Below are positions 1 through 64,000 of a stretch of DNA of 64,000 bases, piece after piece (the stretch's first letter is position 1; each line of letters starts with the position of its first letter). The notes below the pieces were generated by a model. That model did no database searches. It had not been told where the DNA came from and was given only the letters and a program-made list of their open reading frames with translations. This stretch comes from a virus. The position numbers and the translations under genes were made by a program. The DNA lies in the IMG/VR virus record IMGVR_UViG_3300047274_000223; one strand, given 5' to 3'.

Positions 1-1262
1 TAACATCACCAGTATATTCATCCTCAGAAAAGAAAATTACTGTATATCACAATAACCATGGTATGCATGATCCAACAAATCATGTTACTATTTCGGATGT
101 TGTTTCTGAAATTTCCCCAACAATCTTAAGATCTTCAATTACTGCTGAGGATGTTTCAATTCCAGTAACAGATGCATCGGCCTTCCATACAACTATCAAT
201 GGATTGCCAATTAGTAATGATAATCCAGGTTACATTATGATCAATGGTGAGATTATGGCATACACCGATATCTCTGTGGATGGATTAACTATCACTCTTA
301 AGAGCAGTGGCGGTAGAGCTGTTGCTGGTGGAGAAGTTGCTTCATCACATACGGAAGGTGATCAGGTTGAATGTTATAATTTGGATGGCATTCCATTGAC
401 TGAAATTAATAAAACCCACGAAGGAATTACAAACCCAACACTCGATAGTTATCAGTTGACAGTTAATTCAGTATCCCTGGTTGGTATCCGTGGTGGTGGA
501 ACATCTGCTAATGCTACTCAAAACATTCCATATGAAGCAATAACTCCAATGATTGGCCAAGTGACAGTGAATGGTACTTCGATTACAGGAAGAATTAATA
601 CAGTTTCTGGTACTTCTATCAGTAGTAATCCAACGAATGAACCATCATTCGTAAATGATGGTAATTTCTTACCAGTAATCATCAATGAAAATAACTTACT
701 TGATAGACAATCAATTATTCTATCTGGAGTTAACGAATCTGTGAAATTGTCTGGCGCCAAATCTCTAACCATTGAATGCTTACTTGAAACAACATCAAGT
801 CTCCTATCACCAGTAATTGACCTCGATAGATGTAGTGTTATTACAACTACTAATAGAATTAATAATCCCGAGGATTATGAGACTGCAATTCTTGCTTCTG
901 GTGATAGCCATGATGCAACTTATATCACGAGAATGATTTCTTTGGATAACCAAGTATCAAGATCTCTCAAAGTATACTTTGATGCTTGGAGAACTGGTGG
1001 AACTGGATTTCGAGTTCTATATAGAACTGTACCTCCTGGTTTTGCTGGGAATGAGGAAACACTTTCATGGAACTGGTTTAATAATGATGGATCATCAGAT
1101 AGACCAGTGAATCCAGAAAATGACGTGGTATTTAGACCATATGAGTATACTGCAACTGGATTGGAATTTGTTAAGTTCCAGATCAAGATTGATATGTATT
1201 CTGATACTCAGGCTAAAGTACCACAAATCAAATACTTTAGAGCAGTTGCAACGGCATCATGA
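1..1262 (+). CDS. Virion structural protein, C-terminal part (5' truncated; frame open from base 3)
   Basis: The frame stays open upstream of the listed ATG (TSPVYSSSEKKITVYHNNHGMHDP). The VYHNNHGMH motif and a beta-rich C-terminus (QIKIDMYSDTQAKVPQIKYFRAVA) are typical of large cyanomyophage baseplate/structural proteins. Confidence 0.7.
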   Translation, partial: TSPVYSSSEKKITVYHNNHGMHDPTNHVTISDVVSEISPTILRSSITAEDVSIPVTDASAFHTTINGLPISNDNPGYIMINGEIMAYTDISVDGLTITLKSSGGRAVAGGEVASSHTEGDQVECYNLDGIPLTEINKTHEGITNPTLDSYQLTVNSVSLVGIRGGGTSANATQNIPYEAITPMIGQVTVNGTSITGRINTVSGTSISSNPTNEPSFVNDGNFLPVIINENNLLDRQSIILSGVNESVKLSGAKSLTIECLLETTSSLLSPVIDLDRCSVITTTNRINNPEDYETAILASGDSHDATYITRMISLDNQVSRSLKVYFDAWRTGGTGFRVLYRTVPPGFAGNEETLSWNWFNNDGSSDRPVNPENDVVFRPYEYTATGLEFVKFQIKIDMYSDTQAKVPQIKYFRAVATAS

Positions 1263-1498
1263 AGAAAAATTTTTTGCAGATTGAGAATCATCCCGACTTG
1301 GTTCGGGATGCCTCAACTGGTGCTATAATAAATAAGAATAACGATGAGTATCAGAACTATCTCGCCAACTATGAAAGGTTGAAACGAGAAAGAGATGAAA
1401 TGGAATCATTAAGAACTGACGTTTCTTCTTTAAAATCTGATATTGATGTTATTAAAACCTTGTTACTTAATTTGACGGAGAAACAGAATGACAATTGA
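1259..1498 (+). CDS. Conserved cyanophage hypothetical protein with C-terminal coiled coil
   Basis: ATGA overlap with the upstream stop; IENHPDLVRDASTGAIIN motif followed by a heptad-rich tail. Confidence 0.75.
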   Translation: MKKNFLQIENHPDLVRDASTGAIINKNNDEYQNYLANYERLKRERDEMESLRTDVSSLKSDIDVIKTLLLNLTEKQNDN

Positions 1499-1688
1499 AT
1501 CGACTAATTCGGAAGAACTTCTAAAATCATTTCGTGAGAGATATACAGGCCTCATTGAGGAAAACCAAAAGTTAACTCAAAAAATTAAAGAGAATGAAAT
1601 TCAAGCACTTAAACTTCTTGGTGCTATTGAAACCCTAGAGTATCTAGAAGCTAGTACAGAGCAACCAGTAGAAAATGTAGAAGAGTGA
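1488..1688 (+). CDS. Small coiled-coil hypothetical protein
   Basis: 66 aa, heptad pattern, GGAG upstream, followed by a terminator. Confidence 0.7.
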   Translation: MTIESTNSEELLKSFRERYTGLIEENQKLTQKIKENEIQALKLLGAIETLEYLEASTEQPVENVEE

Positions 1689-1692
1689 TATA

Positions 1693-1721
1693 TGGGGGGT
1701 CTTGGACCCCCTTTTCTTTTT
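1693..1721 (+). terminator. Rho-independent terminator
   Basis: GGGGGTC-TTG-GACCCCC stem-loop followed by TTTTCTTTTT. Confidence 0.85.
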
Positions 1722-1729
1722 TATAAATA
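1722..1729 (+). promoter_or_regulatory. T4-type late promoter (TATAAATA)
   Basis: Exact gp55 consensus directly upstream of the tail fibre gene. Confidence 0.85.
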
Positions 1730-1775
1730 CATAAGAGAATTATAGTATACCACCAGCAATTTGGGATATTAACCG

Positions 1776-4700
1776 ATGGCAAATAGAATTCAACTAAGAA
1801 GAGGATCTGCACAAGAATGGTCGAACGTAAACCCAACGTTGGCTATTGGAGAACTCGGAATTGAGATTGATACTGGTCGTATCAAAATTGGAGATGGCGT
1901 TACTCCATGGAACTCTTTGCGTTATGAAAGGCCGTTAGAATCTGTTGCCAACAGTGCTAATACTTTAGTTCAAAGAGATGCTGATGGTAACTTTTCAGCT
2001 GGTGCTATCACAGCATCCTTGATCGGAAATGCATCTACTGCTACTAGACTTGCCAACGTTAGACAGATTGCACTTACTGGAGAACTTAGCGGATCTGCAA
2101 CCTTCGATGGTTCATCCAACCTAAACATTTCTTCTACTCTGGCACTTGTTCCGTCACTACCACATTATGATGGAACTAATACTCCAACAGCATCTTACAC
2201 CAAGGTTACTGTAGACTCTAAAGGTAGAGTTATTGATGGCGAAAATCCAGCATCTATTGCTGATTACAATTTGGATGGGACAATTGAAGGCCAGTCAGCC
2301 CAACCATTTGATAGAGATCTTGTTGGTATTGCAGAATTAACAACTACAGGTCATATTGTTAGAGTATCTGATGGTAACATTGCAACAAGAACTGTTACTG
2401 GTACTGCTGGTAGAATTTCAGTTGTTAATGGTTCTGGTGTAGGTGGAAATCCAACTCTAGATCTCATCAATACCACCGTTGCTCCTGGTACATATAATAC
2501 TCCAACAGTTGCTGGTGCAACACAAACACTGAAAGCAACTAAATTTACTGTTGACCAGTGGGGTAGATTTACTTACGCTGAAGATTTTCCAATTGCAACA
2601 GCAGTGGAAGGTACAACTGCAAGTGTATGGTCAACTGGTACAACTTATAATCGTTACGATAAAGTAACTAATGGAGGCAGACTTTATCAAGCTTTAAATA
2701 CAGAAACTTCTGGTGCTACTGCCCCAACACATACAACTGGAGATGCTTCGGATGGAGCAGTATCCTGGAGACATCTTGCCCTAGTTACAACCCGTCAGAA
2801 GGGTCTAGCATCTTTCGATCAGGAAGACTTTGATGTAGATGCTAATGGTCATGTTCAAATTGCATTAGCAGGTGTAGATAATACTCAACTTCAAAATAAT
2901 CAGATTCGTTTTGCCGATGGAAACTCCTATACTGCTTATGAGCTCGATAATGAACTTACTGCTTCTACTGGCTATCGTGGTATTACAACAATCAACGATC
3001 TCTCTGTTAATACTACTGGTGGCAGCCCCTTGCTTAAGTGTCTGGCTGCTGATGATAATGTAGATATTAATACTACAACATCTACCATCTTCTCCGACAT
3101 TACTCTAGACAAAACCAGCACTGCAATTCAAACTATCAATCGTGCAGGTTCATTAACATTATTGATGGATGCAAATACTGCATCCAATAGATTCCTTCGT
3201 TTTACTGCTAATAATGCTGGTGCTGGTTTGGCAAAGATGGAAGTTCTTGCCGACGATGATATTACGATTACATCATCCAACTCTACTATTAGTGTTACAT
3301 CTCCACAACAAATTTCACTCATTTCCACTTCGGCCGATGTTCGAGTTGAGGATATTTATTTTGCAAATAATGTTCTAAGTTCAACCAATTCCACAATCGT
3401 ATTAGATCCAGCGGGAATTGGTGATGACACTGGAACTGTGCAGATCAAAGGCAATTTGCAAGTCGATGGAACAACTACAACTGTCAATTCAACGACTATC
3501 ACTATCGATGATGTTATCTTAACTCTAGGTGGGGATCAAACTCCAACTTCAGATGATAATAAGGATCGTGGTATTGAGTTTAAGTATTACGATACTCAAG
3601 CAAGACTAGGTTTCTATGGTTGGGATGATTCATATACAACTCTAACTGGAACTACTGGTGGTTATCGCTTTCTCTACAATGCAACAAATACTTCTGAAGT
3701 CTTTACTGGTACTGATGCTGGTCTTATTGCTGGCAACCTTGCCCTCAGTAGTAACGTTGGTTCAACTAGTACATCCACAGGCACTCTGGTAGTCACAGGA
3801 GGCGCTGGAATCAGTCAGAACCTTAATGTTGGTGGAACGACCACTGCTGCTGGTGCAGTAACCTTACAGAGCACTCTAGGTGTCACTGATCTAGCAACAT
3901 TCAATAACGGTGTTACGATTGCTGGTAATACTACAGCAGCAACAGAATATTTCAGAATCACCAATGGTGCTGGAGCTCCAGTTACTAAATTCTTGGTTGA
4001 CTCTGCTACAGGTAATACTACAATTGAAGGAACTGTAGATGTAACAGATAACGTTACTCTCAATAAGAATGTAACAATTGTCGGATCAAACACTGCTGCA
4101 ACAGAATACTTTAAGATTCAGAATGCTTCATCTACCGATAAGTTTGTTGTAGATTCTTCTTCTGGTAATACCAGTATTTCTGGAACTCTTGGAGTTACTG
4201 GTGCTACTACTTTAAGTTCAACCTTAGGTGTTACTGCTGCTACTACTTTAAGTTCAACTTTAGGGGTTACTGGTGCTACTACTTTAAGTTCAACTCTTGG
4301 AGTTACTGGAAACACAACCCTAACTGGAAATTTAACCACTCAGAGTGGATCATATATTCACATTCAAAATACCGATGCACCGACAGTAGCAATTGATGGA
4401 TCAAATAACTACATCATTGGAAGCTCCGACTACGGTTCATTCCGACTCGACGGTGGAGGATATTTTGGAAATACTGTTCTATTTGCAAGTGATATCTATG
4501 TAAATGGTGCGGTTAATGTGAAGGACGCTGGTTCTGGTGGTACGGCATCTACAGTTAATAACCTTTCTGTTCGTTATAGAACAACTCTAGGTTCATCGTT
4601 TGCATTTACTGGCACTTACGCATCAGATACCTCTCACAACTTAAGAGTAACTGGCAGTGCTGGTATTCAAACTGACTTGTATGTTGGAGATGATTTCTAT

Positions 4701-7052
4701 GTTGGTAAATTAAATTCTGGAAGTGCAACTAAATTCACGGTTCTTGGTGAAACTGGAAATACAGATATTCAAGGAACACTAGATGTTGTTGGAAATGTAA
4801 CTTTATCTGCAGATTTGGCAGTTAATGGGGGAGATCTAACTACAAATCAATCTACGTTTAATCTGATTAATACTACTGCATCTACAGTAAATATTGCTGG
4901 TGCTGGTACAACTGTTCAGATCGGTGCTGCAACAGGTACAACAACAGTTAGAAATAACCTAACAATTGGTGGCAACTTAACTGTAAGCGGATCTACAACA
5001 TATGTAAATTCAACGGTTACAACAATAAAAGATCCAGTTATTACTTTAGGTGGTTCTGACAGTGGTGGTAATGCCACTTCAGATGATAATAAAGATCGTG
5101 GTATTGAATTTAAGTACTATACAACTTCAGCTAAAACTGGATTCTTTGGATGGGATGATTCTTCTGCTGGGTACAGGTTCCTTGAAGATGCAACTAATAG
5201 TTCGGAAGTATTCAGTGGAACTGATGCTACATTATATGCAGGTTCATTAACCCTATCAAAGACTGGAACTGCATTATCGGTAACAAACAATGCATCAATC
5301 GGAGGAACTTTAGCAGTTACTGGAACTTCCATATTCACTGGAACCATTGATGCAAATGGTGGTATGGATGCTAAGAATATTAGACTTGGCATTTCTGCGG
5401 TAAATGAAATTGACACTATCGTAGGAAATCTAGTACTAGATTCAGCAAGTGGTACTACTCAAGTTGATGATGCTCTAACTGTAAGTGGATTGCTAACTGC
5501 TACTGCAGGCGGTGATGCTGTTCTAACCGCAAGGGATGCTAGGAAGTGGACTACTGCTAGAACACTAACAGTTAGTGGTGATATGACTGGTTCATCAACA
5601 TTTGATGGATCTGCGGCTATGGCTCTTGCAATTACCTTGAATGATACCGTAACTGCAGGAACTTACAAATCTGTAACTGTAGATAGTAAAGGAAGAGTAA
5701 CTGCGGGTACGAATCCAACGACACTATCTGGATACGGTATTACTGATGCACAACCCCTAGATTCCGATCTTACTGCTATTGCTGGATTATCAACAACTGG
5801 ATTAATTATAAGATCTGCAACAGGAGCAGCAGTTACTAGATCAATTGCAGTTTCTGGTACTGGATTATCAATCAATAATGCTGATGGCGTAACTAACAAT
5901 CCAACGATTTCAATCAATGCAACATCAGCAAACAATGTAAATACTGTTGTAGCAAGAAACTCAACTGGCGGATTTAATGCAGGTACAATTACAGCAACTC
6001 TATCAGGCAATGCTTCAACTGCAACAACACTAGAAACCGCAAGAACGATTGGTATCTCTGGAGATGGTACTGGAACTGCAACATCCTTTAACGGATCTGC
6101 AAATATCACCATTCCATTTACCCTAGCAAATTCTGGTGTATCTGCTGGTACTTATACAAAGGTTACTGTTGATACTAAGGGTAGAGTAACAACAGGTGCT
6201 ACTGCATCATCGGATGATCTGACTGCAGGAACAACAAATCTATTCTTTACTGATGAAAGAGCTCAGGATGCAATGAATGCTGCCTTAGTTACCAATTCAT
6301 CTCACAGTGGTATATCAGTTGCATACAATGATGCTGGAAATGCATTCAATATTACAAGATCTCCACTTTCATATAGTTCATCAACATATAGTGGAGATGG
6401 TTCGACTGTTTATTTTGACGCATTAGCAGGTAGATCAGTTCTTGATATTTTGGCAATTGTTGGTGGATTAATCCAAACTCCAGCAACAGAATACAATTAC
6501 TACGATCAGGTTGTTCTATCGGGAGTTGGAGGTCATGAAGGTGAAAGTACAATTGTGGTTTCATCAAATGCTGGACTAACTACTGGTCAGGCAGTTACTG
6601 GAACTGGAATTGGATCTAGTGCCAGAATTACAAATATTTCTGGCACTACAATCACATTATCTTCAGCAAACACTAGTGCTCTTAAGAGAAATACAATCAC
6701 ATCTTCCACATTTGTAGGACCACAAGTTACTGGACAAAACAACCAAACTTATACCAATGTGGCAGCGACTGGTGGTACTGGAACTGGAGCTACATTTAAT
6801 GTCACAAGAGGAACTGCTGGTGTCTTGACAAACGTTACTATTAACAATGGTGGTAAGGATTATGTTTCTGGTCAGGTTTTAACTATTCCAGGAAACTTGG
6901 TTGGTGGTTCAACTCCAACTCACGATATCACAGTTACAATCACAAACACAAATACCACCACAACTACGGCTACATTTGGAGCACTAGTCAAGTTTAATAC
7001 TGCTCCAGCATCTGCTTCAAATAATGTTTCACTCCGTTACTTACCACTATAA
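1776..7052 (+). CDS. Long tail fibre / receptor-binding structural protein
   Basis: N-terminal RIQLRRG...GELGIEIDTGRIKIGDG module; three VTVD(S/T)KGRV fibre motifs; two DDNKDRGIEFKYY modules; CBM-like W-x4-Y-x3-D-x-V segment; T/G/S/A-rich. Confidence 0.85.
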   Translation: MANRIQLRRGSAQEWSNVNPTLAIGELGIEIDTGRIKIGDGVTPWNSLRYERPLESVANSANTLVQRDADGNFSAGAITASLIGNASTATRLANVRQIALTGELSGSATFDGSSNLNISSTLALVPSLPHYDGTNTPTASYTKVTVDSKGRVIDGENPASIADYNLDGTIEGQSAQPFDRDLVGIAELTTTGHIVRVSDGNIATRTVTGTAGRISVVNGSGVGGNPTLDLINTTVAPGTYNTPTVAGATQTLKATKFTVDQWGRFTYAEDFPIATAVEGTTASVWSTGTTYNRYDKVTNGGRLYQALNTETSGATAPTHTTGDASDGAVSWRHLALVTTRQKGLASFDQEDFDVDANGHVQIALAGVDNTQLQNNQIRFADGNSYTAYELDNELTASTGYRGITTINDLSVNTTGGSPLLKCLAADDNVDINTTTSTIFSDITLDKTSTAIQTINRAGSLTLLMDANTASNRFLRFTANNAGAGLAKMEVLADDDITITSSNSTISVTSPQQISLISTSADVRVEDIYFANNVLSSTNSTIVLDPAGIGDDTGTVQIKGNLQVDGTTTTVNSTTITIDDVILTLGGDQTPTSDDNKDRGIEFKYYDTQARLGFYGWDDSYTTLTGTTGGYRFLYNATNTSEVFTGTDAGLIAGNLALSSNVGSTSTSTGTLVVTGGAGISQNLNVGGTTTAAGAVTLQSTLGVTDLATFNNGVTIAGNTTAATEYFRITNGAGAPVTKFLVDSATGNTTIEGTVDVTDNVTLNKNVTIVGSNTAATEYFKIQNASSTDKFVVDSSSGNTSISGTLGVTGATTLSSTLGVTAATTLSSTLGVTGATTLSSTLGVTGNTTLTGNLTTQSGSYIHIQNTDAPTVAIDGSNNYIIGSSDYGSFRLDGGGYFGNTVLFASDIYVNGAVNVKDAGSGGTASTVNNLSVRYRTTLGSSFAFTGTYASDTSHNLRVTGSAGIQTDLYVGDDFYVGKLNSGSATKFTVLGETGNTDIQGTLDVVGNVTLSADLAVNGGDLTTNQSTFNLINTTASTVNIAGAGTTVQIGAATGTTTVRNNLTIGGNLTVSGSTTYVNSTVTTIKDPVITLGGSDSGGNATSDDNKDRGIEFKYYTTSAKTGFFGWDDSSAGYRFLEDATNSSEVFSGTDATLYAGSLTLSKTGTALSVTNNASIGGTLAVTGTSIFTGTIDANGGMDAKNIRLGISAVNEIDTIVGNLVLDSASGTTQVDDALTVSGLLTATAGGDAVLTARDARKWTTARTLTVSGDMTGSSTFDGSAAMALAITLNDTVTAGTYKSVTVDSKGRVTAGTNPTTLSGYGITDAQPLDSDLTAIAGLSTTGLIIRSATGAAVTRSIAVSGTGLSINNADGVTNNPTISINATSANNVNTVVARNSTGGFNAGTITATLSGNASTATTLETARTIGISGDGTGTATSFNGSANITIPFTLANSGVSAGTYTKVTVDTKGRVTTGATASSDDLTAGTTNLFFTDERAQDAMNAALVTNSSHSGISVAYNDAGNAFNITRSPLSYSSSTYSGDGSTVYFDALAGRSVLDILAIVGGLIQTPATEYNYYDQVVLSGVGGHEGESTIVVSSNAGLTTGQAVTGTGIGSSARITNISGTTITLSSANTSALKRNTITSSTFVGPQVTGQNNQTYTNVAATGGTGTGATFNVTRGTAGVLTNVTINNGGKDYVSGQVLTIPGNLVGGSTPTHDITVTITNTNTTTTTATFGALVKFNTAPASASNNVSLRYLPL
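4185..4310 (+). repeat. 36-bp tandem repeat, 3.5 copies (TLGVTGATTLSS)
   Basis: Units begin at 4185, 4221, 4257 and 4293 (partial), with synonymous differences. Confidence 0.95.
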
Positions 7053-7057
7053 GAACT

Positions 7058-7864
7058 ATGTCAGCATCCCAACCAGCAACTAGAGCAGAGTTTAAAGCAT
7101 GGTGTCTAAGGAGACTTGGATATCCAGCTATTGATATTAACGTGTGTGATGAACAACTTGATGACCTCATCGATGAGGCCATTTCACATTTCCAAGAGTT
7201 TCACTACGAAGGATCATATAGGACTTTAATTAAAATTGAAGTCACAGAAAATATGAAGACAGTAGCAACTAGTTCTTCTGCTGTTGGTGCTACATCTTGG
7301 TTGGAAGCAAATCCTTATGTAGAACTTCCTCCTGGTGTGCAGGGAGTTGATAATGTTTTCACCCAGGTTTCAACATCATCTTCAATTCCAGGTAATATTT
7401 TTAATATTAAGTATCAATTATTCTTGAATGACATTTATGCATTTACGAATAATCAGATTCTACATTATTATATGGTTCAGAATTATCTTGAAACTCTTGA
7501 CTGGGTTACTAACTCAAGACTATACAAGAGATTGAGATACACTGCAAATACAAATAAGTTGTATGTAGATATTGATTGGAGTGAACTTGGTGTTGGTGAG
7601 TATATTGTAGTCGATTGTATGATGGGTGTAGACCCAACTTTATACCCCAAAACTTGGAATGAGCATTGGTTAAAAGATTATGCCACTGCACTCTTTAAGG
7701 AGCAGTGGGGACAGAATCTAAGTAAGTATGATGGAATCCAAATGCTAGGTGGAGTAACTTTGAATGGCAGAAAGATTCTTGAAGAAGCAAAAGAAGAATT
7801 GAAGGATCTCAAGGAAGAATTGAGAAACACCTTCGAATTACCACCAATGGATTTAATCGGTTAA
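7058..7864 (+). CDS. gp13: Neck protein gp13
   Basis: CLRRLGYPAIDINV start, EQWGQNLSKYDGIQMLGGVTLNG end; T4 synteny. Confidence 0.95.
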   Translation: MSASQPATRAEFKAWCLRRLGYPAIDINVCDEQLDDLIDEAISHFQEFHYEGSYRTLIKIEVTENMKTVATSSSAVGATSWLEANPYVELPPGVQGVDNVFTQVSTSSSIPGNIFNIKYQLFLNDIYAFTNNQILHYYMVQNYLETLDWVTNSRLYKRLRYTANTNKLYVDIDWSELGVGEYIVVDCMMGVDPTLYPKTWNEHWLKDYATALFKEQWGQNLSKYDGIQMLGGVTLNGRKILEEAKEELKDLKEELRNTFELPPMDLIG

Positions 7865-7868
7865 TCCT

Positions 7869-8789
7869 ATGTCAGAACATACCGCATCAGCTTGCACACA
7901 AAGTCCTGATCCCGCTCCTGGTTGTAGATTACGCCTAAATGGTACTCTAGGGGAACAGAATCTTTTAAATGACTTGATCACAGAATCAATTGATATCTAT
8001 GGTCAGGATGTATATTATCTACCAAGAACCTTAGTTAAGGAAGATAAATTATTCACGGAGGATACATTATCCAAGTTTGAAGGAAATTATTTAATGCGAG
8101 CCTACTGCAATACTGTAGACGGATGGGAAGGACAAGGTGATTTACTATCCAAGTTTGGTATTCGTATTGAAGATAAGACCACTTTTATTGTATCACGAAG
8201 AAGATTCGCACAACTAGTTGACGACAATACAAATTTAATTACTGAAGGAAGACCGAATGAAGGAGATTTGATTTGGGCTGCATTTTCGAGTGATCTGTAT
8301 CAGATCACTTTTGTTGAGCACGAAAAACCATTTTATCAACTCGGTAAAGGATATGTTTGGGAGATAAAGTGTGAACTCTTCCAATACAGTCATGAAGATC
8401 TTGATACTGGAATTGATGATGTTGACGAGATTGAGTCTGAGGTTGGATATACATTAGATCTAGCATTTGCTGTTGGTGGTACTGGTAACTTTGACGTTGG
8501 TGAAATTGTTTCTGGTGCGACATCTGGTGCTGATGGTGAGGTCGTATCCTGGGATCCAACAACCAGGAAACTGGTACTAAATAATTTGACAGGTTCATTC
8601 AAAGATAATGAAGTTGTCACTGGAAATACTTCTGGTGCTTCATGGACCGTCGATATCTTAGATTCTCTCAATATGGGAAGTTTTGACGGTGCTATGAATA
8701 AATACTTTGAAGTACAAGGAGACATGATTCTCGACTTTACAGAACAAAATCCATTCGGTGAGATTGGAAATATGGGAGATAGATTCTAA
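7869..8789 (+). CDS. gp14: Neck protein gp14
   Basis: ESIDIYGQDVYYLPR, LSKFGIRIED, RPNEGDLI, CELFQYS and FTEQNPFGE motifs. Confidence 0.95.
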   Translation: MSEHTASACTQSPDPAPGCRLRLNGTLGEQNLLNDLITESIDIYGQDVYYLPRTLVKEDKLFTEDTLSKFEGNYLMRAYCNTVDGWEGQGDLLSKFGIRIEDKTTFIVSRRRFAQLVDDNTNLITEGRPNEGDLIWAAFSSDLYQITFVEHEKPFYQLGKGYVWEIKCELFQYSHEDLDTGIDDVDEIESEVGYTLDLAFAVGGTGNFDVGEIVSGATSGADGEVVSWDPTTRKLVLNNLTGSFKDNEVVTGNTSGASWTVDILDSLNMGSFDGAMNKYFEVQGDMILDFTEQNPFGEIGNMGDRF

Positions 8790-9592
8790 TGTTAGGCCAG
8801 TATAGTTATCACGAAATTTTTAAAAAGACCATTATTGGTTTTGGTACTCTTTTCAATAACATACAATTAAGAAGAGTTTCTAATGACAAAACAGAGGTAA
8901 TGAAGGTTCCTCTGGCATATGGTCCTGCGGAGAAATTTCTTGCTCGCCTAAGGCAGACTCCAGATCCCCAAAATGCAAAGGTCCAAATCACTTTACCTCG
9001 AATATCATTCGAGATGGATACCATTCAGTATGATAGCGATAGGAAAGTTGCTCCCACCCAAAGCATCAAGTTTAAAAATGCTGGTGCAAATGATGGTATG
9101 TCAACGGCATACATGCCAGTTCCATATAATCTTGGATTTACTCTAAGTGTCATTTCAAAGAATCAAGATGACGCCCTACAAATTGTAGAGCAGATTCTAC
9201 CATATTTCCAACCTTCATACAACTTCACTGTAGATTTGGTTCCTCAAATCGGAGAAGTAAAGGATATAATTGTTAATATGGATAGTGTCAGTTTTGAGGA
9301 TGATTATGATGGAGAATTTGATCAGAGAAGGGCACTAATATACACCTTCAAATTTACAGCAAAAACATATCTGTATGGACCAGTAAGAGAACCATCAGTT
9401 ATCAGAAAGGCACAGGTCGATACTTATACTTCTATGGATACAGTAAATGCACCAAGAGAAGTAAGGTACACTGTTACACCAGATCCACTCAATGCAGAAG
9501 CCGATGATGATTTCGGATTCAGTGAAGTGTTCTCAGAATTTACGGACATGCAAAAATGGAATCCCGATACAGGAGCGGATGAACCCTTATGA
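8789..9592 (+). CDS. gp15: Tail sheath stabiliser / completion protein gp15
   Basis: FGTLFNNI, KVPLAYGP, LPRISFEM and QIVEQILPYFQP motifs. Confidence 0.95.
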   Translation: MLGQYSYHEIFKKTIIGFGTLFNNIQLRRVSNDKTEVMKVPLAYGPAEKFLARLRQTPDPQNAKVQITLPRISFEMDTIQYDSDRKVAPTQSIKFKNAGANDGMSTAYMPVPYNLGFTLSVISKNQDDALQIVEQILPYFQPSYNFTVDLVPQIGEVKDIIVNMDSVSFEDDYDGEFDQRRALIYTFKFTAKTYLYGPVREPSVIRKAQVDTYTSMDTVNAPREVRYTVTPDPLNAEADDDFGFSEVFSEFTDMQKWNPDTGADEPL

Positions 9593-9990
9593 GTAGTTAT
9601 GATGGATTAGACGAGGTTTTTGATGTGGAATCAACTGAGATTGTTGAAGCAAAACCAGAAGTTCCACAATCACAAAAACCAGAAATACAGCAAGATTATG
9701 AAGTAACTAGAGCACAGTTACACAATCTTGTTATGAAAGGACAAGAAGCTATCGATGGAATCTTAGATGTTGCCAGAAGTTCTGATCATCCAAGAGCATA
9801 CGAAGTTGCTGGTCAATTGATTAAGAACGTAGCTGATGTTGCAGATAAATTGATCGACCTTCAGAAAAAGATGAAAGATATCGATGAGAAACCTAGATCA
9901 AGTCCTACTACAGTTAATAATACTATGTTTGTTGGATCAACATCAGAGTTGGCAAAACTTCTCAAACAAAATTCCAAACAAACTAAATAA
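9589..9990 (+). CDS. gp16: Terminase small subunit gp16
   Basis: HPRAYEVAGQLIK and NNTMFVGSTSEL motifs. Confidence 0.93.
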   Translation: MSSYDGLDEVFDVESTEIVEAKPEVPQSQKPEIQQDYEVTRAQLHNLVMKGQEAIDGILDVARSSDHPRAYEVAGQLIKNVADVADKLIDLQKKMKDIDEKPRSSPTTVNNTMFVGSTSELAKLLKQNSKQTK

Positions 9991-10023
9991 AGTATAGGAA
10001 AGAAATTATTTTGGAGTAAATAA

Positions 10024-10572
10024 ATGACGGTTTTAAAGTTGGTGCAGCATTTAACACCACTCATCGATAATTCTGCTACTGTTAAATATACAGATCCAGC
10101 AATTGTGAAATCTGGTGTTTATAAAGTAAGCAACGCAGATACTCATTCATGTAAGGTTTGTATTGGTGGGAATCCACTTATTGTCGATGATGACGCTTGC
10201 CATATTTTACCAGGAGAGGTCGCTATTGTTAAAGCAGCAACTCCAAAAAGAGCACAAGTTATTGGAATAACTAAGGGTGCTACCACAGTTCTAAATGTAG
10301 ATCAAGATGGAAGAAAGCCATCGCATCCATTTAGAGTTGGTGATTACGTGACCATTACTGGTTCTTCAGTAGCAGCATACAACTCTGGTATTGCACATGT
10401 GGCGATAACAGCAATTACCGATACCACTATTACTGTTAGTGTTGATTCATCCGCATATTCAAATTTTACTGGAACTGCAACTCTAAGTAATTCTATTAAA
10501 ATTTCCGCCAAAGGAGATACTAATAATGGTTTAACTGTTTATTGTTCTGAGGTTCAAGTTGTAGGTGGTTGA
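10024..10572 (+). CDS. Hypothetical virion protein (beta-rich, HPFRVGDYVTI segment)
   Basis: Downstream of late promoter CTAAATA at 9983-9989; composition resembles a structural protein. Confidence 0.65.
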   Translation: MTVLKLVQHLTPLIDNSATVKYTDPAIVKSGVYKVSNADTHSCKVCIGGNPLIVDDDACHILPGEVAIVKAATPKRAQVIGITKGATTVLNVDQDGRKPSHPFRVGDYVTITGSSVAAYNSGIAHVAITAITDTTITVSVDSSAYSNFTGTATLSNSIKISAKGDTNNGLTVYCSEVQVVGG

Positions 10573-10573
10573 T

Positions 10574-11293
10574 ATGCTCAACGAAAACGTATCTACTGGT
10601 GGTGCTAGAAGAGCACGATTCGGTGGCATCAAACAGAGAGTCGGATCTTCTGAAGTAATCTCCAATAAAGATGTCGCAAACGCAGCACAGAAGTCTGCAG
10701 ATGCTAAGAAATCTGCTGGAGATGCTGCTCATGCTGCTGCAACCAAGGCAGGCAAAAGTCCTATGGAAGCAGAGACAGCAAGAAACAGAGCACATAGAGA
10801 ATACGAAAAGGCACAGAAGAAAGCACGTCTAAACAGTTCATACATCCCTTCTTTCGCTGAATACATCCAAGAGGCCAAAGAAAAGGATCATGAAGTTTCG
10901 ATGGCACAATCACAACTAGATAATGCTGCCAAGAATATTAAAACACTCAAGAAAAGTCTAGGAAAAAAAGAGAAGAATATTCCTGCTTGGATGCAAGCAA
11001 AAATTACTGATACTGCTCATAATATGGATGCTGCAGCAACATACAAAGAAAGTGCTGCTTGGACTCGTAAAGAGGGTAAGAATAAGAATGGTGGATTAAA
11101 CGAGAAGGGTCGTAAGTCATATGAAGAAGAGAATCCTGGTTCAGATTTGAAGGCACCTCAACCTGAAGGTGGTCCTCGTAAGAGATCTTTTTGTGCCAGG
11201 ATGAGTGGAATGAAAGACAAACTAACAAGTGAGAAAACTGCAAATGACCCCGATTCTCGCATAAATAAGTCGTTACGTGCGTGGAAGTGCTGA
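10574..11293 (+). CDS. Modular basic/acidic protein with a DUF6321-like C-terminal domain; probable internal head protein
   Basis: Modules are separated by LNE, YIQE and YKE sites; C-terminus AAWTRKEGKN...RKRSFCARM...INKSLRAWKC. The ATG at 10574 is preferred over the GTG at 10565. Confidence 0.7.
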   Translation: MLNENVSTGGARRARFGGIKQRVGSSEVISNKDVANAAQKSADAKKSAGDAAHAAATKAGKSPMEAETARNRAHREYEKAQKKARLNSSYIPSFAEYIQEAKEKDHEVSMAQSQLDNAAKNIKTLKKSLGKKEKNIPAWMQAKITDTAHNMDAAATYKESAAWTRKEGKNKNGGLNEKGRKSYEEENPGSDLKAPQPEGGPRKRSFCARMSGMKDKLTSEKTANDPDSRINKSLRAWKC

Positions 11294-11400
11294 TGTCTAA
11301 GTCACCCAACAAAGGCAAGAAAGGTTCTGCTGGAAATAAAAAACAGAATCAAGGAAACGCAACTGCTAAGAAAGCAAAGAACGGCGGAAAGAAAAAATGA
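11293..11400 (+). CDS. 35-aa highly basic micro-protein (MSKSPNKGKKGSAGNKKQNQGNATAKKAKNGGKKK)
   Basis: Exactly fills the gap between its neighbours, with TGATG overlap upstream and ATGA overlap downstream; not in the ORF track. Confidence 0.7.
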   Translation: MSKSPNKGKKGSAGNKKQNQGNATAKKAKNGGKKK

Positions 11401-11834
11401 GTTTGAAAGATCCTTACATCTATCGTGTTAGACAAGTACATAATGTTGTTGATGGTGACACTATTGACGTTGATATTGATTTGGGGTTTGATATCTCTCT
11501 TGCTAAGAGAGTTCGTTTGGCTGGTATTGATACCCCAGAAAGTCGCACGAAAGATGCGTATGAAAAGAAACTCGGTCTCGAATCGAAAGATTGGTTGAAG
11601 CATAGACTAGAGTTTGCTAAGAATATTGTAATCAAGACGGAACTTCCAGACAGCACCGAAAAGTATGGAAGAATTTTAGGATGGCTATATATTAATGATG
11701 AACAAACTTCACTGAACGAGCAAATGATCCAACAGGGTTATGCTTGGTCTTATCTTGGAGATACTAAAGTCAAAGACTTTGCACTTCTAGAAGCAAGACG
11801 CAAAGGTGAAGTTGATGACCGTAATTTTGTATGA
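11397..11834 (+). CDS. Thermonuclease (SNase-like) endonuclease
   Basis: VVDGDT, VRLAGIDTPE and KYGRILG catalytic motifs. Confidence 0.9.
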   Translation: MSLKDPYIYRVRQVHNVVDGDTIDVDIDLGFDISLAKRVRLAGIDTPESRTKDAYEKKLGLESKDWLKHRLEFAKNIVIKTELPDSTEKYGRILGWLYINDEQTSLNEQMIQQGYAWSYLGDTKVKDFALLEARRKGEVDDRNFV

Positions 11835-13480
11835 AGCCCGAAGAAGTCTATCTTGGTAATCCTAACCTAAAGAAAGCAAACGTTAAAGTTGAATTCACTC
11901 AAGAACAGATTGAGGAATTTATTAAGTGTTCGCAAGACCCTATCTATTTTGCGAGAAACTATGTAAAAATTGTTTCTCTGGATGAGGGTCTTGTTCCTTT
12001 TGAGATGTGGGACTTTCAGGAAGAACTAATCCAAAATTTCCACACGAATAGATTCAACATCGCAAAGCTTCCTCGCCAGACTGGAAAATCGACCACTTGT
12101 GTTTCTTACTTGATGCATTATGCGTTATTTAACGACAACGTTAAGATTGCTATTCTAGCAAACAAAGCAGAAACGTCAAGGGAACTTCTGTCTCGTTTGC
12201 AACTATCATATGAAAATCTTCCTAAGTGGATGCAGCATGGTATTGTATCTTGGAACAAGGGATCTCTAGAACTAGAGAATGGATCCAAGATTATTGCTGC
12301 ATCTACATCTTCATCTGCAGTCCGAGGAAACTCATTTAACATCATCTTCCTGGACGAATTTGCGTTCATTCCAAACAACATTGCAGAGCAGTTCTTCTCC
12401 TCTGTGTATCCTACTATTTCGTCTGGTAAGACAACCAAAGTTATTATTATTTCTACCCCAAACGGGATGAACATGTTCTATAAACTTTGGCACGATGCCG
12501 AACGTCATAAAAACAGTTACATACCACTTGAAGTTCACTGGTCTCAGGTTCCTGGCAGAGATGCTAAGTGGAAAGAAGAAACGATTGCTAACACATCACA
12601 AAGGCAATTCACTCAAGAGTTTGAGTGTGAGTTCCTGGGATCGGTTGACACTTTGATCAACCCAGCAAAACTTAGAGCGATGGTATATGAAGATCCCATC
12701 AGATCTAATAAGGGATTGGATATTTACGAAGAAGCAAAGCCAGATCACCAGTACATTCTAACAGTCGATACTTCCAGAGGAACAAGTCAAGACTACTCTG
12801 CATTTATCATTGTAGATATCACTACAATTCCATATAATATTGTTGGTAAGTATAAGAACAATGATATCAAACCAATCTTACTTCCAAATATTATACATGA
12901 TGTTGCCAAAAATTACAACAAAGCATATATACTAATAGAAGTCAATGATATTGGCGCACAAGTCGCTGATATTCTACAATATGATCTAGAGTACGACAAC
13001 CTTTTAATGTGTTCCATGAGAGGCCGTGCAGGTCAGATCGTTGGATCTGGTTTTAGTGGAAAGAAGGCTTCTCTTGGAGTAAGAATGACAACTGCCGTTA
13101 AAAAGGTAGGATGCTCAAACTTAAAGGCCATGCTAGAGGAAGATAAACTCATAGTTAAAGACTATGACATTATCAGTGAATTGACAACCTTCATCCAAAA
13201 GGGAAACTCTTTTGAAGCGGAAGAAGGATGTAATGATGACTTGGCAATGTCTCTTGTTATTTTTTCTTGGTTAGCGATGCAACCCTACTTTAGGGAAATG
13301 ACAAACAATGATGTTCGTCAAAGAATATATGATGACCAGAGAGAGGCAATTGAAGCGGACATGGCTCCATTTGGTTTTATACTAGATGGAACAGAAGAAG
13401 AAAGTTTTGTTGATAATGATGGGGATAGGTGGCATTTGGATGAGTACGGGGATCGATCTTATATGTGGGACTACAGATAA
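11831..13480 (+). CDS. gp17: Terminase large subunit gp17
   Basis: Walker A PRQTGKS, Walker B IIFLDEFAF, ISTPNG; RNase H-like nuclease with VDTSRG and NDDLAMS. Confidence 0.98.
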   Translation: MKPEEVYLGNPNLKKANVKVEFTQEQIEEFIKCSQDPIYFARNYVKIVSLDEGLVPFEMWDFQEELIQNFHTNRFNIAKLPRQTGKSTTCVSYLMHYALFNDNVKIAILANKAETSRELLSRLQLSYENLPKWMQHGIVSWNKGSLELENGSKIIAASTSSSAVRGNSFNIIFLDEFAFIPNNIAEQFFSSVYPTISSGKTTKVIIISTPNGMNMFYKLWHDAERHKNSYIPLEVHWSQVPGRDAKWKEETIANTSQRQFTQEFECEFLGSVDTLINPAKLRAMVYEDPIRSNKGLDIYEEAKPDHQYILTVDTSRGTSQDYSAFIIVDITTIPYNIVGKYKNNDIKPILLPNIIHDVAKNYNKAYILIEVNDIGAQVADILQYDLEYDNLLMCSMRGRAGQIVGSGFSGKKASLGVRMTTAVKKVGCSNLKAMLEEDKLIVKDYDIISELTTFIQKGNSFEAEEGCNDDLAMSLVIFSWLAMQPYFREMTNNDVRQRIYDDQREAIEADMAPFGFILDGTEEESFVDNDGDRWHLDEYGDRSYMWDYR

Positions 13481-13710
13481 TGGATTTGGACAGACAGTTA
13501 AATTTAGAACACTTACTATTTGTCGATAGAACGTGTAGAACTTGTGGGAAATTAAAAAATTTATTGTCTGACTATTATTTGACTAGAAAAGATAGAGGAT
13601 CATATCCATCAGCATACTCATATGAATGTAAAGAGTGTACCGTCAGAAGAATTGTAGCTGGTAGAATGACTAACAGAATTTTCGATAGATGGGAGTATCC
13701 TGACTGGTAG
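13480..13710 (+). CDS. Small zinc-finger hypothetical protein
   Basis: CRTC...CKEC pairs; the ATG overlaps the gp17 stop. Confidence 0.7.
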   Translation: MDLDRQLNLEHLLFVDRTCRTCGKLKNLLSDYYLTRKDRGSYPSAYSYECKECTVRRIVAGRMTNRIFDRWEYPDW

Positions 13711-13750
13711 TTTGTTCATGCATTGTTTCCCCATTAGAAAATACCTAAAT

Positions 13751-13758
13751 TATAAATA
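13751..13758 (+). promoter_or_regulatory. Late promoter (TATAAATA) for gp18
   Basis: Exact consensus 32 nt upstream of the ATG. Confidence 0.85.
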
Positions 13759-13790
13759 TTTGTAGAAACCAACCCTTAGGAAATAGAAAC

Positions 13791-16031
13791 ATGGCATTCA
13801 GTCAATTTTCCCCAGGTGTAGTTATCAGAGAAATTGATAACACAACTGTAAGTACCGTAGGAAATCCTACTTTTGCTGGTCTAGTTGGTCCTTTTTCAAA
13901 AGGCCCTGTAGAGGAAGTTAGAATCATCACCTCCGAGCAACAACTAGAACAAACCTTCGGCAGACCAAACGACAATAACTTTGAGTATTGGTTCGCTGCT
14001 GCACAATACCTCCTTTATGGTGGTGCAATTAAAGTTGTCAGATCCGACTCCGCAGGTCTAAAGAACTCAGTTTCAAACGGAACTGCAGTTAAGATCATCA
14101 ATAATGATCAATACGAAACAACCTATGAGAACGCTGCTGCTTCTTGGTTCTTCGCAGCGAAGACTCCTGGTGATTTCGCAAACGGAGTAAGAATCTATGT
14201 AACCGATGCAGGTCCAGACCAGATCCTTTATCTAGATGCACCTACCTCAGGTAACGATTGGCAGTTTGCTAACAGCGATGACATCTCCGCAGCAACTGGT
14301 GCTGCTGGTAAGGTATTTAGATACAGTCTCAAGTTAACCCTAGAATCAGGAGTTGTTGGTAACTTTGTTCCTGGAATTGCTGAAGTTAATGGAGATGGTT
14401 GCACCGTTCTAGCATGGGATCCAATCCATAGAGTTCTTGAGATCGAACTAGATTCGGACTACATTGGTATTGTAGAAGATGGTAATACTGTTGAGCAATC
14501 TTCTTCTGGCGCAGCGGCAACAGTTGCTGATGCTGGTGTTTCAAGAGAATTACTTGCTGTTCTAAACAGAGGTTCAATCGAATTTGCTGCTGGTAACGAT
14601 CTAACAGATTCAAACTCTGCTGCAGTAAACATTGGTCGTGCTGGTAGAGAGTATCTAACCAGAGAAGTATTCCCTGGATTCAAGTGGGCTTCTGTTGCTA
14701 CTCGTCCTGGAACTTCACCATACGTTGCAACCAAGAATGGATACAGAGATGAAATTCACGTTGTTGTTGTAGACACAACTGGATCAATCACTGGTACTCC
14801 AAACACAGTTCTTGAGAAGTTCGTTGGTCTTTCAAAGGCTTCTGATGCTAAAACAACTAACGGAGAAGCAAACTACTACAAAACCGCACTTAAGTTACGT
14901 TCTTCATACATTTATGTTGGTGCTCACAATAGCGCAGAAACATTTGCTGTAGGTGCTGTTGCATCCGATGGTGATTGGGGACAAGCATCTGCTAATACAA
15001 GTTTCAATCTTGTTCAGGGTGATGACGTAACCGATCCTGTTGGTGGTGCTGTGTATATCAACTCTGTTGCTGGTGCAACTGTTGCTTATTCACTAGGTAC
15101 TGCTTCTGGTACTGAAGGTGTTTCTGCATATTCACCAACTTCATCTGAATACATTGCAGCACTTTCTAAGTTTGAAGATCCTGAAGCAGAAGATCTAGAT
15201 TTCATCATTCCTGGTGGAATGGGATCAACTGAGATTGAAGGACTTGCAAGAGTAAATGCTATCGTTAACATTCTCAATCAGAGAAAAGATTGCATGGCAT
15301 TCTTCTCACCATTAAGAGATAGTGTTATCGGAGTTCCCGATACTAATGCAGTAACCACAAACCTAGTCAACTGGTTCTCGAAGCTACCTAGCACATCCTA
15401 TGCAGCATTCGATACTGGTTACAAGTATATCTACGATAGATATAACGATACTTTCCGTTATATTCCTTGCAACGGAGATATGGCTGGTCTATGCCTAGCA
15501 ACTCAGGTTAATGCAGATCCTTGGTTCTCACCTGCTGGTTTCCAGAGAGGTGTACTACAGAACGCAATCCGTCTAGCATATTCACCAAACAAGGGTCAGA
15601 GAGATCAACTCTATGTTGAGAGAATCAACCCAATCGTTTCATTCCCTGGCCAGGGAATCGTACTATTCGGTGATAAGACCGCTCTAGGATATCAGTCCGC
15701 ATTCGATAGAATCAATGTTCGTCGCCTCTTCCTAACCGTTGAGAAGACAGTTGCAAGAGTTGCTAAGAATGTACTCTTCCAGCAAAACGATGATACTTCG
15801 AGATCTGGATTCCTCAACGCTGTTGAGCCATACCTAAGAAACATTCAAGGAAGAAGAGGTCTTACCGATTTCCTTGTCAAGTGTGATCAATCAAACAACC
15901 CACCTGACGCGGTTGATAGAGGTGAATTCTATGCAGAGATCTATCTCAAGCCTACTAGAACGATTAACTACATTTCTATCTCCTTCATCGCAACAAGAAC
16001 TGGCGTTGCTTTTGAAGAAGTTGCTTCATAA
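13791..16031 (+). CDS. gp18: Tail sheath protein gp18
   Basis: SPGVVIREID, PWFSPAG, FDRINVRRLF and KPTRTINYISISF motifs. Confidence 0.98.
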   Translation: MAFSQFSPGVVIREIDNTTVSTVGNPTFAGLVGPFSKGPVEEVRIITSEQQLEQTFGRPNDNNFEYWFAAAQYLLYGGAIKVVRSDSAGLKNSVSNGTAVKIINNDQYETTYENAAASWFFAAKTPGDFANGVRIYVTDAGPDQILYLDAPTSGNDWQFANSDDISAATGAAGKVFRYSLKLTLESGVVGNFVPGIAEVNGDGCTVLAWDPIHRVLEIELDSDYIGIVEDGNTVEQSSSGAAATVADAGVSRELLAVLNRGSIEFAAGNDLTDSNSAAVNIGRAGREYLTREVFPGFKWASVATRPGTSPYVATKNGYRDEIHVVVVDTTGSITGTPNTVLEKFVGLSKASDAKTTNGEANYYKTALKLRSSYIYVGAHNSAETFAVGAVASDGDWGQASANTSFNLVQGDDVTDPVGGAVYINSVAGATVAYSLGTASGTEGVSAYSPTSSEYIAALSKFEDPEAEDLDFIIPGGMGSTEIEGLARVNAIVNILNQRKDCMAFFSPLRDSVIGVPDTNAVTTNLVNWFSKLPSTSYAAFDTGYKYIYDRYNDTFRYIPCNGDMAGLCLATQVNADPWFSPAGFQRGVLQNAIRLAYSPNKGQRDQLYVERINPIVSFPGQGIVLFGDKTALGYQSAFDRINVRRLFLTVEKTVARVAKNVLFQQNDDTSRSGFLNAVEPYLRNIQGRRGLTDFLVKCDQSNNPPDAVDRGEFYAEIYLKPTRTINYISISFIATRTGVAFEEVAS

Positions 16032-16072
16032 TTGAAACTATAGATCTCAAAAACAACGGAGGATAACTCAAA

Positions 16073-16801
16073 ATGGCACAGAATAACAGAGGTAGAATTA
16101 CTACCTTTAAGGCTAACTCTCAACTAGACTACGCAAGACCAAACCTTTTCCAAGTTGATATTGACTGGCCTGCTGCTCTCGTAGCAATCCTAAATGGTCA
16201 GGGCGGTAACACTGGTAACCAGGCACAGACATTTACTGCAGCTGCTCTTGCAGCACCTGCAGCGAATGCTCAGGCTGCTGGTGGTCCAGATGGCGCTAGA
16301 AGACTTGGTGCATTCACGATTAAGGCTGCTCAAATTCCCGCTTCAACAGTAGGTGTTGTAGAAGTTCCTTTCCGTGGAAGAATGCTCAAGATTGCTGGTG
16401 ACAGAACCTTTGAACCTTGGACAATCACAATTCACAACGATACCACATTCATCCTCAGATCATATTTTGAGAGATGGATGGAAGCAATCCAACTCTATGA
16501 TGAAAACGCTACCGAATTCGATTATGGCGAATTCCCAGGTGCTGATCCACAGTACTTAAAGTACATGGCTCCAATGCGTGTTTCACAACTAGATCGTAGA
16601 GGAAACGCTGTAAGATCGTATGATTTTATTGATGTTTGGCCTTCAAACCTATCAGCGATTGATCTTGATTATGGTTCGAATGATGCAATCGAAGAGTACA
16701 CTGTAGAACTTCAGGTTCAGTACTGGAGACCTCTCAGTGTTGGTGGTGGTCAGAACCAGAACGCTCAGAGCACTGCTTCTACATTGGTCGAACTAGAATG
16801 A
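16073..16801 (+). CDS. gp19: Tail tube protein gp19
   Basis: ARPNLFQV, VPFRGRMLKIAGDRTFEPWTITIHND and IEEYTVELQVQYW motifs. Confidence 0.96.
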   Translation: MAQNNRGRITTFKANSQLDYARPNLFQVDIDWPAALVAILNGQGGNTGNQAQTFTAAALAAPAANAQAAGGPDGARRLGAFTIKAAQIPASTVGVVEVPFRGRMLKIAGDRTFEPWTITIHNDTTFILRSYFERWMEAIQLYDENATEFDYGEFPGADPQYLKYMAPMRVSQLDRRGNAVRSYDFIDVWPSNLSAIDLDYGSNDAIEEYTVELQVQYWRPLSVGGGQNQNAQSTASTLVELE

Positions 16802-16838
16802 TGATAAATAGTATCGGATTAATCTTCGATACTATAAA

Positions 16839-18476
16839 ATGTCTCAATTATTTGGTTACTCTATAGAGAGAGCAAAGAAGGTTCCGAAAGGGCCTTCTTT
16901 TGTGCAGAAAGATAATCAGGACGGGGCTACGCCAATCGTCGCTGGTGGTCACTATGGTTATTATGTGGATATTGATGGGGCGGTAAAGAACGAGTGGGAA
17001 ATGATCACTCGTTATCGTGATATGATTTTGCAACCAGAATGTGATTCTGCTGTAGATGACGTTGTAAACGAAGCTATTTGTGGAAGTTATAACGACGTAC
17101 CAGTTACAATCAATCTGGAAAATATCAAAGGGATGAGTGAGAAGGTAAAGAAACTCATCCGCGAAGAATTTGATTATGTCCTAGAACTCTTAGACTTTGA
17201 AAATAAGTCATACGAAATCTTCCGTCGATGGTATGTTGATGGAAGATTGTTCTACCATAAAGTTATTGATGTTAAAGATCCCGAAGAAGGTATTATCGAA
17301 CTACGTTATGTTGATCCAAGAAAGATTCGTAAAGTTGTTGAGATCGAAAACAGACCAGAAAGAGTAGATCCAAATAATCCTTCACAGGCATTTCTTCAGA
17401 AAACTGTTGAGTATTTCATCTACAACGGTAAAGGACTTAAAGCCGGGGATGCTCAAGGTATCAAAATTGCTCCAGATGCGATTACATTCGTACATTCTGG
17501 AATTTTTGATATGAATAAGAACATGGTTCTTTCGCATCTACACAAAGCAATCAAAGCGGTAAACCAACTTCGCATGATCGAAGATTCGTTGGTTATTTAT
17601 CGTCTATCGCGTGCTCCAGAACGTAGAATTTTCTACATCGATGTAGGTAATCTACCAAAGATTAAGGCAGAGCAATACCTTCGTGAGGTTATGTCTCGCT
17701 ATAGAAATAAACTTGTTTATGATGCGAATACTGGAGAGATCAAAGATGATCGCAAATTTATGTCGATGCTTGAGGACTTTTGGCTTCCTCGTCGTGAGGG
17801 TGGTAGAGGAACGGAAATTACTACTCTCCCTGGTGGTCAAAATTTGGGAGAACTGGAGGATGTCAAGTATTTCCAAAAGAAACTCTACAAAGCTCTGAAT
17901 GTTCCAAACTCAAGATTAGAAACCGAGACTACATTTAACATTGGTCGTTCTACTGAAATTACGAGAGACGAACTCAAATTCCAGAAGTTTATCAACCGTC
18001 TCCGTAAGAGATTCTCTGATCTTTTCCAAGATATTCTCAAAACCCAACTTCTTCTGAAAGGTGTTCTTACACTAGAAGATTGGGATCAGATTAAGAACCA
18101 CATCCAATATGATTTCATTGCAGACAACTACTTCAATGAACTCAAGAACATGGAAATGATGAACGAGAGAATGAATCTCGTTGCAACCATGGATCCTTTT
18201 GTTGGTAAGTATTTCTCGATTGAGCAAATTCGCCGCAATATTCTTAAGCAATCGGAAGAAGAGTTTAAGGATATCGATAAGCAGATTGAGAAGGAAATGG
18301 AAGAAGGAAAGATTGTAGATCCAAATGCTATGGTAGATCCTGCAATTGGAATGCCTATGGATCCTAATGCTGCTATGGATCCTAACGCACTTCCCCCAGA
18401 AGAAACTGGTCCTCCCGAGATGGGAGATGGTGGTGTTGAAGCCGATCCAAGAGATCTGAAAAAAGCAGAATTCTAA
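16839..18476 (+). CDS. gp20: Portal protein gp20
   Basis: RRWYVDGR, YRLSRAPERRIFYIDVGNLPK and EDFWLPRREGGRGTEI motifs. Confidence 0.99.
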   Translation: MSQLFGYSIERAKKVPKGPSFVQKDNQDGATPIVAGGHYGYYVDIDGAVKNEWEMITRYRDMILQPECDSAVDDVVNEAICGSYNDVPVTINLENIKGMSEKVKKLIREEFDYVLELLDFENKSYEIFRRWYVDGRLFYHKVIDVKDPEEGIIELRYVDPRKIRKVVEIENRPERVDPNNPSQAFLQKTVEYFIYNGKGLKAGDAQGIKIAPDAITFVHSGIFDMNKNMVLSHLHKAIKAVNQLRMIEDSLVIYRLSRAPERRIFYIDVGNLPKIKAEQYLREVMSRYRNKLVYDANTGEIKDDRKFMSMLEDFWLPRREGGRGTEITTLPGGQNLGELEDVKYFQKKLYKALNVPNSRLETETTFNIGRSTEITRDELKFQKFINRLRKRFSDLFQDILKTQLLLKGVLTLEDWDQIKNHIQYDFIADNYFNELKNMEMMNERMNLVATMDPFVGKYFSIEQIRRNILKQSEEEFKDIDKQIEKEMEEGKIVDPNAMVDPAIGMPMDPNAAMDPNALPPEETGPPEMGDGGVEADPRDLKKAEF

Positions 18477-18503
18477 ATAATTAGATAGGAAACATTTATT
18501 ACT

Positions 18504-18668
18504 ATGTCTACAGAAATTTTTGATAGCATTTTTGCAAAAAACAACGCTCAAACTATTGAACTAGTTAATGATGCTTTACAGTCGAAAGCGTTCGATGCTA
18601 TTCAACAAAGAAAAGTTGAAGTTGCACAAAACATTTTTAACCAAGAAGTATCAGAGGACGAAGAATGA
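18504..18668 (+). CDS. Small acidic prohead core protein (gp67/gp68-like position)
   Basis: 54-aa ORF MSTEIFDSIFAKNNAQ...EVSEDEE between gp20 and gp21, after CTAAATA at 18473; not in the ORF track. Confidence 0.75.
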   Translation: MSTEIFDSIFAKNNAQTIELVNDALQSKAFDAIQQRKVEVAQNIFNQEVSEDEE

Positions 18669-19312
18669 TGAAACTAATTACGGAGAATATTGAGGAGATC
18701 AATGTTCTTACCGAAGAAAAAGATGGTAAGAAAACTCACTATATCGAGGGTATCTTTTTACAGGGTGATATCACAAACCGCAATGGTAGAAATTATCCTG
18801 TAAATATCCTTGAGCGCGAAGTTAATAAATATAACGAGAACTTTGTTGGAACAGGCAGAGCTCTCGGAGAACTCGGTCATCCCGATGGTCCAACCATCAA
18901 TCTTGATCGTGTCTCACACAAAATTCTTTCCCTAAAAAGAGAAGGAAACAACTTCATCGGTAAGGCGAAACTATTGGAAACTCCAATGGGCAAAATCGCT
19001 AAAAACTTACTCGATGAAGGAGTCAAACTCGGTGTTTCTTCAAGAGGTCTTGGATCTCTTACTGTAAAAGATGGTGTCAATTATGTTGGCGAGGATTTTA
19101 TGCTTGCCACCGCTGCGGATATCGTAGCTGACCCTTCTGCTCCTGACGCTTTTGTTGAGGGAATCATGGAAGGTAAAGAGTGGGTTTGGGAAAGTGGTAT
19201 GTTAAGAGAGGTTGAAATCAACCATCTTAAGAAAACCATTGACGAGGCAACTCGTTTCGACCTCCAAGAGCGCAAGGTTAAAGCATTTGCCGCCTTCCTC
19301 AGAGGTTTATAA
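18665..19312 (+). CDS. gp21: Prohead protease gp21
   Basis: NRNGRNYP, ALGELGHP, GVSSRGLGS and DIVADPSAPDAFV motifs. Confidence 0.98.
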   Translation: MMKLITENIEEINVLTEEKDGKKTHYIEGIFLQGDITNRNGRNYPVNILEREVNKYNENFVGTGRALGELGHPDGPTINLDRVSHKILSLKREGNNFIGKAKLLETPMGKIAKNLLDEGVKLGVSSRGLGSLTVKDGVNYVGEDFMLATAADIVADPSAPDAFVEGIMEGKEWVWESGMLREVEINHLKKTIDEATRFDLQERKVKAFAAFLRGL

Positions 19313-19373
19313 TATTTTTAATATATAAATAATTACACGAAATTCCCCGTAAATTAGACAGGAGACAACTCAA

Positions 19374-20393
19374 ATGTCAGAAGATATTTCAAGAATGGAT
19401 CTAGATGAGGGTTCAAACGTCGTCACCAAAGGCGCAAAACCAGCAGAAAGATCCGAACTCAAAGACGAATCAGAGGAGATTGGCGGTCCTACCCCAACTT
19501 CAGGTAAGCCTGACGATACCGAATCAATCGGCAAAAAGGTTGCTGCTAAGATGAAGGGTGCATCTGCTCCTACAACTAAGCCTTCCGATGCTTCTGGCGA
19601 CAAGCAAGAAACCCTAAGCAAGAAGCCTACCTTTGAGGAGACAGAAGAAGATGGCGAACTCATCGAAGAAGAAGCAGAAGAAACTATTCAGTATTCCTTC
19701 GACGAGGACCTTGACGCTCTTGTATCTGGTTCAGACCTTACAGAAGAATTCAAAGACAAAGCAAAACTAATCTTTGAAGCAGCAGTAACAGCAAAGATCA
19801 ACGAAGAAGTTGCTCTAATGAATGAAGCATATGAGCAAGCATTCGAAGAAGCTGTTACCGAATTCAAAACAGAAATGTCCGAGCAAATCGACTCGTACCT
19901 CACTTTTGTTGCTGAGAAGTGGGTTACTGAGAACGCTCTCGCAATCGACAACGGCATTAAGACCGAGATTGCTGAGAACCTAATGCACGGACTCAGAAAT
20001 CTCTTCGCTGAGAACTATCTTGAAGTTCCCGAAGAGCAGTTCGAGATTGCCGCTGAGGCAACCGAACAACTCAACGCTATGGAAGCGAAGCTCAATGAGC
20101 AAATCGAACTAAACGTTGAGATGCATAAGAAACTTGGTGGTTATATTAAGAATGGGATCGTGAGCGAAGTTTCTGTTGGACTTGCTGAAACACAAAAGGA
20201 TAAACTCCAGGGTCTATCTGAAGGTGTCGAGTTCGTAAATGAAGAAGATTTTCGTGAGAAGATCGAAACTCTCAAGGAGTCATATTTCGCTAGAGCAGCT
20301 GCTCCTGCGGTAGAAGACACCCCTGTAGAGCAACCTGTTAGTGGAGATGCAATGTCAGTTTATGCTGCTGCAATTTCCCGCTGGTCCAAATAA
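19374..20393 (+). CDS. gp22: Prohead core scaffolding protein gp22
   Basis: Acidic; AKLIFEAAV, IDSYL and KIETLKESYF motifs; late promoter TATAAATA at 19324-19331. Confidence 0.95.
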   Translation: MSEDISRMDLDEGSNVVTKGAKPAERSELKDESEEIGGPTPTSGKPDDTESIGKKVAAKMKGASAPTTKPSDASGDKQETLSKKPTFEETEEDGELIEEEAEETIQYSFDEDLDALVSGSDLTEEFKDKAKLIFEAAVTAKINEEVALMNEAYEQAFEEAVTEFKTEMSEQIDSYLTFVAEKWVTENALAIDNGIKTEIAENLMHGLRNLFAENYLEVPEEQFEIAAEATEQLNAMEAKLNEQIELNVEMHKKLGGYIKNGIVSEVSVGLAETQKDKLQGLSEGVEFVNEEDFREKIETLKESYFARAAAPAVEDTPVEQPVSGDAMSVYAAAISRWSK

Positions 20394-20472
20394 ACAAAAC
20401 AACGTAATTTATAAATAATTACGTATTTGTTATTAAAATAACACATTACTCATTTTTTCAAGGAGAAAGCAA

Positions 20473-21834
20473 ATGTTCATGTCAGAGCAATTGCAGGAAA
20501 AGTGGGCACCCATTCTTGAGCACAAAGATGCTGATCCTATCCAGGATACTTACAAGAAGGCTGTCACCTCAGTACTGCTAGAAAACCAAGAGAAGTTCCT
20601 CAGAGAAGAGCGTGGTATGCTCAATGAGGCTGCACCTACCAACTCCCTTGGTGGTACAGGTTTCTCGGGCGGTTCAACCGCAACTGGTCCAGTTGCAGGT
20701 TTCGATCCCGTTCTAATCAGCCTAATCCGCCGTTCGATGCCTAAGCTCATCGCTTATGACATCTGCGGTGTTCAACCCATGACTGGTCCTACTGGACTAA
20801 TCTTCGCAATGCGTTCGACCCAAGGCACCAACCGCGATATCGCTGGTGGCGCTACCGAAGCATTCTTCAACGAAGTTGATTCCGAGCATTCTTCCGAGAA
20901 CAGCGGAAACACCCTCGGATCAAACACCCAGACTGGTTCAAACCCTGGTCTTCTAAATGACAGCGGCACCTACACCATCGGTGGACAAGGTATGACCACT
21001 GCTCAGTCAGAAGCACTTGGCGATGGCGCTGGTAATCACTTCCGTGAGATGGGTTTCTCAATCGAGAAGGTCACCGTAACTGCAAAGTCACGCGCCCTCA
21101 AGGCTGAGTACTCGCTAGAACTCGCACAAGACCTCAAGGCTATCCATGGTCTTGATGCTGAGCAAGAACTAGCAAACATCCTCTCAACCGAGGTTCTTGC
21201 TGAAATCAACCGCGAAGTTGTACGTACCGTATACAAGATCGCTAAGCCTGGTGCTCAGAACAATACCGCTGCTGCTGGTATCTTTGACCTCGACGTTGAT
21301 TCAAACGGTCGTTGGTCTGTTGAGAAGTTCAAGGGTCTTCTATTCCAAATCGAGCGCGAAGCAAACGCAATCGGTCAGCAGACTCGTAGAGGAAAGGGTA
21401 ACTTCATCATCTGCTCTGCAGACGTTGCAAGTGCTCTCGGCATGGCTGGTGTTCTTGACTACACCCCCGCTATCAACGGCAACAATGGTCTTGCTGGTGT
21501 TGACGATACTTCCTCAACTCTAGTCGGAACCCTCAACGGTCGTATCAAGGTTTATGTTGATCCATATTCCGCTAACGTTTCCGATCGTCACTTCTTCGTT
21601 ATGGGTTATAAGGGTTCTTCACCTTACGATGCAGGTCTCTTCTATTGCCCATACGTTCCTCTCCAAATGGTTCGTGCAGTTGGTCAGGACACCTTCCAGC
21701 CTAAGATCGGATTCAAGACTCGTTACGGTATGGTTGCTAACCCATTCGCTGAGGGTCTAACCCAAGGTCAGGGTGCTCTAACCGCTAACGCTAACGTATA
21801 CTACAGACGTGTTCTTGTAGACAACCTAATGTGA
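20473..21834 (+). CDS. gp23: Major capsid protein gp23
   Basis: EKWAPIL, VQPMTGPTGLIFAMR, KSRALKAEYS and QPKIGFKTRYG motifs; late promoter TATAAATA at 20410-20417. Confidence 0.99.
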   Translation: MFMSEQLQEKWAPILEHKDADPIQDTYKKAVTSVLLENQEKFLREERGMLNEAAPTNSLGGTGFSGGSTATGPVAGFDPVLISLIRRSMPKLIAYDICGVQPMTGPTGLIFAMRSTQGTNRDIAGGATEAFFNEVDSEHSSENSGNTLGSNTQTGSNPGLLNDSGTYTIGGQGMTTAQSEALGDGAGNHFREMGFSIEKVTVTAKSRALKAEYSLELAQDLKAIHGLDAEQELANILSTEVLAEINREVVRTVYKIAKPGAQNNTAAAGIFDLDVDSNGRWSVEKFKGLLFQIEREANAIGQQTRRGKGNFIICSADVASALGMAGVLDYTPAINGNNGLAGVDDTSSTLVGTLNGRIKVYVDPYSANVSDRHFFVMGYKGSSPYDAGLFYCPYVPLQMVRAVGQDTFQPKIGFKTRYGMVANPFAEGLTQGQGALTANANVYYRRVLVDNLM

Positions 21835-21852
21835 TCTATTCACATTGATCTG

Positions 21853-21876
21853 AGGACCCTTCGGGGTCCTTTTTTT
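21853..21876 (+). terminator. Rho-independent terminator after gp23
   Basis: AGGACCC-TTCG-GGGTCCT followed by a T run. Confidence 0.92.
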
Positions 21877-21908
21877 ATGCTAAATAATAGGTAGCTTGGG
21901 AAGTTGAC

Positions 21909-22499
21909 ATGTCTGCCAACTGGTATCAACAACAAATATCCAATAACAACTATTTGTCACCAATTGGTTTCAAGTTCATTATTGAAAAGGCACCAAAGAC
22001 TACATTCCTGTGTCAGAGTGCCAGCATTCCAGAAATTTCTTTAGGTGAAGCAACGGTAACAACTCCATTTATTGATTATCCATTAGAAGGAAATTTCACT
22101 TATGGAAGTCTATCATTTCAATTTTTGATTGATGAAGACCTCCAAAATTATTTGGAAATCCATAACTGGATGAGAGCGTTAGGTGTACCCTACTCGTTCA
22201 CAGAAAGAAGAGAATTTGAAGACGCTGTTAAAAGAAAGATTAATAGAACTAACGATAGAAATATTTTTAGTGATGGGACATTACTTGTACAAACAAATAA
22301 CCTAACATCAAATTTTGATGTGCTATTTGTAGATATGTTCCCAACCTCACTATCTACTCTTGAGTTTGATGCAACAGTAAACGAAACAAACTTTATGACG
22401 GCAAATGTATCGTTTGCATACACATATTACGAAGTCAGACATCAAGGTGAGATGAGAAGAAGAAAGGTCAGCTGGTGGGAACCATTAGACGATCTCTGA
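21909..22499 (+). CDS. gp3: Tail tube terminator / completion protein gp3
   Basis: NYLSPIGFKF, FLIDEDLQNYLEIHNWM and FPTSLSTLEFD motifs. Confidence 0.92.
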   Translation: MSANWYQQQISNNNYLSPIGFKFIIEKAPKTTFLCQSASIPEISLGEATVTTPFIDYPLEGNFTYGSLSFQFLIDEDLQNYLEIHNWMRALGVPYSFTERREFEDAVKRKINRTNDRNIFSDGTLLVQTNNLTSNFDVLFVDMFPTSLSTLEFDATVNETNFMTANVSFAYTYYEVRHQGEMRRRKVSWWEPLDDL

Positions 22500-22526
22500 T
22501 ATAATATGAATACTTGAGGATTTATT

Positions 22527-22955
22527 ATGAACCTAGATCAAATTCAGGAGATGTGGAAGAAAGATTCGGAGATGGACTCCGATCTACTCTGCGAAGAATC
22601 TCTGCGTGTACCACAACTACACCAAAAGTATTTTGAATTGTATAACACATTCTCCATGATGAAGAAGGAGAATGAATATAAATTGAAGACTCTAATTAGA
22701 GACAAGTGGAAGTATTACAAAGGTAAGGCTCCAAAAGAGATCTACAAAGAGATTCCATTTGATCTCAAACTTACAACTAAAGATGAAATTGAAATGTTCC
22801 TTGATGCAGATGAGGACATTCAAAAGGCACAATACAAAGTGGACTACATAGATCAGATACTCACCTATCTTGATAGTATTTTGAAAATGGTCAGTAATCG
22901 CTCCTACCAAATCAAGAATGCAATCGAGTGGGAGAGATTTAAATCGGGAGTATAG
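22527..22955 (+). CDS. uvsY: UvsY recombination mediator
   Basis: PQLHQKY, KWKYYKGKA and RSYQIKNAIEW motifs. Confidence 0.93.
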   Translation: MNLDQIQEMWKKDSEMDSDLLCEESLRVPQLHQKYFELYNTFSMMKKENEYKLKTLIRDKWKYYKGKAPKEIYKEIPFDLKLTTKDEIEMFLDADEDIQKAQYKVDYIDQILTYLDSILKMVSNRSYQIKNAIEWERFKSGV

Positions 22956-22956
22956 A

Positions 22957-24432
22957 ATGGATTTGAAGATTCGTAAGAAGAACGAAGTATATTTAAAGAT
23001 TGAAACAGAACCACATATTAACGTTGAGTTAGCAGAATACTTTACCTTTGATGTCCCAAATGCGAAATTTATGCCACAGTTTCGCAATCGCGTTTGGGAT
23101 GGCAAGATTCGTTTATACTCCCCAGGAACAGGAGAGTTATATTGTGGTCTCGTAGAATATCTTGAGGAGTGGTGTAATGAAAGAGGATATACTTACGAAC
23201 ACTCAGAATGTAAGTTCTATGGACATCCCCATGATACTAATGAGTTTGTATCTCCAGAGGCTGTGGTCTCTTTCGTGAAATCTCTTGGTATGCCACATAA
23301 GGTAAGAGACTACCAGTACAGAGCAATCTACGAAGCACTCAAGCACAACAGAAGACTTTTACTATCTCCTACAGCATCAGGTAAATCCCTGATGATCTAT
23401 TCCATCATTCGCTATCATGTGAATGCTGGTAGGAAAATGCTGCTTGTCGTTCCCACTACATCCCTGGTAGAGCAGATGTACAAAGACTTTGAAGACTACG
23501 GTTGGAATGCTGCAGCACACTGCTATAAAATCTACGCAGGTAGAGATAAGTATGGGATTGATGCTGATGTTGTCATTACAACCTGGCAGTCTATTTACAA
23601 AGAAGATAAGAAATGGTTTAATAATTTTGACGGTGTGATTGTTGACGAAGCACACCTAGCAAAAGCAAAATCACTTACAGGTATCATGACTAAGTTGCAT
23701 GATTGTAAGTATCGCATTGGATTTACAGGAACTCTTGATGGAAGCTACACAAACAAGTTAGTTCTTGAAGGTATCTTTGGTAAGTGTAATCAAGTTACCA
23801 AGACAAATGATCTAATGAAAGAAGGTCATCTGAGCAAATTAAAGATCAAGGTTCTTCTACTGAAGCACAAGTTTACCAAGTTTGAATCCTATCAAGATGA
23901 AATTGATTACATTATTTCCCATCCTGGGAGGAATAAGTTGATTCGTAATTTGTGTCGAGATCTAAAAGGAAATACCCTAGTACTCTTCTCTTATGTCGAG
24001 AAGCATGGAGACGTTCTTTATGATCTCATAAATAGTAAGGTAGGCGATACCCGCAAGGTATTCTTTATTCATGGTGGTGTAGATACAGAAGAAAGGGAAG
24101 CAGCTAGACAAATCTGTGAAAAAGAATCAGACGCGATTATTGTTGCTAGTTATGGAACTTTCTCTACTGGGATTAATATCCGCAATCTTCATAACGTTAT
24201 CTTTGCATCACCTTCTAAATCGCGTGTTCGTAATCTTCAATCTATAGGTCGTATTCTTCGTAAGGGAGAAAATAAAAATCAAGCAACTTTATATGATATT
24301 GCTGATGATATCTCATCAAACAACTTGAAAAACTTCACACTAAATCACTTAGTAGAAAGAGTTAAGATATACAATGAAGAAAAATTTGATTATGAAATTA
24401 TAGAAGTTCGTTTAAAAGATTCCTATGATTAA
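22957..24432 (+). CDS. uvsW: UvsW DNA helicase
   Basis: SPTASGKS, VIVDEAH, GFTGT and FSTGINIRNLHN...QSIGRILR motifs; start taken at MDLKI. Confidence 0.97.
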   Translation: MDLKIRKKNEVYLKIETEPHINVELAEYFTFDVPNAKFMPQFRNRVWDGKIRLYSPGTGELYCGLVEYLEEWCNERGYTYEHSECKFYGHPHDTNEFVSPEAVVSFVKSLGMPHKVRDYQYRAIYEALKHNRRLLLSPTASGKSLMIYSIIRYHVNAGRKMLLVVPTTSLVEQMYKDFEDYGWNAAAHCYKIYAGRDKYGIDADVVITTWQSIYKEDKKWFNNFDGVIVDEAHLAKAKSLTGIMTKLHDCKYRIGFTGTLDGSYTNKLVLEGIFGKCNQVTKTNDLMKEGHLSKLKIKVLLLKHKFTKFESYQDEIDYIISHPGRNKLIRNLCRDLKGNTLVLFSYVEKHGDVLYDLINSKVGDTRKVFFIHGGVDTEEREAARQICEKESDAIIVASYGTFSTGINIRNLHNVIFASPSKSRVRNLQSIGRILRKGENKNQATLYDIADDISSNNLKNFTLNHLVERVKIYNEEKFDYEIIEVRLKDSYD

Positions 24433-24865
24433 TTACATCCGTCATGACGAAGAGTTTTACTTTTTAGCTAAACTAGTTTCTGGTGAATCTATCATCGGAA
24501 ATGGTTTTGCTATTGAAGAGGGAGGAAGTACCCAAATTTATGTTACTGATCCCGTAGAAGTGCAAGTTGTAACAAGACAACTTGGTGATACTAATAAAGG
24601 AGTCAAGGGAGTATCCATGAATAAATGGATGGAATTCTCTGATGAAGACTTCTTTATTATTAATGAAAAAGATATTATGAGTATTGCTGGGTTATCTCAG
24701 GAAATGATTTACATGTACGAACTTTTCATAAAAAAATCTCCAGATAAGGAGAACATAAAGGATGTTATTGATGAAAAGAAAGTAGATATGGATTCTGAAA
24801 TGGGATTAAAGGGTAGGGTAAATGAAGTAAGAAAGAAATTAGAAGACCTTTATAAAAAGAGCTAA
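24425..24865 (+). CDS. Sm-like small beta-barrel hypothetical protein
   Basis: KLVSGESII motif and W-M-x-F-S-D segment typical of the conserved gene between uvsW and gp55. Confidence 0.6.
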   Translation: MINYIRHDEEFYFLAKLVSGESIIGNGFAIEEGGSTQIYVTDPVEVQVVTRQLGDTNKGVKGVSMNKWMEFSDEDFFIINEKDIMSIAGLSQEMIYMYELFIKKSPDKENIKDVIDEKKVDMDSEMGLKGRVNEVRKKLEDLYKKS

Positions 24866-24892
24866 TATATCTCTTGAACCCTGAGCAGAGTT

Positions 24893-24921
24893 ATTCTACA
24901 CAGATTTTAGATAGTTGTCAA
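24893..24921 (-). promoter_or_regulatory. Antisense sigma70-type promoter, back-to-back with the gp55 promoter
   Basis: Minus strand TTGACA (24921-24916)-N17-TAGAAT (24898-24893). Confidence 0.6.
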
Positions 24922-24933
24922 GTACTTCATGGC

Positions 24934-24962
24934 TTGACAACTATTCTTTTTTAGGATATACT
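24934..24962 (+). promoter_or_regulatory. Sigma70-type promoter for gp55
   Basis: TTGACA-N17-TATACT. Confidence 0.85.
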
Positions 24963-24983
24963 CACATTAAATAACCAAATCGT

Positions 24984-25451
24984 ATGATTGAAAAGAAAAA
25001 GCAACATTACTTAGACAATAAAGAGTTCTTAAATGCTCTTGTAGAATACAGAATCAGTGTTGCCAAAGCTAAAGCTGCCGATCTGCCAAAACCAAGAGTC
25101 AATGATTACATTGGCGAATGCTTTTTAAAGATTGCAACACACCTATCATATCGTCCAAATTTTATCAACTACATGTATAAAGACGATATGATTTGTGATG
25201 GCATAGAAAACTGTATTCAATACGTTGATAATTTCGATCCAGAAAAGTCAACCAATCCATTTGCCTATTTTACTCAAATTGTTTACTATGCATTTCTTAG
25301 ACGAATTGCAAAGGAAAAACGTCAGATGGATATCAAAGAAAAATTGATCGAAAGATCTGGATATGAAGAAGTATTCACCTCAGACGGTGATGATATTAAC
25401 AATTCTTACAACCAAATTAAGTCTAACATCGAATACAGTACTAGATATTAA
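24984..25451 (+). CDS. gp55: Late transcription sigma factor gp55
   Basis: HYLDNKEF, YRPNFINY and NPFAYFTQIVYYAFLRRIAKEK motifs. Confidence 0.97.
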   Translation: MIEKKKQHYLDNKEFLNALVEYRISVAKAKAADLPKPRVNDYIGECFLKIATHLSYRPNFINYMYKDDMICDGIENCIQYVDNFDPEKSTNPFAYFTQIVYYAFLRRIAKEKRQMDIKEKLIERSGYEEVFTSDGDDINNSYNQIKSNIEYSTRY

Positions 25452-25453
25452 TT

Positions 25454-26485
25454 ATGAAAGTTCTCGTTATTACTGATCAACACTTCGGTGTTCGTAACGA
25501 TTCGTTAGTATATGTAGATTACTATAGAAAATTCTATAGTAATGTGGTTATCCCATTTATCAAGAAGTATAATATCAAACATGTTCTCTGTCTTGGAGAT
25601 ACGTTTGACCGCCGTAAATCCGTAAACTTCAATTCACTTGAAGCCGCTAAAGATATGTGGTTTGATACCTTGGAAACCATGGGAGTGCAAATGACCATGT
25701 TAGTAGGTAACCATGATATTTACTATAAAAACACTCTACGAGTTAATGCCCCATCTCTCCTCTTGGGAGAGTATGGCAACATTCAGATTATGGATGGCCC
25801 TGGTGAATTCCTTCTTGGTTCTTTGCCTGTACTTGGCATCCCTTGGATATGTGATGACAATCGATCCAGAACTTACGAACTTCTGGAACAATCTACTGCA
25901 CCTCTCTGTGTGGGCCATCTTGAGTTTAACGGTTTTGAGACTGTGCCTGGAATTGTAATGGAGCATGGAATTGACCAGCAACCATTTAAGAAATTTGATA
26001 AAGTACTTTCTGGACACTTTCATACCAAATCCAGTAAAGGTAATATTTTTTACCTTGGTAATCCGTATGAACTATATTGGAACGATTATCAGTCTCCACG
26101 GGGATTTCATATTCTAGATACTGATACTTTAGATCTGAAGTTCTATCGTAATCCTTATACTATGTTTGAGAAATATTACTATAAGGATGGTGATGAACTT
26201 CCTGAGACAGACAAGTTCTCTGGTAAGTATGTTAAACTGATCGTAGAAGATAAGCAAGATCATGTAAAGTTTGACAGATTGGTTAAATTGCTCTATGATG
26301 CCAATGTTGCAGATCTAAAAATTATTGAAGATCTTTCCATTGAGTTTGAGGGTATTGATGATGATGTGGAAACTGAAGACACTATGACGCTTCTTGAGAA
26401 ATATATAGATGAAGTGGAATGTTCTAATCGAGATTCGATTAAAGGCATTATGAAGTCCCTTTATTTGGAAGCTTGTGAGTATTAA
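25454..26485 (+). CDS. gp47: Recombination endonuclease gp47 (Mre11/SbcD-like)
   Basis: TDQHFG, LGDTFD, GNHD and SGHFH metallophosphoesterase motifs. Confidence 0.97.
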   Translation: MKVLVITDQHFGVRNDSLVYVDYYRKFYSNVVIPFIKKYNIKHVLCLGDTFDRRKSVNFNSLEAAKDMWFDTLETMGVQMTMLVGNHDIYYKNTLRVNAPSLLLGEYGNIQIMDGPGEFLLGSLPVLGIPWICDDNRSRTYELLEQSTAPLCVGHLEFNGFETVPGIVMEHGIDQQPFKKFDKVLSGHFHTKSSKGNIFYLGNPYELYWNDYQSPRGFHILDTDTLDLKFYRNPYTMFEKYYYKDGDELPETDKFSGKYVKLIVEDKQDHVKFDRLVKLLYDANVADLKIIEDLSIEFEGIDDDVETEDTMTLLEKYIDEVECSNRDSIKGIMKSLYLEACEY

Positions 26486-26736
26486 TGTATATACTAGTAT
26501 CTAAAAAGCATGGAGGAGTCTATGCTGTAAAAAATAAGGATGGCCTTAGAACAGTTCAAATATTTGAATCTGAAGATGATGCCGTTCGTTACCATGGACT
26601 CTTGCTTGCTGACAATTTTGATGATACACTAGAGATTGCAGAGTGCGAACCAGAACAAGTCGCACAGAGTTGTGCTATCTATGGTTACAACTATTGTTTT
26701 ATTGAAACTGATGACATTGTATTTCCACCTACATGA
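26485..26736 (+). CDS. Conserved hypothetical protein (DUF3110-like)
   Basis: GGVYAV...VQIFESEDDAVRY motif in the usual gp47-gp46 gap. Confidence 0.65.
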   Translation: MYILVSKKHGGVYAVKNKDGLRTVQIFESEDDAVRYHGLLLADNFDDTLEIAECEPEQVAQSCAIYGYNYCFIETDDIVFPPT

Positions 26737-28451
26737 TTACTTTTAATACTATTCGTTGGAAAAATTTCCTCTCTACGGGAAACCAATTCACTGAACTTGA
26801 ATTAGATAAGAGTCAATCCACGTTGATTCAGGGATCTAATGGTGCTGGTAAATCAACACTATTGGATGCTTTGTGTTTTGGATTGTTCAACAAGCCATTT
26901 CGTAAGATCAACAAACCCCAACTTGTAAATTCTATCAACGAGAAGGATTGTGTAGTTGAAATTGAGTTTACGATTGGAAATATTGTTTGGCGAGTTCACA
27001 GAGGAATCAAACCTAACAAGTTTGAAGTGTATCGTAATGATGTCCTAGTAGATCAGGTTGCTGCGAATGCAGATCAACAGAAATGGTTGGAGCAGAATGT
27101 TCTGAAAATGAACTTCAAGAGTTTCACTCAGGTTGTTATTCTTGGATCATCCACCTTTGTTCCATTCATGCAACTGACTCCCGCATATCGTCGAGAAGTG
27201 ATCGAAGATATTCTTGATATTCAGATCTTCTCTACGATGAATGTTCTTCTTAAGGATAGGCTTCGTCAGACAATTGAAAGGCAAAGAGAGTGTGGATATG
27301 ATCTTAAGTCTGCAGAAGATAAAGTTAAGATGCAAGAAGAGTACATTCGCAATTCGCAAACAGCGAACGGTGATGTAATTTTAACCAAACAGCAAGAGAT
27401 TGCTAAGATTGAAGAAGAGATCTTTGATCTACAAAAGCAGATCAATATGCTGGAAGCGGAGAATCTTGATATTGATGCTCACACTTCCGAATTTGATACG
27501 ATCTCCAAGCAGATTCGTAAACTAAACGAACTGCATTTCAAAATCTCTCACAATAAAACAGATGCTGAAAAAAATTTAGACTTCTTTCACGATAATGATA
27601 CATGTCCAACGTGTACTCAAACTATCGAAAAAGAGTTCAAAGATCGGAAAATTTCCGATCTTCGTAGTAAAACTCTTCAATATATTGATGGTCTTTCTAA
27701 GATGAAAGACCAACTCGAAGATCTTGATAAGCAATATACTGCTCTTCAAGAACGTAGAGATATTAAGAAGTCAAATGCATCAAAGATTTTTCATCTTTCT
27801 AATATTATCAGCAGAAATGAAAATTCAATTAAATCTCTAAAAAATGAGATCAACCGTCTTTCTGATTCTCCTGATATTGCTAAAATGCAAGGTAAGTTAG
27901 AAGTCTATCGGGAAGAGTATTCTCAGATTGAACAACAATGTGCGGAGGTTTCTAAACAAAAAACTGAGTATGAAGTGATTGGTAATCTACTTAAAGATGG
28001 TGGTATCAAAGCCCAGATCATTAAGAAGTATATCCCTGTGATCAACAACCGTATCAACAGGCACTTGACAAACATGGATTTCTATGTTAACTTCACTCTA
28101 GATGAAGAGTTTGATGAGGTCATTAAGTCTCGCTACCGTGATGAGTTTTCATACGCATCGTTTTCGGAGGGGGAAAAACAAAAGATCGATTTAGCTCTTC
28201 TCTTCACTTGGAGGGAGATTGCTAGAATGAAGAGTAGTGTTTCCACTAACCTTTTGATTCTAGATGAAGTGTTCGACAGTTCCTTGGATGCATCGGGAAC
28301 TGAGGAATTACTTAAAATTCTTAAGAGCCTAGATAGTTCTACGAATACGTTCGTAATCTCTCACAAAGGTGAGATCCTTATCGATAAGTTTGTGAATAAC
28401 ATTCGATTCGATAAGGTATCAGACTTCAGCAAAATCGTTGAGGAAGTCTAG
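26733..28451 (+). CDS. gp46: Recombination ATPase gp46 (Rad50/SbcC-like)
   Basis: GSNGAGKS, CPTC zinc hook, SFSEGEKQKIDLAL and LILDEVFDSSLD motifs. Confidence 0.98.
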   Translation: MITFNTIRWKNFLSTGNQFTELELDKSQSTLIQGSNGAGKSTLLDALCFGLFNKPFRKINKPQLVNSINEKDCVVEIEFTIGNIVWRVHRGIKPNKFEVYRNDVLVDQVAANADQQKWLEQNVLKMNFKSFTQVVILGSSTFVPFMQLTPAYRREVIEDILDIQIFSTMNVLLKDRLRQTIERQRECGYDLKSAEDKVKMQEEYIRNSQTANGDVILTKQQEIAKIEEEIFDLQKQINMLEAENLDIDAHTSEFDTISKQIRKLNELHFKISHNKTDAEKNLDFFHDNDTCPTCTQTIEKEFKDRKISDLRSKTLQYIDGLSKMKDQLEDLDKQYTALQERRDIKKSNASKIFHLSNIISRNENSIKSLKNEINRLSDSPDIAKMQGKLEVYREEYSQIEQQCAEVSKQKTEYEVIGNLLKDGGIKAQIIKKYIPVINNRINRHLTNMDFYVNFTLDEEFDEVIKSRYRDEFSYASFSEGEKQKIDLALLFTWREIARMKSSVSTNLLILDEVFDSSLDASGTEELLKILKSLDSSTNTFVISHKGEILIDKFVNNIRFDKVSDFSKIVEEV

Positions 28452-28504
28452 ATAGAGGGTAAGCCTCTGTTATATCCTTGAGGTATATTACGCTTACTCC
28501 ATCT

Positions 28505-28577
28505 GGGGAATTAGCTCAGTTGGTAGAGCACCTGCTTTGCAAGCAGGCTGTCAGGAGTTCGAGTCTCCTATTCTCCA
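28505..28577 (+). tRNA. trnA: tRNA-Ala (anticodon UGC), CCA not encoded
   Basis: Cloverleaf: acceptor GGGGAAT/ATTCTCC plus A discriminator, D-arm TAGCTCAGTTGGTAGAGC, anticodon arm CCTGC-TTTGCAA-GCAGG, T-loop GTTCGAG. Confidence 0.97.
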
Positions 28578-28606
28578 TTCATAAGCAACACTTATCGGTC
28601 AACCCC

Positions 28607-28635
28607 TTGACCCTTGGTTCGTTGTGCTCTATATT
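28607..28635 (+). promoter_or_regulatory. Early sigma70-type promoter
   Basis: TTGACC-N17-TATATT, then a GAGG RBS before ATG 28659. Confidence 0.85.
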
Positions 28636-28658
28636 AGGTACATACGAAACGAGGTCCG

Positions 28659-30785
28659 ATGCCCGTCAACCCTGAAGTTAAAGGAACCCTTGCCAAACTG
28701 CTTGCCACTGAGAATCTGAACGTGGAGCATCGTCAGGTTCCTACTGCGTATTTTGAAGTCGATAACCGTACCCTTTGCCTGCCGATCTGGAAGAACGTCT
28801 CTGGCACCGTCTATGACCTCCTGGTAGGTCATGAAGTCGGTCATGCACTCTATACCCCTGTGGACTACGGTGCGGTCTCTCAGGCAATCCCACAGGACAT
28901 TCTGAACGTGCTGGAGGATGTTCGTGTAGAGAAACTCATGAAACGTCGTTATCCTGGTCTCTCCAAGTCGTTCTATCACGGCTATAACGAGATGAACGAT
29001 ATGGATTTCTTTGAGATTAAGGAGAAAGATCTTGGTAAGATGTCCTTGATCGACCGTATCAACATCCATTACAAGGTTGGTGTTGTTGGCAATCGCACCA
29101 TCGTTCCTTTTGAACGTGATGAGATTGAGTGGGTCAATCGTGCTGCTGAGACTGAAACCTGGGATGATCTTGTGGATCTTGCTTTTGCTCTGATGGATTA
29201 TCTGAAGCAGAAGAAAGTTGAGGAGAAAGAAGTTCCTGCTCCTCAGACTTCTGGTGGTGGTGATGAACCTCAACCTCCCCAAATGCCTGGTAGTTCCAAT
29301 ATGGAAACTCAAGGTAATTCTACTCAAGGTTCTGACTTTGAGAATGAGGATGAAGAGTCTACTCCAGATGGGGGTAATTCCACCCCGATTGGGGGTAAGA
29401 ATGAGGTGAACGAGAATGTCTCGGAAACTCAACGTGCTATGGATGAAAATCAGCAGCAACTTGTTGATGAACGTGCAAAGGAATATTTGTACATCAATCT
29501 TCCTAAGTTTGATCTGAGTCAAACGATTGTTCCTTTCAAAACTAACGTTGAGAAGATGAGCAATTCTTTTAATGCTTGGCATCAACGTTCTGATCTGGAA
29601 CGTCCTGTGGAAGAGTATCGTAAGTACAAGAAAGATAGCATCAAGACTGTGAACTATCTTGTGAAAGAGTTTGAGTGTAAGAAAGCTGCAGATCAGTATG
29701 CTCGTGCATCAACTTCTCGCACTGGTGTTCTTGATACTACCCGTCTTCACACTTACAAGTTCAGTGATGATGTATTCAAGAAAGTGACCACCATTCCTGA
29801 TGGTAAGAATCACGGTCTTGTGTTCTATCTGGACTGGTCTGGTTCTATGTCCAGCAGCATGATCTCTACGATCAAGCAATTGTATGATTTGATGTGGTTC
29901 TGTAAGAAGTGTGCTATTCCTTTCCGAGTGTATGCTTTCTCGGATTGTCATGTTAATGATCAACTGTTTCCTGGCAAACCGACTCCTAATAATGAAGGTG
30001 ATTTGAATATCGATCGATCATTCCGTCTGTTTGAGTTCTTCTCTTCTAAGATGAACACTCAAACCTTTGATAAGATGATGGAAGTATTCTTTGTTAATTG
30101 CTGGGGGTTCTATCGTGGTAATTGGTATGATTATGAATATTCTCTCTCTGGCACCCCTCTGGTAGAAGCAATCGTTTCCACCCCTCAGGTTGTCGAGAAA
30201 TTCAAAAGTGAAGAGAAAGTTCAGAAAGTTAACGTGATTTATCTTACTGATGGAGAGGCTTGTACTCCTTGCTATAACAAATACATTCCTGCTTTGAAGG
30301 AAGTTCATTCACAACCCATTTATGGTGATAAAATTACTGTTCTCCGTGATCCTAAGAGTCGGTTTCAAACTCAAATCAATACGGATCGTCATGGAATCAC
30401 TAACACCTTTGTTGGTTATATTTCCAACATCGTGAACTACAATCTGCTTGGTTTCCGTCTTTGCTCCAAGAGTGAAGTTCGTATTCAAGCAAATTACTGT
30501 GAGATGCCTTTTGATGAAGTTGCTAAACTGGATAAAGAGTGGACTAAGAATAAGTCTGTGACCATTAAAGGTTGTGGTTTTAAGGAACTGTATTTGATTC
30601 ATGGTACTGATGATTCTTACAATCGTTATCGTTACTGGAATCCAGATGGAAAGAAAGATTCTAATGAAATTGAAGTGAAAGATGTATCTTCCAAGTCCCA
30701 ACTTACCACTGCATTTAAGAAACATATGAATGGTAAGATGGTCAATAAGGTAATCTTATCAAAGTTCGTGGGTCAAATCGCTTGA
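28659..30785 (+). CDS. CobT-like protein: N-terminal zincin (HExxH) domain, acidic linker, VWA domain
   Basis: GHEVGHALY; LEDVRVE; MIDAS motif YLDWSGSMS; YLTDGE; partner of the downstream AAA+ gene. Confidence 0.85.
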   Translation: MPVNPEVKGTLAKLLATENLNVEHRQVPTAYFEVDNRTLCLPIWKNVSGTVYDLLVGHEVGHALYTPVDYGAVSQAIPQDILNVLEDVRVEKLMKRRYPGLSKSFYHGYNEMNDMDFFEIKEKDLGKMSLIDRINIHYKVGVVGNRTIVPFERDEIEWVNRAAETETWDDLVDLAFALMDYLKQKKVEEKEVPAPQTSGGGDEPQPPQMPGSSNMETQGNSTQGSDFENEDEESTPDGGNSTPIGGKNEVNENVSETQRAMDENQQQLVDERAKEYLYINLPKFDLSQTIVPFKTNVEKMSNSFNAWHQRSDLERPVEEYRKYKKDSIKTVNYLVKEFECKKAADQYARASTSRTGVLDTTRLHTYKFSDDVFKKVTTIPDGKNHGLVFYLDWSGSMSSSMISTIKQLYDLMWFCKKCAIPFRVYAFSDCHVNDQLFPGKPTPNNEGDLNIDRSFRLFEFFSSKMNTQTFDKMMEVFFVNCWGFYRGNWYDYEYSLSGTPLVEAIVSTPQVVEKFKSEEKVQKVNVIYLTDGEACTPCYNKYIPALKEVHSQPIYGDKITVLRDPKSRFQTQINTDRHGITNTFVGYISNIVNYNLLGFRLCSKSEVRIQANYCEMPFDEVAKLDKEWTKNKSVTIKGCGFKELYLIHGTDDSYNRYRYWNPDGKKDSNEIEVKDVSSKSQLTTAFKKHMNGKMVNKVILSKFVGQIA

Positions 30786-30810
30786 CCCCTGCTCCCAGAT
30801 GCCCTATACT
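30782..30810 (+). promoter_or_regulatory. Early sigma70-type promoter for cobS
   Basis: TTGACC-N17-TATACT. Confidence 0.85.
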
Positions 30811-30851
30811 ACTAAGGTAATCGACGGGAGCACCCCCTCAACCCCATCATC

Positions 30852-31913
30852 ATGACGAAACAAGTGGAACTGACTAACCTGACTCAACGATTTGGTAAAA
30901 CTGTAAATGCTGCTCAACTTCGTGAGTATGCTAATGAGACTGGTGTGAGCTACCAAACTCTTACTAAGAAACTGCTCAACTATAAAACTGGACGTGGAGT
31001 GTGGACCTTGGAAGTGGAGAAACTGGAAGAATCTTTTGCTGCTCCTGCAGTTGATCCCGATCGGGAACTTCAGTCCTATGTTCCTGCTAAGGATGGCAAT
31101 TTTGTCCCGTTCGGTAACTTTGCAGATCTGAAGAAAGTTATTCAGTCGAAAGAGTTCTATCCTGTTTTCATCACTGGTCTGTCTGGTAACGGTAAGACTC
31201 ATTCTGTTGAACAGGCATGTGCTCAACTGAAACGTGAACTGATTCGTGTCAACATCACGATCGAGACTGACGAGGATGATCTGATCGGTGGTTTCCGTCT
31301 TGTGGATGGTTCTACCGTGTGGCACAACGGTCCTGTGGTGGAAGCACTTGAACGGGGTGCGGTGCTGCTGCTTGACGAGATCGATCTTGCTTCTAACAAA
31401 ATTCTCTGTCTGCAGTCTGTTCTGGAAGGTAATGGTGTGTTCCTGAAGAAGATTGGTCGTTATGTCCGTCCTGCTGCTGGTTTCACTGTGGTTGCTACTG
31501 CTAACACGAAGGGAAAAGGATCTGATGATGGACGATTCATTGGAACTAACGTCCTTAATGAAGCCTTCCTTGAACGATTCCCAATCACGTTTGAGCAAGA
31601 ATATCCCACTGAAAAGACTGAGATCAAGATTCTTTCTAACATCATGGGTGGTTCGGACGATGATTTTGCCGAGAAACTTGTTCGCTGGGCACAAGTAATC
31701 CGCAAGACCTTCTATGATGGTGGTGTTGATGAAGTGATCAGCACCCGTCGTTTGGTGCATATTGCCAAGGCATTTTCTATCTTCGGCAAACGTGATAAGG
31801 CAATCGAAGTGTGTGTCAACCGTTTCGATGCTGATACCAAGCAATCTTTCTTGGAACTCTATTCCAAGGTAGATGACAAGGTTGAAACTATTGACGAGCA
31901 AGCACCTTTCTGA
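30852..31913 (+). CDS. cobS: CobS/MoxR-like AAA+ ATPase
   Basis: GLSGNGKT Walker A, LLLDEID Walker B, ATANTKG sensor, AFLERF. Confidence 0.9.
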   Translation: MTKQVELTNLTQRFGKTVNAAQLREYANETGVSYQTLTKKLLNYKTGRGVWTLEVEKLEESFAAPAVDPDRELQSYVPAKDGNFVPFGNFADLKKVIQSKEFYPVFITGLSGNGKTHSVEQACAQLKRELIRVNITIETDEDDLIGGFRLVDGSTVWHNGPVVEALERGAVLLLDEIDLASNKILCLQSVLEGNGVFLKKIGRYVRPAAGFTVVATANTKGKGSDDGRFIGTNVLNEAFLERFPITFEQEYPTEKTEIKILSNIMGGSDDDFAEKLVRWAQVIRKTFYDGGVDEVISTRRLVHIAKAFSIFGKRDKAIEVCVNRFDADTKQSFLELYSKVDDKVETIDEQAPF

Positions 31914-31919
31914 TATACT
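31891..31919 (+). promoter_or_regulatory. Sigma70-type promoter within the cobS 3' end
   Basis: TTGACG-N17-TATACT. Confidence 0.75.
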
Positions 31920-31962
31920 AACGGGGAGGTTATCCCTCCCCTTCTTTATGGAGAACTTAATT

Positions 31963-32277
31963 ATGCAATGGAAATACAATGAGGATAAGATCCTTAAAGA
32001 CGTTGAAGATTATGTGGTAAGCACTTATGGCAGTCATTATTGTGGCCACGATGATGAGTATTCTGATATTCAAACAATTGATCTCATGGCAGCAAAAGGT
32101 CTAGCAGCAGATTTCTGTCAAGCAAATATCCTGAAATATGGATCTCGATATGGTGACAAAGATGGTCACAATAAACGTGATCTTCTCAAAGTGATTCACT
32201 ATGCTATGCTTCTACTTCACTTCGATAAACATTATTCTCGCACTAACAACGGTCTTCAGGAGTTTAAATCTGTATGA
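31963..32277 (+). CDS. DUF3310-like protein (SaV / T7 gp1.7 nucleotide-kinase-like family)
   Basis: FCQANILKYGSRYGDKDG...DLLKVIHYAMLL motif; start MQWKY after GGAG. Confidence 0.65.
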   Translation: MQWKYNEDKILKDVEDYVVSTYGSHYCGHDDEYSDIQTIDLMAAKGLAADFCQANILKYGSRYGDKDGHNKRDLLKVIHYAMLLLHFDKHYSRTNNGLQEFKSV

Positions 32278-32951
32278 GCATTTCTATCAGCACTACCACT
32301 ATCGATGCATTGAAGAATTTTCTTTCTATCAATAAATCCATCAATATCAAACCTGGTAATGTTCTTTCTACTCTTTCGGTGAACAAGAACATCATGGCCA
32401 GGTACGAGATTGAAGAAGAGTTTCCTAGGGAAGTTCCTATCTACGATCTCTCAGTTTTTATTGGTGCTCTTGGTTTGTGTCAAAGTCCAGAATTGGATTT
32501 TACCAATGATACTTGCTTGGTAATCAAAGATTCTGGCACAAAGTCACGCAGTAAGATCTATTACTCTGATGCTGATATGATCCTAAGTGCTCCCGAGAAA
32601 GATCTTGAGGTTCCTACTGCTGATGTGAGTTTTACTTTGACGTGGGAGAATCTGTCTCGTTTATCTCGTGCTTCTAGCACTTATGGTGTGCAAGATCTCT
32701 GCCTTTATGGTTCCGAGGGTTCTATGCATATGTGTGTGACAGATAAGAAGAATGATACCTCAAACGTATATTCTATTGAACTTGGCGAATCTGATAACGA
32801 TTTCTGCTTCTGCTTCAAGATGGAGAATCTGAAACTGATGCCGAACCATACCTATGATGTTTCCATTCATATGGGTAAGGTGGCCTTGTTTAAGTCTACT
32901 ACATGCAATCTGAAATACTGGATTGCTCTGGAACCTAATTTGACCAAGTGA
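32274..32951 (+). CDS. gp45: Sliding clamp gp45
   Basis: LKNFLSINKSI, IYDLSVFI and LKYWIALE motifs; precedes gp44. Confidence 0.93.
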   Translation: MSISISTTTIDALKNFLSINKSINIKPGNVLSTLSVNKNIMARYEIEEEFPREVPIYDLSVFIGALGLCQSPELDFTNDTCLVIKDSGTKSRSKIYYSDADMILSAPEKDLEVPTADVSFTLTWENLSRLSRASSTYGVQDLCLYGSEGSMHMCVTDKKNDTSNVYSIELGESDNDFCFCFKMENLKLMPNHTYDVSIHMGKVALFKSTTCNLKYWIALEPNLTK

Positions 32952-32973
32952 TAATCTGAGTGGAGGACTTATT

Positions 32974-33918
32974 ATGAAAGACCATTTTCTTTGGGTTGAA
33001 AAGTATCGTCCTCGTAAAGTTGACGATTGCATTCTTCCACTAAATATTAAAAAAACCTTTAAGGAGTTCGTGGAGAAGGGTGAGATTCCCAATCTCCTTC
33101 TTGCTGGACCTCCTGGTATTGGTAAAACTACTATTGCAAAAGCGATTTGTGAGGAATTAGGAGCAGATTATTATGTCATCAACGGATCTGATGAAGGACG
33201 ATTTTTGGACACGGTACGGAACCAAGCAAAAAACTTTGCTTCGACCTTATCACTTCAAGCAACTGGTAAACACAAAGTCATCATCATCGATGAGGCAGAT
33301 AACACAACCAACGACGTTCAACTCCTTCTACGGGCTAATATTGAGGCGTTTTATAGCAACTGCAGATTCATCTTCACGGCAAACTTCAAAAACAAAATCA
33401 TTGAACCACTTCATTCCCGTTGCTCAGTCATCGACTTCAGTATCCCAGGAAAAGAAAAACCTGCAATCGCAGCAGAGTTCTTCAACCGTGTCAGGTCTGT
33501 ACTTGCGGAAGAGGGTATCGAATATGATGCAAAAGTTGTTGCAGAAGTAATTCATAAACACTTCCCAGATTGGCGTCGAACTCTGAACGAACTTCAACGC
33601 TATTCTTCTAGTGGAACAATCGATAGTGGTATTCTCTCACAAGTATCTGACGTAAGAATCAATGATCTCATTAAACATCTCGCAGAGAAGAACTTCACAG
33701 AGGTACGAAAGTGGGTGGTCTCCAACTTGGATAACGATCCTTCTATCGTTCTTCGCAGGGTGTATGACGCCTGTTATGATGGCCTTTCACCCGCGACTAT
33801 CCCCGCTGCCGTTCTTATTATTGCTAAGTACCAATACCAAAGTGCGTTCGTTGCTGACCAGGAAGTAAATCTTCTTGCTGCCTTAACGGAGATCATGTGT
33901 GAATGTAATTTTAAATGA
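32974..33918 (+). CDS. gp44: Clamp loader ATPase subunit gp44
   Basis: LWVEKYRP, GPPGIGKTT, IIDEAD and PLHSRC motifs. Confidence 0.98.
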   Translation: MKDHFLWVEKYRPRKVDDCILPLNIKKTFKEFVEKGEIPNLLLAGPPGIGKTTIAKAICEELGADYYVINGSDEGRFLDTVRNQAKNFASTLSLQATGKHKVIIIDEADNTTNDVQLLLRANIEAFYSNCRFIFTANFKNKIIEPLHSRCSVIDFSIPGKEKPAIAAEFFNRVRSVLAEEGIEYDAKVVAEVIHKHFPDWRRTLNELQRYSSSGTIDSGILSQVSDVRINDLIKHLAEKNFTEVRKWVVSNLDNDPSIVLRRVYDACYDGLSPATIPAAVLIIAKYQYQSAFVADQEVNLLAALTEIMCECNFK

Positions 33919-33926
33919 GGAACTAA

Positions 33927-34217
33927 ATGACTATTAAACTTATTCGTATGTCTTCTGGTGAAGACGTTGTGGCTACAGTATTGGAAGATGAAACCGATTC
34001 CATTAAAATTAAAGATCCTATTGTGATTGTTCCTACTGGTAATAATCAACTTGGATTTGCTCCTTGGTCTCCTGTACTAGATCGTGAAGTTGAGTCTATT
34101 ATCGTTTCAAAACGATTTATTGTATTCATGAGTCAACCAAATGAACCTTGCTCGGAAAATTATAAAGCAATGTTCTCTAACCTTGTAACTCCCCCAGAGA
34201 AAAAACTGATTCTATGA
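33927..34217 (+). CDS. Sm-like small beta-barrel hypothetical protein
   Basis: KLIRMSSGEDVV and GFAPWSP motifs. Confidence 0.65.
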   Translation: MTIKLIRMSSGEDVVATVLEDETDSIKIKDPIVIVPTGNNQLGFAPWSPVLDREVESIIVSKRFIVFMSQPNEPCSENYKAMFSNLVTPPEKKLIL

Positions 34218-34861
34218 AAACTCTAAATCTTTTTCCAGTAACTCTTCATAAATTTGATAACCCAGATCCAAGGACTGATGAAGTTATCTCTTTGATTGAA
34301 GAGTTTAAACCTGAACAAAGAACTGGTGATTGGGCCCAATGGGAAGAGATGCGAGTTCAGACTACGGATGGAGTTCTTCATACCGAACCAAAATTCAAAT
34401 TTCTAATGGATTGGTTTCGACAGTGTTTGAATGAATATCATGCTTATTATGAACTGGATTGCGATGCTTTAGACATTTCTGTCTGTTGGGGAAACAAATC
34501 TGCACCAGGTAGAATGGCATCTCACCATGTTCATAATCATAATCTTTCTTATGTCAGTGCTGTTTATTACGTCACAAAGGGATCTCCGACTGTGTTCTTA
34601 GATCCATTTGCAAGTAAAGGTGGTATTGCACTAGATATCAACTGGAAGAAAAATAGAGAACTTGAACGGGAAGTTTATCCAGATCCAGGAAGTTTGATTA
34701 TGTTTCCTAGTTGGTTACCTCATTGCTCTAGGCCTCACACAGGAAAGGAATCTAGATATACTATGAGTTTCAATGCCTTGCCAGTTGGCAATGTTCATGC
34801 TAATCTGTATGGGTTCCCGATGGCACACATTACTTTAAATCATTATGCAACTGAATCGTGA
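34214..34861 (+). CDS. 2OG-Fe(II) oxygenase (TIGR02466-like)
   Basis: HVHNH...SAVYY, PGSLIMFPSWLPH and RYTMSFN motifs. Confidence 0.85.
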   Translation: MKTLNLFPVTLHKFDNPDPRTDEVISLIEEFKPEQRTGDWAQWEEMRVQTTDGVLHTEPKFKFLMDWFRQCLNEYHAYYELDCDALDISVCWGNKSAPGRMASHHVHNHNLSYVSAVYYVTKGSPTVFLDPFASKGGIALDINWKKNRELEREVYPDPGSLIMFPSWLPHCSRPHTGKESRYTMSFNALPVGNVHANLYGFPMAHITLNHYATES

Positions 34862-35903
34862 AGATGCCATTTATGCTGCCGATAAATTCATAACTTATTA
34901 TACCCAGTTCCAGAGAATTGATGACTATCTTCGTTTTGTTAAACGAGACAGGATGAGTAATCAGTCTGGAACTTTGTTTGGTCCAGAAGATGATATCTTC
35001 TGTAAATTTGATATGCATCCTAATGATATGGATTTCAAAATTCATCAGGTGGATACATCAGCAAAACCAAAGAGTAAATACAATCAAAATTTGTATTCTG
35101 AGGTTCTACATCAGACTGCATCTAATGCTATTGAGGAAGCAATTCCTGGTAGAACTTTGAAGTGGATTGTCACCGAAGAGAATACAAAGAAGATCGTTGG
35201 TGTTGTCCGCTTTGGTTCACCAACTATTAATAGTAAACCTCGTAACGATTATTTCGGTGAAGTCCTTCCTCTCTCTAATATTAACGCTCATTTTGTCATG
35301 GGTTTCAATATTGTTCCTACTCAACCTTTTGGATTCAATTACTTGGGGGGAAAGTTACTGGCTCTTCTAGCATCTTCTACTGAGTTGAAGAAGCAGTTTG
35401 ATGAGAAGTATGGTACTGATCTGAAGTATTTTGAGACAACTTCTCTGTATGGAACTACTAAAGGAGTCTCCATGTACGATGGTCTCAAACCATTTGTTAG
35501 ACACATTGGTGATACCGAAAGTGATTTCTTACCATTGTTTCACGATGATGAGTTTCGGGATTTCTTTTGGTGGTTTAACGAACGTAATGGTGGAGAACGT
35601 TTGGTATCTGCTGATAAGTCTTCCAAGAAACTGAAGATTCAGCAGAAGATGATTTCCATCATTCGTAAGTCTTTGGATGATGAGAACAAACTAAAAGAGT
35701 TTAATGACTGCATTAATCATGCTAAGACTCTGACTGAGAAGAAGAGATACTATCTTGGTGATTTTCGTCATGCTGCTGATGAAGTAATTGCTTGGTGGAA
35801 GAAGAAATCAACTAAGAGGTATGAGAAGTTGAGGAGTGAAGATAGAGTTCGAACTGAACTTGAGTTGTGGAAACCTGGAGTCGAACTGGAGATTATCCGA
35901 TGA
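34845..35903 (+). CDS. Conserved phage protein, possibly DUF4338/DruA-like
   Basis: GFNIVPTQPFGFNYLGGKLLALL and ETTSLYG motifs (similarity recalled, not searched). Confidence 0.5.
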   Translation: MQLNREDAIYAADKFITYYTQFQRIDDYLRFVKRDRMSNQSGTLFGPEDDIFCKFDMHPNDMDFKIHQVDTSAKPKSKYNQNLYSEVLHQTASNAIEEAIPGRTLKWIVTEENTKKIVGVVRFGSPTINSKPRNDYFGEVLPLSNINAHFVMGFNIVPTQPFGFNYLGGKLLALLASSTELKKQFDEKYGTDLKYFETTSLYGTTKGVSMYDGLKPFVRHIGDTESDFLPLFHDDEFRDFFWWFNERNGGERLVSADKSSKKLKIQQKMISIIRKSLDDENKLKEFNDCINHAKTLTEKKRYYLGDFRHAADEVIAWWKKKSTKRYEKLRSEDRVRTELELWKPGVELEIIR

Positions 35904-36286
35904 AGTATGAACTGAAGCATTATCTAAACTCCATCAATTTTGACAAGAACAATTTGATGGATGCTGATGAAGAGGCAATCAAACAGTATCCCTCTTATAT
36001 TATTAACCGCTGCCTCTCTGGTTTTATGGACACAGTTCTGTATGCTAACGAGATGAACATGGCTTCGCATCTAGACAATAAGATGCAATACGACTTTTTT
36101 ATAAATACAATCAGGAAGAGAAAACGTTTCTCACCTTGGTTAAAGAAGGATTCCCTGAAAGACCTTGAGTTGGTTAAGCAATACTATGGTTATAGTAATG
36201 AAAAAGCTAAGACTGCTCTTGGGTTGTTAACCAAAGAACAACTAAAATTTATAGAGTCTAAGCTTAATGTCGGAGGAAAAAAATGA
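35900..36286 (+). CDS. gp62: Clamp loader small subunit gp62
   Basis: YPSYIINRCLS, QYDFFINTIRKRKRFSPW and VKQYYGYSNEKA motifs. Confidence 0.95.
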   Translation: MKYELKHYLNSINFDKNNLMDADEEAIKQYPSYIINRCLSGFMDTVLYANEMNMASHLDNKMQYDFFINTIRKRKRFSPWLKKDSLKDLELVKQYYGYSNEKAKTALGLLTKEQLKFIESKLNVGGKK

Positions 36287-36699
36287 GTGAAATTGAAGTT
36301 AAGTGGTCTGAAGAGGACATGGTAGAAGTCCTTCTTAAAGAACCAGATGATTTTCTGAAAGTGCGTGAAACGCTGACTCGTATTGGAGTTGCTTCTCGCA
36401 AGGAAAAGAAACTATATCAATCTTGCCATATTCTTCATAAGAAGGGTAAGTATTACATTGTTCATTTTAAAGAACTGTTCGCACTTGATCGTAAGGATAC
36501 GAACTTTTCTTTGAATGATGTTCAACGTCGCAATCGTATTGTTCAACTCTTATCTGACTGGGGACTGATTACTCTTGTTAATGCAGACTCTATTACTGAT
36601 GCTGCTCCTCTCAATCAGATCAAAGTGATTGCGTATAAAGATAAGGGAGAATGGACTCTAGAATCCAAGTATAATATTGGAAAAAAGAAAGAGGCGTAA
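36283..36699 (+). CDS. regA: Translational repressor RegA
   Basis: PDDFLKVRETLTRIG and LYQSCHILHKKGKYYIVHFKELFALD motifs. Confidence 0.98.
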   Translation: MSEIEVKWSEEDMVEVLLKEPDDFLKVRETLTRIGVASRKEKKLYQSCHILHKKGKYYIVHFKELFALDRKDTNFSLNDVQRRNRIVQLLSDWGLITLVNADSITDAAPLNQIKVIAYKDKGEWTLESKYNIGKKKEA

Positions 36700-36735
36700 T
36701 AAATAGAGGGAACCATACCCTCTATTCCCAGACCG

Positions 36736-37110
36736 ATGGCCGATAACAGTAACAATAAGAAGGCACAATGTATGAGTACTATTGTTAGAATTTCAGTTTT
36801 GAGTTGGAGTGCTGCATTACTTACCGCTAGTTATGCTGGTTTACTTTCCAAGATGGATCCAACTTTTATTGCTACAGTCTTTACTGCCGCTGCAGCAACT
36901 TTCGGTGTAGATACACTGAAGAAGAACGAAAAGGATAAGGAAGAAGATGCCAAACCAGATTCCATCCCTGCCACAACAGCAGTTGAACCAATTGTCCAAC
37001 CAGTCTTCGATACCCCAGTTGCAGTCGAGCAACCTGCAGACGCTTCAACCATTGAAGAATCAGTCGCAGACGATACAGCGCCTTCAAGGTACTCTGATAC
37101 CGAGGCTTGA
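36736..37110 (+). CDS. Small membrane protein (two TM segments, acidic tail)
   Basis: Hydrophobic ISVLSWSAALLTASYAGL and FIATVFTAAAATFGV; late promoter AATAAATA at 36698-36705. Confidence 0.75.
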   Translation: MADNSNNKKAQCMSTIVRISVLSWSAALLTASYAGLLSKMDPTFIATVFTAAAATFGVDTLKKNEKDKEEDAKPDSIPATTAVEPIVQPVFDTPVAVEQPADASTIEESVADDTAPSRYSDTEA

Positions 37111-37858
37111 ACCCCCTGCAGTTGATGCATTGCAAGTCCCTGTTACTCGGGGGCTTGCTTTGCCTGTATTTGAGGCACCTGATTCATCAATCAAGTATCC
37201 AGTTATAAATGTTCCTACACAGGAAGAATTTGATGCAGCCGTAAAAGCAGAGAAAGAAAAGCAGGCAGCGGAAAAAGAAGAGAAGTCTAGAGGTTTGCCA
37301 GATGCTAAGCCACCAGACCTCCCTGCTGCTGTTCAGGCACTCACCCAGACCCCTCCAGTCACCAAGGCAGAGATCCCAGCAGACAATCCTACTATCAACG
37401 TGGCAGGGGTCAAGGTGGACCTCCCAGACCCCTCTCTGGTGGCAACGGCAGGGGCAGTGGCAGTGGTGACGACTGCTTCCACCATGGTCGCAACTACAGC
37501 ATTTAACGCATTAAAGAATGCTGCTGAACCGATCATTAAAGAAGCAACAAAGAAGAAGTTTAAAATTAAGATCAAGCAAGTCAAACCTGTTCTACATTAT
37601 GTCTTAGCAGAAGGGGGACATATTGATATCTTTGAATACTCTGCAGATGGTACTAGACTTGTGGATCAAGTAGAGAACGTGGAGCAATATATTAGAGATC
37701 AAGTTGAGATCAATTCTCTCTATGAACTTGATAACAAGATTATTATTGATGATGTCATAGCAGAGAAATTTACAAAAGAGGGGCAAACGAGGTTTAAGCC
37801 CTTGTTTGCCCCTGCTAAGAAGATCGCTAAGAAATTATCTGCTAAGTTCTCAATCTGA
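36947..37858 (+). CDS. Pro-rich hypothetical membrane protein
   Basis: 303-aa ORF with YPVINVPTQEEFDAAV motif and one Ala/Thr/Val-rich TM segment; start uncertain because it overlaps the upstream gene. Confidence 0.7.
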   Translation: MPNQIPSLPQQQLNQLSNQSSIPQLQSSNLQTLQPLKNQSQTIQRLQGTLIPRLEPPAVDALQVPVTRGLALPVFEAPDSSIKYPVINVPTQEEFDAAVKAEKEKQAAEKEEKSRGLPDAKPPDLPAAVQALTQTPPVTKAEIPADNPTINVAGVKVDLPDPSLVATAGAVAVVTTASTMVATTAFNALKNAAEPIIKEATKKKFKIKIKQVKPVLHYVLAEGGHIDIFEYSADGTRLVDQVENVEQYIRDQVEINSLYELDNKIIIDDVIAEKFTKEGQTRFKPLFAPAKKIAKKLSAKFSI

Positions 37859-37981
37859 AAATTTATCTATAACCCAAGAAAAGATTAATACGGGAAGATA
37901 TACTATCAAGTTGTATAACATGTCAACAAAGATGTTGTCCTTCTCTTCTTTTCTTTTCTCTTTCGCTGGTGCTGAAGTCAT
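37850..37981 (-). CDS. 43-aa membrane micro-protein (MTSAPAKEKRKEEKDNIFVDMLYNLIVYLPVLIFSWVIDKFSD)
   Basis: GGGGAG RBS 5 nt upstream; one TM helix; translated by hand. Confidence 0.7.
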   Translation of the reverse strand: MTSAPAKEKRKEEKDNIFVDMLYNLIVYLPVLIFSWVIDKFSD

Positions 37982-38009
37982 TATAACTCCCCACATAATA
38001 TAGTATATA

Positions 38010-38096
38010 TTAGTTTAGTGTAGCAATATAAAGTTGTGCTTCTTGAAGTCTCCTCTGTTTGAGGATTTGCTGACGGATAACATTCAACCAATTCAT
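38010..38096 (-). CDS. 28-aa micro-protein (MNWLNVIRQQILKQRRLQEAQLYIATLN)
   Basis: Strong AAGGAGG RBS; ATGA coupling to the upstream DUF4278 gene. Confidence 0.7.
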   Translation of the reverse strand: MNWLNVIRQQILKQRRLQEAQLYIATLN

Positions 38097-38254
38097 TGTG
38101 TTACCTCCTTGTTATTGTTACAAGGACGATAAGCAACACCACGATATGTATTAGTTGGATGTGCTGGTGCATGTGTTTGTGAATACCAGTGCTGATATTC
38201 TTGCTTTGGTGTTTCAGTATCGTACTTTACACCACGGTAGGTTGCTTGTGACAT
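38093..38254 (-). CDS. DUF4278-family small protein (MSQATYRGVKYDTETPKQ...NTYRGVAYRPCNNNKEVTQ, 53 aa)
   Basis: Two TYRGV-x-Y motifs, the DUF4278 hallmark; AAGGAGA RBS. Confidence 0.85.
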   Translation of the reverse strand: MSQATYRGVKYDTETPKQEYQHWYSQTHAPAHPTNTYRGVAYRPCNNNKEVTQ

Positions 38255-38284
38255 TAGGGTTCTCCTTAAGTGTTAGATTAAAGA

Positions 38285-38457
38285 GCGTTCCTTCAGTCGG
38301 CTTTTGCGTCTATCTTACATTCTTTTCTTGTCATTTGTTTGACCTCCCAGACAATATTATTCTTCTGTTGAAGTGATAGTTCTGGGTGTGTCATCACTCT
38401 ACCAACAATAAATTGTGCTTGGAGACAAGTTAATAAGAGTGCTTCCATAGATGAACG
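38285..38457 (-). ncRNA. Glutamine-riboswitch-like unit 2 (glnA/Downstream-peptide family) with an ORF in its P2 loop
   Basis: Minus strand CGTTCATCT[ATG...AT]AGACGCAAAAGCCGACTGAAGGAACGC; P1 CGUUC/GAACG, P2 UCUAU/AUAGA. Confidence 0.65.
38293..38448 (-). CDS. 51-aa peptide nested in the riboswitch-like RNA (MEALLLTCLQAQ...KECKIDAKAD)
   Basis: ATG directly after CGTTCATCT; stop inside the 3' strand of the RNA motif; two Cys. Confidence 0.6.
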   Translation of the reverse strand: MEALLLTCLQAQFIVGRVMTHPELSLQQKNNIVWEVKQMTRKECKIDAKAD

Positions 38458-38460
38458 ATC

Positions 38461-38505
38461 CGTTCCGAGTCGGCTTACTTCCGTCTGCATTATAGCAGAT
38501 GAACG
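38461..38505 (-). ncRNA. Glutamine-riboswitch-like unit 1 (glnA-type)
   Basis: Minus strand CGTTCA-TCTGC-TATAAT-GCAGA-CGGAAGTAAG-CCGACTCGGAACG; the CGGAAGUAAG junction matches glnA aptamers. Confidence 0.7.
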
Positions 38506-38529
38506 TAAAATATATAGTGAAAATCTTTT

Positions 38530-38543
38530 GTAAAATGTGATAC
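38530..38543. promoter_or_regulatory. NtcA-type binding site GTA-N8-TAC
   Basis: GTAAAATGTGATAC, 24 nt upstream of riboswitch unit 1 and overlapping the expected -35 region. Confidence 0.55.
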
Positions 38544-38547
38544 CAAA

Positions 38548-38718
38548 TTAATGTTTTCTTAGTGTTTGCAAGTATTCTATGACATGCCACCTGATTCCCA
38601 TCAATTCATTGTAGCATTTTTGATCATGTGCTTGTTGTCTTAGATCTGAATCTGGTTTGTAAATACTTTCAATGAATAGGTCTAGACCGTTATTCCATTT
38701 GTCGTCGTTGTTAGTCAC
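38548..38718 (-). CDS. 56-aa conserved hypothetical protein (MTNNDDKWNNGLDLFIESIYKPDSDLRQQAHDQKCYNEL...)
   Basis: GTG start overlapping the upstream stop by 8 nt; translated by hand. Confidence 0.65.
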   Translation of the reverse strand: MTNNDDKWNNGLDLFIESIYKPDSDLRQQAHDQKCYNELMGIRWHVIEYLQTLRKH

Positions 38719-39031
38719 GCTGTCTCCAGTCCTCGGGTTTGTCTTGAGTGAACCAATCTACCATATCATCGATGTCATCAAATCCACGCTTTCCAAAGCG
38801 TTCGTGCCCAGTTCCACCGATGTCAAGTTGATTTAAGAAATCATCTAGATCACCTTCTTGCATTTCAGGATTCTCTGCCGTTCTTCTTGCTTGTCTAAGA
38901 ATAGTAGCCGCAGATCTATTTGCCTCAGCAAGTTTTTCTGCCCAGATCATGTCTTCGAGTTTTACTTCTTCTCCTTTTACAATGCGTTGACAAATAAACT
39001 CCAAACGTAAACGATACTGGGTAGATAGCAT
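38711..39031 (-). CDS. Conserved cyanophage hypothetical protein
   Basis: MLSTQYRLRLEFIC...DMIWAEKLA...DWRQRD; late promoter CTAAATA upstream on the minus strand. Confidence 0.8.
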   Translation of the reverse strand: MLSTQYRLRLEFICQRIVKGEEVKLEDMIWAEKLAEANRSAATILRQARRTAENPEMQEGDLDDFLNQLDIGGTGHERFGKRGFDDIDDMVDWFTQDKPEDWRQRD

Positions 39032-39058
39032 ATTATTATTTGTCGCAATTAAAGTTAT

Positions 39059-39148
39059 TTAGTTGGGATATGCATTGTTCAATCCCCAAAGTATAAACAG
39101 CGCAATGATCCCGAAGATTGTGATTGCGGTAAAAATTGTGTTAGTCAT
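39059..39148 (-). CDS. 29-aa single-TM micro-protein (MTNTIFTAITIFGIIALFILWGLNNAYPN)
   Basis: ATGA coupling to the upstream ORF; hydrophobic helix. Confidence 0.65.
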   Translation of the reverse strand: MTNTIFTAITIFGIIALFILWGLNNAYPN

Positions 39149-39390
39149 ATGCGATCATCCCATCCTGTGTGTTGTGCATATTCTGTGTATAGTCTTCTGA
39201 TATCACGATCAACATGATTTAAATCATCGAGAGGTGGTTTGTATCCTTGACTAATTAGATAGTCAATAAATTCATAAATGTGTGGAGTAATCTCTGCTTT
39301 CATTCTGACAAAAGAAGATAAGTAAAAGGCTCTTGCTTGCCATTTTTCGTCTCGTTCTCTCCAGTCACTTGGTCTTGTGTGTGTGATCAT
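39145..39390 (-). CDS. Hypothetical protein
   Basis: 81-aa ORF in tandem with neighbours; ITPHIYEFID motif. Confidence 0.65.
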   Translation of the reverse strand: MITHTRPSDWRERDEKWQARAFYLSSFVRMKAEITPHIYEFIDYLISQGYKPPLDDLNHVDRDIRRLYTEYAQHTGWDDRI

Positions 39391-39496
39391 CCTTCATCTC
39401 CTCGTTTGCTAATCGTAAGATATAGTAGATGATGTATAAAGTGAATATCAATCCACTTCCTAAAATAACCATAACTCCCCATGGAAATTCACTCAT
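39365..39496 (-). CDS. 43-aa single-TM micro-protein (MSEFPWGVMVILGSGLIFTLYIIYYILRLANEEMKDDHTHKTK)
   Basis: GAGG RBS region; TM helix; translated by hand. Confidence 0.6.
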   Translation of the reverse strand: MSEFPWGVMVILGSGLIFTLYIIYYILRLANEEMKDDHTHKTK

Positions 39497-39599
39497 CATC
39501 GTCCTCGTATGTACAAGGTTCCTCAAAGAGTTCATCCATTTTTTGTTTATAAACTCTTTCTCTTAATTCTTGTAGGTCTTCTTCTGTTAAAACAATCAT
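39489..39599 (-). CDS. 36-aa acidic micro-protein (MIVLTEEDLQELRERVYKQKMDELFEEPCTYEDDDE)
   Basis: ATGA coupling and AAGGA RBS. Confidence 0.6.
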   Translation of the reverse strand: MIVLTEEDLQELRERVYKQKMDELFEEPCTYEDDDE

Positions 39600-39775
39600 T
39601 TGTCCTTAAGTATATCTTCTATTCTTTTACGCATATTTGTACTATCTTGTTTCATATAGTCACGAAGAGAATATCCACGTTGGTTTCTTAGGATACATGT
39701 TCCTTGATAAAACATCGTGGCAGCAAATACTAATAGGAAAGCGATTCCTATTATTTCAGGGTAATGTTCAGCCAT
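39596..39775 (-). CDS. 59-aa single-TM protein (MAEHYPEIIGIAFLLVFAATMFYQG...)
   Basis: Translated by hand; coupled to the downstream ORF. Confidence 0.6.
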   Translation of the reverse strand: MAEHYPEIIGIAFLLVFAATMFYQGTCILRNQRGYSLRDYMKQDSTNMRKRIEDILKDK

Positions 39776-39969
39776 GGTAGAAGTGGAGGAATAACACCAA
39801 TCAGTCGAAGAAGTCCTTCAGCAAATAAAGCAAGGACCACCCAACCAACACACATAGAAATAATGGAAGCATTCCTATTGTGCCTTCGTATAGCAGCATC
39901 AATCATCTCCTGGCACTCTTTCTGTGTCACTAGATGTTCTGGGTCTATTTGATTCATTCGGTGGCTCAT
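39751..39969 (-). CDS. Small membrane protein
   Basis: ECQEMIDAAIRRHNRNASIISMCVGWVVLALFAEGLLRL; likely start MSHRM. Confidence 0.7.
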   Translation of the reverse strand: MSHRMNQIDPEHLVTQKECQEMIDAAIRRHNRNASIISMCVGWVVLALFAEGLLRLIGVIPPLLPWLNITLK

Positions 39970-40069
39970 GGATTTTAGCAATACCAATAATCGGTAGTAT
40001 AATCAGAGCACCACTTAAGATGCCCAAACTAACAGTATTTGTTAAGATTTCAACTACCAGGTGTCTCAT
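39899..40069 (-). CDS. 56-aa single-TM micro-protein (MRHLVVEILTNTVSLGILSGALIILPIIGIAKIH...)
   Basis: ATGA coupling with the upstream ORF. Confidence 0.55.
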   Translation of the reverse strand: MRHLVVEILTNTVSLGILSGALIILPIIGIAKIHEPPNESNRPRTSSDTERVPGDD

Positions 40070-40209
40070 AGATTTTGTTCTTTATAATTTTTCAATTTAT
40101 TGACGAGGTGTTGGTATTCTTGTTTAGCACTCTTATCAGTTGTTGACGCTGATTTCTCAGCACATAAGATGATCAAACGATTGATGTCTTTTTCTGAAAG
40201 TGAGTACAT
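40066..40209 (-). CDS. 47-aa hypothetical protein (MYSLSEKDINRLIILC...EYQHLVNKLKNYKEQNL)
   Basis: AAGGAGG RBS. Confidence 0.65.
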   Translation of the reverse strand: MYSLSEKDINRLIILCAEKSASTTDKSAKQEYQHLVNKLKNYKEQNL

Positions 40210-40221
40210 TTAAATACCTCC

Positions 40222-40353
40222 TTATCCATGCACAATAGTCATAAGAATAGTACCGTGTTTTCTAATAACATCCAAGTGAGATTTACCCCATGGAATTTCA
40301 AACCATTCAACTCTTTTGTTATGCCGTAAAAGCATGACTGATACATATCGCAC
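40222..40353 (-). CDS. 43-aa hypothetical protein (MRYVSVMLLRHNKRVEWFEIPWGKSHLDVIRKHGTILMTIVHG)
   Basis: GTG start downstream of an AATAAATA late-promoter-like site. Confidence 0.5.
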   Translation of the reverse strand: MRYVSVMLLRHNKRVEWFEIPWGKSHLDVIRKHGTILMTIVHG

Positions 40354-40374
40354 GGTAGAATTACTTATTGTAGT

Positions 40375-40965
40375 TTATTTATTTTGATTACTTGGATTTG
40401 TAACAATTGTAGGTGAGGGATACCTGACAACCACATCTGCACAGATCTTATAGTATGGACTGTCTGGATGAAATGTAATACCAGACTTGATTGCCTCTCC
40501 ACACTTTAAAAGTCTTACTAGTTCGAAATCGAGACGTGCTTTATCTGCTTCTGCTTTTTGTCTTTCTATTTCTGTACGTGCTCTTGCTTTACAAAGTTCC
40601 ATTAGACCACCATCTAAGGGAACATTTATTCCTGCCGAGATACCCCAGTTTTCGTTTCTGGATGCGAATGTTTCTGGATCATCACTATTGTTTCCACTTC
40701 TTAGTAAGAATGGGGACACTGAGAACGTCGGGCCCTGGCAACTAACCCCCGCTCCGTAGGTATTAACTGCGTATGGACCTTGCAATACCTGTACTGCTTG
40801 ATTAGTAACATTGCCAGTGGCAGATGCACTAGGGCCAGCAATGTTAGTATTAGAAGGAGCGGGAGTACTTTGCGCGAGAACTGGTAATGTTCCACAACTA
40901 ATTACTGCGTAAAAACAGAGATTGATGTAGTGGTTGATTGAGTTTCTGTGGTGCGATCTATCCAT
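40375..40965 (-). CDS. Secreted Cys-containing hypothetical protein (third gene of the exported-protein operon)
   Basis: Signal-like segment ending PVLA|QS; ATGNVTNQAVQV motif; four Cys in the mature part. Confidence 0.75.
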   Translation of the reverse strand: MDRSHHRNSINHYINLCFYAVISCGTLPVLAQSTPAPSNTNIAGPSASATGNVTNQAVQVLQGPYAVNTYGAGVSCQGPTFSVSPFLLRSGNNSDDPETFASRNENWGISAGINVPLDGGLMELCKARARTEIERQKAEADKARLDFELVRLLKCGEAIKSGITFHPDSPYYKICADVVVRYPSPTIVTNPSNQNK

Positions 40966-41261
40966 GTTTCTTTTGCCAATCCAGGACCGAGAGTAGTTTC
41001 ACTGAACTGGAATGGAGCACCTTGATTCATGATAGTATAGTTTGCTCCTGGTGTAGGAGTGCCAGGAATATTAATATTAGTTCCAGTGACAGTATAAGAC
41101 GTGCCAGTTGTATATTCAACTTGACGAATAGTTTCTATGATCTTTGTTGATGACTCTGTTGTAGAGTTAATAGTTCCTCTGGTAAAATTGGGAACAACTG
41201 ATTCTGCTAGGGCAGCATTATGAAACCCTAGCAGGAGTAAACCTGCTAGGATCTTTTTCAT
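40902..41261 (-). CDS. Secreted Thr-rich hypothetical protein
   Basis: Sec signal MKKILAGLLLLGFHNAALA|ES; VVPNF motif; C-terminus ISVFTQ. Confidence 0.8.
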   Translation of the reverse strand: MKKILAGLLLLGFHNAALAESVVPNFTRGTINSTTESSTKIIETIRQVEYTTGTSYTVTGTNINIPGTPTPGANYTIMNQGAPFQFSETTLGPGLAKETWIDRTTETQSTTTSISVFTQ

Positions 41262-41725
41262 TTGAATACGCTCAACTCGATACTACGTTGTGCTGTTCCT
41301 GTGGTTCCTGGACCACCAGCAGTAATAGTTGGAACACCAGTGGCACTCAAAGTACCAGCAAGAGTTCCTTTGTCACCAGCTAACTGAGTAACAGAATCCC
41401 CATAAAGGTTGGGAGAAGCAATTGCTCCAGCACTAACCGTTTGAGAGGTGACAACTGTATCAGCAGCATTGAAACTTTCTGAGAAAGTAAATGCTTGCCC
41501 TGCTGTATTGACATCATAAGTTCCTGCCCCAGCAACTCCACCAAAAGAAGTTGCTTGAATATTTGTTCCTGATACGGAGTATGATGCTCCTATTCTCGTT
41601 GACTGAACTGCGGCACCTTGCACACCCAACTGAACTGAATCAGTAATTCTCGAAGTAATTTCAGCTGCGAATGATGATGGCATAACGAAAAAGGATGCCG
41701 CAAGTGCGGTGATTACCTTTTTCAT
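41258..41725 (-). CDS. Secreted Gly/Ala/Thr/Ser-rich beta protein
   Basis: Sec signal MKKVITALAASFFVMPSSFA|AE; no Cys; C-terminus IELSVFK; GGAG RBS. Confidence 0.82.
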   Translation of the reverse strand: MKKVITALAASFFVMPSSFAAEITSRITDSVQLGVQGAAVQSTRIGASYSVSGTNIQATSFGGVAGAGTYDVNTAGQAFTFSESFNAADTVVTSQTVSAGAIASPNLYGDSVTQLAGDKGTLAGTLSATGVPTITAGGPGTTGTAQRSIELSVFK

Positions 41726-41764
41726 GTTCGGTTTCTCCTAAAATGTTTAAATGACGACCGTAGA

Positions 41765-41781
41765 TATTTATGCTATAAATA
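41765..41781. promoter_or_regulatory. Divergent late promoters (minus CATAAATA 41772-41765; plus TATAAATA 41774-41781)
   Basis: Back-to-back consensus boxes between the exported-protein operon and hsp20. Confidence 0.75.
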
Positions 41782-41787
41782 TCTTTC

Positions 41788-41832
41788 GGATGCCTTCGGG
41801 GTCCACTACAAACAACTCGCTTATTTAAGGAG
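41788..41832 (+). promoter_or_regulatory. Structured hsp20 5' UTR (UUCG hairpin plus SD-sequestering hairpin)
   Basis: GGATGCC-TTCG-GGGTCC, and CTC(G)CTT-ATTT-AAGGAG pairing the Shine-Dalgarno sequence. Confidence 0.55.
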
Positions 41833-41839
41833 AAGTAGA

Positions 41840-42295
41840 ATGCTTACTACCACTACATTGGATACTTTTTGGAAAGAATACGCACCACACGCTGTAGGTC
41901 TGGATGATGTTTTTAATAGACTAAATGCTATGTCTGGTCACAACATCAACTATCCACCCTATAATTTAATCAAACATGACTCAAGTAATTTCACTATTGA
42001 AGTTGCGCTTGCGGGTTTTAAACGAGAAGAGATCGAAGTCTCTACTGAACAAAACATTCTCAGAGTTACCTCAAAAAATGAGGACAAAGATACTACAAGA
42101 ACTTACTTACACAAAGGCCTCTCCAAACGATCATTTATCAGAACTTGGCAATTGGCAGAAGATGTGAGAATTAAAGATGTTGTTTTTGAGGACGGGTTAC
42201 TGACAATTGATCTTGAGAAGATCATCCCCGAACACCAAAAACGCACAGTTTATGATATAATGGGAAAGTCGGAGAAGCAACTTTTAAATGGATGA
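41840..42295 (+). CDS. hsp20: Small heat shock protein Hsp20 (IbpA-like)
   Basis: NYPPYNLIK, IEVALAGF, YLHKGLSKRSF and DGLLTIDLEKIIPE motifs. Confidence 0.96.
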   Translation: MLTTTTLDTFWKEYAPHAVGLDDVFNRLNAMSGHNINYPPYNLIKHDSSNFTIEVALAGFKREEIEVSTEQNILRVTSKNEDKDTTRTYLHKGLSKRSFIRTWQLAEDVRIKDVVFEDGLLTIDLEKIIPEHQKRTVYDIMGKSEKQLLNG

Positions 42296-42911
42296 TAGAT
42301 TTATTTGGATTGAAGAAGACAGTTTAACTCATGAATTTTGTGATCATATTATTCAAAAGTATGAAGTAGAATCTTTCAAATCTATTGCCACTACTATTGG
42401 CGGATATTCTAATGTCCTCCAAGCCACAGAAGTAAATATTACCAACTTAGAAGGGTGGATAGAAGAAGACACTCACTTATTCAAAACTTTAAATAAAGGA
42501 CTTGATAAGTACAGAGTATTCTTAAAAGACACTTTGATGATTGACTTTACCGCTGACATGCTAATTGACAGCGGTTATAAAATTAAAAGTTATTCTGGTG
42601 ATAATGGAGACCGATTTGATTGGCATCAAGACTATTGTTCTGATGATAGTTATGGACCAGGAGCCTCTAGATATCTCTCCTACATTTGGTATCTAAATAA
42701 TGTTGAAGGAGGTGAAACGGAATTCGTTAATGGATTCTCTGTCAAACCTGAAGTTGGGAAGTTATTGATTTTCCCTTCTACGTGGACTTATATACATCGT
42801 GGGAAAACACCGCCTCCAGGAACAACTAAATATATTTGTTCGGGATTTTTGTACGCACAGTCAAATCCTTATATCAACAACAATCAAAAACAGAATAACG
42901 GAGAAGGGTAA
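42288..42911 (+). CDS. 2OG-Fe(II) oxygenase (prolyl 4-hydroxylase-like)
   Basis: WHQD (HxD), YLNNVEGGET, FPSTWTYIHRG and KYI motifs. Confidence 0.88.
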   Translation: MDDRFIWIEEDSLTHEFCDHIIQKYEVESFKSIATTIGGYSNVLQATEVNITNLEGWIEEDTHLFKTLNKGLDKYRVFLKDTLMIDFTADMLIDSGYKIKSYSGDNGDRFDWHQDYCSDDSYGPGASRYLSYIWYLNNVEGGETEFVNGFSVKPEVGKLLIFPSTWTYIHRGKTPPPGTTKYICSGFLYAQSNPYINNNQKQNNGEG

Positions 42912-42926
42912 TCCCTCTCCTTTTTT
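42900..42926 (+). terminator. Probable rho-independent terminator
   Basis: GGAGA(A)GGG-TAAT-CCCTCTCC followed by TTTTTT. Confidence 0.7.
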
Positions 42927-42938
42927 ATTGGAGGAATT

Positions 42939-43169
42939 ATGCAATTTTATTATAATTTAAATCCACCTGGGTATGAAGGTGAATCTGATCTAGTTACACT
43001 AGAGGCACCTACTGAGGTTATGGATGTCTTGTTTACTTATGCAAAGGAAATTTCGGACTCCAAAAATATTCATCACAACAAAGCTGTAAGAGATTTAATT
43101 CAGCAATCTGTCAAAACACTTATGGAGAAAAATTATGAGCGTAAGAATCGCAAGACTAAGAAGCGGTGA
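42939..43169 (+). CDS. Hypothetical protein
   Basis: GGAGGA RBS; 76 aa. Confidence 0.7.
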   Translation: MQFYYNLNPPGYEGESDLVTLEAPTEVMDVLFTYAKEISDSKNIHHNKAVRDLIQQSVKTLMEKNYERKNRKTKKR

Positions 43170-43557
43170 AGATATCATCGCTGAGATGAAAGAAGTAATT
43201 GCAAAGGATACCGAGCAGGTTGTTGCAATTCAGTTTGAAGATCCTTACAGCGTTGCCTTGGTAGAAGATCCATCTGCAATGTTTGAGGAAGGACAACCAA
43301 TTAAAGTAAGTAACCCAAAAGTTCATATGCTATCATGGGTTCCTCTTTCGGCAAATCGAAATATTATGATTGAACCGTCAGAGATTATTTGTGTGTATGA
43401 TGCACATAGTCAAGTATTAAAACAGTATTCGGAACTAGTGGAGGCCGTAAATGGAGGAGGAGACAAACTTGGAGGTGGAGCAGAGGATGAGTCCCTCACC
43501 TTTGAAAATTCTTTTGTTGAAGCAACGGGAATCGTACCTGATTGGGAGGGTGACTGA
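43135..43557 (+). CDS. Sm-like small beta-barrel hypothetical protein
   Basis: RIARLRSGEDIIA and SWVPLS motifs; paralogous to 33927..34217. Confidence 0.7.
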   Translation: MSVRIARLRSGEDIIAEMKEVIAKDTEQVVAIQFEDPYSVALVEDPSAMFEEGQPIKVSNPKVHMLSWVPLSANRNIMIEPSEIICVYDAHSQVLKQYSELVEAVNGGGDKLGGGAEDESLTFENSFVEATGIVPDWEGD

Positions 43558-43861
43558 ACTCGATGAAGAACCAGCTATTCTGATCGAGAACTGTCACGAG
43601 ATTGTTGAGTGTGCTGAATATGGAACAGATGCAGAAGAGATTGAAAAACGTGCTCACTCATTAGAGGGAACACACTTAACAGTATCTGCTAAAAAAATTG
43701 ATGAAGGTGAAAAGGATTACTATGTTTATGAATATATCATCCTCAAACCATATCCGAAGTTCTCGGCTCAGCGGGATCTCTTCTTGACAAGCGACGCAAT
43801 TTTTACTATACTGGATCCTGAACCAGGTGTTCTGGACCTTTACCGTAAAGTTGCTGGATGA
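43451..43861 (+). CDS. Sm-like hypothetical protein (start 43451 or 43487)
   Basis: KILLLKQ...YLIGRVTEL, LKPYP and IFTILDP motifs; conserved position before gp43. Confidence 0.65.
   Translation: MEEETNLEVEQRMSPSPLKILLLKQRESYLIGRVTELDEEPAILIENCHEIVECAEYGTDAEEIEKRAHSLEGTHLTVSAKKIDEGEKDYYVYEYIILKPYPKFSAQRDLFLTSDAIFTILDPEPGVLDLYRKVAG
43784..43812 (+). promoter_or_regulatory. Sigma70-type promoter for gp43
   Basis: TTGACA-N17-TATACT. Confidence 0.85.
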
Positions 43862-46347
43862 AATTTTATACGAGCGTTGAACAAGTAGGCGACAACATTC
43901 TTTATCGAGGATTCGACCAAGGGCGTCGGGTTCAATATAAAGAATCGTTCTCGCCTACTCTTTTTGTTCCTTGCCCAGGAGAGTCTAAGTACAAAACTCT
44001 TGAAGGTCACAATGTCAAACCGATGAAGTTTGCTGGACCTCGTGATGCACGAGAGTTCATGAAGAAGTATGAGAGTGTTCAGAACTTTGATGTTTATGGA
44101 TACGAACGTTTCGTGTATCAATACATTTCAGATCAGCATCCTGATGAAGTCGATTATGATTTCAAGAAACTTGAGATCTTCACGATTGACATTGAGGTTG
44201 CGTCTGAAAATGGATTCCCTGATGTGCAAAGTGCAGCAGAGGAAGTTCTTTGTATTACAATCAAGAACTTGAATACTAAGCGTGTGGATGTCTGGGCTAC
44301 TCGGGAGTTTAATGTTCCTGAAGGTGTGAACGTTCATTATCAGTGGGATGAATCCACAATGCTCAAAGACTTTGTTGCATTCTGGGTGGAGAATACTCCT
44401 GATATTGTGACTGGTTGGAACTGCTATCTGTACGATATTCCATACCTTTGCCGTAGGATGGATCGTATCATGGGAGAGAAGTGGGTTAAATCTCTTTCCC
44501 CATGGGAGAAGGTAACTGAACGAGAGATTGTGATCATGGGTAGGACTAATCTTGCCTATGACATCATGGGAGTTTCCTGTCTGGATTATCTTGATTTGTA
44601 TAAGAAGTTCACCTACACAAACCAGGAATCTTATCGTCTGGATCATATTGCAAACGTAGAACTTGGCCAACGTAAGTTGGATCACAGTGAGTTTGATACT
44701 TTCCGTGACTTCTATACGAATGGTTGGCAGAAGTTTGTGGAGTACAACATCTTCGACGTGGAACTTGTTGACCGTTTGGAAGACAAGATGAAACTAATCG
44801 AACTTGCTGTCACGATGGCATATGACGCAAAGACTAACTTTGAGGATGTGTATTCTCAGGTTCGTATGTGGGATACTCTTATCTTCAACTTCCTTAAAAA
44901 GGATAACATCGTTGTTCCTCCCAAGAAAGGAAGTAAGAAAGATGATAAGTATGCTGGTGCTTTTGTGAAAGAACCCAAGCCAGGTTTGTATAACTGGGTG
45001 GTGAGTTTTGACTTGAACTCCCTGTATCCTCACCTAATCATGCAGTACAACATCAGTCCTGAGACTCTGCTTCCTACTAGACATCCTCATGCAACTGTGG
45101 ATCGTCTTCTCAATCAGGAACTAGATCTTACAACTCTGGATGGTGAAACTGTCTGTGCTAATGGTGCAATGTATACCACTGCATCTCAAGGTTTCTTGCC
45201 TAAGATGATGCAGAGGATCTATGATGATCGCACTATCTATAAGAAGAAGATGCTTGCTGCTAAGCAAGAGTACGAGAAGAGTCCGAGTGAAAAACTTGAG
45301 AAGGATATTTCCAAGTTCAACAATATCCAGATGGCACGAAAGATTCAACTGAACTCTGCTTATGGTGCTATCGGAAACCAATACTTCAGGTACTTTAATC
45401 TTCAGAATGCTGAGGCAATTACTTTGTCTGGTCAGCTGTCGATCCGTTGGATTGAGATGAAGATGAATGAGTATCTCAACAAAATCTTGAAAACGGAGAA
45501 TGATGACTACGTTATTGCTGCTGACACTGATTCTATTTACCTCAACCTGGGTCCTTTTGTTGACGCGGTACTCGGAGGACGAGAGAATTCTAATGATCGC
45601 ATTGTGTCGTTCCTTGATAAGGTGTGTAAAGTGGAACTTGAGAAGTTTATTGAAAATTCTTACAAAGAACTGGCGGAATACGTGAATGCTTTTGATCAAA
45701 AGATGTTCATGAAGCGTGAGACGATTGCAGACAAAGGTATCTGGACTGCAAAGAAACGCTATATTCTCAATGCATATGATATTGAGGGTGTTCGATTTAC
45801 TGAACCTAAACTCAAGATCATGGGTATTGAAGCTGTCAAATCTTCTACTCCTGCACCTTGTCGTCAAAAGATTAAGGATGCACTGAAGGTTATTATGACG
45901 AAGACTAATGATGACCTTATTCAGTTCATTGAAGAGTTTCGTGATGATTTCAAGAAGATGAATCCTGAGGAGATCGCTTTTCCTCGTGGTGTAAATAATC
46001 TAGGTAAGTTCAGTAGCACGGTGACGATTTATGGAAAGAGCACGCCTATTGCTGTCCGAGGTTCACTACTGTATAATTACTATATCCGCAAGCATAAACT
46101 TACTAATAAGTACCCTATTATCCAAGAAGGAGAGAAGGTCAAGTTTCTCTACCTCAGAACACCAAACAAAATAAACGAGAATATCATCTCGTTCATTCAA
46201 GAACTACCCAAGGAATTGGGTCTTGACAAATCTATAGACTATGACTTACAATTTGAGAAGTCATTCCTAGAACCGCTAAAAACGATTCTGGACACAATTG
46301 GTTGGAAGACCGAAAAGATTAATACGTTGGAGTTTTTATTCGCATGA
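43858..46347 (+). CDS. gp43: DNA polymerase gp43 (family B)
   Basis: Exonuclease motifs DIEV and GWNC; polymerase motifs [18 protein letters not shown] and DTDSIY. Confidence 0.99.
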
Positions 46348-47402
46348 ATTTTCTACAAGATGTTGTAAAGGAGATTGGAAATGAATACGCTGGCCTCGTT
46401 GCTGATGGTGTTGCGGCTGGTGACTGTGATACTTTTGTTGATACAGGTAGTTACATTTTTAACGCTCTGGTATCGGGATCGATTTACGGTGGAATCCCGT
46501 CAAACAAAATTACGGCTATTGCGGGCGAATCGTCTACAGGCAAAACTTTCTTTTGTCTCTCTGTCGTTAAACACTTTCTCGATAGTAATCCTAACGCGGG
46601 TGTTGTCTATTTTGAATCGGAATCCGCAATTACAAAATCTATGATTGAGGATCGTGGTATCGATTCCAAGCGAATGATTATTGTACCTGTTGTTACAGTT
46701 CAGGAGTTTCGTACTCAATCATTACGGATCGTGGATAAATACCTCGATCAGAAGGAGAGTGATAGACAACCTCTTATGTTCGTGCTAGATTCTCTTGGGA
46801 ACCTTTCTACTACCAAGGAAATCGAAGATTCATCTGAGGGTAAAGAGACCAGGGACATGACCAGAGCCCAGGTTACCAAATCCGTATTCCGTGTATTGAC
46901 ACTGAAGTTGGGTAAGGCAAATATCCCGATGCTGGTCACTAATCACACATATGACGTTGTAGGTGCTTATGTTCCAACTAAAGAAATGGGCGGCGGTTCT
47001 GGTCTTAAGTATGCCGCTTCTACTATTATCTACCTCTCCAAATCTAAGGAAAAGGACGGCAAAGAGATCGTCGGGAATATTATCAAGTGTAAAGCACAAA
47101 AGTCTCGCTTTACTAAAGAGAATTCCATTGCTGAGACGAGGCTTTACTATGACACAGGACTCGACCCTTACTACGGATTACTTGAACTTGGAGAGAAATA
47201 CGGAGTCTTTGAGAGAGTTGGTAATCGCTATAAAATCAATGGAGCGTCCGTCTATCCAAAAACAATTCTCGCGGATCCAGAAAAGTATTTCACTCCAGAA
47301 ATTATGCAAGCCCTTGATGAATCGGCAAGGAAAGAATATCTATACGGACAAGGCAATGTAACATCAAACGAGGAAGATTATGCAAGCGAAGAAACTGAGT
47401 GA
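46344..47402 (+). CDS. uvsX: UvsX RecA-like recombinase
   Basis: [21 protein letters not shown] and [12 protein letters not shown] motifs. Confidence 0.98.
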
Positions 47403-47961
47403 TTTAATTAAGGTATATGATGATGTTATTGACGTAGAGCGTTGCGAAGGAATTATTAAGATGTTTGATAGTCATCCTGACTATCATGAAAGAATTGAAA
47501 GGGAAACAAAACCAGATTTTACACAGATGAATATCACTTCTTTTACTAGAGATAGTGATGAGCATTCTTCAAGAGACAGGGATAATCATCAATTCTTAGT
47601 TTCTGTCTTTACAAATTATGCTGCTTTATACTGTTCCGATCTTATGATTACAGATGAGCATCCTCCTCAGTATGCTCTTGAGGAACTTAGAGTTAAGAAA
47701 TATAATGTTGGTACAGATCAATTTTCTGAGCACGTTGATGTGGGGAATCATAACTCAGCTAGGAGATATCTTGCATTCTTCCTATATCTAAATGATATCG
47801 AAACGGGTGGGGAGACAAGATTTCCTTATCTGAACTTGTCAGTTCAACCAAAATCTGGTAGACTGATCGTGTTCCCACCAATGTGGATGTTCCCCCATGC
47901 GGGACTTCCCACTACAGAAACACCAAAGTACATTGTCGGATCGTATTGTCATTACTTATGA
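47380..47961 (+). CDS. 2OG-Fe(II) oxygenase
   Basis: EHVD (HxD), [15 protein letters not shown] and [11 protein letters not shown] motifs. Confidence 0.88.
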
Positions 47962-49343
47962 TGGATAAACTGGAAGTTATTGTTCTTAAGAACCTTGTTC
48001 ACAATGAGAAGTTCTGTCGAAAGGTACTTCCTTTTATCAAACCAGAGTATTTCGAATCTCATGAAGAACGTGTAGTCTTCGATGAGGTAAATAAATACGT
48101 TCAGCAATATCAGACTCAACCTCCATTAAATGCAATTGCTATTGAGTGTGAGAGGAGAACTGATCTTAGCTCAGATGGATTTCAGAATATCTTGACTTTG
48201 CTCAAGACATTCACCGAAGATAAGATTGATTTTGAGTGGTTGATTAACACTACTGAGAAGTGGTGTAAGGATCGAGCAGTCTATCTATCTCTTCTTGAAT
48301 CGATTAAGATTGCTGATGGTAAGGATAAAACTAAGAGTCGTGATGCTATTCCTAGTATTCTTTCCGAGGCACTAGGAGTTTGCTTTGATGAGCATGTAGG
48401 TCACGATTACATTGATGACTTTGAGACTCGCTATGATTTCTATCACCGTAAAGAAGAAAAGATCCCGTTTGATCTTGAATTCTTTAATAAAATTACGAAG
48501 GGTGGTCTCCCTTCTAAGACTCTCAACATCGCTCTTGCTGGTACTGGTGTTGGTAAATCTCTCTTTATGTGCCATGTGGCTGCATCCTCTCTACTCCAAG
48601 GTAAGAATGTTCTGTACATCACTATGGAGATGGCAGAGGAAAGAATTGCAGAACGAATCGACGCGAACTTGTTGAACATTAATATTCAGCAACTTGTCGA
48701 TCTGCCTAAGCAGATGTACGAGACCAAGATTATTAAACTGGCACAGAAGACTGTTGGTAAACTTATTATCAAAGAGTATCCAACCGCGTCTGCTCATGCA
48801 GGACATTTTACATCTCTTCTAAACGAACTTGCTCTGAAGAAGGGATTCAAACCAGATATTATCTTTATTGATTATCTGAATATCTGTGCATCATCACGCT
48901 ACAAAGGATCTATTGTTAACTCTTACACTTATGTTAAAGCGATTGCCGAAGAGCTTAGAGGTCTTGCTGTCGAGTTTAATGTGCCTATCGTTAGTGCTAC
49001 TCAGACTACTCGTTCAGGGTATAGCAGCACTGACGTTGATCTTACTGATACCAGTGAATCTTTTGGACTTCCTGCTACTGCAGACCTTATGTTCGCTCTT
49101 ATCAGTACAGAAGAACTGGAGCAACTCAACCAGATCCTTGTCAAACAACTTAAAAACAGGTATAATGACCCTACGATGAACAAGCGGTTCATCATTGGTA
49201 TTGACAGAGCAAAGATGAGGTTGTATGATGTAGACCAGTCCGCACAGACAGATCTTGTTGATTCGGGGCAAGATCTAGATGAAGAACCCGAAGACCTTTT
49301 CAAAGGTAAAACCCGTAAAAATTTTTCTGACTTTAAATATTGA
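47958..49343 (+). CDS. gp41: Replicative helicase gp41
   Basis: AGTGVGKS, IFIDYLN, SATQT and SESFGLPATAD motifs; start MMDKL. Confidence 0.98.
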   Translation: MMDKLEVIVLKNLVHNEKFCRKVLPFIKPEYFESHEERVVFDEVNKYVQQYQTQPPLNAIAIECERRTDLSSDGFQNILTLLKTFTEDKIDFEWLINTTEKWCKDRAVYLSLLESIKIADGKDKTKSRDAIPSILSEALGVCFDEHVGHDYIDDFETRYDFYHRKEEKIPFDLEFFNKITKGGLPSKTLNIALAGTGVGKSLFMCHVAASSLLQGKNVLYITMEMAEERIAERIDANLLNINIQQLVDLPKQMYETKIIKLAQKTVGKLIIKEYPTASAHAGHFTSLLNELALKKGFKPDIIFIDYLNICASSRYKGSIVNSYTYVKAIAEELRGLAVEFNVPIVSATQTTRSGYSSTDVDLTDTSESFGLPATADLMFALISTEELEQLNQILVKQLKNRYNDPTMNKRFIIGIDRAKMRLYDVDQSAQTDLVDSGQDLDEEPEDLFKGKTRKNFSDFKY

Positions 49344-49351
49344 GGTAAACT

Positions 49352-49846
49352 ATGGCTGAAGGATTTGCACCTACTGAAGACCAGTTCCCCACTACTGGTA
49401 TGACTGATCAACTCCATCCTGATAATGAAGAGATTCCTGAGGATGAAGTCGATCTCCAGAAGTATCTGGAATTTGTTGACTTTGTGACTAGCAAACCATC
49501 CAAAGAATATGGTGAGTTTGCAGAGCGTCTGGAATCTCTTGCTGTTTCTGGATGTAATATTGAGCGTCTTCTGACTGCTGCTGTCGGTATTAATGCTGAA
49601 GGTGGTGAGTTCATGGAGATCGTTAAGAAGATGATCTTCCAAGGTAAACCCTGGAATGATGATAATCGTGAACATCTCATCATTGAACTTGGTGATGTTA
49701 TGTGGTATGTTGCTCAAGCATGTATGGCACTAAATATTTCTATGGATGAGGTAATTCATAAGAATGTTTCTAAGTTACTTAAGCGTTATCCCGAAGGTGT
49801 TTTTGATGTCGTCAGGTCCGAAGTCAGGAAGGCCGGAGACCGATGA
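49352..49846 (+). CDS. mazG: MazG-like nucleoside triphosphate pyrophosphohydrolase
   Basis: GINAEGGEFMEIVKK, IELGDVMWY and KRYP motifs. Confidence 0.93.
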   Translation: MAEGFAPTEDQFPTTGMTDQLHPDNEEIPEDEVDLQKYLEFVDFVTSKPSKEYGEFAERLESLAVSGCNIERLLTAAVGINAEGGEFMEIVKKMIFQGKPWNDDNREHLIIELGDVMWYVAQACMALNISMDEVIHKNVSKLLKRYPEGVFDVVRSEVRKAGDR

Positions 49847-49931
49847 TGATATAATCATCGAATACTTTCACATTTCGGAAATCATGGATGCTTGGTCTGA
49901 TGGTTACAATCACAAGCCCCCTCTTCTCTAA
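49806..49931 (+). CDS. Possible 41-aa micro-ORF (MSSGPKSGRPETDDDIIIEYFH...)
   Basis: Fills the mazG-terminator gap and overlaps the mazG end; weak support. Confidence 0.35.
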   Translation: MSSGPKSGRPETDDDIIIEYFHISEIMDAWSDGYNHKPPLL

Positions 49932-49954
49932 ATAATAAGGAAGAGGGGTTTTTT
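49918..49954 (+). terminator. Terminator hairpin with a late promoter (CTAAATA) in its loop
   Basis: CCCCTCTTC-(TCTAAATAATAAG)-GAAGAGGGG-TTTTTT. Confidence 0.75.
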
Positions 49955-49958
49955 ACAA

Positions 49959-51101
49959 ATGTCAAAACTCGATAAGTCACAACTCAAAAAACGAAATAAC
50001 ATTGAAGTTCTTGTTGATAAGTTTTTTGGTCTCAGTGACTATGAAAACAGATTTATTGTTGAAGGCGAAGGAGTCTTCATTCCAGTTGCTCTAGTTATTG
50101 AAACTAAGGCTGGAGAATATGCATACGAAACTGACGATGATGATCAGCGTGAGTCTGCTATTTCTAGAGTTCTAGAATTTATTGATGACAGATCTGCAAA
50201 GTTATTCTTTACTGGTAAGTATGAGAATACAGGACAGATTAAAACAGTATCTCTTACTGATCTACAGAAGACTGTTGAATTTGGTGGACAGTCTGGTAAG
50301 GGTGCTAAGGTAAATCTCGGCATTCAGTTTGAGAAAGATTTATTTGCTGCTCTGGTTGACTACTATGAGACAGGAAAGGAAGTTGGTAAATATGGAAAAT
50401 ACGCAAAAGAAATTATTGCTGAGGTTGGTAAGGATTTAGGTAAACCATTGTCGGGTGTCATTGCAGTTGGAGAACTAAATCAGAAGAGACCGCTATCTAT
50501 CTCTGGTAATACTTTAAGACTCGGTAATGGTGGTATTGACATTGGACCTACTGTTACTGACATTACACTTCAATTTAATGGTGGTACTCAAGTATATTTG
50601 TCACTTAAGTATGGAAGTACATTAGCATTTGCAAATATTGGTTGCAGTACTTTGTTTGCGGCAAATGATATGAAGACCTATTCTCCAAGTAAAAATGCAC
50701 AAACAGTTCTTGACATCTTTGGTTTGAGTAAGACTGCTTTCTGTGATACATTTAATAACTATCCGCACTCCAAGAAGATTCAAAATCATCAAGTTGATGT
50801 TACTCAAACTTGTGATAAGCAGGCTCTTCAAAATCTTCTAGAACAGATGGTTGGTAAAGGATACTGGATGATTCATGGAACTACATCCAAAGTGAATATC
50901 TATGAAATGGATGATTCATATTTGAGAAGTGCTACTACTCTTACTGGAAAGATCACTGCATACTATGGTGGTACTACTGGGAAGGGTAAGAAAGTAATTG
51001 TTGCTTGCGAATCTGCCAAATATAAATTCCAATTCAATATTCGCAATAAGCAGTCGGGAGTTTACCCAACTCATATTATGTGCGATTATCAAAAGAAATA
51101 A
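49959..51101 (+). CDS. Hypothetical protein, possible PD-(D/E)XK nuclease fold
   Basis: GIQFE...VTDITL...VYLSLK pattern; late-expressed. Confidence 0.5.
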   Translation: MSKLDKSQLKKRNNIEVLVDKFFGLSDYENRFIVEGEGVFIPVALVIETKAGEYAYETDDDDQRESAISRVLEFIDDRSAKLFFTGKYENTGQIKTVSLTDLQKTVEFGGQSGKGAKVNLGIQFEKDLFAALVDYYETGKEVGKYGKYAKEIIAEVGKDLGKPLSGVIAVGELNQKRPLSISGNTLRLGNGGIDIGPTVTDITLQFNGGTQVYLSLKYGSTLAFANIGCSTLFAANDMKTYSPSKNAQTVLDIFGLSKTAFCDTFNNYPHSKKIQNHQVDVTQTCDKQALQNLLEQMVGKGYWMIHGTTSKVNIYEMDDSYLRSATTLTGKITAYYGGTTGKGKKVIVACESAKYKFQFNIRNKQSGVYPTHIMCDYQKK

Positions 51102-51129
51102 ATACTAAAGAAGGAAAAACCTAGGGTAA

Positions 51130-52257
51130 ATGAAAAGTTATAGGGATTTTTTAAGTGAAGGCAAGAAGAGTGGTGCTGCTGCTGAAGCAGAGAAGCTTGG
51201 ACTTGTCCATGTGGGATATGGAAAGTATGCTAATCCAAGAACTAAGAAAGTAGAATACCGATCTGAAGGTGGGATGAAACTTGTGAAAGTTTCTGCTAAG
51301 GATGCTGGACTTCCAACTGATCATCCAGCCGCACCAGAACAGGATGCTGCAAAAGCACCAGATCAGGGAATGTCAGTTACTCTAACTTTCGGTAGATTCA
51401 ATCCTCCTACAGTTGGACACGAAAAACTAATTCAGCAAGTTGCAAATTCTGCAAATGGAGATTTCCGAATCTATCCATCACGCTCTCAAGATCCCCAGAA
51501 GAATCCACTAGATCCAAATACTAAGATCGAATGGATGAAGAAGATGTTTCCCGACTATGCTGAGAATATTGTGGGCGATGAAAAGATGAGAAATATCTTT
51601 GATGTTCTCAAAGCAGTCGCGGCCGAAGGGTATACTGAAGTTAATATTGTTGTTGGATCGGACAGAGTTTCAGAATTCCAAAATCTTGCACAAAAATATA
51701 ATGGTTCTCTTTATAACTTCAATAATATCCAAGTCATTTCAGCAGGTGAAAGAGATGCTGATGCTGAAGATGTTAGCGGAATGTCGGCTTCTAAGATGCG
51801 TAAGGCAGCGATGGAAGATCAGTATGAAGTCTTCGCAAAGGGAATTCCAAGTACACTAAAAGATTCCGATAAAGAAAAACTTTTCAGAACCTTACAAGAT
51901 GCTATGCATGTAACTACTAAGGTTGAGACTTGGCAGTATGCACCAGAGTTAGATTACGAATTGCTAAGAGAAGCATATTACAATAATGAAATCTTCCAAG
52001 AGGGTGCAATCGTTCAGAATTTAGATACTGGTATCCTCGGTGAAGTAATTCATCGTGGTCCTAACTATGTAATCTATGCTGATGAATACGATAATACTCA
52101 TCGTGGTTGGTTGACACAACTCAGCGAAGGTGCAGATCCATCAACTCAGTTAGAGATTGGAACCGATAAGTATCGTGATTATGTTCAACAACTTACTCCT
52201 GGTCAACCAAAAGTTACCTTTGGTGGTTGGATGAAAAAAGTAAAAACAACTAAATAA
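51130..52257 (+). CDS. Cytidyltransferase-family nucleotidyltransferase with an N-terminal capsid-targeting-like sequence
   Basis: TFGRFNPPTVGH (HIGH-like), VVGSDR and SGMSASKMR motifs; N-terminus MKSYRDFLSE. Confidence 0.88.
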   Translation: MKSYRDFLSEGKKSGAAAEAEKLGLVHVGYGKYANPRTKKVEYRSEGGMKLVKVSAKDAGLPTDHPAAPEQDAAKAPDQGMSVTLTFGRFNPPTVGHEKLIQQVANSANGDFRIYPSRSQDPQKNPLDPNTKIEWMKKMFPDYAENIVGDEKMRNIFDVLKAVAAEGYTEVNIVVGSDRVSEFQNLAQKYNGSLYNFNNIQVISAGERDADAEDVSGMSASKMRKAAMEDQYEVFAKGIPSTLKDSDKEKLFRTLQDAMHVTTKVETWQYAPELDYELLREAYYNNEIFQEGAIVQNLDTGILGEVIHRGPNYVIYADEYDNTHRGWLTQLSEGADPSTQLEIGTDKYRDYVQQLTPGQPKVTFGGWMKKVKTTK

Positions 52258-52289
52258 TAGAAGAAAAGGAAAACTCGCAAGAAATTAAA

Positions 52290-54509
52290 ATGTTTACTAA
52301 CAACTTCAAACTCGATGGGATTGAAAACATCCTAGATGATATTGGTTATCTTGATGAAATGAAAGGTGCTGGTGAAGATCAAGAGCACAAGTATACTAAG
52401 AAGTCAGGAAAGAAGTCGAAGGACTTTGATGGGGATGGAACTGTAGAAGACGAAACTGATGAGTATGCGGGTGTAAAGGATCGCGCAATCAAGAAGGCAA
52501 CTGGTAAGTGTTCTAAGTGTGGCAAAGAGCCTTGCGGGTGTGATACCAAAAAAGAGTCTGTAGATTTTTCATCTGTTCTTGATGAACTAACTGATGAAGA
52601 CATCATCTTCCTTTCTGACACTCTAATCGAAGAAGTTGTTGAAGAGTTCTTCTACGAAACTCTAGAAGAAGGTTTTGAAATCGAAGAACTAGAAACCATT
52701 CTAATCGAGCATGTTGAGTCTGAACTCGCATACCTCGAAGAGGCAAAGGTAACTGTTGGTCACGATTCTGGTTCGGAAGTAAGCAGACCTAGCAGACTTG
52801 CAAAAGTTAAGGATGCTGTAAAGAAAGTTGCTTCAGGTGCAAAAGCAGTTGCTAAGAAAGTTGCTCATGGTGCTGGCGAAGTTGCTGGTTCTGCAGTTGC
52901 TGGTTATAAGAAAGCATCTGCGGCTGCAAAGGATGCTCCTAGCGCAACTAAGTCCGATAGCAATGATTCCAAGTCGGATTCACCTAGAACTGGTTCAGGA
53001 TCTTCAGGCAGTTCTTCTGGTGGTTCTTCTGCAACTGGAACTAAGCGTCCTGGTCTTCTAGGTAGAATTGCATCAGGTCTTAAGTCTGGTCTTAAGAAAG
53101 CAATTCATGGTGCAGGTAAGGCAGTTGGTAAGGTTGTAAAGACTGCTAAGGCAGGATACGATGAAGGTAGAGGTAAGTCTGCTCCTGCTCCAGCAGCAAA
53201 ACCAGCAGCATCTTCAGCAGCAAAACCAGCAGCATCTTCAGCAGCAAAACCTGCTGCACCTGCTGCTAAAAAAGCATCTGCGAAGAAGAAGTCTGGTGGT
53301 AATCTAGACAATCTCCTCAAGCAAATTCGTAGTGAGGAAGTTGAACTAGAAGAAGGTAAGAATAAAGCAGGAAAGGAGCAAGGTGCTGACGGCAAAGCTT
53401 GCTGGAAAGGTTACAAGTATGCTGGCACTGAGAATGGTAAGGATAAGTGCGTACCTATGGAAGAGTACCTGGATGTATATACATCCATGATTGAAGAAGG
53501 TTATACTATCGATCAGGTTCGTGAAGTTCTTGCTGCATATGAAGATGGTTTTGAAGTCATCTTTGAGGAAGATGGCGTAACTATTAATGAGAATCAAGAA
53601 GTTCTTGATGAGGAAACTGAATTCCTTGCTGATGTAGAGATGGTTGCAGACTGGCTTCATGCTGAGGGTGTAATCGAGAACGAAGATCAGTTCTTCGAAC
53701 TCATGGAAGATCTTTCGGAGGAAGAGATTCAGGAACTCTATGATCTAGTTCTAGAAGCAACTGCCATGGCAAAACGTGGTTATGATGAGACCAAACTACG
53801 TCAACGTGCTGGCGGTGGAGAAGCAGCAGATAGAGCAACTGCACTTGAGAAGAAACCAACCTTCGGTGATGCTAACAAGGCAAAGCAAAGACAGAATTAT
53901 GCGAAAGCACAAAGAGGTGATTTCCGTAAGACTGCTTCATCGAATCCTGGTCTCCATGGATATGCTCACAAGTCCGATGATCCTAAGGTGAAAGCAAAGC
54001 AAGCAGCAAGAGGAGCACAAAGAGGTGCTTTAACTCCTAAAGAGAGAAAGGATCTCAACATGGGTTATGAAATGATCGGCAACTCTTTAGAAGAGGGTGG
54101 TTTAGAAGTACAGAACATCCATGAGATCTCTGCTGATCTTGGTCTTCGTGCATCAAAAGCAGCAGATAAAAAGAGAGCCGAACTAGCTCGTGCTGGTGAT
54201 AGGGAAGGTGCAGCAGCAAAGGCAGCACAAGCAAAGAGACTTTATGGTAAGCAAGCTGCTAGGAGATTGGGTAGAGAAGAACAAACTGAAATGATTGGTA
54301 ATTCTCTAGAGGAAGGTGGTCTTGAAGTTCGTAATTACTCTTGGGAAGAAGTAAATGAAGCACAAGAGGCTCGTAACAATCCCGAGAAGTACGAAGCAGG
54401 ACAAAAGAAAAAGTATGCTCCTGTCCGTGGAGAGAAAACTCCTATGCCACCTAGAGGTGACAAGCGTAGAGAGGATTTTGAGAAGTGGTATGCTGCTAAC
54501 GTTCGCTGA
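52290..54509 (+). CDS. Large modular acidic/basic protein; probable internal head polyprotein
   Basis: Late promoter CTAAATA at 52250; repeated L/I/V-x-E and LEEG linkers between Lys/Arg-rich modules. Confidence 0.7.
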   Translation: MFTNNFKLDGIENILDDIGYLDEMKGAGEDQEHKYTKKSGKKSKDFDGDGTVEDETDEYAGVKDRAIKKATGKCSKCGKEPCGCDTKKESVDFSSVLDELTDEDIIFLSDTLIEEVVEEFFYETLEEGFEIEELETILIEHVESELAYLEEAKVTVGHDSGSEVSRPSRLAKVKDAVKKVASGAKAVAKKVAHGAGEVAGSAVAGYKKASAAAKDAPSATKSDSNDSKSDSPRTGSGSSGSSSGGSSATGTKRPGLLGRIASGLKSGLKKAIHGAGKAVGKVVKTAKAGYDEGRGKSAPAPAAKPAASSAAKPAASSAAKPAAPAAKKASAKKKSGGNLDNLLKQIRSEEVELEEGKNKAGKEQGADGKACWKGYKYAGTENGKDKCVPMEEYLDVYTSMIEEGYTIDQVREVLAAYEDGFEVIFEEDGVTINENQEVLDEETEFLADVEMVADWLHAEGVIENEDQFFELMEDLSEEEIQELYDLVLEATAMAKRGYDETKLRQRAGGGEAADRATALEKKPTFGDANKAKQRQNYAKAQRGDFRKTASSNPGLHGYAHKSDDPKVKAKQAARGAQRGALTPKERKDLNMGYEMIGNSLEEGGLEVQNIHEISADLGLRASKAADKKRAELARAGDREGAAAKAAQAKRLYGKQAARRLGREEQTEMIGNSLEEGGLEVRNYSWEEVNEAQEARNNPEKYEAGQKKKYAPVRGEKTPMPPRGDKRREDFEKWYAANVR
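53191..53251 (+). repeat. 24-bp tandem repeat, 2.5 copies (AAKPAASS)
   Basis: cagcagcaaaaccagcagcatctt at 53191 and 53215, partial copy at 53239. Confidence 0.95.
54069..54329 (+). repeat. Duplicated 14-aa linker EMIGNSLEEGGLEV (54069-54110 and 54288-54329)
   Basis: Identical peptide with synonymous DNA differences. Confidence 0.9.
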
Positions 54510-54519
54510 GGTTAAATAA

Positions 54520-55602
54520 ATGAAAACATTCCAATCATTCATCTCCGAAGAAGGGGAAAAAGTAAAAAGAGGTAAGGAAATCTCTGTTGGTAAGAACACT
54601 GTTAAGATCAATCCTGACAGTGAAGAATTGAAGGAAGTCGCTCCTCCAACTGCAAAGGCGGAGCGTATGGTTAAGCATATTAAGAAGTCTTATTCTAAGG
54701 ATGGTAAATTAACCGACAAGGAAAAAGAAATTGCATATGCAACTGCGTGGAAACATCATAATACTGAATCTGCTGTTCCTGGTAAACCTGCAGAAAAACT
54801 CGGTGCTGTAACTGCCATCCCTAAGGATGAGCGTGATGCTGCAAGAGAAAGAACTCTTGCTAAAGCAAAAGCAGCACGAGCAGCAAGAGAAAAGGGAATG
54901 AAGGAAGAGATTGAAATTGAAGAAGGCATGACCATGAAGGATTTCAAAGCAAACCGCAGAAAACTCAAGCGTAGAGAAGCTTCTGCCGATGCCAAGAAGA
55001 GAGGTCATGTAGGTAAAGAATGGTATAACAGTGGTAGGACCTATTCTCCTGATGAAGCGAAGAGTGGTCGTGCAAATATGCCTGATCATGAAAGACAAAC
55101 AAGACATCGTAGTGCTGTAGATCCTGATAATGATAATGATGATATGTACTCAGCAGATAAGACGAAGAATCCTAAGAAACTTCGCAAGCAGAAGGCAATG
55201 GGAGAAATTGGTGAATCACTTCTTTCGTTCTCTAACTTCATGGAAGCACGTAGAATGGATCGTGAAGGTGTAGATCGTGGTGATGCTGGTCGTGAACAAC
55301 GTGCTGCTAAAGCAAAAGCATCTTTAGCAGCAAAGGCAAAGAGAGATACTGCAATCGACAAGTATGAGAAATCTTCTGGTCGCACTGTAGATCGTTCTAA
55401 GTCTGTAGAGTACAAAGCACACGCTAAGAATCATCCTGGTTCTCGTCAAGAACCTAAAGTAAAGGGTGCAAAAGAAACTCCTGCTGAAACTCACAGCAGA
55501 AGAGTTAATCGTCAGGTTGCTAGAGTTTTGAAGCACGGTCCAACATCTAAAGAAAAGCGTGAGAACGAGGCAATGTCAAAACACACATCTCGTTTTGACT
55601 AA
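54520..55602 (+). CDS. Basic modular protein with T4-like capsid-targeting sequence; probable internal head protein
   Basis: N-terminus MKTFQSFISE; internal LKE, MKEEIEIEEG, IGES and SFSNFMEA junctions; very Lys/Arg-rich modules. Confidence 0.75.
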   Translation: MKTFQSFISEEGEKVKRGKEISVGKNTVKINPDSEELKEVAPPTAKAERMVKHIKKSYSKDGKLTDKEKEIAYATAWKHHNTESAVPGKPAEKLGAVTAIPKDERDAARERTLAKAKAARAAREKGMKEEIEIEEGMTMKDFKANRRKLKRREASADAKKRGHVGKEWYNSGRTYSPDEAKSGRANMPDHERQTRHRSAVDPDNDNDDMYSADKTKNPKKLRKQKAMGEIGESLLSFSNFMEARRMDREGVDRGDAGREQRAAKAKASLAAKAKRDTAIDKYEKSSGRTVDRSKSVEYKAHAKNHPGSRQEPKVKGAKETPAETHSRRVNRQVARVLKHGPTSKEKRENEAMSKHTSRFD

Positions 55603-55648
55603 ATAACTGGGGAGACCCATACGTTAAGTAAACATTAAGGAGGTTATT

Positions 55649-55867
55649 ATGGGAGGAATCGTAGCAGTAGTTAAGCCACTACTAATGCAAATTGCAACCC
55701 ATCCTGCTGTTAAGAAACTCGTTATTGATCTTCTTGAGAAGTATGTGAAATCAACCGACAACAGCATCGATGACATGATCCTAACAACTGTTAAGGCAGC
55801 AATGTTCAAGGATCAAGTTACTGGTGAGGTTGCTGGAGTTGCTTCAAAACTCGGCATTAAACTATGA
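55649..55867 (+). CDS. Small amphipathic hypothetical protein
   Basis: AAGGAGG RBS; VKKLVIDLLEKYVKSTDNSIDD motif. Confidence 0.75.
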   Translation: MGGIVAVVKPLLMQIATHPAVKKLVIDLLEKYVKSTDNSIDDMILTTVKAAMFKDQVTGEVAGVASKLGIKL

Positions 55868-56016
55868 TCACTTGTTTTCTAACAAACTGGGGAGTAACCA
55901 TTGTCTTAGGGTTACTCCTTTCTTTATCTGAATACTTGGCAAAGACCAATAAGACTAAGGCAAATGGTATTCTCGATTTCGTATCGGATACACTAAAAAC
56001 GATATTAAATAAATAA
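55864..56016 (+). CDS. 50-aa membrane micro-protein, possibly holin-like (MITCFLTNWGVTIVLGLLLSLSEYLAKT...)
   Basis: ATGA coupling; TM helix; translated by hand. Confidence 0.65.
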   Translation: MITCFLTNWGVTIVLGLLLSLSEYLAKTNKTKANGILDFVSDTLKTILNK

Positions 56017-56052
56017 TATACAGGATAATTAAAGTTTATTGGAGAATAGCAA

Positions 56053-56679
56053 ATGTCTCTTTACGATAGAGTAGACTCAAACGCAGCGAAGACTGCAATT
56101 GAAAATCTTCGCAACGCAGTTCCTAACACTGCAACAGAAACAATCGTTTTCGTAGATGGTACAGAAGCATCACTAAACGAAAATGCTTCTCGTGGTATCA
56201 CTGGCCCAGGTTGGTGGTCATATCGCACCTATACTGATGTATCTGGTAAAACTCGTCATAAGGCAGAGCACCTAGTATTCATCAGCAATCCTGAGGCAAA
56301 CGCAGACGAAACTCAGTCTGATGACACTATCGCAGCAGACGTAGCATCGGCAGTAACCATCAGTGGTCAACCAGCAGCATCGACTTCTTCCTCTGGTGCT
56401 GGAACCTTTGCGGTTACTACTTCGACTACAGGAACTCCTGGAGCACTTTCATATCAGTGGCAGCGTCAGACTGCAACCGCAACTACTCGTTGGGTTGACA
56501 TCACTGCATCACTCGATAGTGGAATCACCTATGCAGACTTCACAACTGCAACTCTCGCATACAGCGGTCTTGCAGATGATAACCTAGATGGTTATAAGTA
56601 TCGCGTCAAGATCACTTCTGCTGGTGGTACTGAGGAAGTTATTTCTAATGGTACTGCAACTCTAACATTCGGAGACTGA
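56053..56679 (+). CDS. Virion surface protein with a C-terminal Ig-like domain (head decoration/fibre)
   Basis: VTISGQP...YQWQ...GYKYRVKI Ig-like pattern; late promoter AATAAATA at 56008. Confidence 0.75.
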   Translation: MSLYDRVDSNAAKTAIENLRNAVPNTATETIVFVDGTEASLNENASRGITGPGWWSYRTYTDVSGKTRHKAEHLVFISNPEANADETQSDDTIAADVASAVTISGQPAASTSSSGAGTFAVTTSTTGTPGALSYQWQRQTATATTRWVDITASLDSGITYADFTTATLAYSGLADDNLDGYKYRVKITSAGGTEEVISNGTATLTFGD

Positions 56680-56693
56680 TGAATAGGTAGATT

Positions 56694-57056
56694 ATGCATT
56701 TTGATGAATTAAATGAGGATAATTTTTTGTTATTTGCTATCAAGCATTACGAAAATCCTCAGTCCGTCACATATGAAGACTTTGAGGAGGATCTTAAGAG
56801 ATTTAAATACCTTAAGAGACTCCTGAAAAGATATCAAAAGGGTGGTGAACTGAGAACTCATTTAATTTTAAATCATATTATCATCCTATACAATGTATTT
56901 GGTGAAGCAGCAACTCCACTTATTCTTTATAAACTAGAACCAGAATATTGGTCATCGATTAAAACTTTTTTGATATTTCTCAATCGGTGGCCAATTGGTC
57001 TGTTAGAACAAATTGAGATTGATATAGAAATTGACATTATACTTCAGGACCTATGA
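56694..57056 (+). CDS. Conserved T4-like phage hypothetical protein
   Basis: FAIKHYENP, EEDLKRFKYLKRLL and LILNHIIILYNVFG motifs. Confidence 0.85.
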   Translation: MHFDELNEDNFLLFAIKHYENPQSVTYEDFEEDLKRFKYLKRLLKRYQKGGELRTHLILNHIIILYNVFGEAATPLILYKLEPEYWSSIKTFLIFLNRWPIGLLEQIEIDIEIDIILQDL

Positions 57057-57592
57057 AAGAAGAAACTAATATATCTGCTGGAACCCCACCTACGAATTCT
57101 GTTGGTACTGGGGTTGAAACGTCTTTACCTCCTGCAGTAGAACCTCCTGGTATTCCTAGGGGATCTAAAGTAATTAAGAGGAAGAAGAGGAAAAAGATAT
57201 ATGAAGCAGCAATGGTTTATGCTTTTAGAGTAACAATTGCCGATCTTGGGGATATTGTCATCTATGCTAAAACCGAAACACAAGTTAGAACAAAACTTAG
57301 AGATTATCTTCGCAACTCAGGACAAATTATAAATATTCAAAGAATCTTTGCCACTGATGTTATAGATTTTTATACTCAGAAAAGAGCAAAGGCGATGAAA
57401 AGATTACCAGATGTGGTGTTAGAACAAATGGAACAAGATAAGGAACAAGCTAAAGACCAGCAGCAAGTAGCAAAACAAAATGCTACGCAAAGACTTGCGT
57501 TAGTAAAGAAGCAAGCAGCACAAAATTTAGCTCTTAAGAAGAAAGAACTGCAGAAGTCTGCCGCTACTGGCACAACTCCCCCAGCAATGTGA
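57053..57592 (+). CDS. Conserved hypothetical protein
   Basis: PTNSVGTG N-terminus; Q/K/A-rich coiled C-terminus. Confidence 0.75.
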   Translation: MKEETNISAGTPPTNSVGTGVETSLPPAVEPPGIPRGSKVIKRKKRKKIYEAAMVYAFRVTIADLGDIVIYAKTETQVRTKLRDYLRNSGQIINIQRIFATDVIDFYTQKRAKAMKRLPDVVLEQMEQDKEQAKDQQQVAKQNATQRLALVKKQAAQNLALKKKELQKSAATGTTPPAM

Positions 57593-57600
57593 GGTGAGAA

Positions 57601-58029
57601 ATGGCATTTGGTCTCCAGAAGTTAGCGGTCCTTGAAAGCAAACTCGATATTTATGAAGACCTATCAAAAGAAATGCTTGATAAACTTGAGCGAGCAGTTG
57701 CTACGATTAGTGAAAACAGCAATAGAGTTGCTGTCATTCTAGAGCGTCATGAAAATCGCTTAAATGAAAGTGATAAGAATGACCAACTCATCATTAAAAT
57801 GCTAGAAGATGTGAAGACTGCTAATACTAAAGAGCATAAAGCAGTAATTGACAGACTTGATAAACTAGAAACAAGGGTAAACGACCTTGCTACCTTTCGC
57901 TGGATCGCCACTGGCATCGGCACTGCTGCTGTGATCGTCATTGGATCTGCAACATTCTTTGGCAATCTCTTGACAGTCGGTAGGACCCCTGGTAATATAG
58001 GTGGAGCGATCCCATCCCAATCTAGATGA
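57601..58029 (+). CDS. Coiled-coil protein with a C-terminal TM anchor
   Basis: LAVLESKL...ILERHENRL heptads; FRWIATGIGTAAVIVIG TM segment. Confidence 0.8.
   Translation: MAFGLQKLAVLESKLDIYEDLSKEMLDKLERAVATISENSNRVAVILERHENRLNESDKNDQLIIKMLEDVKTANTKEHKAVIDRLDKLETRVNDLATFRWIATGIGTAAVIVIGSATFFGNLLTVGRTPGNIGGAIPSQSR
57970..57998 (+). promoter_or_regulatory. Sigma70-type promoter for primase-nrdAB
   Basis: TTGACA-N17-TAATAT. Confidence 0.75.
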
Positions 58030-59021
58030 GTTACATTGACATTGAATATGTGAATCTGGTTTCATCCAGACTGGATAAATTCTCACGTAAAAAAGATAAT
58101 CTATATAACTTTCGATGCCCCTATTGTGGTGACTCTCAAAAGAAGCAGTCAAAGACACGGGGGTATTTGTATCTGAAAAAGAACGACATCCTGTTTAAGT
58201 GTCATAACTGTGGAGTTGGAAGGACTCTTGCAAACTTCTTAAAGGACAATGCAAACGATTTATATGACGAATACGTACTAGCAAGATACAAAGAGGGCCT
58301 GACTGGAAAGGCAACAAACACCCCCAACCCAAAACTAGAATTCGAGAAACCGAAATTCCAAAGTAATAAGAAAGGTGTGGTTCCTATTTCCATTCTTGAT
58401 GAGGTACATCCCGCAAAAAAGTATCTACTGGATCGAAAGATCCCCAAAGATAAACTAAATAAACTTTACTACTGCCCCAAATATAAAGCGTGGGTAAATT
58501 CTCAAAAGGAAACATTCAATAACATAGACGACGATCATGGTCGTATTATTATTCCACTGATTTCTAACGGTCAGTGGTTTGGTTTTCAAGGCCGATCCTT
58601 GACAAACAACACCCAATTAAGGTATATTACTACCATACTAGACGACTCTCATCCTAAGATCTATAATCTTGATGGAGTAGACTACACCAAAAATGTCTTT
58701 ATTACCGAAGGTCCTATTGACAGTCTGTTCTTAACTAATGCTATTGCTATGGTTGGTGCCGACGTAGATTGGGAATTCCTTTCCAGCAAAACTAATTTCG
58801 TATTTGTTTACGATAATGAACCACGAAATCCTCAGATTGTTGCTAGGATGCAAAAGGTAATAGATAGAAAACTACCAATCGTTCTCTTCCCATCAGATAT
58901 TCATGAAAAGGATCTAAACGATATGGTTCTTGCTGGACATGATGTTCAGCAAATCGTAGAGTCAAACATCTACGAAGGTCTAGAAGCACAACTTAAATTT
59001 AACACTTGGAAAAAAGTATGA
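58026..59021 (+). CDS. gp61: DNA primase gp61
   Basis: FRCPYCGDS...KCHNCG zinc finger; TOPRIM motifs ITEGPIDS and YDNEPRN. Confidence 0.97.
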   Translation: MSYIDIEYVNLVSSRLDKFSRKKDNLYNFRCPYCGDSQKKQSKTRGYLYLKKNDILFKCHNCGVGRTLANFLKDNANDLYDEYVLARYKEGLTGKATNTPNPKLEFEKPKFQSNKKGVVPISILDEVHPAKKYLLDRKIPKDKLNKLYYCPKYKAWVNSQKETFNNIDDDHGRIIIPLISNGQWFGFQGRSLTNNTQLRYITTILDDSHPKIYNLDGVDYTKNVFITEGPIDSLFLTNAIAMVGADVDWEFLSSKTNFVFVYDNEPRNPQIVARMQKVIDRKLPIVLFPSDIHEKDLNDMVLAGHDVQQIVESNIYEGLEAQLKFNTWKKV

Positions 59022-61321
59022 GCAACGGCATCAAAGTAGAAAAAAGAAATGGTTCAATCGAGTCTATTGACATTGAAAAGATTCATGTCATGGTTGAACA
59101 TGCTTGTGATGGACTGAGTGGTGTGTCTGCTTCACAAGTAGAAATGAACGCAAACATTCAGTTTTATGATGGCATCAAAACTTCCGAAATCCAAGAGATC
59201 TTGGTACGATCAGCTAGTGATCTTATCTCTCTTGATAATCCAAATTATCAGTATGTTGCTGCTCGTCTTCTCCTTTTCGGTCTACGCAAGCATGTCTTTG
59301 GACAGAATTGGAAGGTAGAGTTCCCAAATATTCATGATCATCTTGTCGGTGGAGTTTCCCTAAACATCTATGATGCTGATCTTCTTTGGAAATACTCCAT
59401 GGAAGAGTGGGATAAGATCAACACCTGGATTGATCATGATCGTGACTTTCTGTTTACATATGCTGGATTGAGACAGGTTGTAGATAAATATCTTGTACAA
59501 GATCGCAGTAACAGTCAACTGTTTGAGACTCCTCAATACATGTATATGTTGATTGCTGCTACTTTGTTTGCTACTTATCCCCAAGAAACTCGTCTATCTT
59601 ATGTCAAACGATACTACGACGCAATCAGCAAACACAAAATCAACATTCCCACACCTATCATGGCGGGAGTGCGAACTCCACTTCGACAATTTGCTAGCTG
59701 TGTGCTTGTTGACAGCGATGACACCCTCGATAGTATCTTTACTAGTGATATGGCTATTGGCAGATACGTTGCACAAAGGGCGGGCATCGGTATCAACGCG
59801 GGTCGCATCCGTGGCATCAACAGCAAAATCAGAGGCGGAGAAGTTCAGCACACAGGCGTTGTCCCTTTCCTCAAAAAGTTTGAAGCAACTGTCAGATGCT
59901 GCACTCAAAATGGCATCCGAGGTGGATCAGCGACTGTCCACTTCCCCATCTGGCACCAAGAAATCGAAGACATCCTAGTACTAAAAAATAATAAAGGAAC
60001 CGAAGATAACCGAGTTCGTAAGTTAGACTACAGCATCCAGATCAGCAAACTCTTCTATGAACGATTCATCAAGAACGAGACCATTTCACTCTTCAGTCCA
60101 CATGACGTTCCTCAGCTTAGTGCTAATTTTGGGCTTGATGGATTTGACGATTTATATCTGGCTGCAGAACGAGATCAGTCTATTCCAAGAAAAACTATTG
60201 CTGCTCAAGAACTCCTTCTGGACCTCTTGAAAGAACGTGCAGAGACTGGTCGTTTGTATATTATGAACATTGACCATTGTAACTCACACTCTTCCTTTAA
60301 AGATAAGGTATGGATGAGTAACCTCTGTCAGGAGATTACCCTTCCCACCAAACCACTTCAGCATATCGACGACCCTATGGGTGAGATTGCTCTGTGTATT
60401 TTGTCTGCTATTAACGTAGGTAAGCTTCATAAACTAGATGAACTGGAAGAACTTTGTGATCTTGCTGTTCGTGGATTGGATGAATTGATTGATTATCAAG
60501 AATATCCTGTTCTTGCTGCAGAACTTTCTACTCTTAATCGTCGTTCACTTGGCATTGGTTTTATTGGCCTTGCTCACTATCTTGCTCGTCATGGTGAGCA
60601 CTATGATGATCCTGGTGCATGGAAACTAGTTCATGATCTTACTGAGGCATTCCAATACTATCTCCTGAAGGCATCTAATCAACTTGCTAAAGAGTATGGT
60701 CCTTGTGGATACTTTGATCGTACTAAGTATGCAGATGGAATTCTTCCAATCGATACATACAAGAAGGAGGTTGATGAAATTGTTCCTAACGAATTAAATT
60801 ATGATTGGGATAGTCTCAGGGAGTCTATTAAACAGTTCGGTCTCAGGAACTCAACATTGTCCGCACAAATGCCATCGGAGAGCAGTTCCGTTGTGTCAAA
60901 TGAAACAAACGGAATTGAACCACCTAGAGATTACTTGTCCGTTAAGAAATCGAAGAAGGGTCCGCTTAAGCAAATTGTTCCCCAGTACCAATCACTTAAG
61001 AACAATTACACGCTTCTGTGGGATATGCCTAGCAATACTGGTTATATTAACATTGTTGCAGTTATGCAGAAGTTCTTCGATCAAGCGATTTCTGGAAACT
61101 GGAGTTACAACCCAGAGAATTATGAAAATTCTGAAGTTCCTGTGTCAGTGATGGCAACTGACTTCCTCAATACATATAAGTACGGTTGGAAGACCAGCTA
61201 TTATCAAAATACATATGATGCTAAACGTGATCCCGATGAAGAAGTAAAGCAGAATGTTGACGACTTGGTGAATGATCTGCTACAATCGGATGAAGAGGAT
61301 TGTGATTCCTGCAAAATTTAA
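59018..61321 (+). CDS. nrdA: Ribonucleotide reductase class Ia alpha subunit
   Basis: ATP cone; FASCVL, SNLCQEI, SAQMPSESSS and KTSYY motifs; C-terminal CDSC. Confidence 0.99.
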   Translation: MSNGIKVEKRNGSIESIDIEKIHVMVEHACDGLSGVSASQVEMNANIQFYDGIKTSEIQEILVRSASDLISLDNPNYQYVAARLLLFGLRKHVFGQNWKVEFPNIHDHLVGGVSLNIYDADLLWKYSMEEWDKINTWIDHDRDFLFTYAGLRQVVDKYLVQDRSNSQLFETPQYMYMLIAATLFATYPQETRLSYVKRYYDAISKHKINIPTPIMAGVRTPLRQFASCVLVDSDDTLDSIFTSDMAIGRYVAQRAGIGINAGRIRGINSKIRGGEVQHTGVVPFLKKFEATVRCCTQNGIRGGSATVHFPIWHQEIEDILVLKNNKGTEDNRVRKLDYSIQISKLFYERFIKNETISLFSPHDVPQLSANFGLDGFDDLYLAAERDQSIPRKTIAAQELLLDLLKERAETGRLYIMNIDHCNSHSSFKDKVWMSNLCQEITLPTKPLQHIDDPMGEIALCILSAINVGKLHKLDELEELCDLAVRGLDELIDYQEYPVLAAELSTLNRRSLGIGFIGLAHYLARHGEHYDDPGAWKLVHDLTEAFQYYLLKASNQLAKEYGPCGYFDRTKYADGILPIDTYKKEVDEIVPNELNYDWDSLRESIKQFGLRNSTLSAQMPSESSSVVSNETNGIEPPRDYLSVKKSKKGPLKQIVPQYQSLKNNYTLLWDMPSNTGYINIVAVMQKFFDQAISGNWSYNPENYENSEVPVSVMATDFLNTYKYGWKTSYYQNTYDAKRDPDEEVKQNVDDLVNDLLQSDEEDCDSCKI

Positions 61322-61331
61322 GGAGAAGTAA

Positions 61332-62474
61332 ATGGTAGAAGGTATGACAGTTTTTAACCCAGTTAAAACAGACACTAAAAAACAACCGATGTTCTTCGGT
61401 GCTCCTCTAGGAGTTCAAAGATACGATTCATACAAATACCCAGACTTCGATAAACTTACACAAGCACAATTAGGATACTTCTGGAGACCCGAGGAGGTCT
61501 CCCTTCAGAAGGATCGTGCCGACTATGCCACTCTTCGCCCTGAGCAAAAGCATATCTTTACTTCTAATCTGAAGTACCAGATCCTTTTGGATTCTGTGCA
61601 GGGTCGTGGGCCTGGTATGGCATTTATTCCTTATTGCTCACTTCCTGAGTTAGAAGCATGTATGGAAGTGTGGGGATTTATGGAGATGATTCATTCACGT
61701 TCGTACACTTATATTATTAAGAATGTGTACTCGGATCCTACTGAGGTATTCGATACTATTTTAGATGATGAAAAGATTTTAGAACGTGCTAAGAGTGTAA
61801 CTGCTGCTTATGATGAGTTTATTCAAGCAGCACAACAGTATGGCAATTCAAATGACTGGATTCTTGCTCAAGAAGGTGCAGGAACTTTTAGGGAGCAAAG
61901 GTATGAACTCAAGAGAAAACTATATCGAGCGATTGCTAACGTTAATATCCTCGAAGGAATTCGGTTCTACGTATCGTTTGCCTGCTCTTTCGCTTTTGGT
62001 GAACTTAAACTCATGGAAGGAAGTGCCAAAATCATTTCCCTCATCGCCAGAGACGAATCCCAACATTTAGTTTTGACACAAAAAATCCTAAATAAATGGG
62101 CAGCTGGTGATGATCCAGATATGGTTCGTATTGCTGAGGAAGAGAAAGAAAATATTATTCGGATGTTTAAAGAGACTGTAGAACAAGAAAAGTCTTGGGC
62201 AGAGTATCTGTTTAAAGATGGTTCTATGATTGGTTTGAATACAAAACTTCTTTCGCAATATGTGGAGTGGGTCGCTAATCGTCGCCTAAAATCGATTGGT
62301 CTGAATCCAATCTATGATATTCCAGCAAAAAATAATCCTCTTCCCTGGACTGAGCACTGGTTGAATTCTAAGTCAATGCAGAATGCTCCCCAGGAAACCG
62401 AAATTGAATCATATGTTATCGGAGGAATTAAACAAGACGTAACTAAAAACACATTCGCAGGTTTTCAATTATGA
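61332..62474 (+). CDS. nrdB: Ribonucleotide reductase class Ia beta subunit
   Basis: FWRPEE, EMIHSRSY, LEGIRFY, RDESQH and PQETEIESY motifs. Confidence 0.99.
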   Translation: MVEGMTVFNPVKTDTKKQPMFFGAPLGVQRYDSYKYPDFDKLTQAQLGYFWRPEEVSLQKDRADYATLRPEQKHIFTSNLKYQILLDSVQGRGPGMAFIPYCSLPELEACMEVWGFMEMIHSRSYTYIIKNVYSDPTEVFDTILDDEKILERAKSVTAAYDEFIQAAQQYGNSNDWILAQEGAGTFREQRYELKRKLYRAIANVNILEGIRFYVSFACSFAFGELKLMEGSAKIISLIARDESQHLVLTQKILNKWAAGDDPDMVRIAEEEKENIIRMFKETVEQEKSWAEYLFKDGSMIGLNTKLLSQYVEWVANRRLKSIGLNPIYDIPAKNNPLPWTEHWLNSKSMQNAPQETEIESYVIGGIKQDVTKNTFAGFQL

Positions 62475-63865
62475 CTTTACCAGCATCAGGATTAAAATTA
62501 ATCAAAGAGTTTGAAGGGTGCAGATTAACTGCTTATCCCGATCCTCTTTCTGGAGGTAAACCATATACATGTGGTTGGGGTTCCACTCGTAAGAGGGATG
62601 GATCCCCTTTTTCCTTAGGTGAAACTATCTCTCAGGTAGAGGCTGACTCACTCTTAGAGGAAGAATGCGAAAAGCATTTCCTTCCATCACTCACTAAAGT
62701 TCCATATTGGAACGAGATGTCTCCTGAGCAACAGGGGGCACTTTTGTCGTTTGCATATAACCTAGGAGCAGGATTCGTTGGAGATCGTTCTAACTTCAAC
62801 TCAATCAACACTGCTCTAGAGTCAAAAGCAAACTGGGTCAATGTACCAGCAGCACTCTATAAGTACCGCAACCCAGGATCGTCCGTAGAGGCAGGTCTAG
62901 CACGTCGTAGGACTGCTGAGGGTGATCTATGGAAGAAGGGCATGGCAGGTGGTTCTGCTGCCCCTGCAGCTGCTCCTGCTGCCCCTGCAGCACCAGTACA
63001 GACTGTTCCACCATCCAAGGTTCTTATCAACTTCTTTAAGTTCTATGATGAGAACAACGACAACCATGTTGCAGCAGTAGAACTACTTGAGGCATCGATT
63101 CCTGAGCACCTCAATCAGGATTCACCTTGGGTTGTAACCTATCGTGGTGGTAATGCTACTGGTGGCAAGCCCGATCTACACAAGTTCTTTGAGTTCTTCT
63201 CCGAGAGAAATTCAAATCATCTAACTGCTGTTGCTCAACTAGAAGCAGCAATGAAAGTTACTGATCCAGATTGTCTCGTTGATGACGGCGCTGGTGGTGC
63301 TATTGATTCTGCCTGGATTGAAAAGTATCGTAGCAAACCACCCATTCCACCTGTTCTTCCTGTACCATACTTCAATCAGGTGGACAACTACAGAGACGCA
63401 CATAGAACTTGCAACAGTTCCTCTTGTGCTATGTGTCTAGAGTTCCTCAAGCCTGGTACTCTATCAGGTCCTAAGGGAGACGATGCATATGTTACGAAGG
63501 TATTCCAGATCGGTGATACAACTGATCACGCAGTTCAGACGAAGGTTCTTGCGTCATATGGAGTCAAGTCCCATTTCTCATATAATCTATCCTTTGCTGA
63601 TCTGGATAAGTCCCTTGCTCGTGGTAAGCCCGTGGTTATTGGCATTCTCCACAGGGGTTCTCTTAGTGCTCCTACTGGTGGACACATGTGTGTAGTCATC
63701 GGTAAGAAGGGTGATGGATATGTCGTAAATGATCCATATGGTTCATGTAACGATAACTATACTGGTCCTGTAACCAACGGTAAGGGCACAGTATACAGCA
63801 GAGCAATGCTCAAGGCACGTTGGTGTCCTGGTGGCAATGATGGTTGGGGTCGTATTTTTGATTAA
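62471..63865 (+). CDS. Endolysin: GH24 lysozyme, two helical repeats and a C39-like peptidase
   Basis: KEFEGCRLTAYPD...TCGWGST and GLARRRTAE (GH24); VPYFNQ...CNSSSC, GGHMCVV and VNDPYG (Cys-His-Asp triad). Confidence 0.9.
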   Translation: MTLPASGLKLIKEFEGCRLTAYPDPLSGGKPYTCGWGSTRKRDGSPFSLGETISQVEADSLLEEECEKHFLPSLTKVPYWNEMSPEQQGALLSFAYNLGAGFVGDRSNFNSINTALESKANWVNVPAALYKYRNPGSSVEAGLARRRTAEGDLWKKGMAGGSAAPAAAPAAPAAPVQTVPPSKVLINFFKFYDENNDNHVAAVELLEASIPEHLNQDSPWVVTYRGGNATGGKPDLHKFFEFFSERNSNHLTAVAQLEAAMKVTDPDCLVDDGAGGAIDSAWIEKYRSKPPIPPVLPVPYFNQVDNYRDAHRTCNSSSCAMCLEFLKPGTLSGPKGDDAYVTKVFQIGDTTDHAVQTKVLASYGVKSHFSYNLSFADLDKSLARGKPVVIGILHRGSLSAPTGGHMCVVIGKKGDGYVVNDPYGSCNDNYTGPVTNGKGTVYSRAMLKARWCPGGNDGWGRIFD

Positions 63866-63871
63866 TTTACT

Positions 63872-64000
63872 ATGAAAAACTTTATTTTGGTTACATTATT
63901 ATTTCTACCGTTACCTGCATTTTCCCAGCAGGTAACAGATTTTGATGTTTGTACAAGGAACCGAGAGGTATATGTACCTGGACATTATGATCGCTACGGT
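63872..64000 (+). CDS. Secreted hypothetical protein (3' truncated)
   Basis: MKNFILVTLLFLPLPAFS|QQ signal peptide; open to the window end. Confidence 0.65.
   Translation, partial: MKNFILVTLLFLPLPAFSQQVTDFDVCTRNREVYVPGHYDRYG

What the first reader, a model, noticed from the sequence alone, without database searches (positions are those of the whole stretch)
38285..38457. A complete 51-codon ORF sits inside the P2 loop of a riboswitch-like aptamer
Seen: unit 2 aligns with unit 1 on both flanks (CGTTCATCT ... AGAC G-x-AA ... AAGCCGACT ... GGAACG), but the 10-nt P2 hairpin interior of unit 1 is replaced by about 135 nt of coding sequence. The A and U of the AUG pair in P2 (UCUAU/AUAGA), and the UGA stop lies in the 3' junction strand (CCGAC-UGA-AGGAACG). 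Folding and translation therefore look mutually exclusive. GAACG-GAU-CGUUC between the units forms an alternative hairpin. A nested fold is also possible: 5' half of unit 1 (GGAAGUA) with the distal UGAAG-GAACG, which mimics a glnA E-loop. Inference: ligand binding, leader-peptide translation and downstream DUF4278 expression are mechanically coupled. A split aptamer like this would be missed by standard CM searches.
Basis: partly seen in the sequence, partly recalled or inferred. Interest (0 to 1): 0.8.

Follow-up and report, generated by a model that had tools for sequence, protein, structure and literature searches.

The report
Gene nested inside phage glutamine riboswitch
A cyanophage glutamine-sensing RNA carries a real 51-codon protein gene inside one of its stems, so the gene's start and stop codons are parts of the sensor itself; the layout is shared by over a hundred related phage sequences and I found no description of it in the literature I could search.

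Summary
On the minus strand, a full glnA-type aptamer (38505-38461, Rfam 35.9 bits) is followed by a second aptamer-like unit (38457-38285). Its P2 stem (UCUAU/AUAGA) encloses a 51-codon ORF. A and U of the AUG lie in the stem, and the UGA lies in the GAAG junction.

This is not chance. In an IMG/VR sample chosen only by the junction between the units, 112 of 160 distinct second units are long and 111 carry such an ORF. In 105 the stop is at the same junction position.

- **The stem covaries:** 98.8% standard pairs against 60% in shuffles.
- **The ORF interior is under purifying selection:** median dN/dS is 0.29.
- **The last codons (D-A-K-A-D-stop) are frozen at synonymous sites,** so they are read as protein and used as RNA.

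The two units are not independent aptamers. Compensatory changes support an interleaved fold: outer P1, a P3 duplex formed between the units, the GAACG-GAU-CGUUC hairpin, and a G38481-C38285 pair.

The ORF protein (phrog_504) is a two-Cys helical hairpin of unknown function. Homologous genes sit in the other P2 stem in related phages. That glutamine sensing and translation of the two genes are coupled is inferred, not shown. I found no report of this layout in the searchable literature.

The parts
38507..38543 (-). Promoter-like region: GTA-N8-TAC box (38543-38530) and TTTACA-16-TATTTT, placed so that the transcript would start at or just before the riboswitch
   Evidence: Consensus scan, which is no better than its shuffles. 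A -10 TATAAT lies 7-9 nt before CGTTCA in relatives. The start site was not mapped.
38501..38505 (-). Outer P1, 5' strand CGUUC
   Evidence: Rfam alignment. The strand never varies, so its partner is inferred from the linchpin and hairpin data.
38484..38499 (-). P2 hairpin UCUGC-UAUAAU-GCAGA. In 38 of 120 distinct relatives this stem holds an ORF instead.
   Evidence: All 4 counted pairs change on both sides, and 99.3% of cells are paired.
38476..38483 (-). Junction CGGAAGUA: the AGUA half of the E-loop, and G38481, the linchpin G
   Evidence: Rfam consensus. AGUA is present in unit 1 and absent from unit 2 in 155 of 157 tandems.
38468..38475 (-). P3, 5' strand AGCCGACU, pairing with 38295-38302
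   Evidence: Pairs between the units: AU26/GC5/GU2 and UA14/GC7/AU4. The within-unit alternatives fail in 11-15 sequences.
38453..38465 (-). Inner hairpin GAACG-GAU-CGUUC (unit 1 3' strand with unit 2 5' strand)
   Evidence: Predicted pair probability is 0.7-0.8. A clade of 16 loci has AAACG with CGUUU, a G-C to A-U change, and no uncompensated form was seen.
38447..38451 (-). P2' 5' strand UCUAU; contains A and U of the ORF start codon (AUG 38448-38446)
   Evidence: Positions 2-4 form standard pairs in 98.8% of 110 ORF-bearing units against 60% in shuffles (0 of 2000 shuffles reach it). The A of the AUG is paired in 104 of 110.
38293..38448 (-). Nested gene, 51 codons plus UGA (phrog_504 family)
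   Evidence: phrog_504, E 1.7e-6. 40 homologous protein clusters. Median dN/dS is 0.29. AlphaFold2 pLDDT is 82, two helices.
38309..38313 (-). P2' 3' strand AUAGA (codons Ile-Asp)
   Evidence: It covaries with the 5' strand. The residue encoded here (I, W, K, E, R, V...) follows the stem sequence.
38303..38308 (-). Inner junction CGCAAA (codons Asp-Ala-Lys, in part)
   Evidence: The Ala codon is GCA in 105 of 105 ORFs that stop in the junction. Interior Ala codons have a third-base entropy of 1.5 bits.
38295..38302 (-). P3, 3' strand AGCCGACU (codons Lys-Ala-Asp and the U of UGA)
38291..38294 (-). Junction GAAG: the GAA half of the E-loop. The stop codon UGA is 38295-38293.
   Evidence: GAA is present in unit 2 and absent from unit 1 in all 157 tandems. 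The stop is at this position in 105 of 111 ORFs.
38286..38290 (-). Outer P1, 3' strand GAACG
   Evidence: Sequence; it never varies.
38278..38285 (-). C38285 (linchpin partner of G38481) and the anti-Shine-Dalgarno stretch CUCUUUAA
   Evidence: Column pair 30-108 is CG25/GC9 with none unpaired. In 157 tandems it is C-G in 121 and G-C in 36. Helix probability is 0.93-1.0.
38262..38269 (-). Shine-Dalgarno region UUAAGGAG of the DUF4278 gene
   Evidence: Paired with 38278-38285 in the predicted ensemble. The core is predicted to be sequestered in linkers of this type, with or without the nested ORF.
38093..38254 (-). DUF4278 (IF17-like) gene, 53 codons
   Evidence: PF14105 25.5 bits against a cut-off of 25.3; phrog_5049 E 1.1e-12.

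Best explanation
**What it is.** The element is the 5' leader of a cyanomyovirus DUF4278 (IF17-like) gene. It forms one interleaved glutamine-riboswitch fold built from two aptamer-like repeats.

**The fold.**
- The outer three-way junction has every feature of the canonical glnA aptamer:
  - P1 is 38505-38501 with 38290-38286.
  - P2 is a hairpin.
  - The CGGAAGUA junction faces GAAG.
  - P3 is AGCCGACU of repeat 1 paired with AGCCGACU of repeat 2.
  - The linchpin pair is G38481-C38285.
- P3 is capped by an inner junction made of the hairpin GAACG-GAU-CGUUC and a stem P2' (UCUAU/AUAGA).

**The nested gene.** The loop of P2' is a real 51-codon gene for a small two-Cys helical-hairpin protein (phrog_504). 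The gene and the RNA share nucleotides:
- the AUG starts inside P2';
- the last five codons (D-A-K-A-D) spell the inner junction and the P3 3' strand;
- the UGA sits in the E-loop strand.

**Proposed working (inferred).**
- A ribosome on the ORF must unwind P2', P3 and the E-loop. When it terminates, it also covers the outer P1 3' strand.
- Conversely, the folded core hides the start codon.
- The core can only assemble after the whole ORF has been transcribed, so early ribosomes can load first.
- With glutamine, the folded core is stabilised and the AUG is occluded. C38285 is drawn out of the anti-SD helix, which opens the DUF4278 ribosome-binding site. This is the ON logic described for the Synechocystis gifB riboswitch.
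- At low glutamine the ORF stays translatable.
- Net effect: glutamine shifts expression from the nested gene to the DUF4278 gene. Terminating ribosomes may add some basal coupling.

**Confidence.** I put the anatomy (real gene in a selected stem, dual use of nucleotides, interleaved fold) at about 0.9 and the regulatory logic at about 0.4.
For: **The gene is real.**
- An ORF is open in 111 of 112 long units.
- Third codon positions vary most, and interior dN/dS has a median of 0.285, below 1 in 99.7% of 290 pairs.
- The protein matches phrog_504.
- AlphaFold2 gives pLDDT 82 with a disordered tail over DAKAD.

**The RNA is under selection around the gene.**
- P2' positions 2-4 form standard pairs in 97-99% of sequences, against 60% in shuffles and at most 60% when the partner is slid.
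- Pair types include UA/CG/UG, AU/CG/UA/UG and UA/AU/CG.
- Terminal codons are frozen: GCA in 105 of 105, and the last Asp codon is GAC in 104 of 105 and never GAU.

**The fold is interleaved.**
- Pairs between the units show compensatory changes where within-unit pairs fail.
- The short variants AGUCG/CGACU and GGAAGG/CCUUCC can pair only between units.
- AGUA occurs in unit 1 (all 157) and in only 2 second units; GAA occurs only in unit 2. The strict split holds in 155 of 157.
- The linchpin is a Watson-Crick pair in 157 of 157 tandems only when taken across the units.
- The hairpin shows a G-C to A-U change in a 16-locus clade.
- Constrained folding gives -50.7 kcal/mol for the nested fold and -46.7 for the tandem fold.

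**Expression platform.**
- The 8-bp anti-SD helix starts at C38285.
- The platform is the same with or without the ORF.
- The ON logic and the G23-C60 pair come from PMC6212724.
Against: - No experiment shows glutamine binding, ORF translation or coupling.
- The ORF has no Shine-Dalgarno sequence.
- Nearest-neighbour folding alone does not recover the aptamer. The unconstrained minimum is -59.4 kcal/mol, and the P1 pairs have a probability of 0.02 or less.
- All P1 strands are invariant, so the outer P1 is inferred indirectly.
- The linchpin covariation has only two states and may be a single evolutionary event.
- In the window itself P2' is only 5 bp closing a 133-nt loop.
- Terminating ribosomes could open the anti-SD helix and blur any reciprocal control.
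- Many marine relatives have no clear anti-SD.
- The fixed start and stop positions could be inherited from a single insertion rather than kept by selection for regulation.
Confidence: 0.6

Rival explanations
1. Passive hitchhiker. A small accessory gene settled in a loop that tolerates insertions. The stem is kept only because the riboswitch needs it. The gene simply borrows the promoter, and no regulatory link between ORF translation, glutamine and DUF4278 has been selected.
For: - About 30% of second units lack the ORF and have the same flanks and the same expression platform.
- A phrog_504 relative stands alone in S-CAM7, with no aptamer halves around it.
- Homologous ORFs occur in either P2 or P2', as if cassettes are exchanged.
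- The fixed start and stop positions could reflect one ancestral insertion.
Against: - The AUG is never set back in the loop with its own ribosome-binding site. Its A is paired in 104 of 110 units, and in 43 of 110 the whole AUG lies inside the stem, which reaches up to 15 bp.
- The ORF's last codons are the aptamer core, so translation must disrupt the sensor. Some functional interplay is therefore unavoidable.
Confidence: 0.28
2. Conventional tandem. Two autonomous glutamine aptamers sit side by side (a pseudo-cooperative doublet), and the second is split by an insert.
For: - Each repeat has P1- and P2-like parts.
- Unit 1 alone reaches the Rfam threshold.
- An uninterrupted unit 2 in S-CREM1 scores 33.5 bits.
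- A 2022 review treats glutamine doublets this way (PMC9481103).
Against: - Within-unit P3 pairs and within-unit linchpins fail in 9-15 of 25-34 sequences, where the pairs between units are compensated.
- Neither unit has both halves of the E-loop.
- Short P3 variants cannot form a hairpin within one unit.
Confidence: 0.06
3. Leader-peptide sensor. The act of translating the ORF (for example at glutamine codons), not its product, reports nitrogen status and remodels the leader, as with mgtL in the Salmonella mgtA leader.
For: - The window ORF has 5 Gln among 51 residues.
- The ORF overlaps regulatory structure.
Against: - Marine family members have few Gln and no conserved codon run.
- Purifying selection acts on the whole interior.
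- The two Cys are conserved and the fold is predicted with confidence.
Confidence: 0.04
4. Not a gene. The insert is a long structured extension of the stem.
For: None beyond its position in a stem.
Against: - The frame is open in 111 of 112 units, with lengths that differ by whole codons.
- Codon periodicity of variation and dN/dS of 0.29.
- Matches to a protein family.
Confidence: 0.02

Closest known systems
Type 1 glutamine riboswitch (glnA RNA motif, RF01739), e.g. the Synechocystis gifB leader
   Same: - Same conserved core: CGUUC/GAACG P1, a P2 hairpin, the CGGAAGUA junction, the AGUA/GAA E-loop, and the G-C linchpin to the base after P1.
- Same gene class downstream (DUF4278 / IF17-like).
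- An anti-SD that begins at the linchpin C, as proposed for gifB (PMC6212724).
   Different: - The core is assembled from two repeats.
- P3 is a duplex between the repeats instead of a 3-bp hairpin, and is capped by a second junction.
- A protein gene fills one stem loop.
- Ligand binding is untested here.
Tandem glutamine riboswitches as catalogued (157 doublets, described as 'pseudo-cooperative'; PMC9481103)
   Same: Same sequences: two glnA-like repeats 2-5 nt apart upstream of one gene.
   Different: - The comparative data here argue against two autonomous aptamers and for one interleaved fold.
- The ORF-bearing forms are not found by model searches, so they are probably missing from such counts.
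Short ORFs inside the Salmonella mgtA and mgtCBR Mg2+-sensing leaders (mgtL, mgtM, mgtP); from my own knowledge
   Same: An ORF embedded in a ligand-sensing leader, whose translation and RNA folding compete.
   Different: Those are 8-17 codon sensors of translation speed, without a conserved folded product. They do not lie inside the aptamer's own stem.
Homing-endonuclease ORFs looped out of group I introns of T4-like phages (td, nrdB); from my own knowledge
   Same: A phage protein gene housed in a peripheral loop of a functional RNA fold, with its start region sequestered by RNA structure.
   Different: - There is no intron or ribozyme here (Rfam finds none).
- The host RNA is a metabolite sensor.
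- The ORF's end is itself the conserved core.
Dual-function RNAs (tmRNA, SgrS/SgrT, RNAIII/hld); from my own knowledge
   Same: One transcript is both a structured functional RNA and an mRNA.
   Different: In those, the coding and structural parts are mostly separate. Here five codons, the start codon and the stop codon double as conserved junctions and helices.

Membership tests
Glutamine riboswitch type 1 (RF01739) | Covariance-model score at or above Rfam's gathering score | tested here: met
   Unit 1 (38507-38457) scores 35.9 bits against 35.
Glutamine riboswitch type 1 (RF01739), applied to unit 2 alone (the reported span) | Covariance-model match | tested here: not met
   No match to 38457-38285, even at E<=10 in a 701-nt scan. 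An uninterrupted unit 2 in S-CREM1 scores 33.5 bits, below the cut-off of 35.
Glutamine riboswitch type 1 (RF01739) | E-loop: AGUA strand opposite a GAA strand flanking P3 | tested here: met
   Met only by the composite. AGUA is in unit 1 (38479-38476) and GAA in unit 2 (38294-38292). The same split holds in 155 of 157 tandems.
Glutamine riboswitch type 1 (RF01739) | Long-range Watson-Crick 'linchpin' between the junction G and the base after the P1 3' strand (G23-C60 of the solved structure, as cited in PMC6212724) | tested here: met
   G38481-C38285 across the units. It is a Watson-Crick pair in 157 of 157 tandems (C-G 121, G-C 36). The within-unit alternatives are G.G and C.C in this phage type.
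Glutamine riboswitch type 1 (RF01739) | P2 stem supported by covariation | tested here: met
   In both P2 and P2', 4 pairs each change on both sides and over 99% of cells are paired. In ORF-bearing units P2' is 98.8% paired.
Glutamine riboswitch type 1 (RF01739) | Selective binding of L-glutamine | not testable with these tools
   Needs in-line probing, ITC or SHAPE.
Glutamine riboswitch type 1 (RF01739) | Lies in the 5' leader of a DUF4278/gifB-like gene | tested here: met
   The DUF4278 gene starts 31 nt after the P1 3' strand. A YRG-type ORF lies 31-37 nt downstream in 105 of 113 related loci.
Tandem riboswitch of two autonomous aptamers | Each aptamer forms its own P1, P3 and tertiary pair | tested here: not met
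   The within-unit P3 outer pairs are unpaired in 15 of 29 and 11 of 25 sequences, and the within-unit linchpins in 9 of 34. The pairs between units are compensated.
phrog_504 (phage protein family of unknown function) | Profile match | tested here: met
   E 1.7e-6 for the window ORF. E ranges from 5.6e-16 to 4e-8 for the nested ORFs of P-SSM4, P-HM1 and P-SSM2.
DUF4278 (PF14105) | Score above Pfam's gathering cut-off | tested here: met
   25.5 against 25.3 bits, so marginal. The two YRG motifs are visible in the sequence.
Leader-peptide attenuators | A short ORF whose product is dispensable and which carries regulatory codons | tested here: not met
   dN/dS is 0.29, two Cys are invariant, the fold is predicted with confidence, and there is no conserved codon run.

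The most novel reading that the evidence does not exclude
The 'tandem' glutamine riboswitch of cyanophages is a single, pseudo-twofold, interleaved aptamer.

- Its two P2-type stems are docking sites for homologous small two-Cys protein genes (phrog_504 and phrog_6471).
- The start codons lie in the stems, and the stop codons lie in the ligand-core junctions (UGA in GAAG; UAA in AAGUAAG).
- Glutamine and ribosomes therefore compete for the same nucleotides.
- One sensor would then order the expression of up to three genes: the nested genes when glutamine is low or the fold is not yet made, and the IF17-like gene when glutamine is high.
Probability: 0.4. Interest if true: 0.9.

Novelty: new variant of a known kind. 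Interest (0 to 1): 0.85.

Why it matters
- **Textbook picture.** Riboswitch aptamers are treated as non-coding 5' leader elements. Here a conserved protein gene lies inside the aptamer, and about 20 nucleotides serve both as codons and as the conserved sensor core. That gives a natural system in which ligand binding and translation compete directly.
- **A catalogued class may need a new reading.** If the interleaved fold is right, glutamine doublets are one composite aptamer rather than two pseudo-cooperative ones.
- **Database counts.** Model-based searches would be undercounting these elements. In the viral sample, 70% of second units are ORF-bearing and go undetected.
- **Phage biology.** The finding links two widespread families of unknown small cyanophage proteins to nitrogen sensing and to the IF17-like gene. 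The known cellular relatives of that gene inactivate glutamine synthetase.
- **Testability.** All of this can be tested with in-line probing, compensatory mutants and dual reporters.

Tried and rejected
- **Papers not held.** Ames and Breaker 2011 and Ren et al. 2015 are not in the library. What they say about tandem glnA RNAs could not be checked, so novelty rests on the searchable literature only.
- **Weinberg 2010 alignment.** It lists P-SSM2 with unit 1 aligned and the ORF-bearing unit 2 left as plain 3' flank.
- **Tools not offered.** No whole genome is held for the window.
- **Structure searches for the ORF protein.** Foldseek against the PDB gave no match with E<=0.001, only generic helical hairpins. 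The Atlas gave only unnamed viral clusters. Pfam gave nothing.
- **Thermodynamic folding.** It does not recover the aptamer; the minimum-energy fold is a different structure. I treated this as uninformative, because the core depends on tertiary contacts and ligand.
- **Alignment A5.** MAFFT shifted the P2' 5' strand to line up the AUGs in the ORF-bearing units, so the pair-count tool was not run on it. Pairs were counted from the invariant anchors in scripts instead.
- **Uncompensated hairpin scan.** The scan for CGGAACG...CGTTTAT returned 117 hits, none in a riboswitch context.
- **P1 strand variants.** A relaxed search was uninformative.
- **Bacterial and archaeal genomes.** The search gave 5 hits, all on small MAG or single-cell contigs that look like phage DNA.
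- **IF7/IF17-like inactivating factor.** I considered this for the nested ORF. There is no sequence support.
Full report
**1. What is in the window**

All features are on the minus strand.
- A promoter-like stretch ends at about 38507.
- Next comes a complete glnA-type glutamine aptamer, 38505-38461. Rfam RF01739 scores it 35.9 bits against a gathering score of 35.
- After a GAU spacer the same 5' motif recurs: CGUUC-A-UCUAU, at 38457-38447.
- 133 nt further on, its 3' counterpart follows: AUAGA-CGCAAA-AGCCGACU-GAAG-GAACG-C, at 38313-38285.
- An ORF of 51 codons runs from AUG 38448-38446 to UGA 38295-38293.
- A and U of the AUG are the inner two bases of the 5-bp stem UCUAU/AUAGA.
- The UGA overlaps the GAAG junction.
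- The stretch CUCUUUAA (38285-38278) can pair with UUAAGGAG (38269-38262), the ribosome-binding site of a DUF4278 gene at 38254-38093. Pfam scores that gene 25.5 bits against 25.3. The predicted helix probability is 0.93-1.0.
- Rfam does not report the second unit, even at E<=10.

**2. It is a conserved architecture, not a local accident**

- The ORF has protein-level relatives in Synechococcus phages: DSL-LC03 (94%), S-SRM01 (67%) and DSL-LC02 (61%). It also matches 40 protein clusters from metagenomes.
- In every locus fetched through the protein, the same RNA halves flank the ORF.
- S-CREM1 and S-PM2 have the same two units with a short hairpin in place of the ORF. The S-CREM1 authors annotated theirs as a glnA riboswitch.
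- The classic marine phages P-SSM4, P-HM1 and P-SSM2 have the ORF-bearing form, with quite different ORF sequences.
- A scan of IMG/VR for the 3' half gave 91 distinct ORF-bearing units. All have an ATG-ORF of 49-66 codons, and 90 stop at the same U(G/A)A.
- To avoid selecting on the 3' half, I repeated the sampling with only the junction between the units as the query. The results:
  - 160 distinct second units; 112 are long (152-225 nt) and 48 short.
  - 111 of the 112 long units have an ORF of 49-69 codons.
  - 105 stop at the same junction position.
- The same motif is almost absent from 185,579 bacterial and archaeal genomes. There were 5 hits, all on small MAG or single-cell contigs that carry the whole phage arrangement.

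**3. The insert is a gene**

- Within the clade of the window (45 distinct proteins), variation is concentrated at third codon positions.
- Nei-Gojobori dN/dS over the interior codons has a median of 0.285. It is below 1 in 99.7% of the 290 pairs with usable dS.
- The protein matches phrog_504 (E 1.7e-6). So do the nested ORFs of P-SSM4, P-HM1 and P-SSM2, and a free-standing gene of S-CAM7 that has no aptamer halves around it.
- AlphaFold2 on 27 sequences predicts two helices (residues 8-19 and 26-39) at mean pLDDT 82, with the two invariant Cys near each other. The last seven residues are disordered.
- No solved structure or named family matches. Its function is unknown.

**4. The RNA around and within the gene's ends is under selection of its own**

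- I counted from the invariant anchors (CGUUCA on the 5' side, CGCA on the 3' side). Positions 2-4 of the enclosing stem form standard pairs in 98.8% of 110 ORF-bearing units. Shuffles give 60% (0 of 2000 reach the observed value). Sliding the partner gives at most 60%.
- Several pair types occur at each position, for example UCUAU/AUAGA, UCCCA/UGGGA, UCCUCA/UGAGGA and UCCUUA/UAAGGA.
- The residue encoded by the 3' strand (I, W, K, E, R, V) therefore follows the 5' strand.
- The A of the AUG is paired in 104 of 110 units. The whole AUG lies inside the stem in 43, and the stem reaches up to 15 bp in some lineages.
- The last codons are frozen at synonymous sites. The Ala codon is GCA in 105 of 105, and the last Asp codon is GAC in 104 of 105, never GAU. 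Interior Ala codons have a third-base entropy of 1.5 bits.
- These nucleotides are thus read twice: as D-A-K-A-D-stop, and as junction, P3 strand and E-loop strand.

**5. The two units interleave**

The conventional reading is two aptamers side by side. Several observations contradict it.

(a) *Complementary half-motifs.* AGUA is in every first unit and in only 2 second units; GAA is in every second unit and in no first unit. The strict split holds in 155 of 157 distinct tandems, so the E-loop can only be made across the units.

(b) *The linchpin.* The base equivalent to the linchpin G of the solved structure (G23-C60, as cited in PMC6212724) pairs with the base after the second unit's P1 strand in 157 of 157 tandems: C-G in 121 and G-C in 36. 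The within-unit alternatives are G.G and C.C in the window's type.

(c) *P3 is a duplex between the units.* The two copies of AGCCGACU can form an 8-bp duplex with each other (six Watson-Crick pairs and two C.A).
- On an alignment of 34 uninterrupted tandems, the pair-count tool gives AU26/GC5/GU2 for the outer pair between units and UA14/GC7/AU4 for the inner one. At most one sequence is unpaired.
- The within-unit hairpin pairs are unpaired in 15 and 11 sequences.
- The same compensations occur in ORF-bearing units.
- Shorter variants (AGUCG with CGACU, GGAAGG with CCUUCC) cannot form a hairpin within one unit at all.

(d) *The inner hairpin.* A diversified clade of 16 loci has AAACG in the first unit's 3' strand and CGUUU in the second unit's 5' strand. 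That is compensatory only for the hairpin GAACG-GAU-CGUUC. I found no uncompensated form.

(e) *Energy.* Constrained folding favours the nested topology by 4 kcal/mol.

The fold I therefore propose is:
- outer P1, 38505-38501 with 38290-38286;
- P2;
- the CGGAAGUA junction;
- P3, 38475-38468 with 38302-38295;
- an inner junction with the hairpin 38465-38453 and stem P2' carrying the ORF;
- the GAAG junction;
- the G38481-C38285 pair.

Caveats:
- The P1 strands never vary.
- The linchpin has two states only, which may be one evolutionary event.
- The P3 evidence rests on several distinct variant types.

**6. A wider pattern**

- In 38 of 120 distinct first units, the P2 stem also holds an ORF of 59-73 codons (phrog_6471). 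It again starts in the 5' strand of the stem. In many, the stop is the UAA inside the conserved AAGUAAG junction.
- Some ORF types occur in either stem.
- A profile comparison of the two ORF families gives 95.7% probability, E 9e-9, over the Cys-to-Cys core.
- Both stems are thus hosts for one superfamily of small proteins.

**7. How it may work (inferred)**

- The core cannot assemble until the ORF has been transcribed, so the AUG is exposed at first.
- A translating ribosome must unwind P2', the inner junction, P3 and the E-loop. At the UGA it covers the outer P1 strand and the start of the anti-SD.
- The folded core, in turn, buries the AUG.
- In Synechocystis, glutamine binding turns gifB translation on, probably by drawing the linchpin C and its neighbours out of an anti-RBS helix (PMC6212724). 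The window has the same design, and C38285 is the first base of the anti-SD.
- The platform is the same with or without the ORF.
- The simplest reading is that glutamine favours the folded state (nested gene off, DUF4278 on), and low glutamine leaves the nested gene translatable.
- A passive-hitchhiker reading remains possible. So does coupling through terminating ribosomes.

**8. Known or new**

- The glnA motif, its occurrence in tandem, its presence in cyanophages and its link to DUF4278 are all known.
- The 2022 survey of tandem riboswitches lists 157 glutamine doublets as pseudo-cooperative. It mentions neither a nested fold nor ORFs.
- The 2010 alignment treats the ORF-bearing unit of P-SSM2 as flank.
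- I found no description of genes inside the stems or of the interleaved fold. Two key papers could not be read.

**9. Verdict**

The regulatory coupling is a well-motivated hypothesis that awaits experiment.

Noticed in passing
L033:190-428 (P-SSM4), L034:1-230 (P-HM1), and 38 of 120 distinct IMG/VR first units (e.g. L052, L070, L106): The first unit's P2 stem also hosts an ORF (59-73 codons, phrog_6471). It starts in the stem's 5' strand and often ends with the UAA inside the conserved AAGUAAG junction (...G-R-K-stop). The window's own first unit has only a short hairpin.
   Followed up: partly
window 38530-38543 (minus strand): A GTA-N8-TAC box (NtcA-type consensus) lies upstream of the riboswitch. 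Similar boxes sit at the same place in S-CREM1 (L004), L012 and L031. This suggests nitrogen control at the promoter as well. Spacing to the -10 and the transcription start were not resolved.
   Followed up: partly
window 38010-38096 (minus strand): A 28-codon ORF overlaps the DUF4278 stop by ATGA. Its sequence (NWL..IR.QI....L.EAQL) corresponds to the C-terminal part of the single 48-residue DUF4278 protein of S-CREM1 (L004:780-926). The gene is therefore split or fused differently among relatives.
   Followed up: no
L035:437-586 (P-SSM2, AY939844.2): The nested 49-codon ORF is not annotated in this GenBank record; the hit table lists no feature under the match. It is also unannotated in DSL-LC03 (L001).
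   Followed up: no
L156, L158, L159 (genome contigs): Contigs binned as Acetobacteraceae, Bacteroidota and Acidimicrobiaceae MAGs carry the complete cyanophage riboswitch arrangement. They are probably mis-binned phage DNA.
   Followed up: partly
L024:1445-1700: A variant locus in which the P1 3' motif is duplicated (GACUGAAGGAACG then GACUGAAGGAAAC). It is followed by a terminator-like hairpin and a further CGUUCA motif, instead of a DUF4278 gene.
   Followed up: no
window 28505-28577 (plus strand): A tRNA gene (Rfam RF00005, 71.6 bits).
   Followed up: no

Follow-up and report, generated by a model that had tools for sequence, protein, structure and literature searches.

A near-core exported gene cassette of picocyanobacterial phages as a candidate for outer-membrane breach at lysis

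Picocyanobacteria account for a large part of oceanic carbon fixation, and how much of that carbon is released depends on phage lysis. We know of no holin or spanin in the T4-like and T7-like phages of these hosts. Among the systems described elsewhere, those closest to the locus considered here include the two-component spanins of lambda (Rz/Rz1), T7 (gp18.5/18.7) and T4 (PseT.3/PseT.2) and the unimolecular spanin of T1 (gp11); in T7, the holin gene 17.5 and the spanin genes 18.5/18.7 lie between the tail-fiber genes and the terminase. Chaperone-usher pili combine an Ig-like pilin lacking one strand with a PapD-like chaperone and an usher of ~800 aa, and TolC and its relatives of the OEP family (PF02321) share a repeated strand-helix-helix-strand fold that forms a trimeric barrel and tunnel. 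Kongari et al. 2018 call P-SSP7, P-HM2, P-SSM2, Syn9, S-PM2 and about 15 more picocyanophages spanin-less, ask whether such phages take another route through the outer membrane, and propose as a possible spanin the pair of an outer-membrane protein and an N-out/C-in inner-membrane protein whose transmembrane (TM) segment is C-terminal (PMC6139136). We describe a conserved cassette that we regard as the best candidate for outer-membrane breach by these "spanin-less" cyanophages at lysis. If this is correct, a new machine would explain how roughly 20 spanin-less picocyanophages finish lysis.

The cassette was analyzed in a 64,000-nt stretch of viral DNA (the window), where, as an initial annotation made from the letters alone had it, three overlapping genes occupy the minus strand: g1 (41258-41725; 155 aa, PHROG 564), g2 (40902-41261; 119 aa, Pfam DUF6322, PHROG 650) and g3 (40375-40965; 196 aa, PHROG 848/1755), which starts within g2. 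The overlap is 4 nt (ATGA) between g1 and g2 and 64 nt between g2 and g3. Because tblastn finds g1 in 211 phage records and g3 in 462, and because the PHROG matches of the three proteins run from E 1e-29 to 1e-55, these are real genes, and chance open reading frames are excluded. They are T4-GC 237, 236 and 235, respectively, cyanophage clusters that have already been catalogued, and their direct orthologues in P-SSM2 (PSSM2_242/241/240), P-HM2 (PHM2_197/196/195) and P-SSP7 (044/045) are alike in gene order and overlaps. In P-SSM2 the cassette adjoins pstS and talC. At 235/235 loci the open g3 frame extends back into g2; we considered a frameshift fusion of g2 and g3 and rejected it, since the two P-SSM2 genes lie 45 nt apart. 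The late promoter originally proposed survives as a conserved box whose basis is a motif match only: a late-type CATAAATA on the minus strand at 41765-41772, 39 nt 5' of the g1 ATG. Of 105 distinct relatives, 77 have [AC]TAAATA 23-28 nt 5' of g1. The window's box pairs as a palindrome with a plus-strand ATAAATA (41775-41781) that faces hsp20.

Sec-type N-termini are present on all three proteins, in agreement with the signal peptides first assigned to them. That of g1 comprises MKK, a hydrophobic core and SFA/AE (signal peptide about residues 1-20, 41666-41725), and that of g2 comprises MKK, a hydrophobic core and ALA/ES (about residues 1-19). Export was called for homologues on related viral contigs by a crude signal-peptide rule, which is satisfied among g1 homologues by 51/51 and 60/63 and among g2 homologues by 61/62, 72/75 and 73/75. 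Both proteins are Cys-free and rich in Thr, Gly, Ser and Ala, and the C-ends ELSVFK and ISVFTQ that drew attention to them are conserved: every freshwater g1 relative ends in ELSVFK (51/51) and every freshwater g2 relative in xSVFTQ (62/62), whereas the marine g1 C-end differs (TELTIK and similar). Within g2, conservation extends to VPNF at the mature N-terminus and SVFTQ at the C-terminus. A core motif is common to both proteins (BLASTP E 7e-5), and Pfam DUF6322 (PF19847; gathering threshold 30.6 bits) is matched by g2 at 50.1 bits (E 4.4e-13) and, under that threshold, by g1 at 14.2 bits. Judging from these features, g1 and g2 are predicted to be exported beta-rich paralogues. An AF2 model of g2 (pLDDT 80, pTM 0.34) pairs two ~25-residue strands as a long ribbon; the g1 and g2 strands are polar on both faces and so are not membrane strands. 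Repeat units are not visible in the g1 or g2 alignments. Against PDB sequences the g2 profile returned chance-level rows only (E 0.27 or worse), Foldseek matched its model to nothing in the PDB at E up to 0.001, and a fold search of BFVD returned cyanophage homologues only; a wide VIA search of the PDB gave a top Z of 4.0, to lysenin (5gaq; rmsd 5.1 A over 49 residues). S-CAM, ACG-2014 and other records label g1 "OMP1 protein," a name for which the literature searched offered no traceable evidence, the single paper to turn up being unrelated.

The third protein is of a different kind. Its N-terminus has a basic N-region, an 18-residue hydrophobic core and VLA/QS, and the four Cys residues of the initial annotation (C76, C125, C155 and C175) are invariant in 82 sequences, which fits an oxidizing compartment. 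The helical segment noted at the outset corresponds to a confidently modeled, Cys-flanked helix of 42 residues (119-160; monomer pLDDT 69). An invariant GxVTNQ block is also present, as is an amphipathic beta-hairpin with strands at about 74-88 and 105-117, the second of which runs for 13 residues of strictly alternating hydropathy; the loop between them is indel-rich, with 34 insertion columns. A lipoprotein reading, raised by a VIS-C string in the window's signal peptide, was rejected: the string is missing in the seven genome-derived homologues inspected, which have AxA-type ends. These cleavage motifs suggest that g3 is probably soluble, unlike an anchored i-spanin. Searches with the g3 profile against PDB sequences were empty, those with its model in Foldseek gave nothing below E 1.8 and in VIA generic long helices only (Z up to 4.3), and those of the ESM Atlas returned viral hypothetical clusters only.

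Together with two membrane proteins, the trio makes up a wider linkage group, a five-gene module. One belongs to DUF6450 (PF20048, cut-off 25 bits) and is encoded in the window at 36736-37110 on the plus strand (65.8 bits, E 3.1e-18); it is of the same family as PSSP7_043 (111 bits), small, with two TM segments and a charged tail, and its topology resembles that of a class II holin. The other, a phrog_9426 protein encoded at about 36947-37858 on the plus strand and of the same family as PSSP7_042, is Pro/Gln-rich, has a single TM segment in its C-terminal half followed by a Lys-rich stretch, and is predicted to be N-out/C-in; its start codon in the window is uncertain, with likeness to relatives from near 37073. 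We sampled linkage in 80 freshwater myovirus, 80 marine myovirus and 80 podovirus loci. DUF6450 lies within 3 kb of g3 in 40, 30 and 74 of these, respectively (144/240 in total). In 65/80 freshwater relatives the phrog_9426 gene stands directly 3' of g3, on the same strand and at a median gap of 81 nt; in 71/80 podovirus loci it lies upstream. An endolysin gene occurs within 3 kb in 16/80 freshwater loci, and the closest isolate, DSL-LC03, has two endolysin genes, DUF6450, phrog_9426 and the trio all inside ~6 kb. The window departs from most freshwater relatives: its phrog_9426 gene is not 3' of g3, both membrane genes lying instead 2.5 kb off on the opposite strand, and its endolysin genes are 22 kb from the trio. 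In P-SSP7, genes 042 (phrog_9426), 043 (DUF6450), 044 (g2) and 045 (g3) are contiguous between the tail-fiber genes and the terminase, and all four families are also present in the window. Directly upstream of g3 stands g2 in 213/213 loci, and g1 is upstream in 114/114 myovirus loci and in 0/68 podovirus cassettes. Inheritance of the trio as a unit is supported, to judge by the sequences compared.

The module is near-core in two unrelated picocyanobacterial phage families, myoviruses and podoviruses. T4-GC 235 and 237 occur in 15/16 cyanomyoviruses (Sullivan 2010, File S1), and the 462 phage records with g3 include the T7-like P-SSP7, P-SSP2 and P-SCSP1a. The P-HM2 expression classes place g1 (PHM2_197), which clusters with structural genes, in Late (E), g2 in Late (D)/Mid (C) and g3 in Mid (C) (PMC5082946). 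All three clusters are listed as "Hypothetical-Protein" and do not carry the structural flag that marks experimentally determined virion proteins (Sullivan 2010, File S1), in line with the original view that they are something other than ordinary virion components. A module that is nearly universal, exported or membrane-bound, mid-to-late, unflagged as virion and at the T7 lysis position reduces the question of another outer-membrane route to a five-gene short list.

Searches of Pfam, NCBIfam and PHROG with the trio and with its cellular relatives returned only families that lack an assigned function; no homology or fold match to a holin, spanin, endolysin or pore appeared among the Pfam, PDB-profile and fold searches, and no known-fold match was obtained for the g2 and g3 models in the searches run. 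A literature search found no functional study of the cassette genes. Like the spanins, the module consists of late envelope genes with overlapping frames, and it appears to share with them a Cys-flanked periplasmic helix of coiled-coil type (g3), a Pro-rich periplasmic partner, an inner-membrane anchor and the T7-equivalent position. It differs from them in having no sequence or fold similarity, no lipoprotein and two extra beta-ribbon proteins (g1 and g2). The lipobox and acylated Cys of an o-spanin, an outer-membrane lipoprotein, are missing, and g1 and g2 have no Cys at all. An i-spanin is a type II inner-membrane protein whose N-terminal TM segment is combined with a periplasmic coiled coil; g3 has an N-terminal hydrophobic segment and a long Cys-flanked helix, but its AxA motifs suggest that the signal peptide is cleaved rather than kept as an N-terminal anchor, and the TM segment of phrog_9426 sits in the C-terminal half of a protein predicted to be N-out. 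Curli (CsgA/CsgB/CsgG) and Fap (FapB/FapC/FapF) are alike in logic only, with paralogous major and minor exported beta subunits and, in g3, a third exported protein as a possible outer-membrane channel with a periplasmic helix; the cassette has no Q/N-rich imperfect repeats, and the g2 model forms one long hairpin instead of a beta-solenoid. Of chaperone-usher families Pfam found none, there is no large barrel gene in the cassette, and the g2 model is not Ig-like. TolC resembles g3 in joining beta strands to a long helix, yet g3 scores a sub-threshold 14.1 bits against Pfam OEP (cut-off 22; E 0.043), and its model matches TolC in Foldseek at E 3.6 and a probability of 0.05 only, with TolC outside the top fold matches. 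The ~25-residue strands of g2 resemble the hairpins of barrels and rings (lysenin, aerolysin and anthrax PA pores, the phi29 tail knob, FliF and SpoIIIAG), from which they differ in being polar on both faces; all of these fold scores are typical of common arrangements.

We read the trio and the two membrane proteins as a late module that spans the periplasm and breaches the outer membrane when the cell lyses, a reading to which we assign a probability of roughly 0.4; we infer the module's localization, its assembly and its role in lysis. The conserved late box, the mid-to-late expression in P-HM2, the export signals and the missing virion flag favor it, as does the near-core distribution across two unrelated phage families. 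The P-SSP7-type position and the endolysin link argue for lysis no less strongly than for a surface filament, the positional analogy with T7 being in itself a weak argument, and phrog_9426 with g3 would match the spanin-like pair suggested by Kongari et al. Several observations weaken the lysis reading. There is no lipobox and no match to a holin, spanin, endolysin or pore; the window has its membrane genes 2.5 kb off on the other strand and its endolysins 22 kb off; g3 of P-HM2 is classed as middle, not late; g3 is probably soluble, and the g1 and g2 strands are not membrane strands. Intact, low-dN/dS copies in host chromosomes, described below, would sit oddly with a purely lytic function and better fit a protective role.

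In such a module, the two-TM DUF6450 protein, with its holin-like topology, would sit in the inner membrane alongside phrog_9426, whose single TM segment would anchor it there while the long N-terminal part extends into the periplasm. The Sec pathway would export the beta-ribbon paralogues g1 and g2 together with g3, which would oligomerize and place the conserved amphipathic hairpin within the outer membrane or against it, the variable loop facing outward and the disulfide-stapled helix pointing toward the periplasm. The paralogues might bind through their conserved terminal strands, and the complex, with the Pro-rich anchor, would bridge the two membranes, inner and outer. After endolysin cleavage of the wall, this complex could open or tear the outer membrane, doing the job of a spanin without lipoproteins. 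Tentatively, the five genes may constitute a new lipoprotein-independent envelope-spanning machine that disrupts the outer membrane and that arose from a rare cyanobacterial system of a g3-like protein plus secreted subunits. Its parts, which we propose with similar reserve, would be the N-out/C-in Pro-rich inner-membrane anchor, an outer-membrane oligomer of the disulfide-stapled helix-plus-hairpin protein, and the two beta-ribbon paralogues.

The initial annotation had favored a surface polymer that remodels the infected cell surface, which we now consider unlikely. Such a polymer would have g1 as its major subunit and g2 as a minor or nucleating one, with g3 serving as outer-membrane channel or assembly factor and phrog_9426 as anchor. 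Its division into a major subunit, a minor subunit and a third component holds insofar as there is a paralogous beta-rich pair, Cys-free, exported and with conserved N- and C-terminal strands, beside a distinct Cys-stapled protein; the long two-stranded g2 ribbon with its low pTM is what a piece of an oligomer should look like, the hairpin-plus-helix layout of g3 could form an oligomeric channel, and cellular g3-like genes beside small signal-peptide proteins suggest a cellular system of a channel plus secreted subunits. No fiber fold was found for g2, however, the best Z of 4.0 being to beta-hairpins of pore and ring proteins, and Pfam offers no support for the proposed curli-like or strand-complementation filament: the trio matched no curlin, fimbrial, usher, chaperone, CsgG or Fap family at E up to 1. 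A major subunit absent from all 68 podovirus cassettes would have to be dispensable, a surface structure made mid-to-late has little time to pay off, and the homology of the cellular neighbors to g1 and g2 is not significant. That the proteins are ordinary virion or virion-assembly components is far less probable still: the late box and the grouping of g1 with structural genes in P-HM2 would suit such a role, but g1, g2 and g3 carry Sec signal peptides and no structural flag, and the Table S8 file of virion proteomes (S-SM1, Syn9 and S-PM2) omits 235 and 236, a 237 in it being ambiguous because it equals a gene size (Sullivan 2010).

A protective role would account better for the host copies. 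Exclusion proteins such as T5 Llp, T4 Imm/Sp and Cor are, like those of the cassette, small envelope proteins, and exported proteins that mask receptors or block DNA entry would make the intact, low-dN/dS cassettes of host chromosomes a domesticated defense. The benefit, itself improbable as a purpose here, would be to prevent the loss of progeny by adsorption to debris and lysing cells, or to keep out rival phages. We nevertheless hold exclusion to be unlikely, since such genes are usually early, variable and lineage-specific, whereas the module is mid-late and near-core in myoviruses and podoviruses, whose adsorption organelles differ; five co-inherited genes are elaborate for receptor masking, and the low dN/dS may stem from selection in phages before transfer. 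Were a surface structure or exclusion nonetheless the answer, the cassette would still be a conserved phage way of rebuilding the cyanobacterial envelope. It is quite improbable that the cassette supplies an accessory outer-membrane channel or aid to uptake, be it a pore or a periplasmic carrier, to boost nutrients during infection as pstS does. The "OMP1" name, the pstS and talC neighbors in P-SSM2 and the amphipathic hairpin of g3 speak for it, but the name is untraceable, there is no porin similarity, g1 is much too short and polar to form a barrel, and expression falls late in infection instead of early. Homologues are also almost missing from hosts (7/401, most of them in phage contigs), which sets the cassette apart from metabolic genes truly derived from hosts. 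The example of pstS, which encodes a periplasmic phosphate-binding protein in cyanophages such as P-SSM2, does show that the initial premise, that a lytic phage has no obvious need to export proteins, was too strong.

The intact host-genome copies and the distant cellular g3-like genes are new here. Cyanobacterial genomes were reached via psbA and then searched with HMMs; a locus search with g2 alone found no relative among the genome contigs. The picocyanobacterial clusters mentioned in the initial annotation do exist but are rare: the full cassette occurs in 2/401 genomes of the picocyanobacterial order. Distant g3-like genes occur in 5 more of the same 401 and in 4/401 genomes of a phylum-wide sample, one of which (G027) is shared with those 5. 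We rejected the neighbor proteins in G027 as g1/g2 homologues, the similarity being not significant. In Calothrix-type and picocyanobacterial genomes, distant cellular g3-like genes have small proteins with signal peptides as neighbors. In the two host chromosomes, the intact cassettes lie in a low-GC island beside ndhA, ndhI and gltA, with dN/dS of 0.05-0.13 and a dS that greatly exceeds the flanking gene's, a pattern typical of fast-turnover islands, and a phrog_9426 homologue adjoins the host-genome cassette.

The overlapping minus-strand genes g1 (41258-41725, 155 aa), g2 (40902-41261, 119 aa), and g3 (40375-40965, 196 aa), found at exactly the coordinates proposed in the initial annotation, do not make up the whole unit. 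In phage P-SSP7, four contiguous genes separate the tail-fibre genes from the small terminase gene: 042, a Pro-rich phrog_9426 protein with a C-terminal transmembrane (TM) segment; 043, a Pfam DUF6450 protein with two TM segments; 044, which is g2; and 045, which is g3. Both membrane-protein families are also encoded in the window, DUF6450 at 36736-37110 (E 3e-18; two TM segments and a charged tail) and phrog_9426 at ~36947-37858, whose product has a Pro/Gln-rich N-terminal half and one TM segment followed by a Lys-rich stretch, a layout that predicts an N-out/C-in topology. Across related loci, g2 lies immediately upstream of g3 in 213 of 213 cases, and g1 is present in 114/114 myovirus-type but 0/68 podovirus-type loci. 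Of 80 freshwater myovirus contigs, 65 have a phrog_9426 gene 3' of g3 on the same strand (median gap, 81 nt), making g1-g2-g3-phrog_9426 the usual operon there. DUF6450 and g3 are no more than 3 kb apart in 40/80 freshwater, 30/80 marine, and 74/80 podovirus loci. The freshwater phage DSL-LC03 has its "endolysin" pair directly upstream of DUF6450 and phrog_9426, in the order endolysin, endolysin, autotransporter-like gene, DUF6450, phrog_9426, and then, convergently, g3, g2, and g1; 16 of the 80 freshwater loci have an endolysin gene no farther than 3 kb away. In the window, two adjacent plus-strand ORFs at 62477-63862, 66 to 73% identical to that pair, are 22 kb from the cassette. Two podovirus-sized 41-kb contigs carry g1, g2, and g3 together (locus L176, 9714-11470, genome G179; L175, 9270-11256, G401), unlike P-SSP7-type podovirus loci, which lack g1; DUF6450 adjoins both cassettes, directly upstream on the same strand in L176 and divergently in L175.

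The phage is a T4-like cyanomyovirus with ~40% G+C that encodes the gp43 polymerase, clamp loader, UvsX, gp41, hsp20, and a 2OG-Fe(II) oxygenase. Its nearest isolate is DSL-LC03, a Synechococcus phage of the family Kyanoviridae, with 80% DNA identity across g1 to g3 and protein identities of 87% (g1), 82% (g2), and 74% (g3). The trio was already catalogued, is uncharacterized, and matches no family of known function; new here are the host copies and their divergence pattern, a distant cellular g3-like family, and the hydropathy and indel pattern of a g3 hairpin. The PHROGs of g1 (564), g2 (650), and g3 (848/1755) are all of unknown function, g2 is Pfam DUF6322 (50 bits), and g1/g2/g3 correspond to cyanophage T4-like gene clusters (T4-GC) 237/236/235 of Sullivan et al. 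(2010), that is, PSSM2_242/241/240 and PHM2_197/196/195. In File S1 of that study (PMC3037559), 15 of 16 cyanomyoviruses have T4-GC 235 and 237. By tblastn, g1 matched 211 phage records and g3 462, the latter including the T7-like podoviruses P-SSP7, P-SSP2, and P-SCSP1a. Some records label g1 "OMP1 protein," a name for which a literature search found no supporting evidence.

The ATGA overlap of g1 and g2 is kept in 49/51 freshwater loci, and g3, which overlaps g2 by 64 nt, reads open into g2 in 235/235 loci. The initial annotation had assigned signal peptides to all three products, and each N terminus indeed runs from a basic stretch through a hydrophobic core to a small-x-small site; among 240 related viral contigs, >95% of the g1 and g2 homologues pass a simple signal-peptide rule. 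The paralogues g1 and g2 are devoid of Cys and share a core, G-SY-V-GTNI ... F-FSE (BLASTP E 7e-5), while the four Cys of g3 are invariant in 82 sequences spanning 30 to 85% identity. The similar C-terminal strands previously noted in g1 and g2 are conserved in freshwater relatives as ELSVFK and xSVFTQ, respectively, but the marine g1 end differs. A late promoter had also been proposed, and the box CATAAATA is present as a motif match 39 nt upstream of g1 on the minus strand, and 77 of 105 distinct relative sequences have [AC]TAAATA 23 to 28 nt ahead of g1. At 41765-41781, the late-type boxes of g1 (minus) and hsp20 (plus) are halves of one palindrome, GATATTTAT-AGC-ATAAATATC, an arrangement that sets two divergent late promoters back to back, separated by just 3 nt. 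Downstream of g3, at 39365-40353 (minus), is a run of small ORFs (PHROGs 5190, 1096, 1953, and 25130, function unknown), at least three with one TM segment; they lie outside the conserved module of P-HM2 and P-SSM2, where the trio is alone on its strand. In the metagenomic protein P0136 (81 aa), the first half of g2 runs into the g1 C terminus (..ELSVFK), as a result of either recombination between the paralogues or faulty assembly. P0198 (1338 aa), also metagenomic, has ten tandem repeats of ~95 aa, each weakly like the g2 core (whole protein E 9e-7), a likeness that may stem from composition or from remote relatedness to a cell-surface repeat domain.

An AF2 model of g2 built from 39 diverse sequences (pLDDT 80, pTM 0.34) predicts a ribbon in which residues 28-51 pair with 94-118, each strand having ~25 residues, and which carries a small beta domain at one of its ends. 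No good PDB fold match to this model was found: the top rows were long hairpins of lysenin, anthrax PA, and iota-toxin pores, the phi29 tail knob, and FliF rings, at Z scores of 3.2 to 4.0 that the search tool's notes describe as common for unrelated folds. The g3 model (82 sequences, pLDDT 69), for which no fold match was found either, contains a signal helix, short strands at 66-116, and a confidently predicted 42-residue helix at 119-160. Residues 43-63 of g3 (~40777-40839) are its most conserved stretch, with P45, G51, V53, and N55 invariant and the motif GxVTNQAxQ, yet they are the worst modelled (pLDDT <50), a combination suggesting a strand that may fold only when partnered. Alignment column statistics identify a 13-residue strand at 105-117 with strictly alternating hydropathy, whose partner is 74-88; the loop between them is poorly conserved and, in marine phages, accommodates 34 insertion columns. 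Such a pattern is that of a hairpin inserted in a membrane or placed at a sheet edge, with its loop exposed. Thr and Ser are abundant on both faces of the g2 strands, a composition that fits a soluble oligomer and not a lipid-facing barrel.

When P-HM2 infects Prochlorococcus MED4, PHM2_197 (g1) is Late (E), PHM2_196 (g2) Late (D)/Mid (C), and PHM2_195 (g3) Mid (C) (Thompson et al. 2016, PMC5082946, supplementary file 3). Sullivan et al. (2010, PMC3037559) list T4-GC 235, 236, and 237 as plain hypothetical proteins with no structural flag, T4-GC 235 and 236 are absent from the file with their S-SM1, Syn9, and S-PM2 virion proteome table, and a virion role for the trio is most improbable. From the predicted export signals of all three trio proteins, the co-travel of five genes in two unrelated phage families, the mid-to-late expression in a relative, and the missing virion flag, we infer that the module forms a late-built envelope complex. 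Its most credible task is lysis (probability roughly 0.4), a reading drawn from its T7-equivalent position in podoviruses, the holin-like DUF6450, endolysin neighbours in some myoviruses, its near-core distribution, and the ~20 Prochlorococcus and Synechococcus phages, including P-SSP7, P-HM2, P-SSM2, Syn9, and S-PM2, that lack an identifiable spanin (Kongari et al. 2018, PMC6139136). As a speculative substitute for the spanin, those authors suggest that an outer-membrane protein could act together with an N-out/C-in protein whose TM segment is C-terminal, a description that phrog_9426 and g3 fit. Against lysis, however, the module's proteins resemble no lysis protein, none is a lipoprotein, the g3 signal is probably cleaved, the genes are only loosely clustered in the window, and hosts carry intact cassette copies. 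The earlier proposal of a phage-encoded surface filament is unlikely in our estimation, and a role in exclusion is just as doubtful; we regard an auxiliary outer-membrane channel as quite improbable, and the remaining probability is assigned to no reading. On the lysis reading, the module would use unrelated parts for something that phages are known to do, namely to disrupt the envelope at lysis; were the mechanism confirmed, it would constitute a new class.

The initial annotation mentioned similar clusters in picocyanobacterial genomes, which proved right in kind, although such clusters are rare. An HMM search found DUF6322 in 7 of 401 genomes of the picocyanobacterial order, all seven with g2 and g3 and five also with g1, in the same gene order. 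Five of the cassette contigs (189, 194, 41, 41, and 52 kb) bear other phage genes and have the appearance of phage sequences that were placed in the host bin. In the other two genomes, G229 and G251, the cassette is on host contigs of 65% G+C, inside a 52 to 58% G+C stretch, and the ndhI, ndhA, and citrate synthase genes are 4 to 8 kb away; the G229 cassette has a phrog_9426-like gene next to it. Their cassette genes, with GC3 of 0.52 to 0.71 (versus 0.89), have dN/dS of 0.05 to 0.13 and dS of 1.3 to 3.9 between the two genomes, against a dS of 0.25 for flanking ndhA. They are foreign and inherited separately from the flank, and divergence so far beyond that of ndhA implies that, at this one locus, the cassettes (L177, 1130-2834; L178, 302-2034) were either replaced or gained independently.

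A g3 profile search also detected more remote cellular relatives (E 1e-7 to 1e-16) in five additional members of the order and, in a phylum-wide sample of 401 genomes, in four, one of which (G027) is already among those five and another of which is a 5.99-Mb Calothrix-type chromosome (G660). In G027 (L359, 4275-8926), the g3-like gene sits in a group of five or six proteins with signal peptides; the ..[ST]VF.. endings of several of them (for example, SLTVFDQ, YTVFSY, and LPSVF) are reminiscent of the g2 C terminus. Profile comparison of these neighbours with g1 and g2 gave no significant homology (E 0.005 and 0.35), and they matched no known family. At L357 (6503-8119, G660) and L358 (7569-9718, G501), one or two paralogous signal-peptide proteins of 126 to 147 aa ending in HET[ST]AG[VI]R come after a g3-like gene (E ~1e-13), and next is a TM protein with a weak DUF3862 match; such a cluster may be a cellular counterpart of the cassette.
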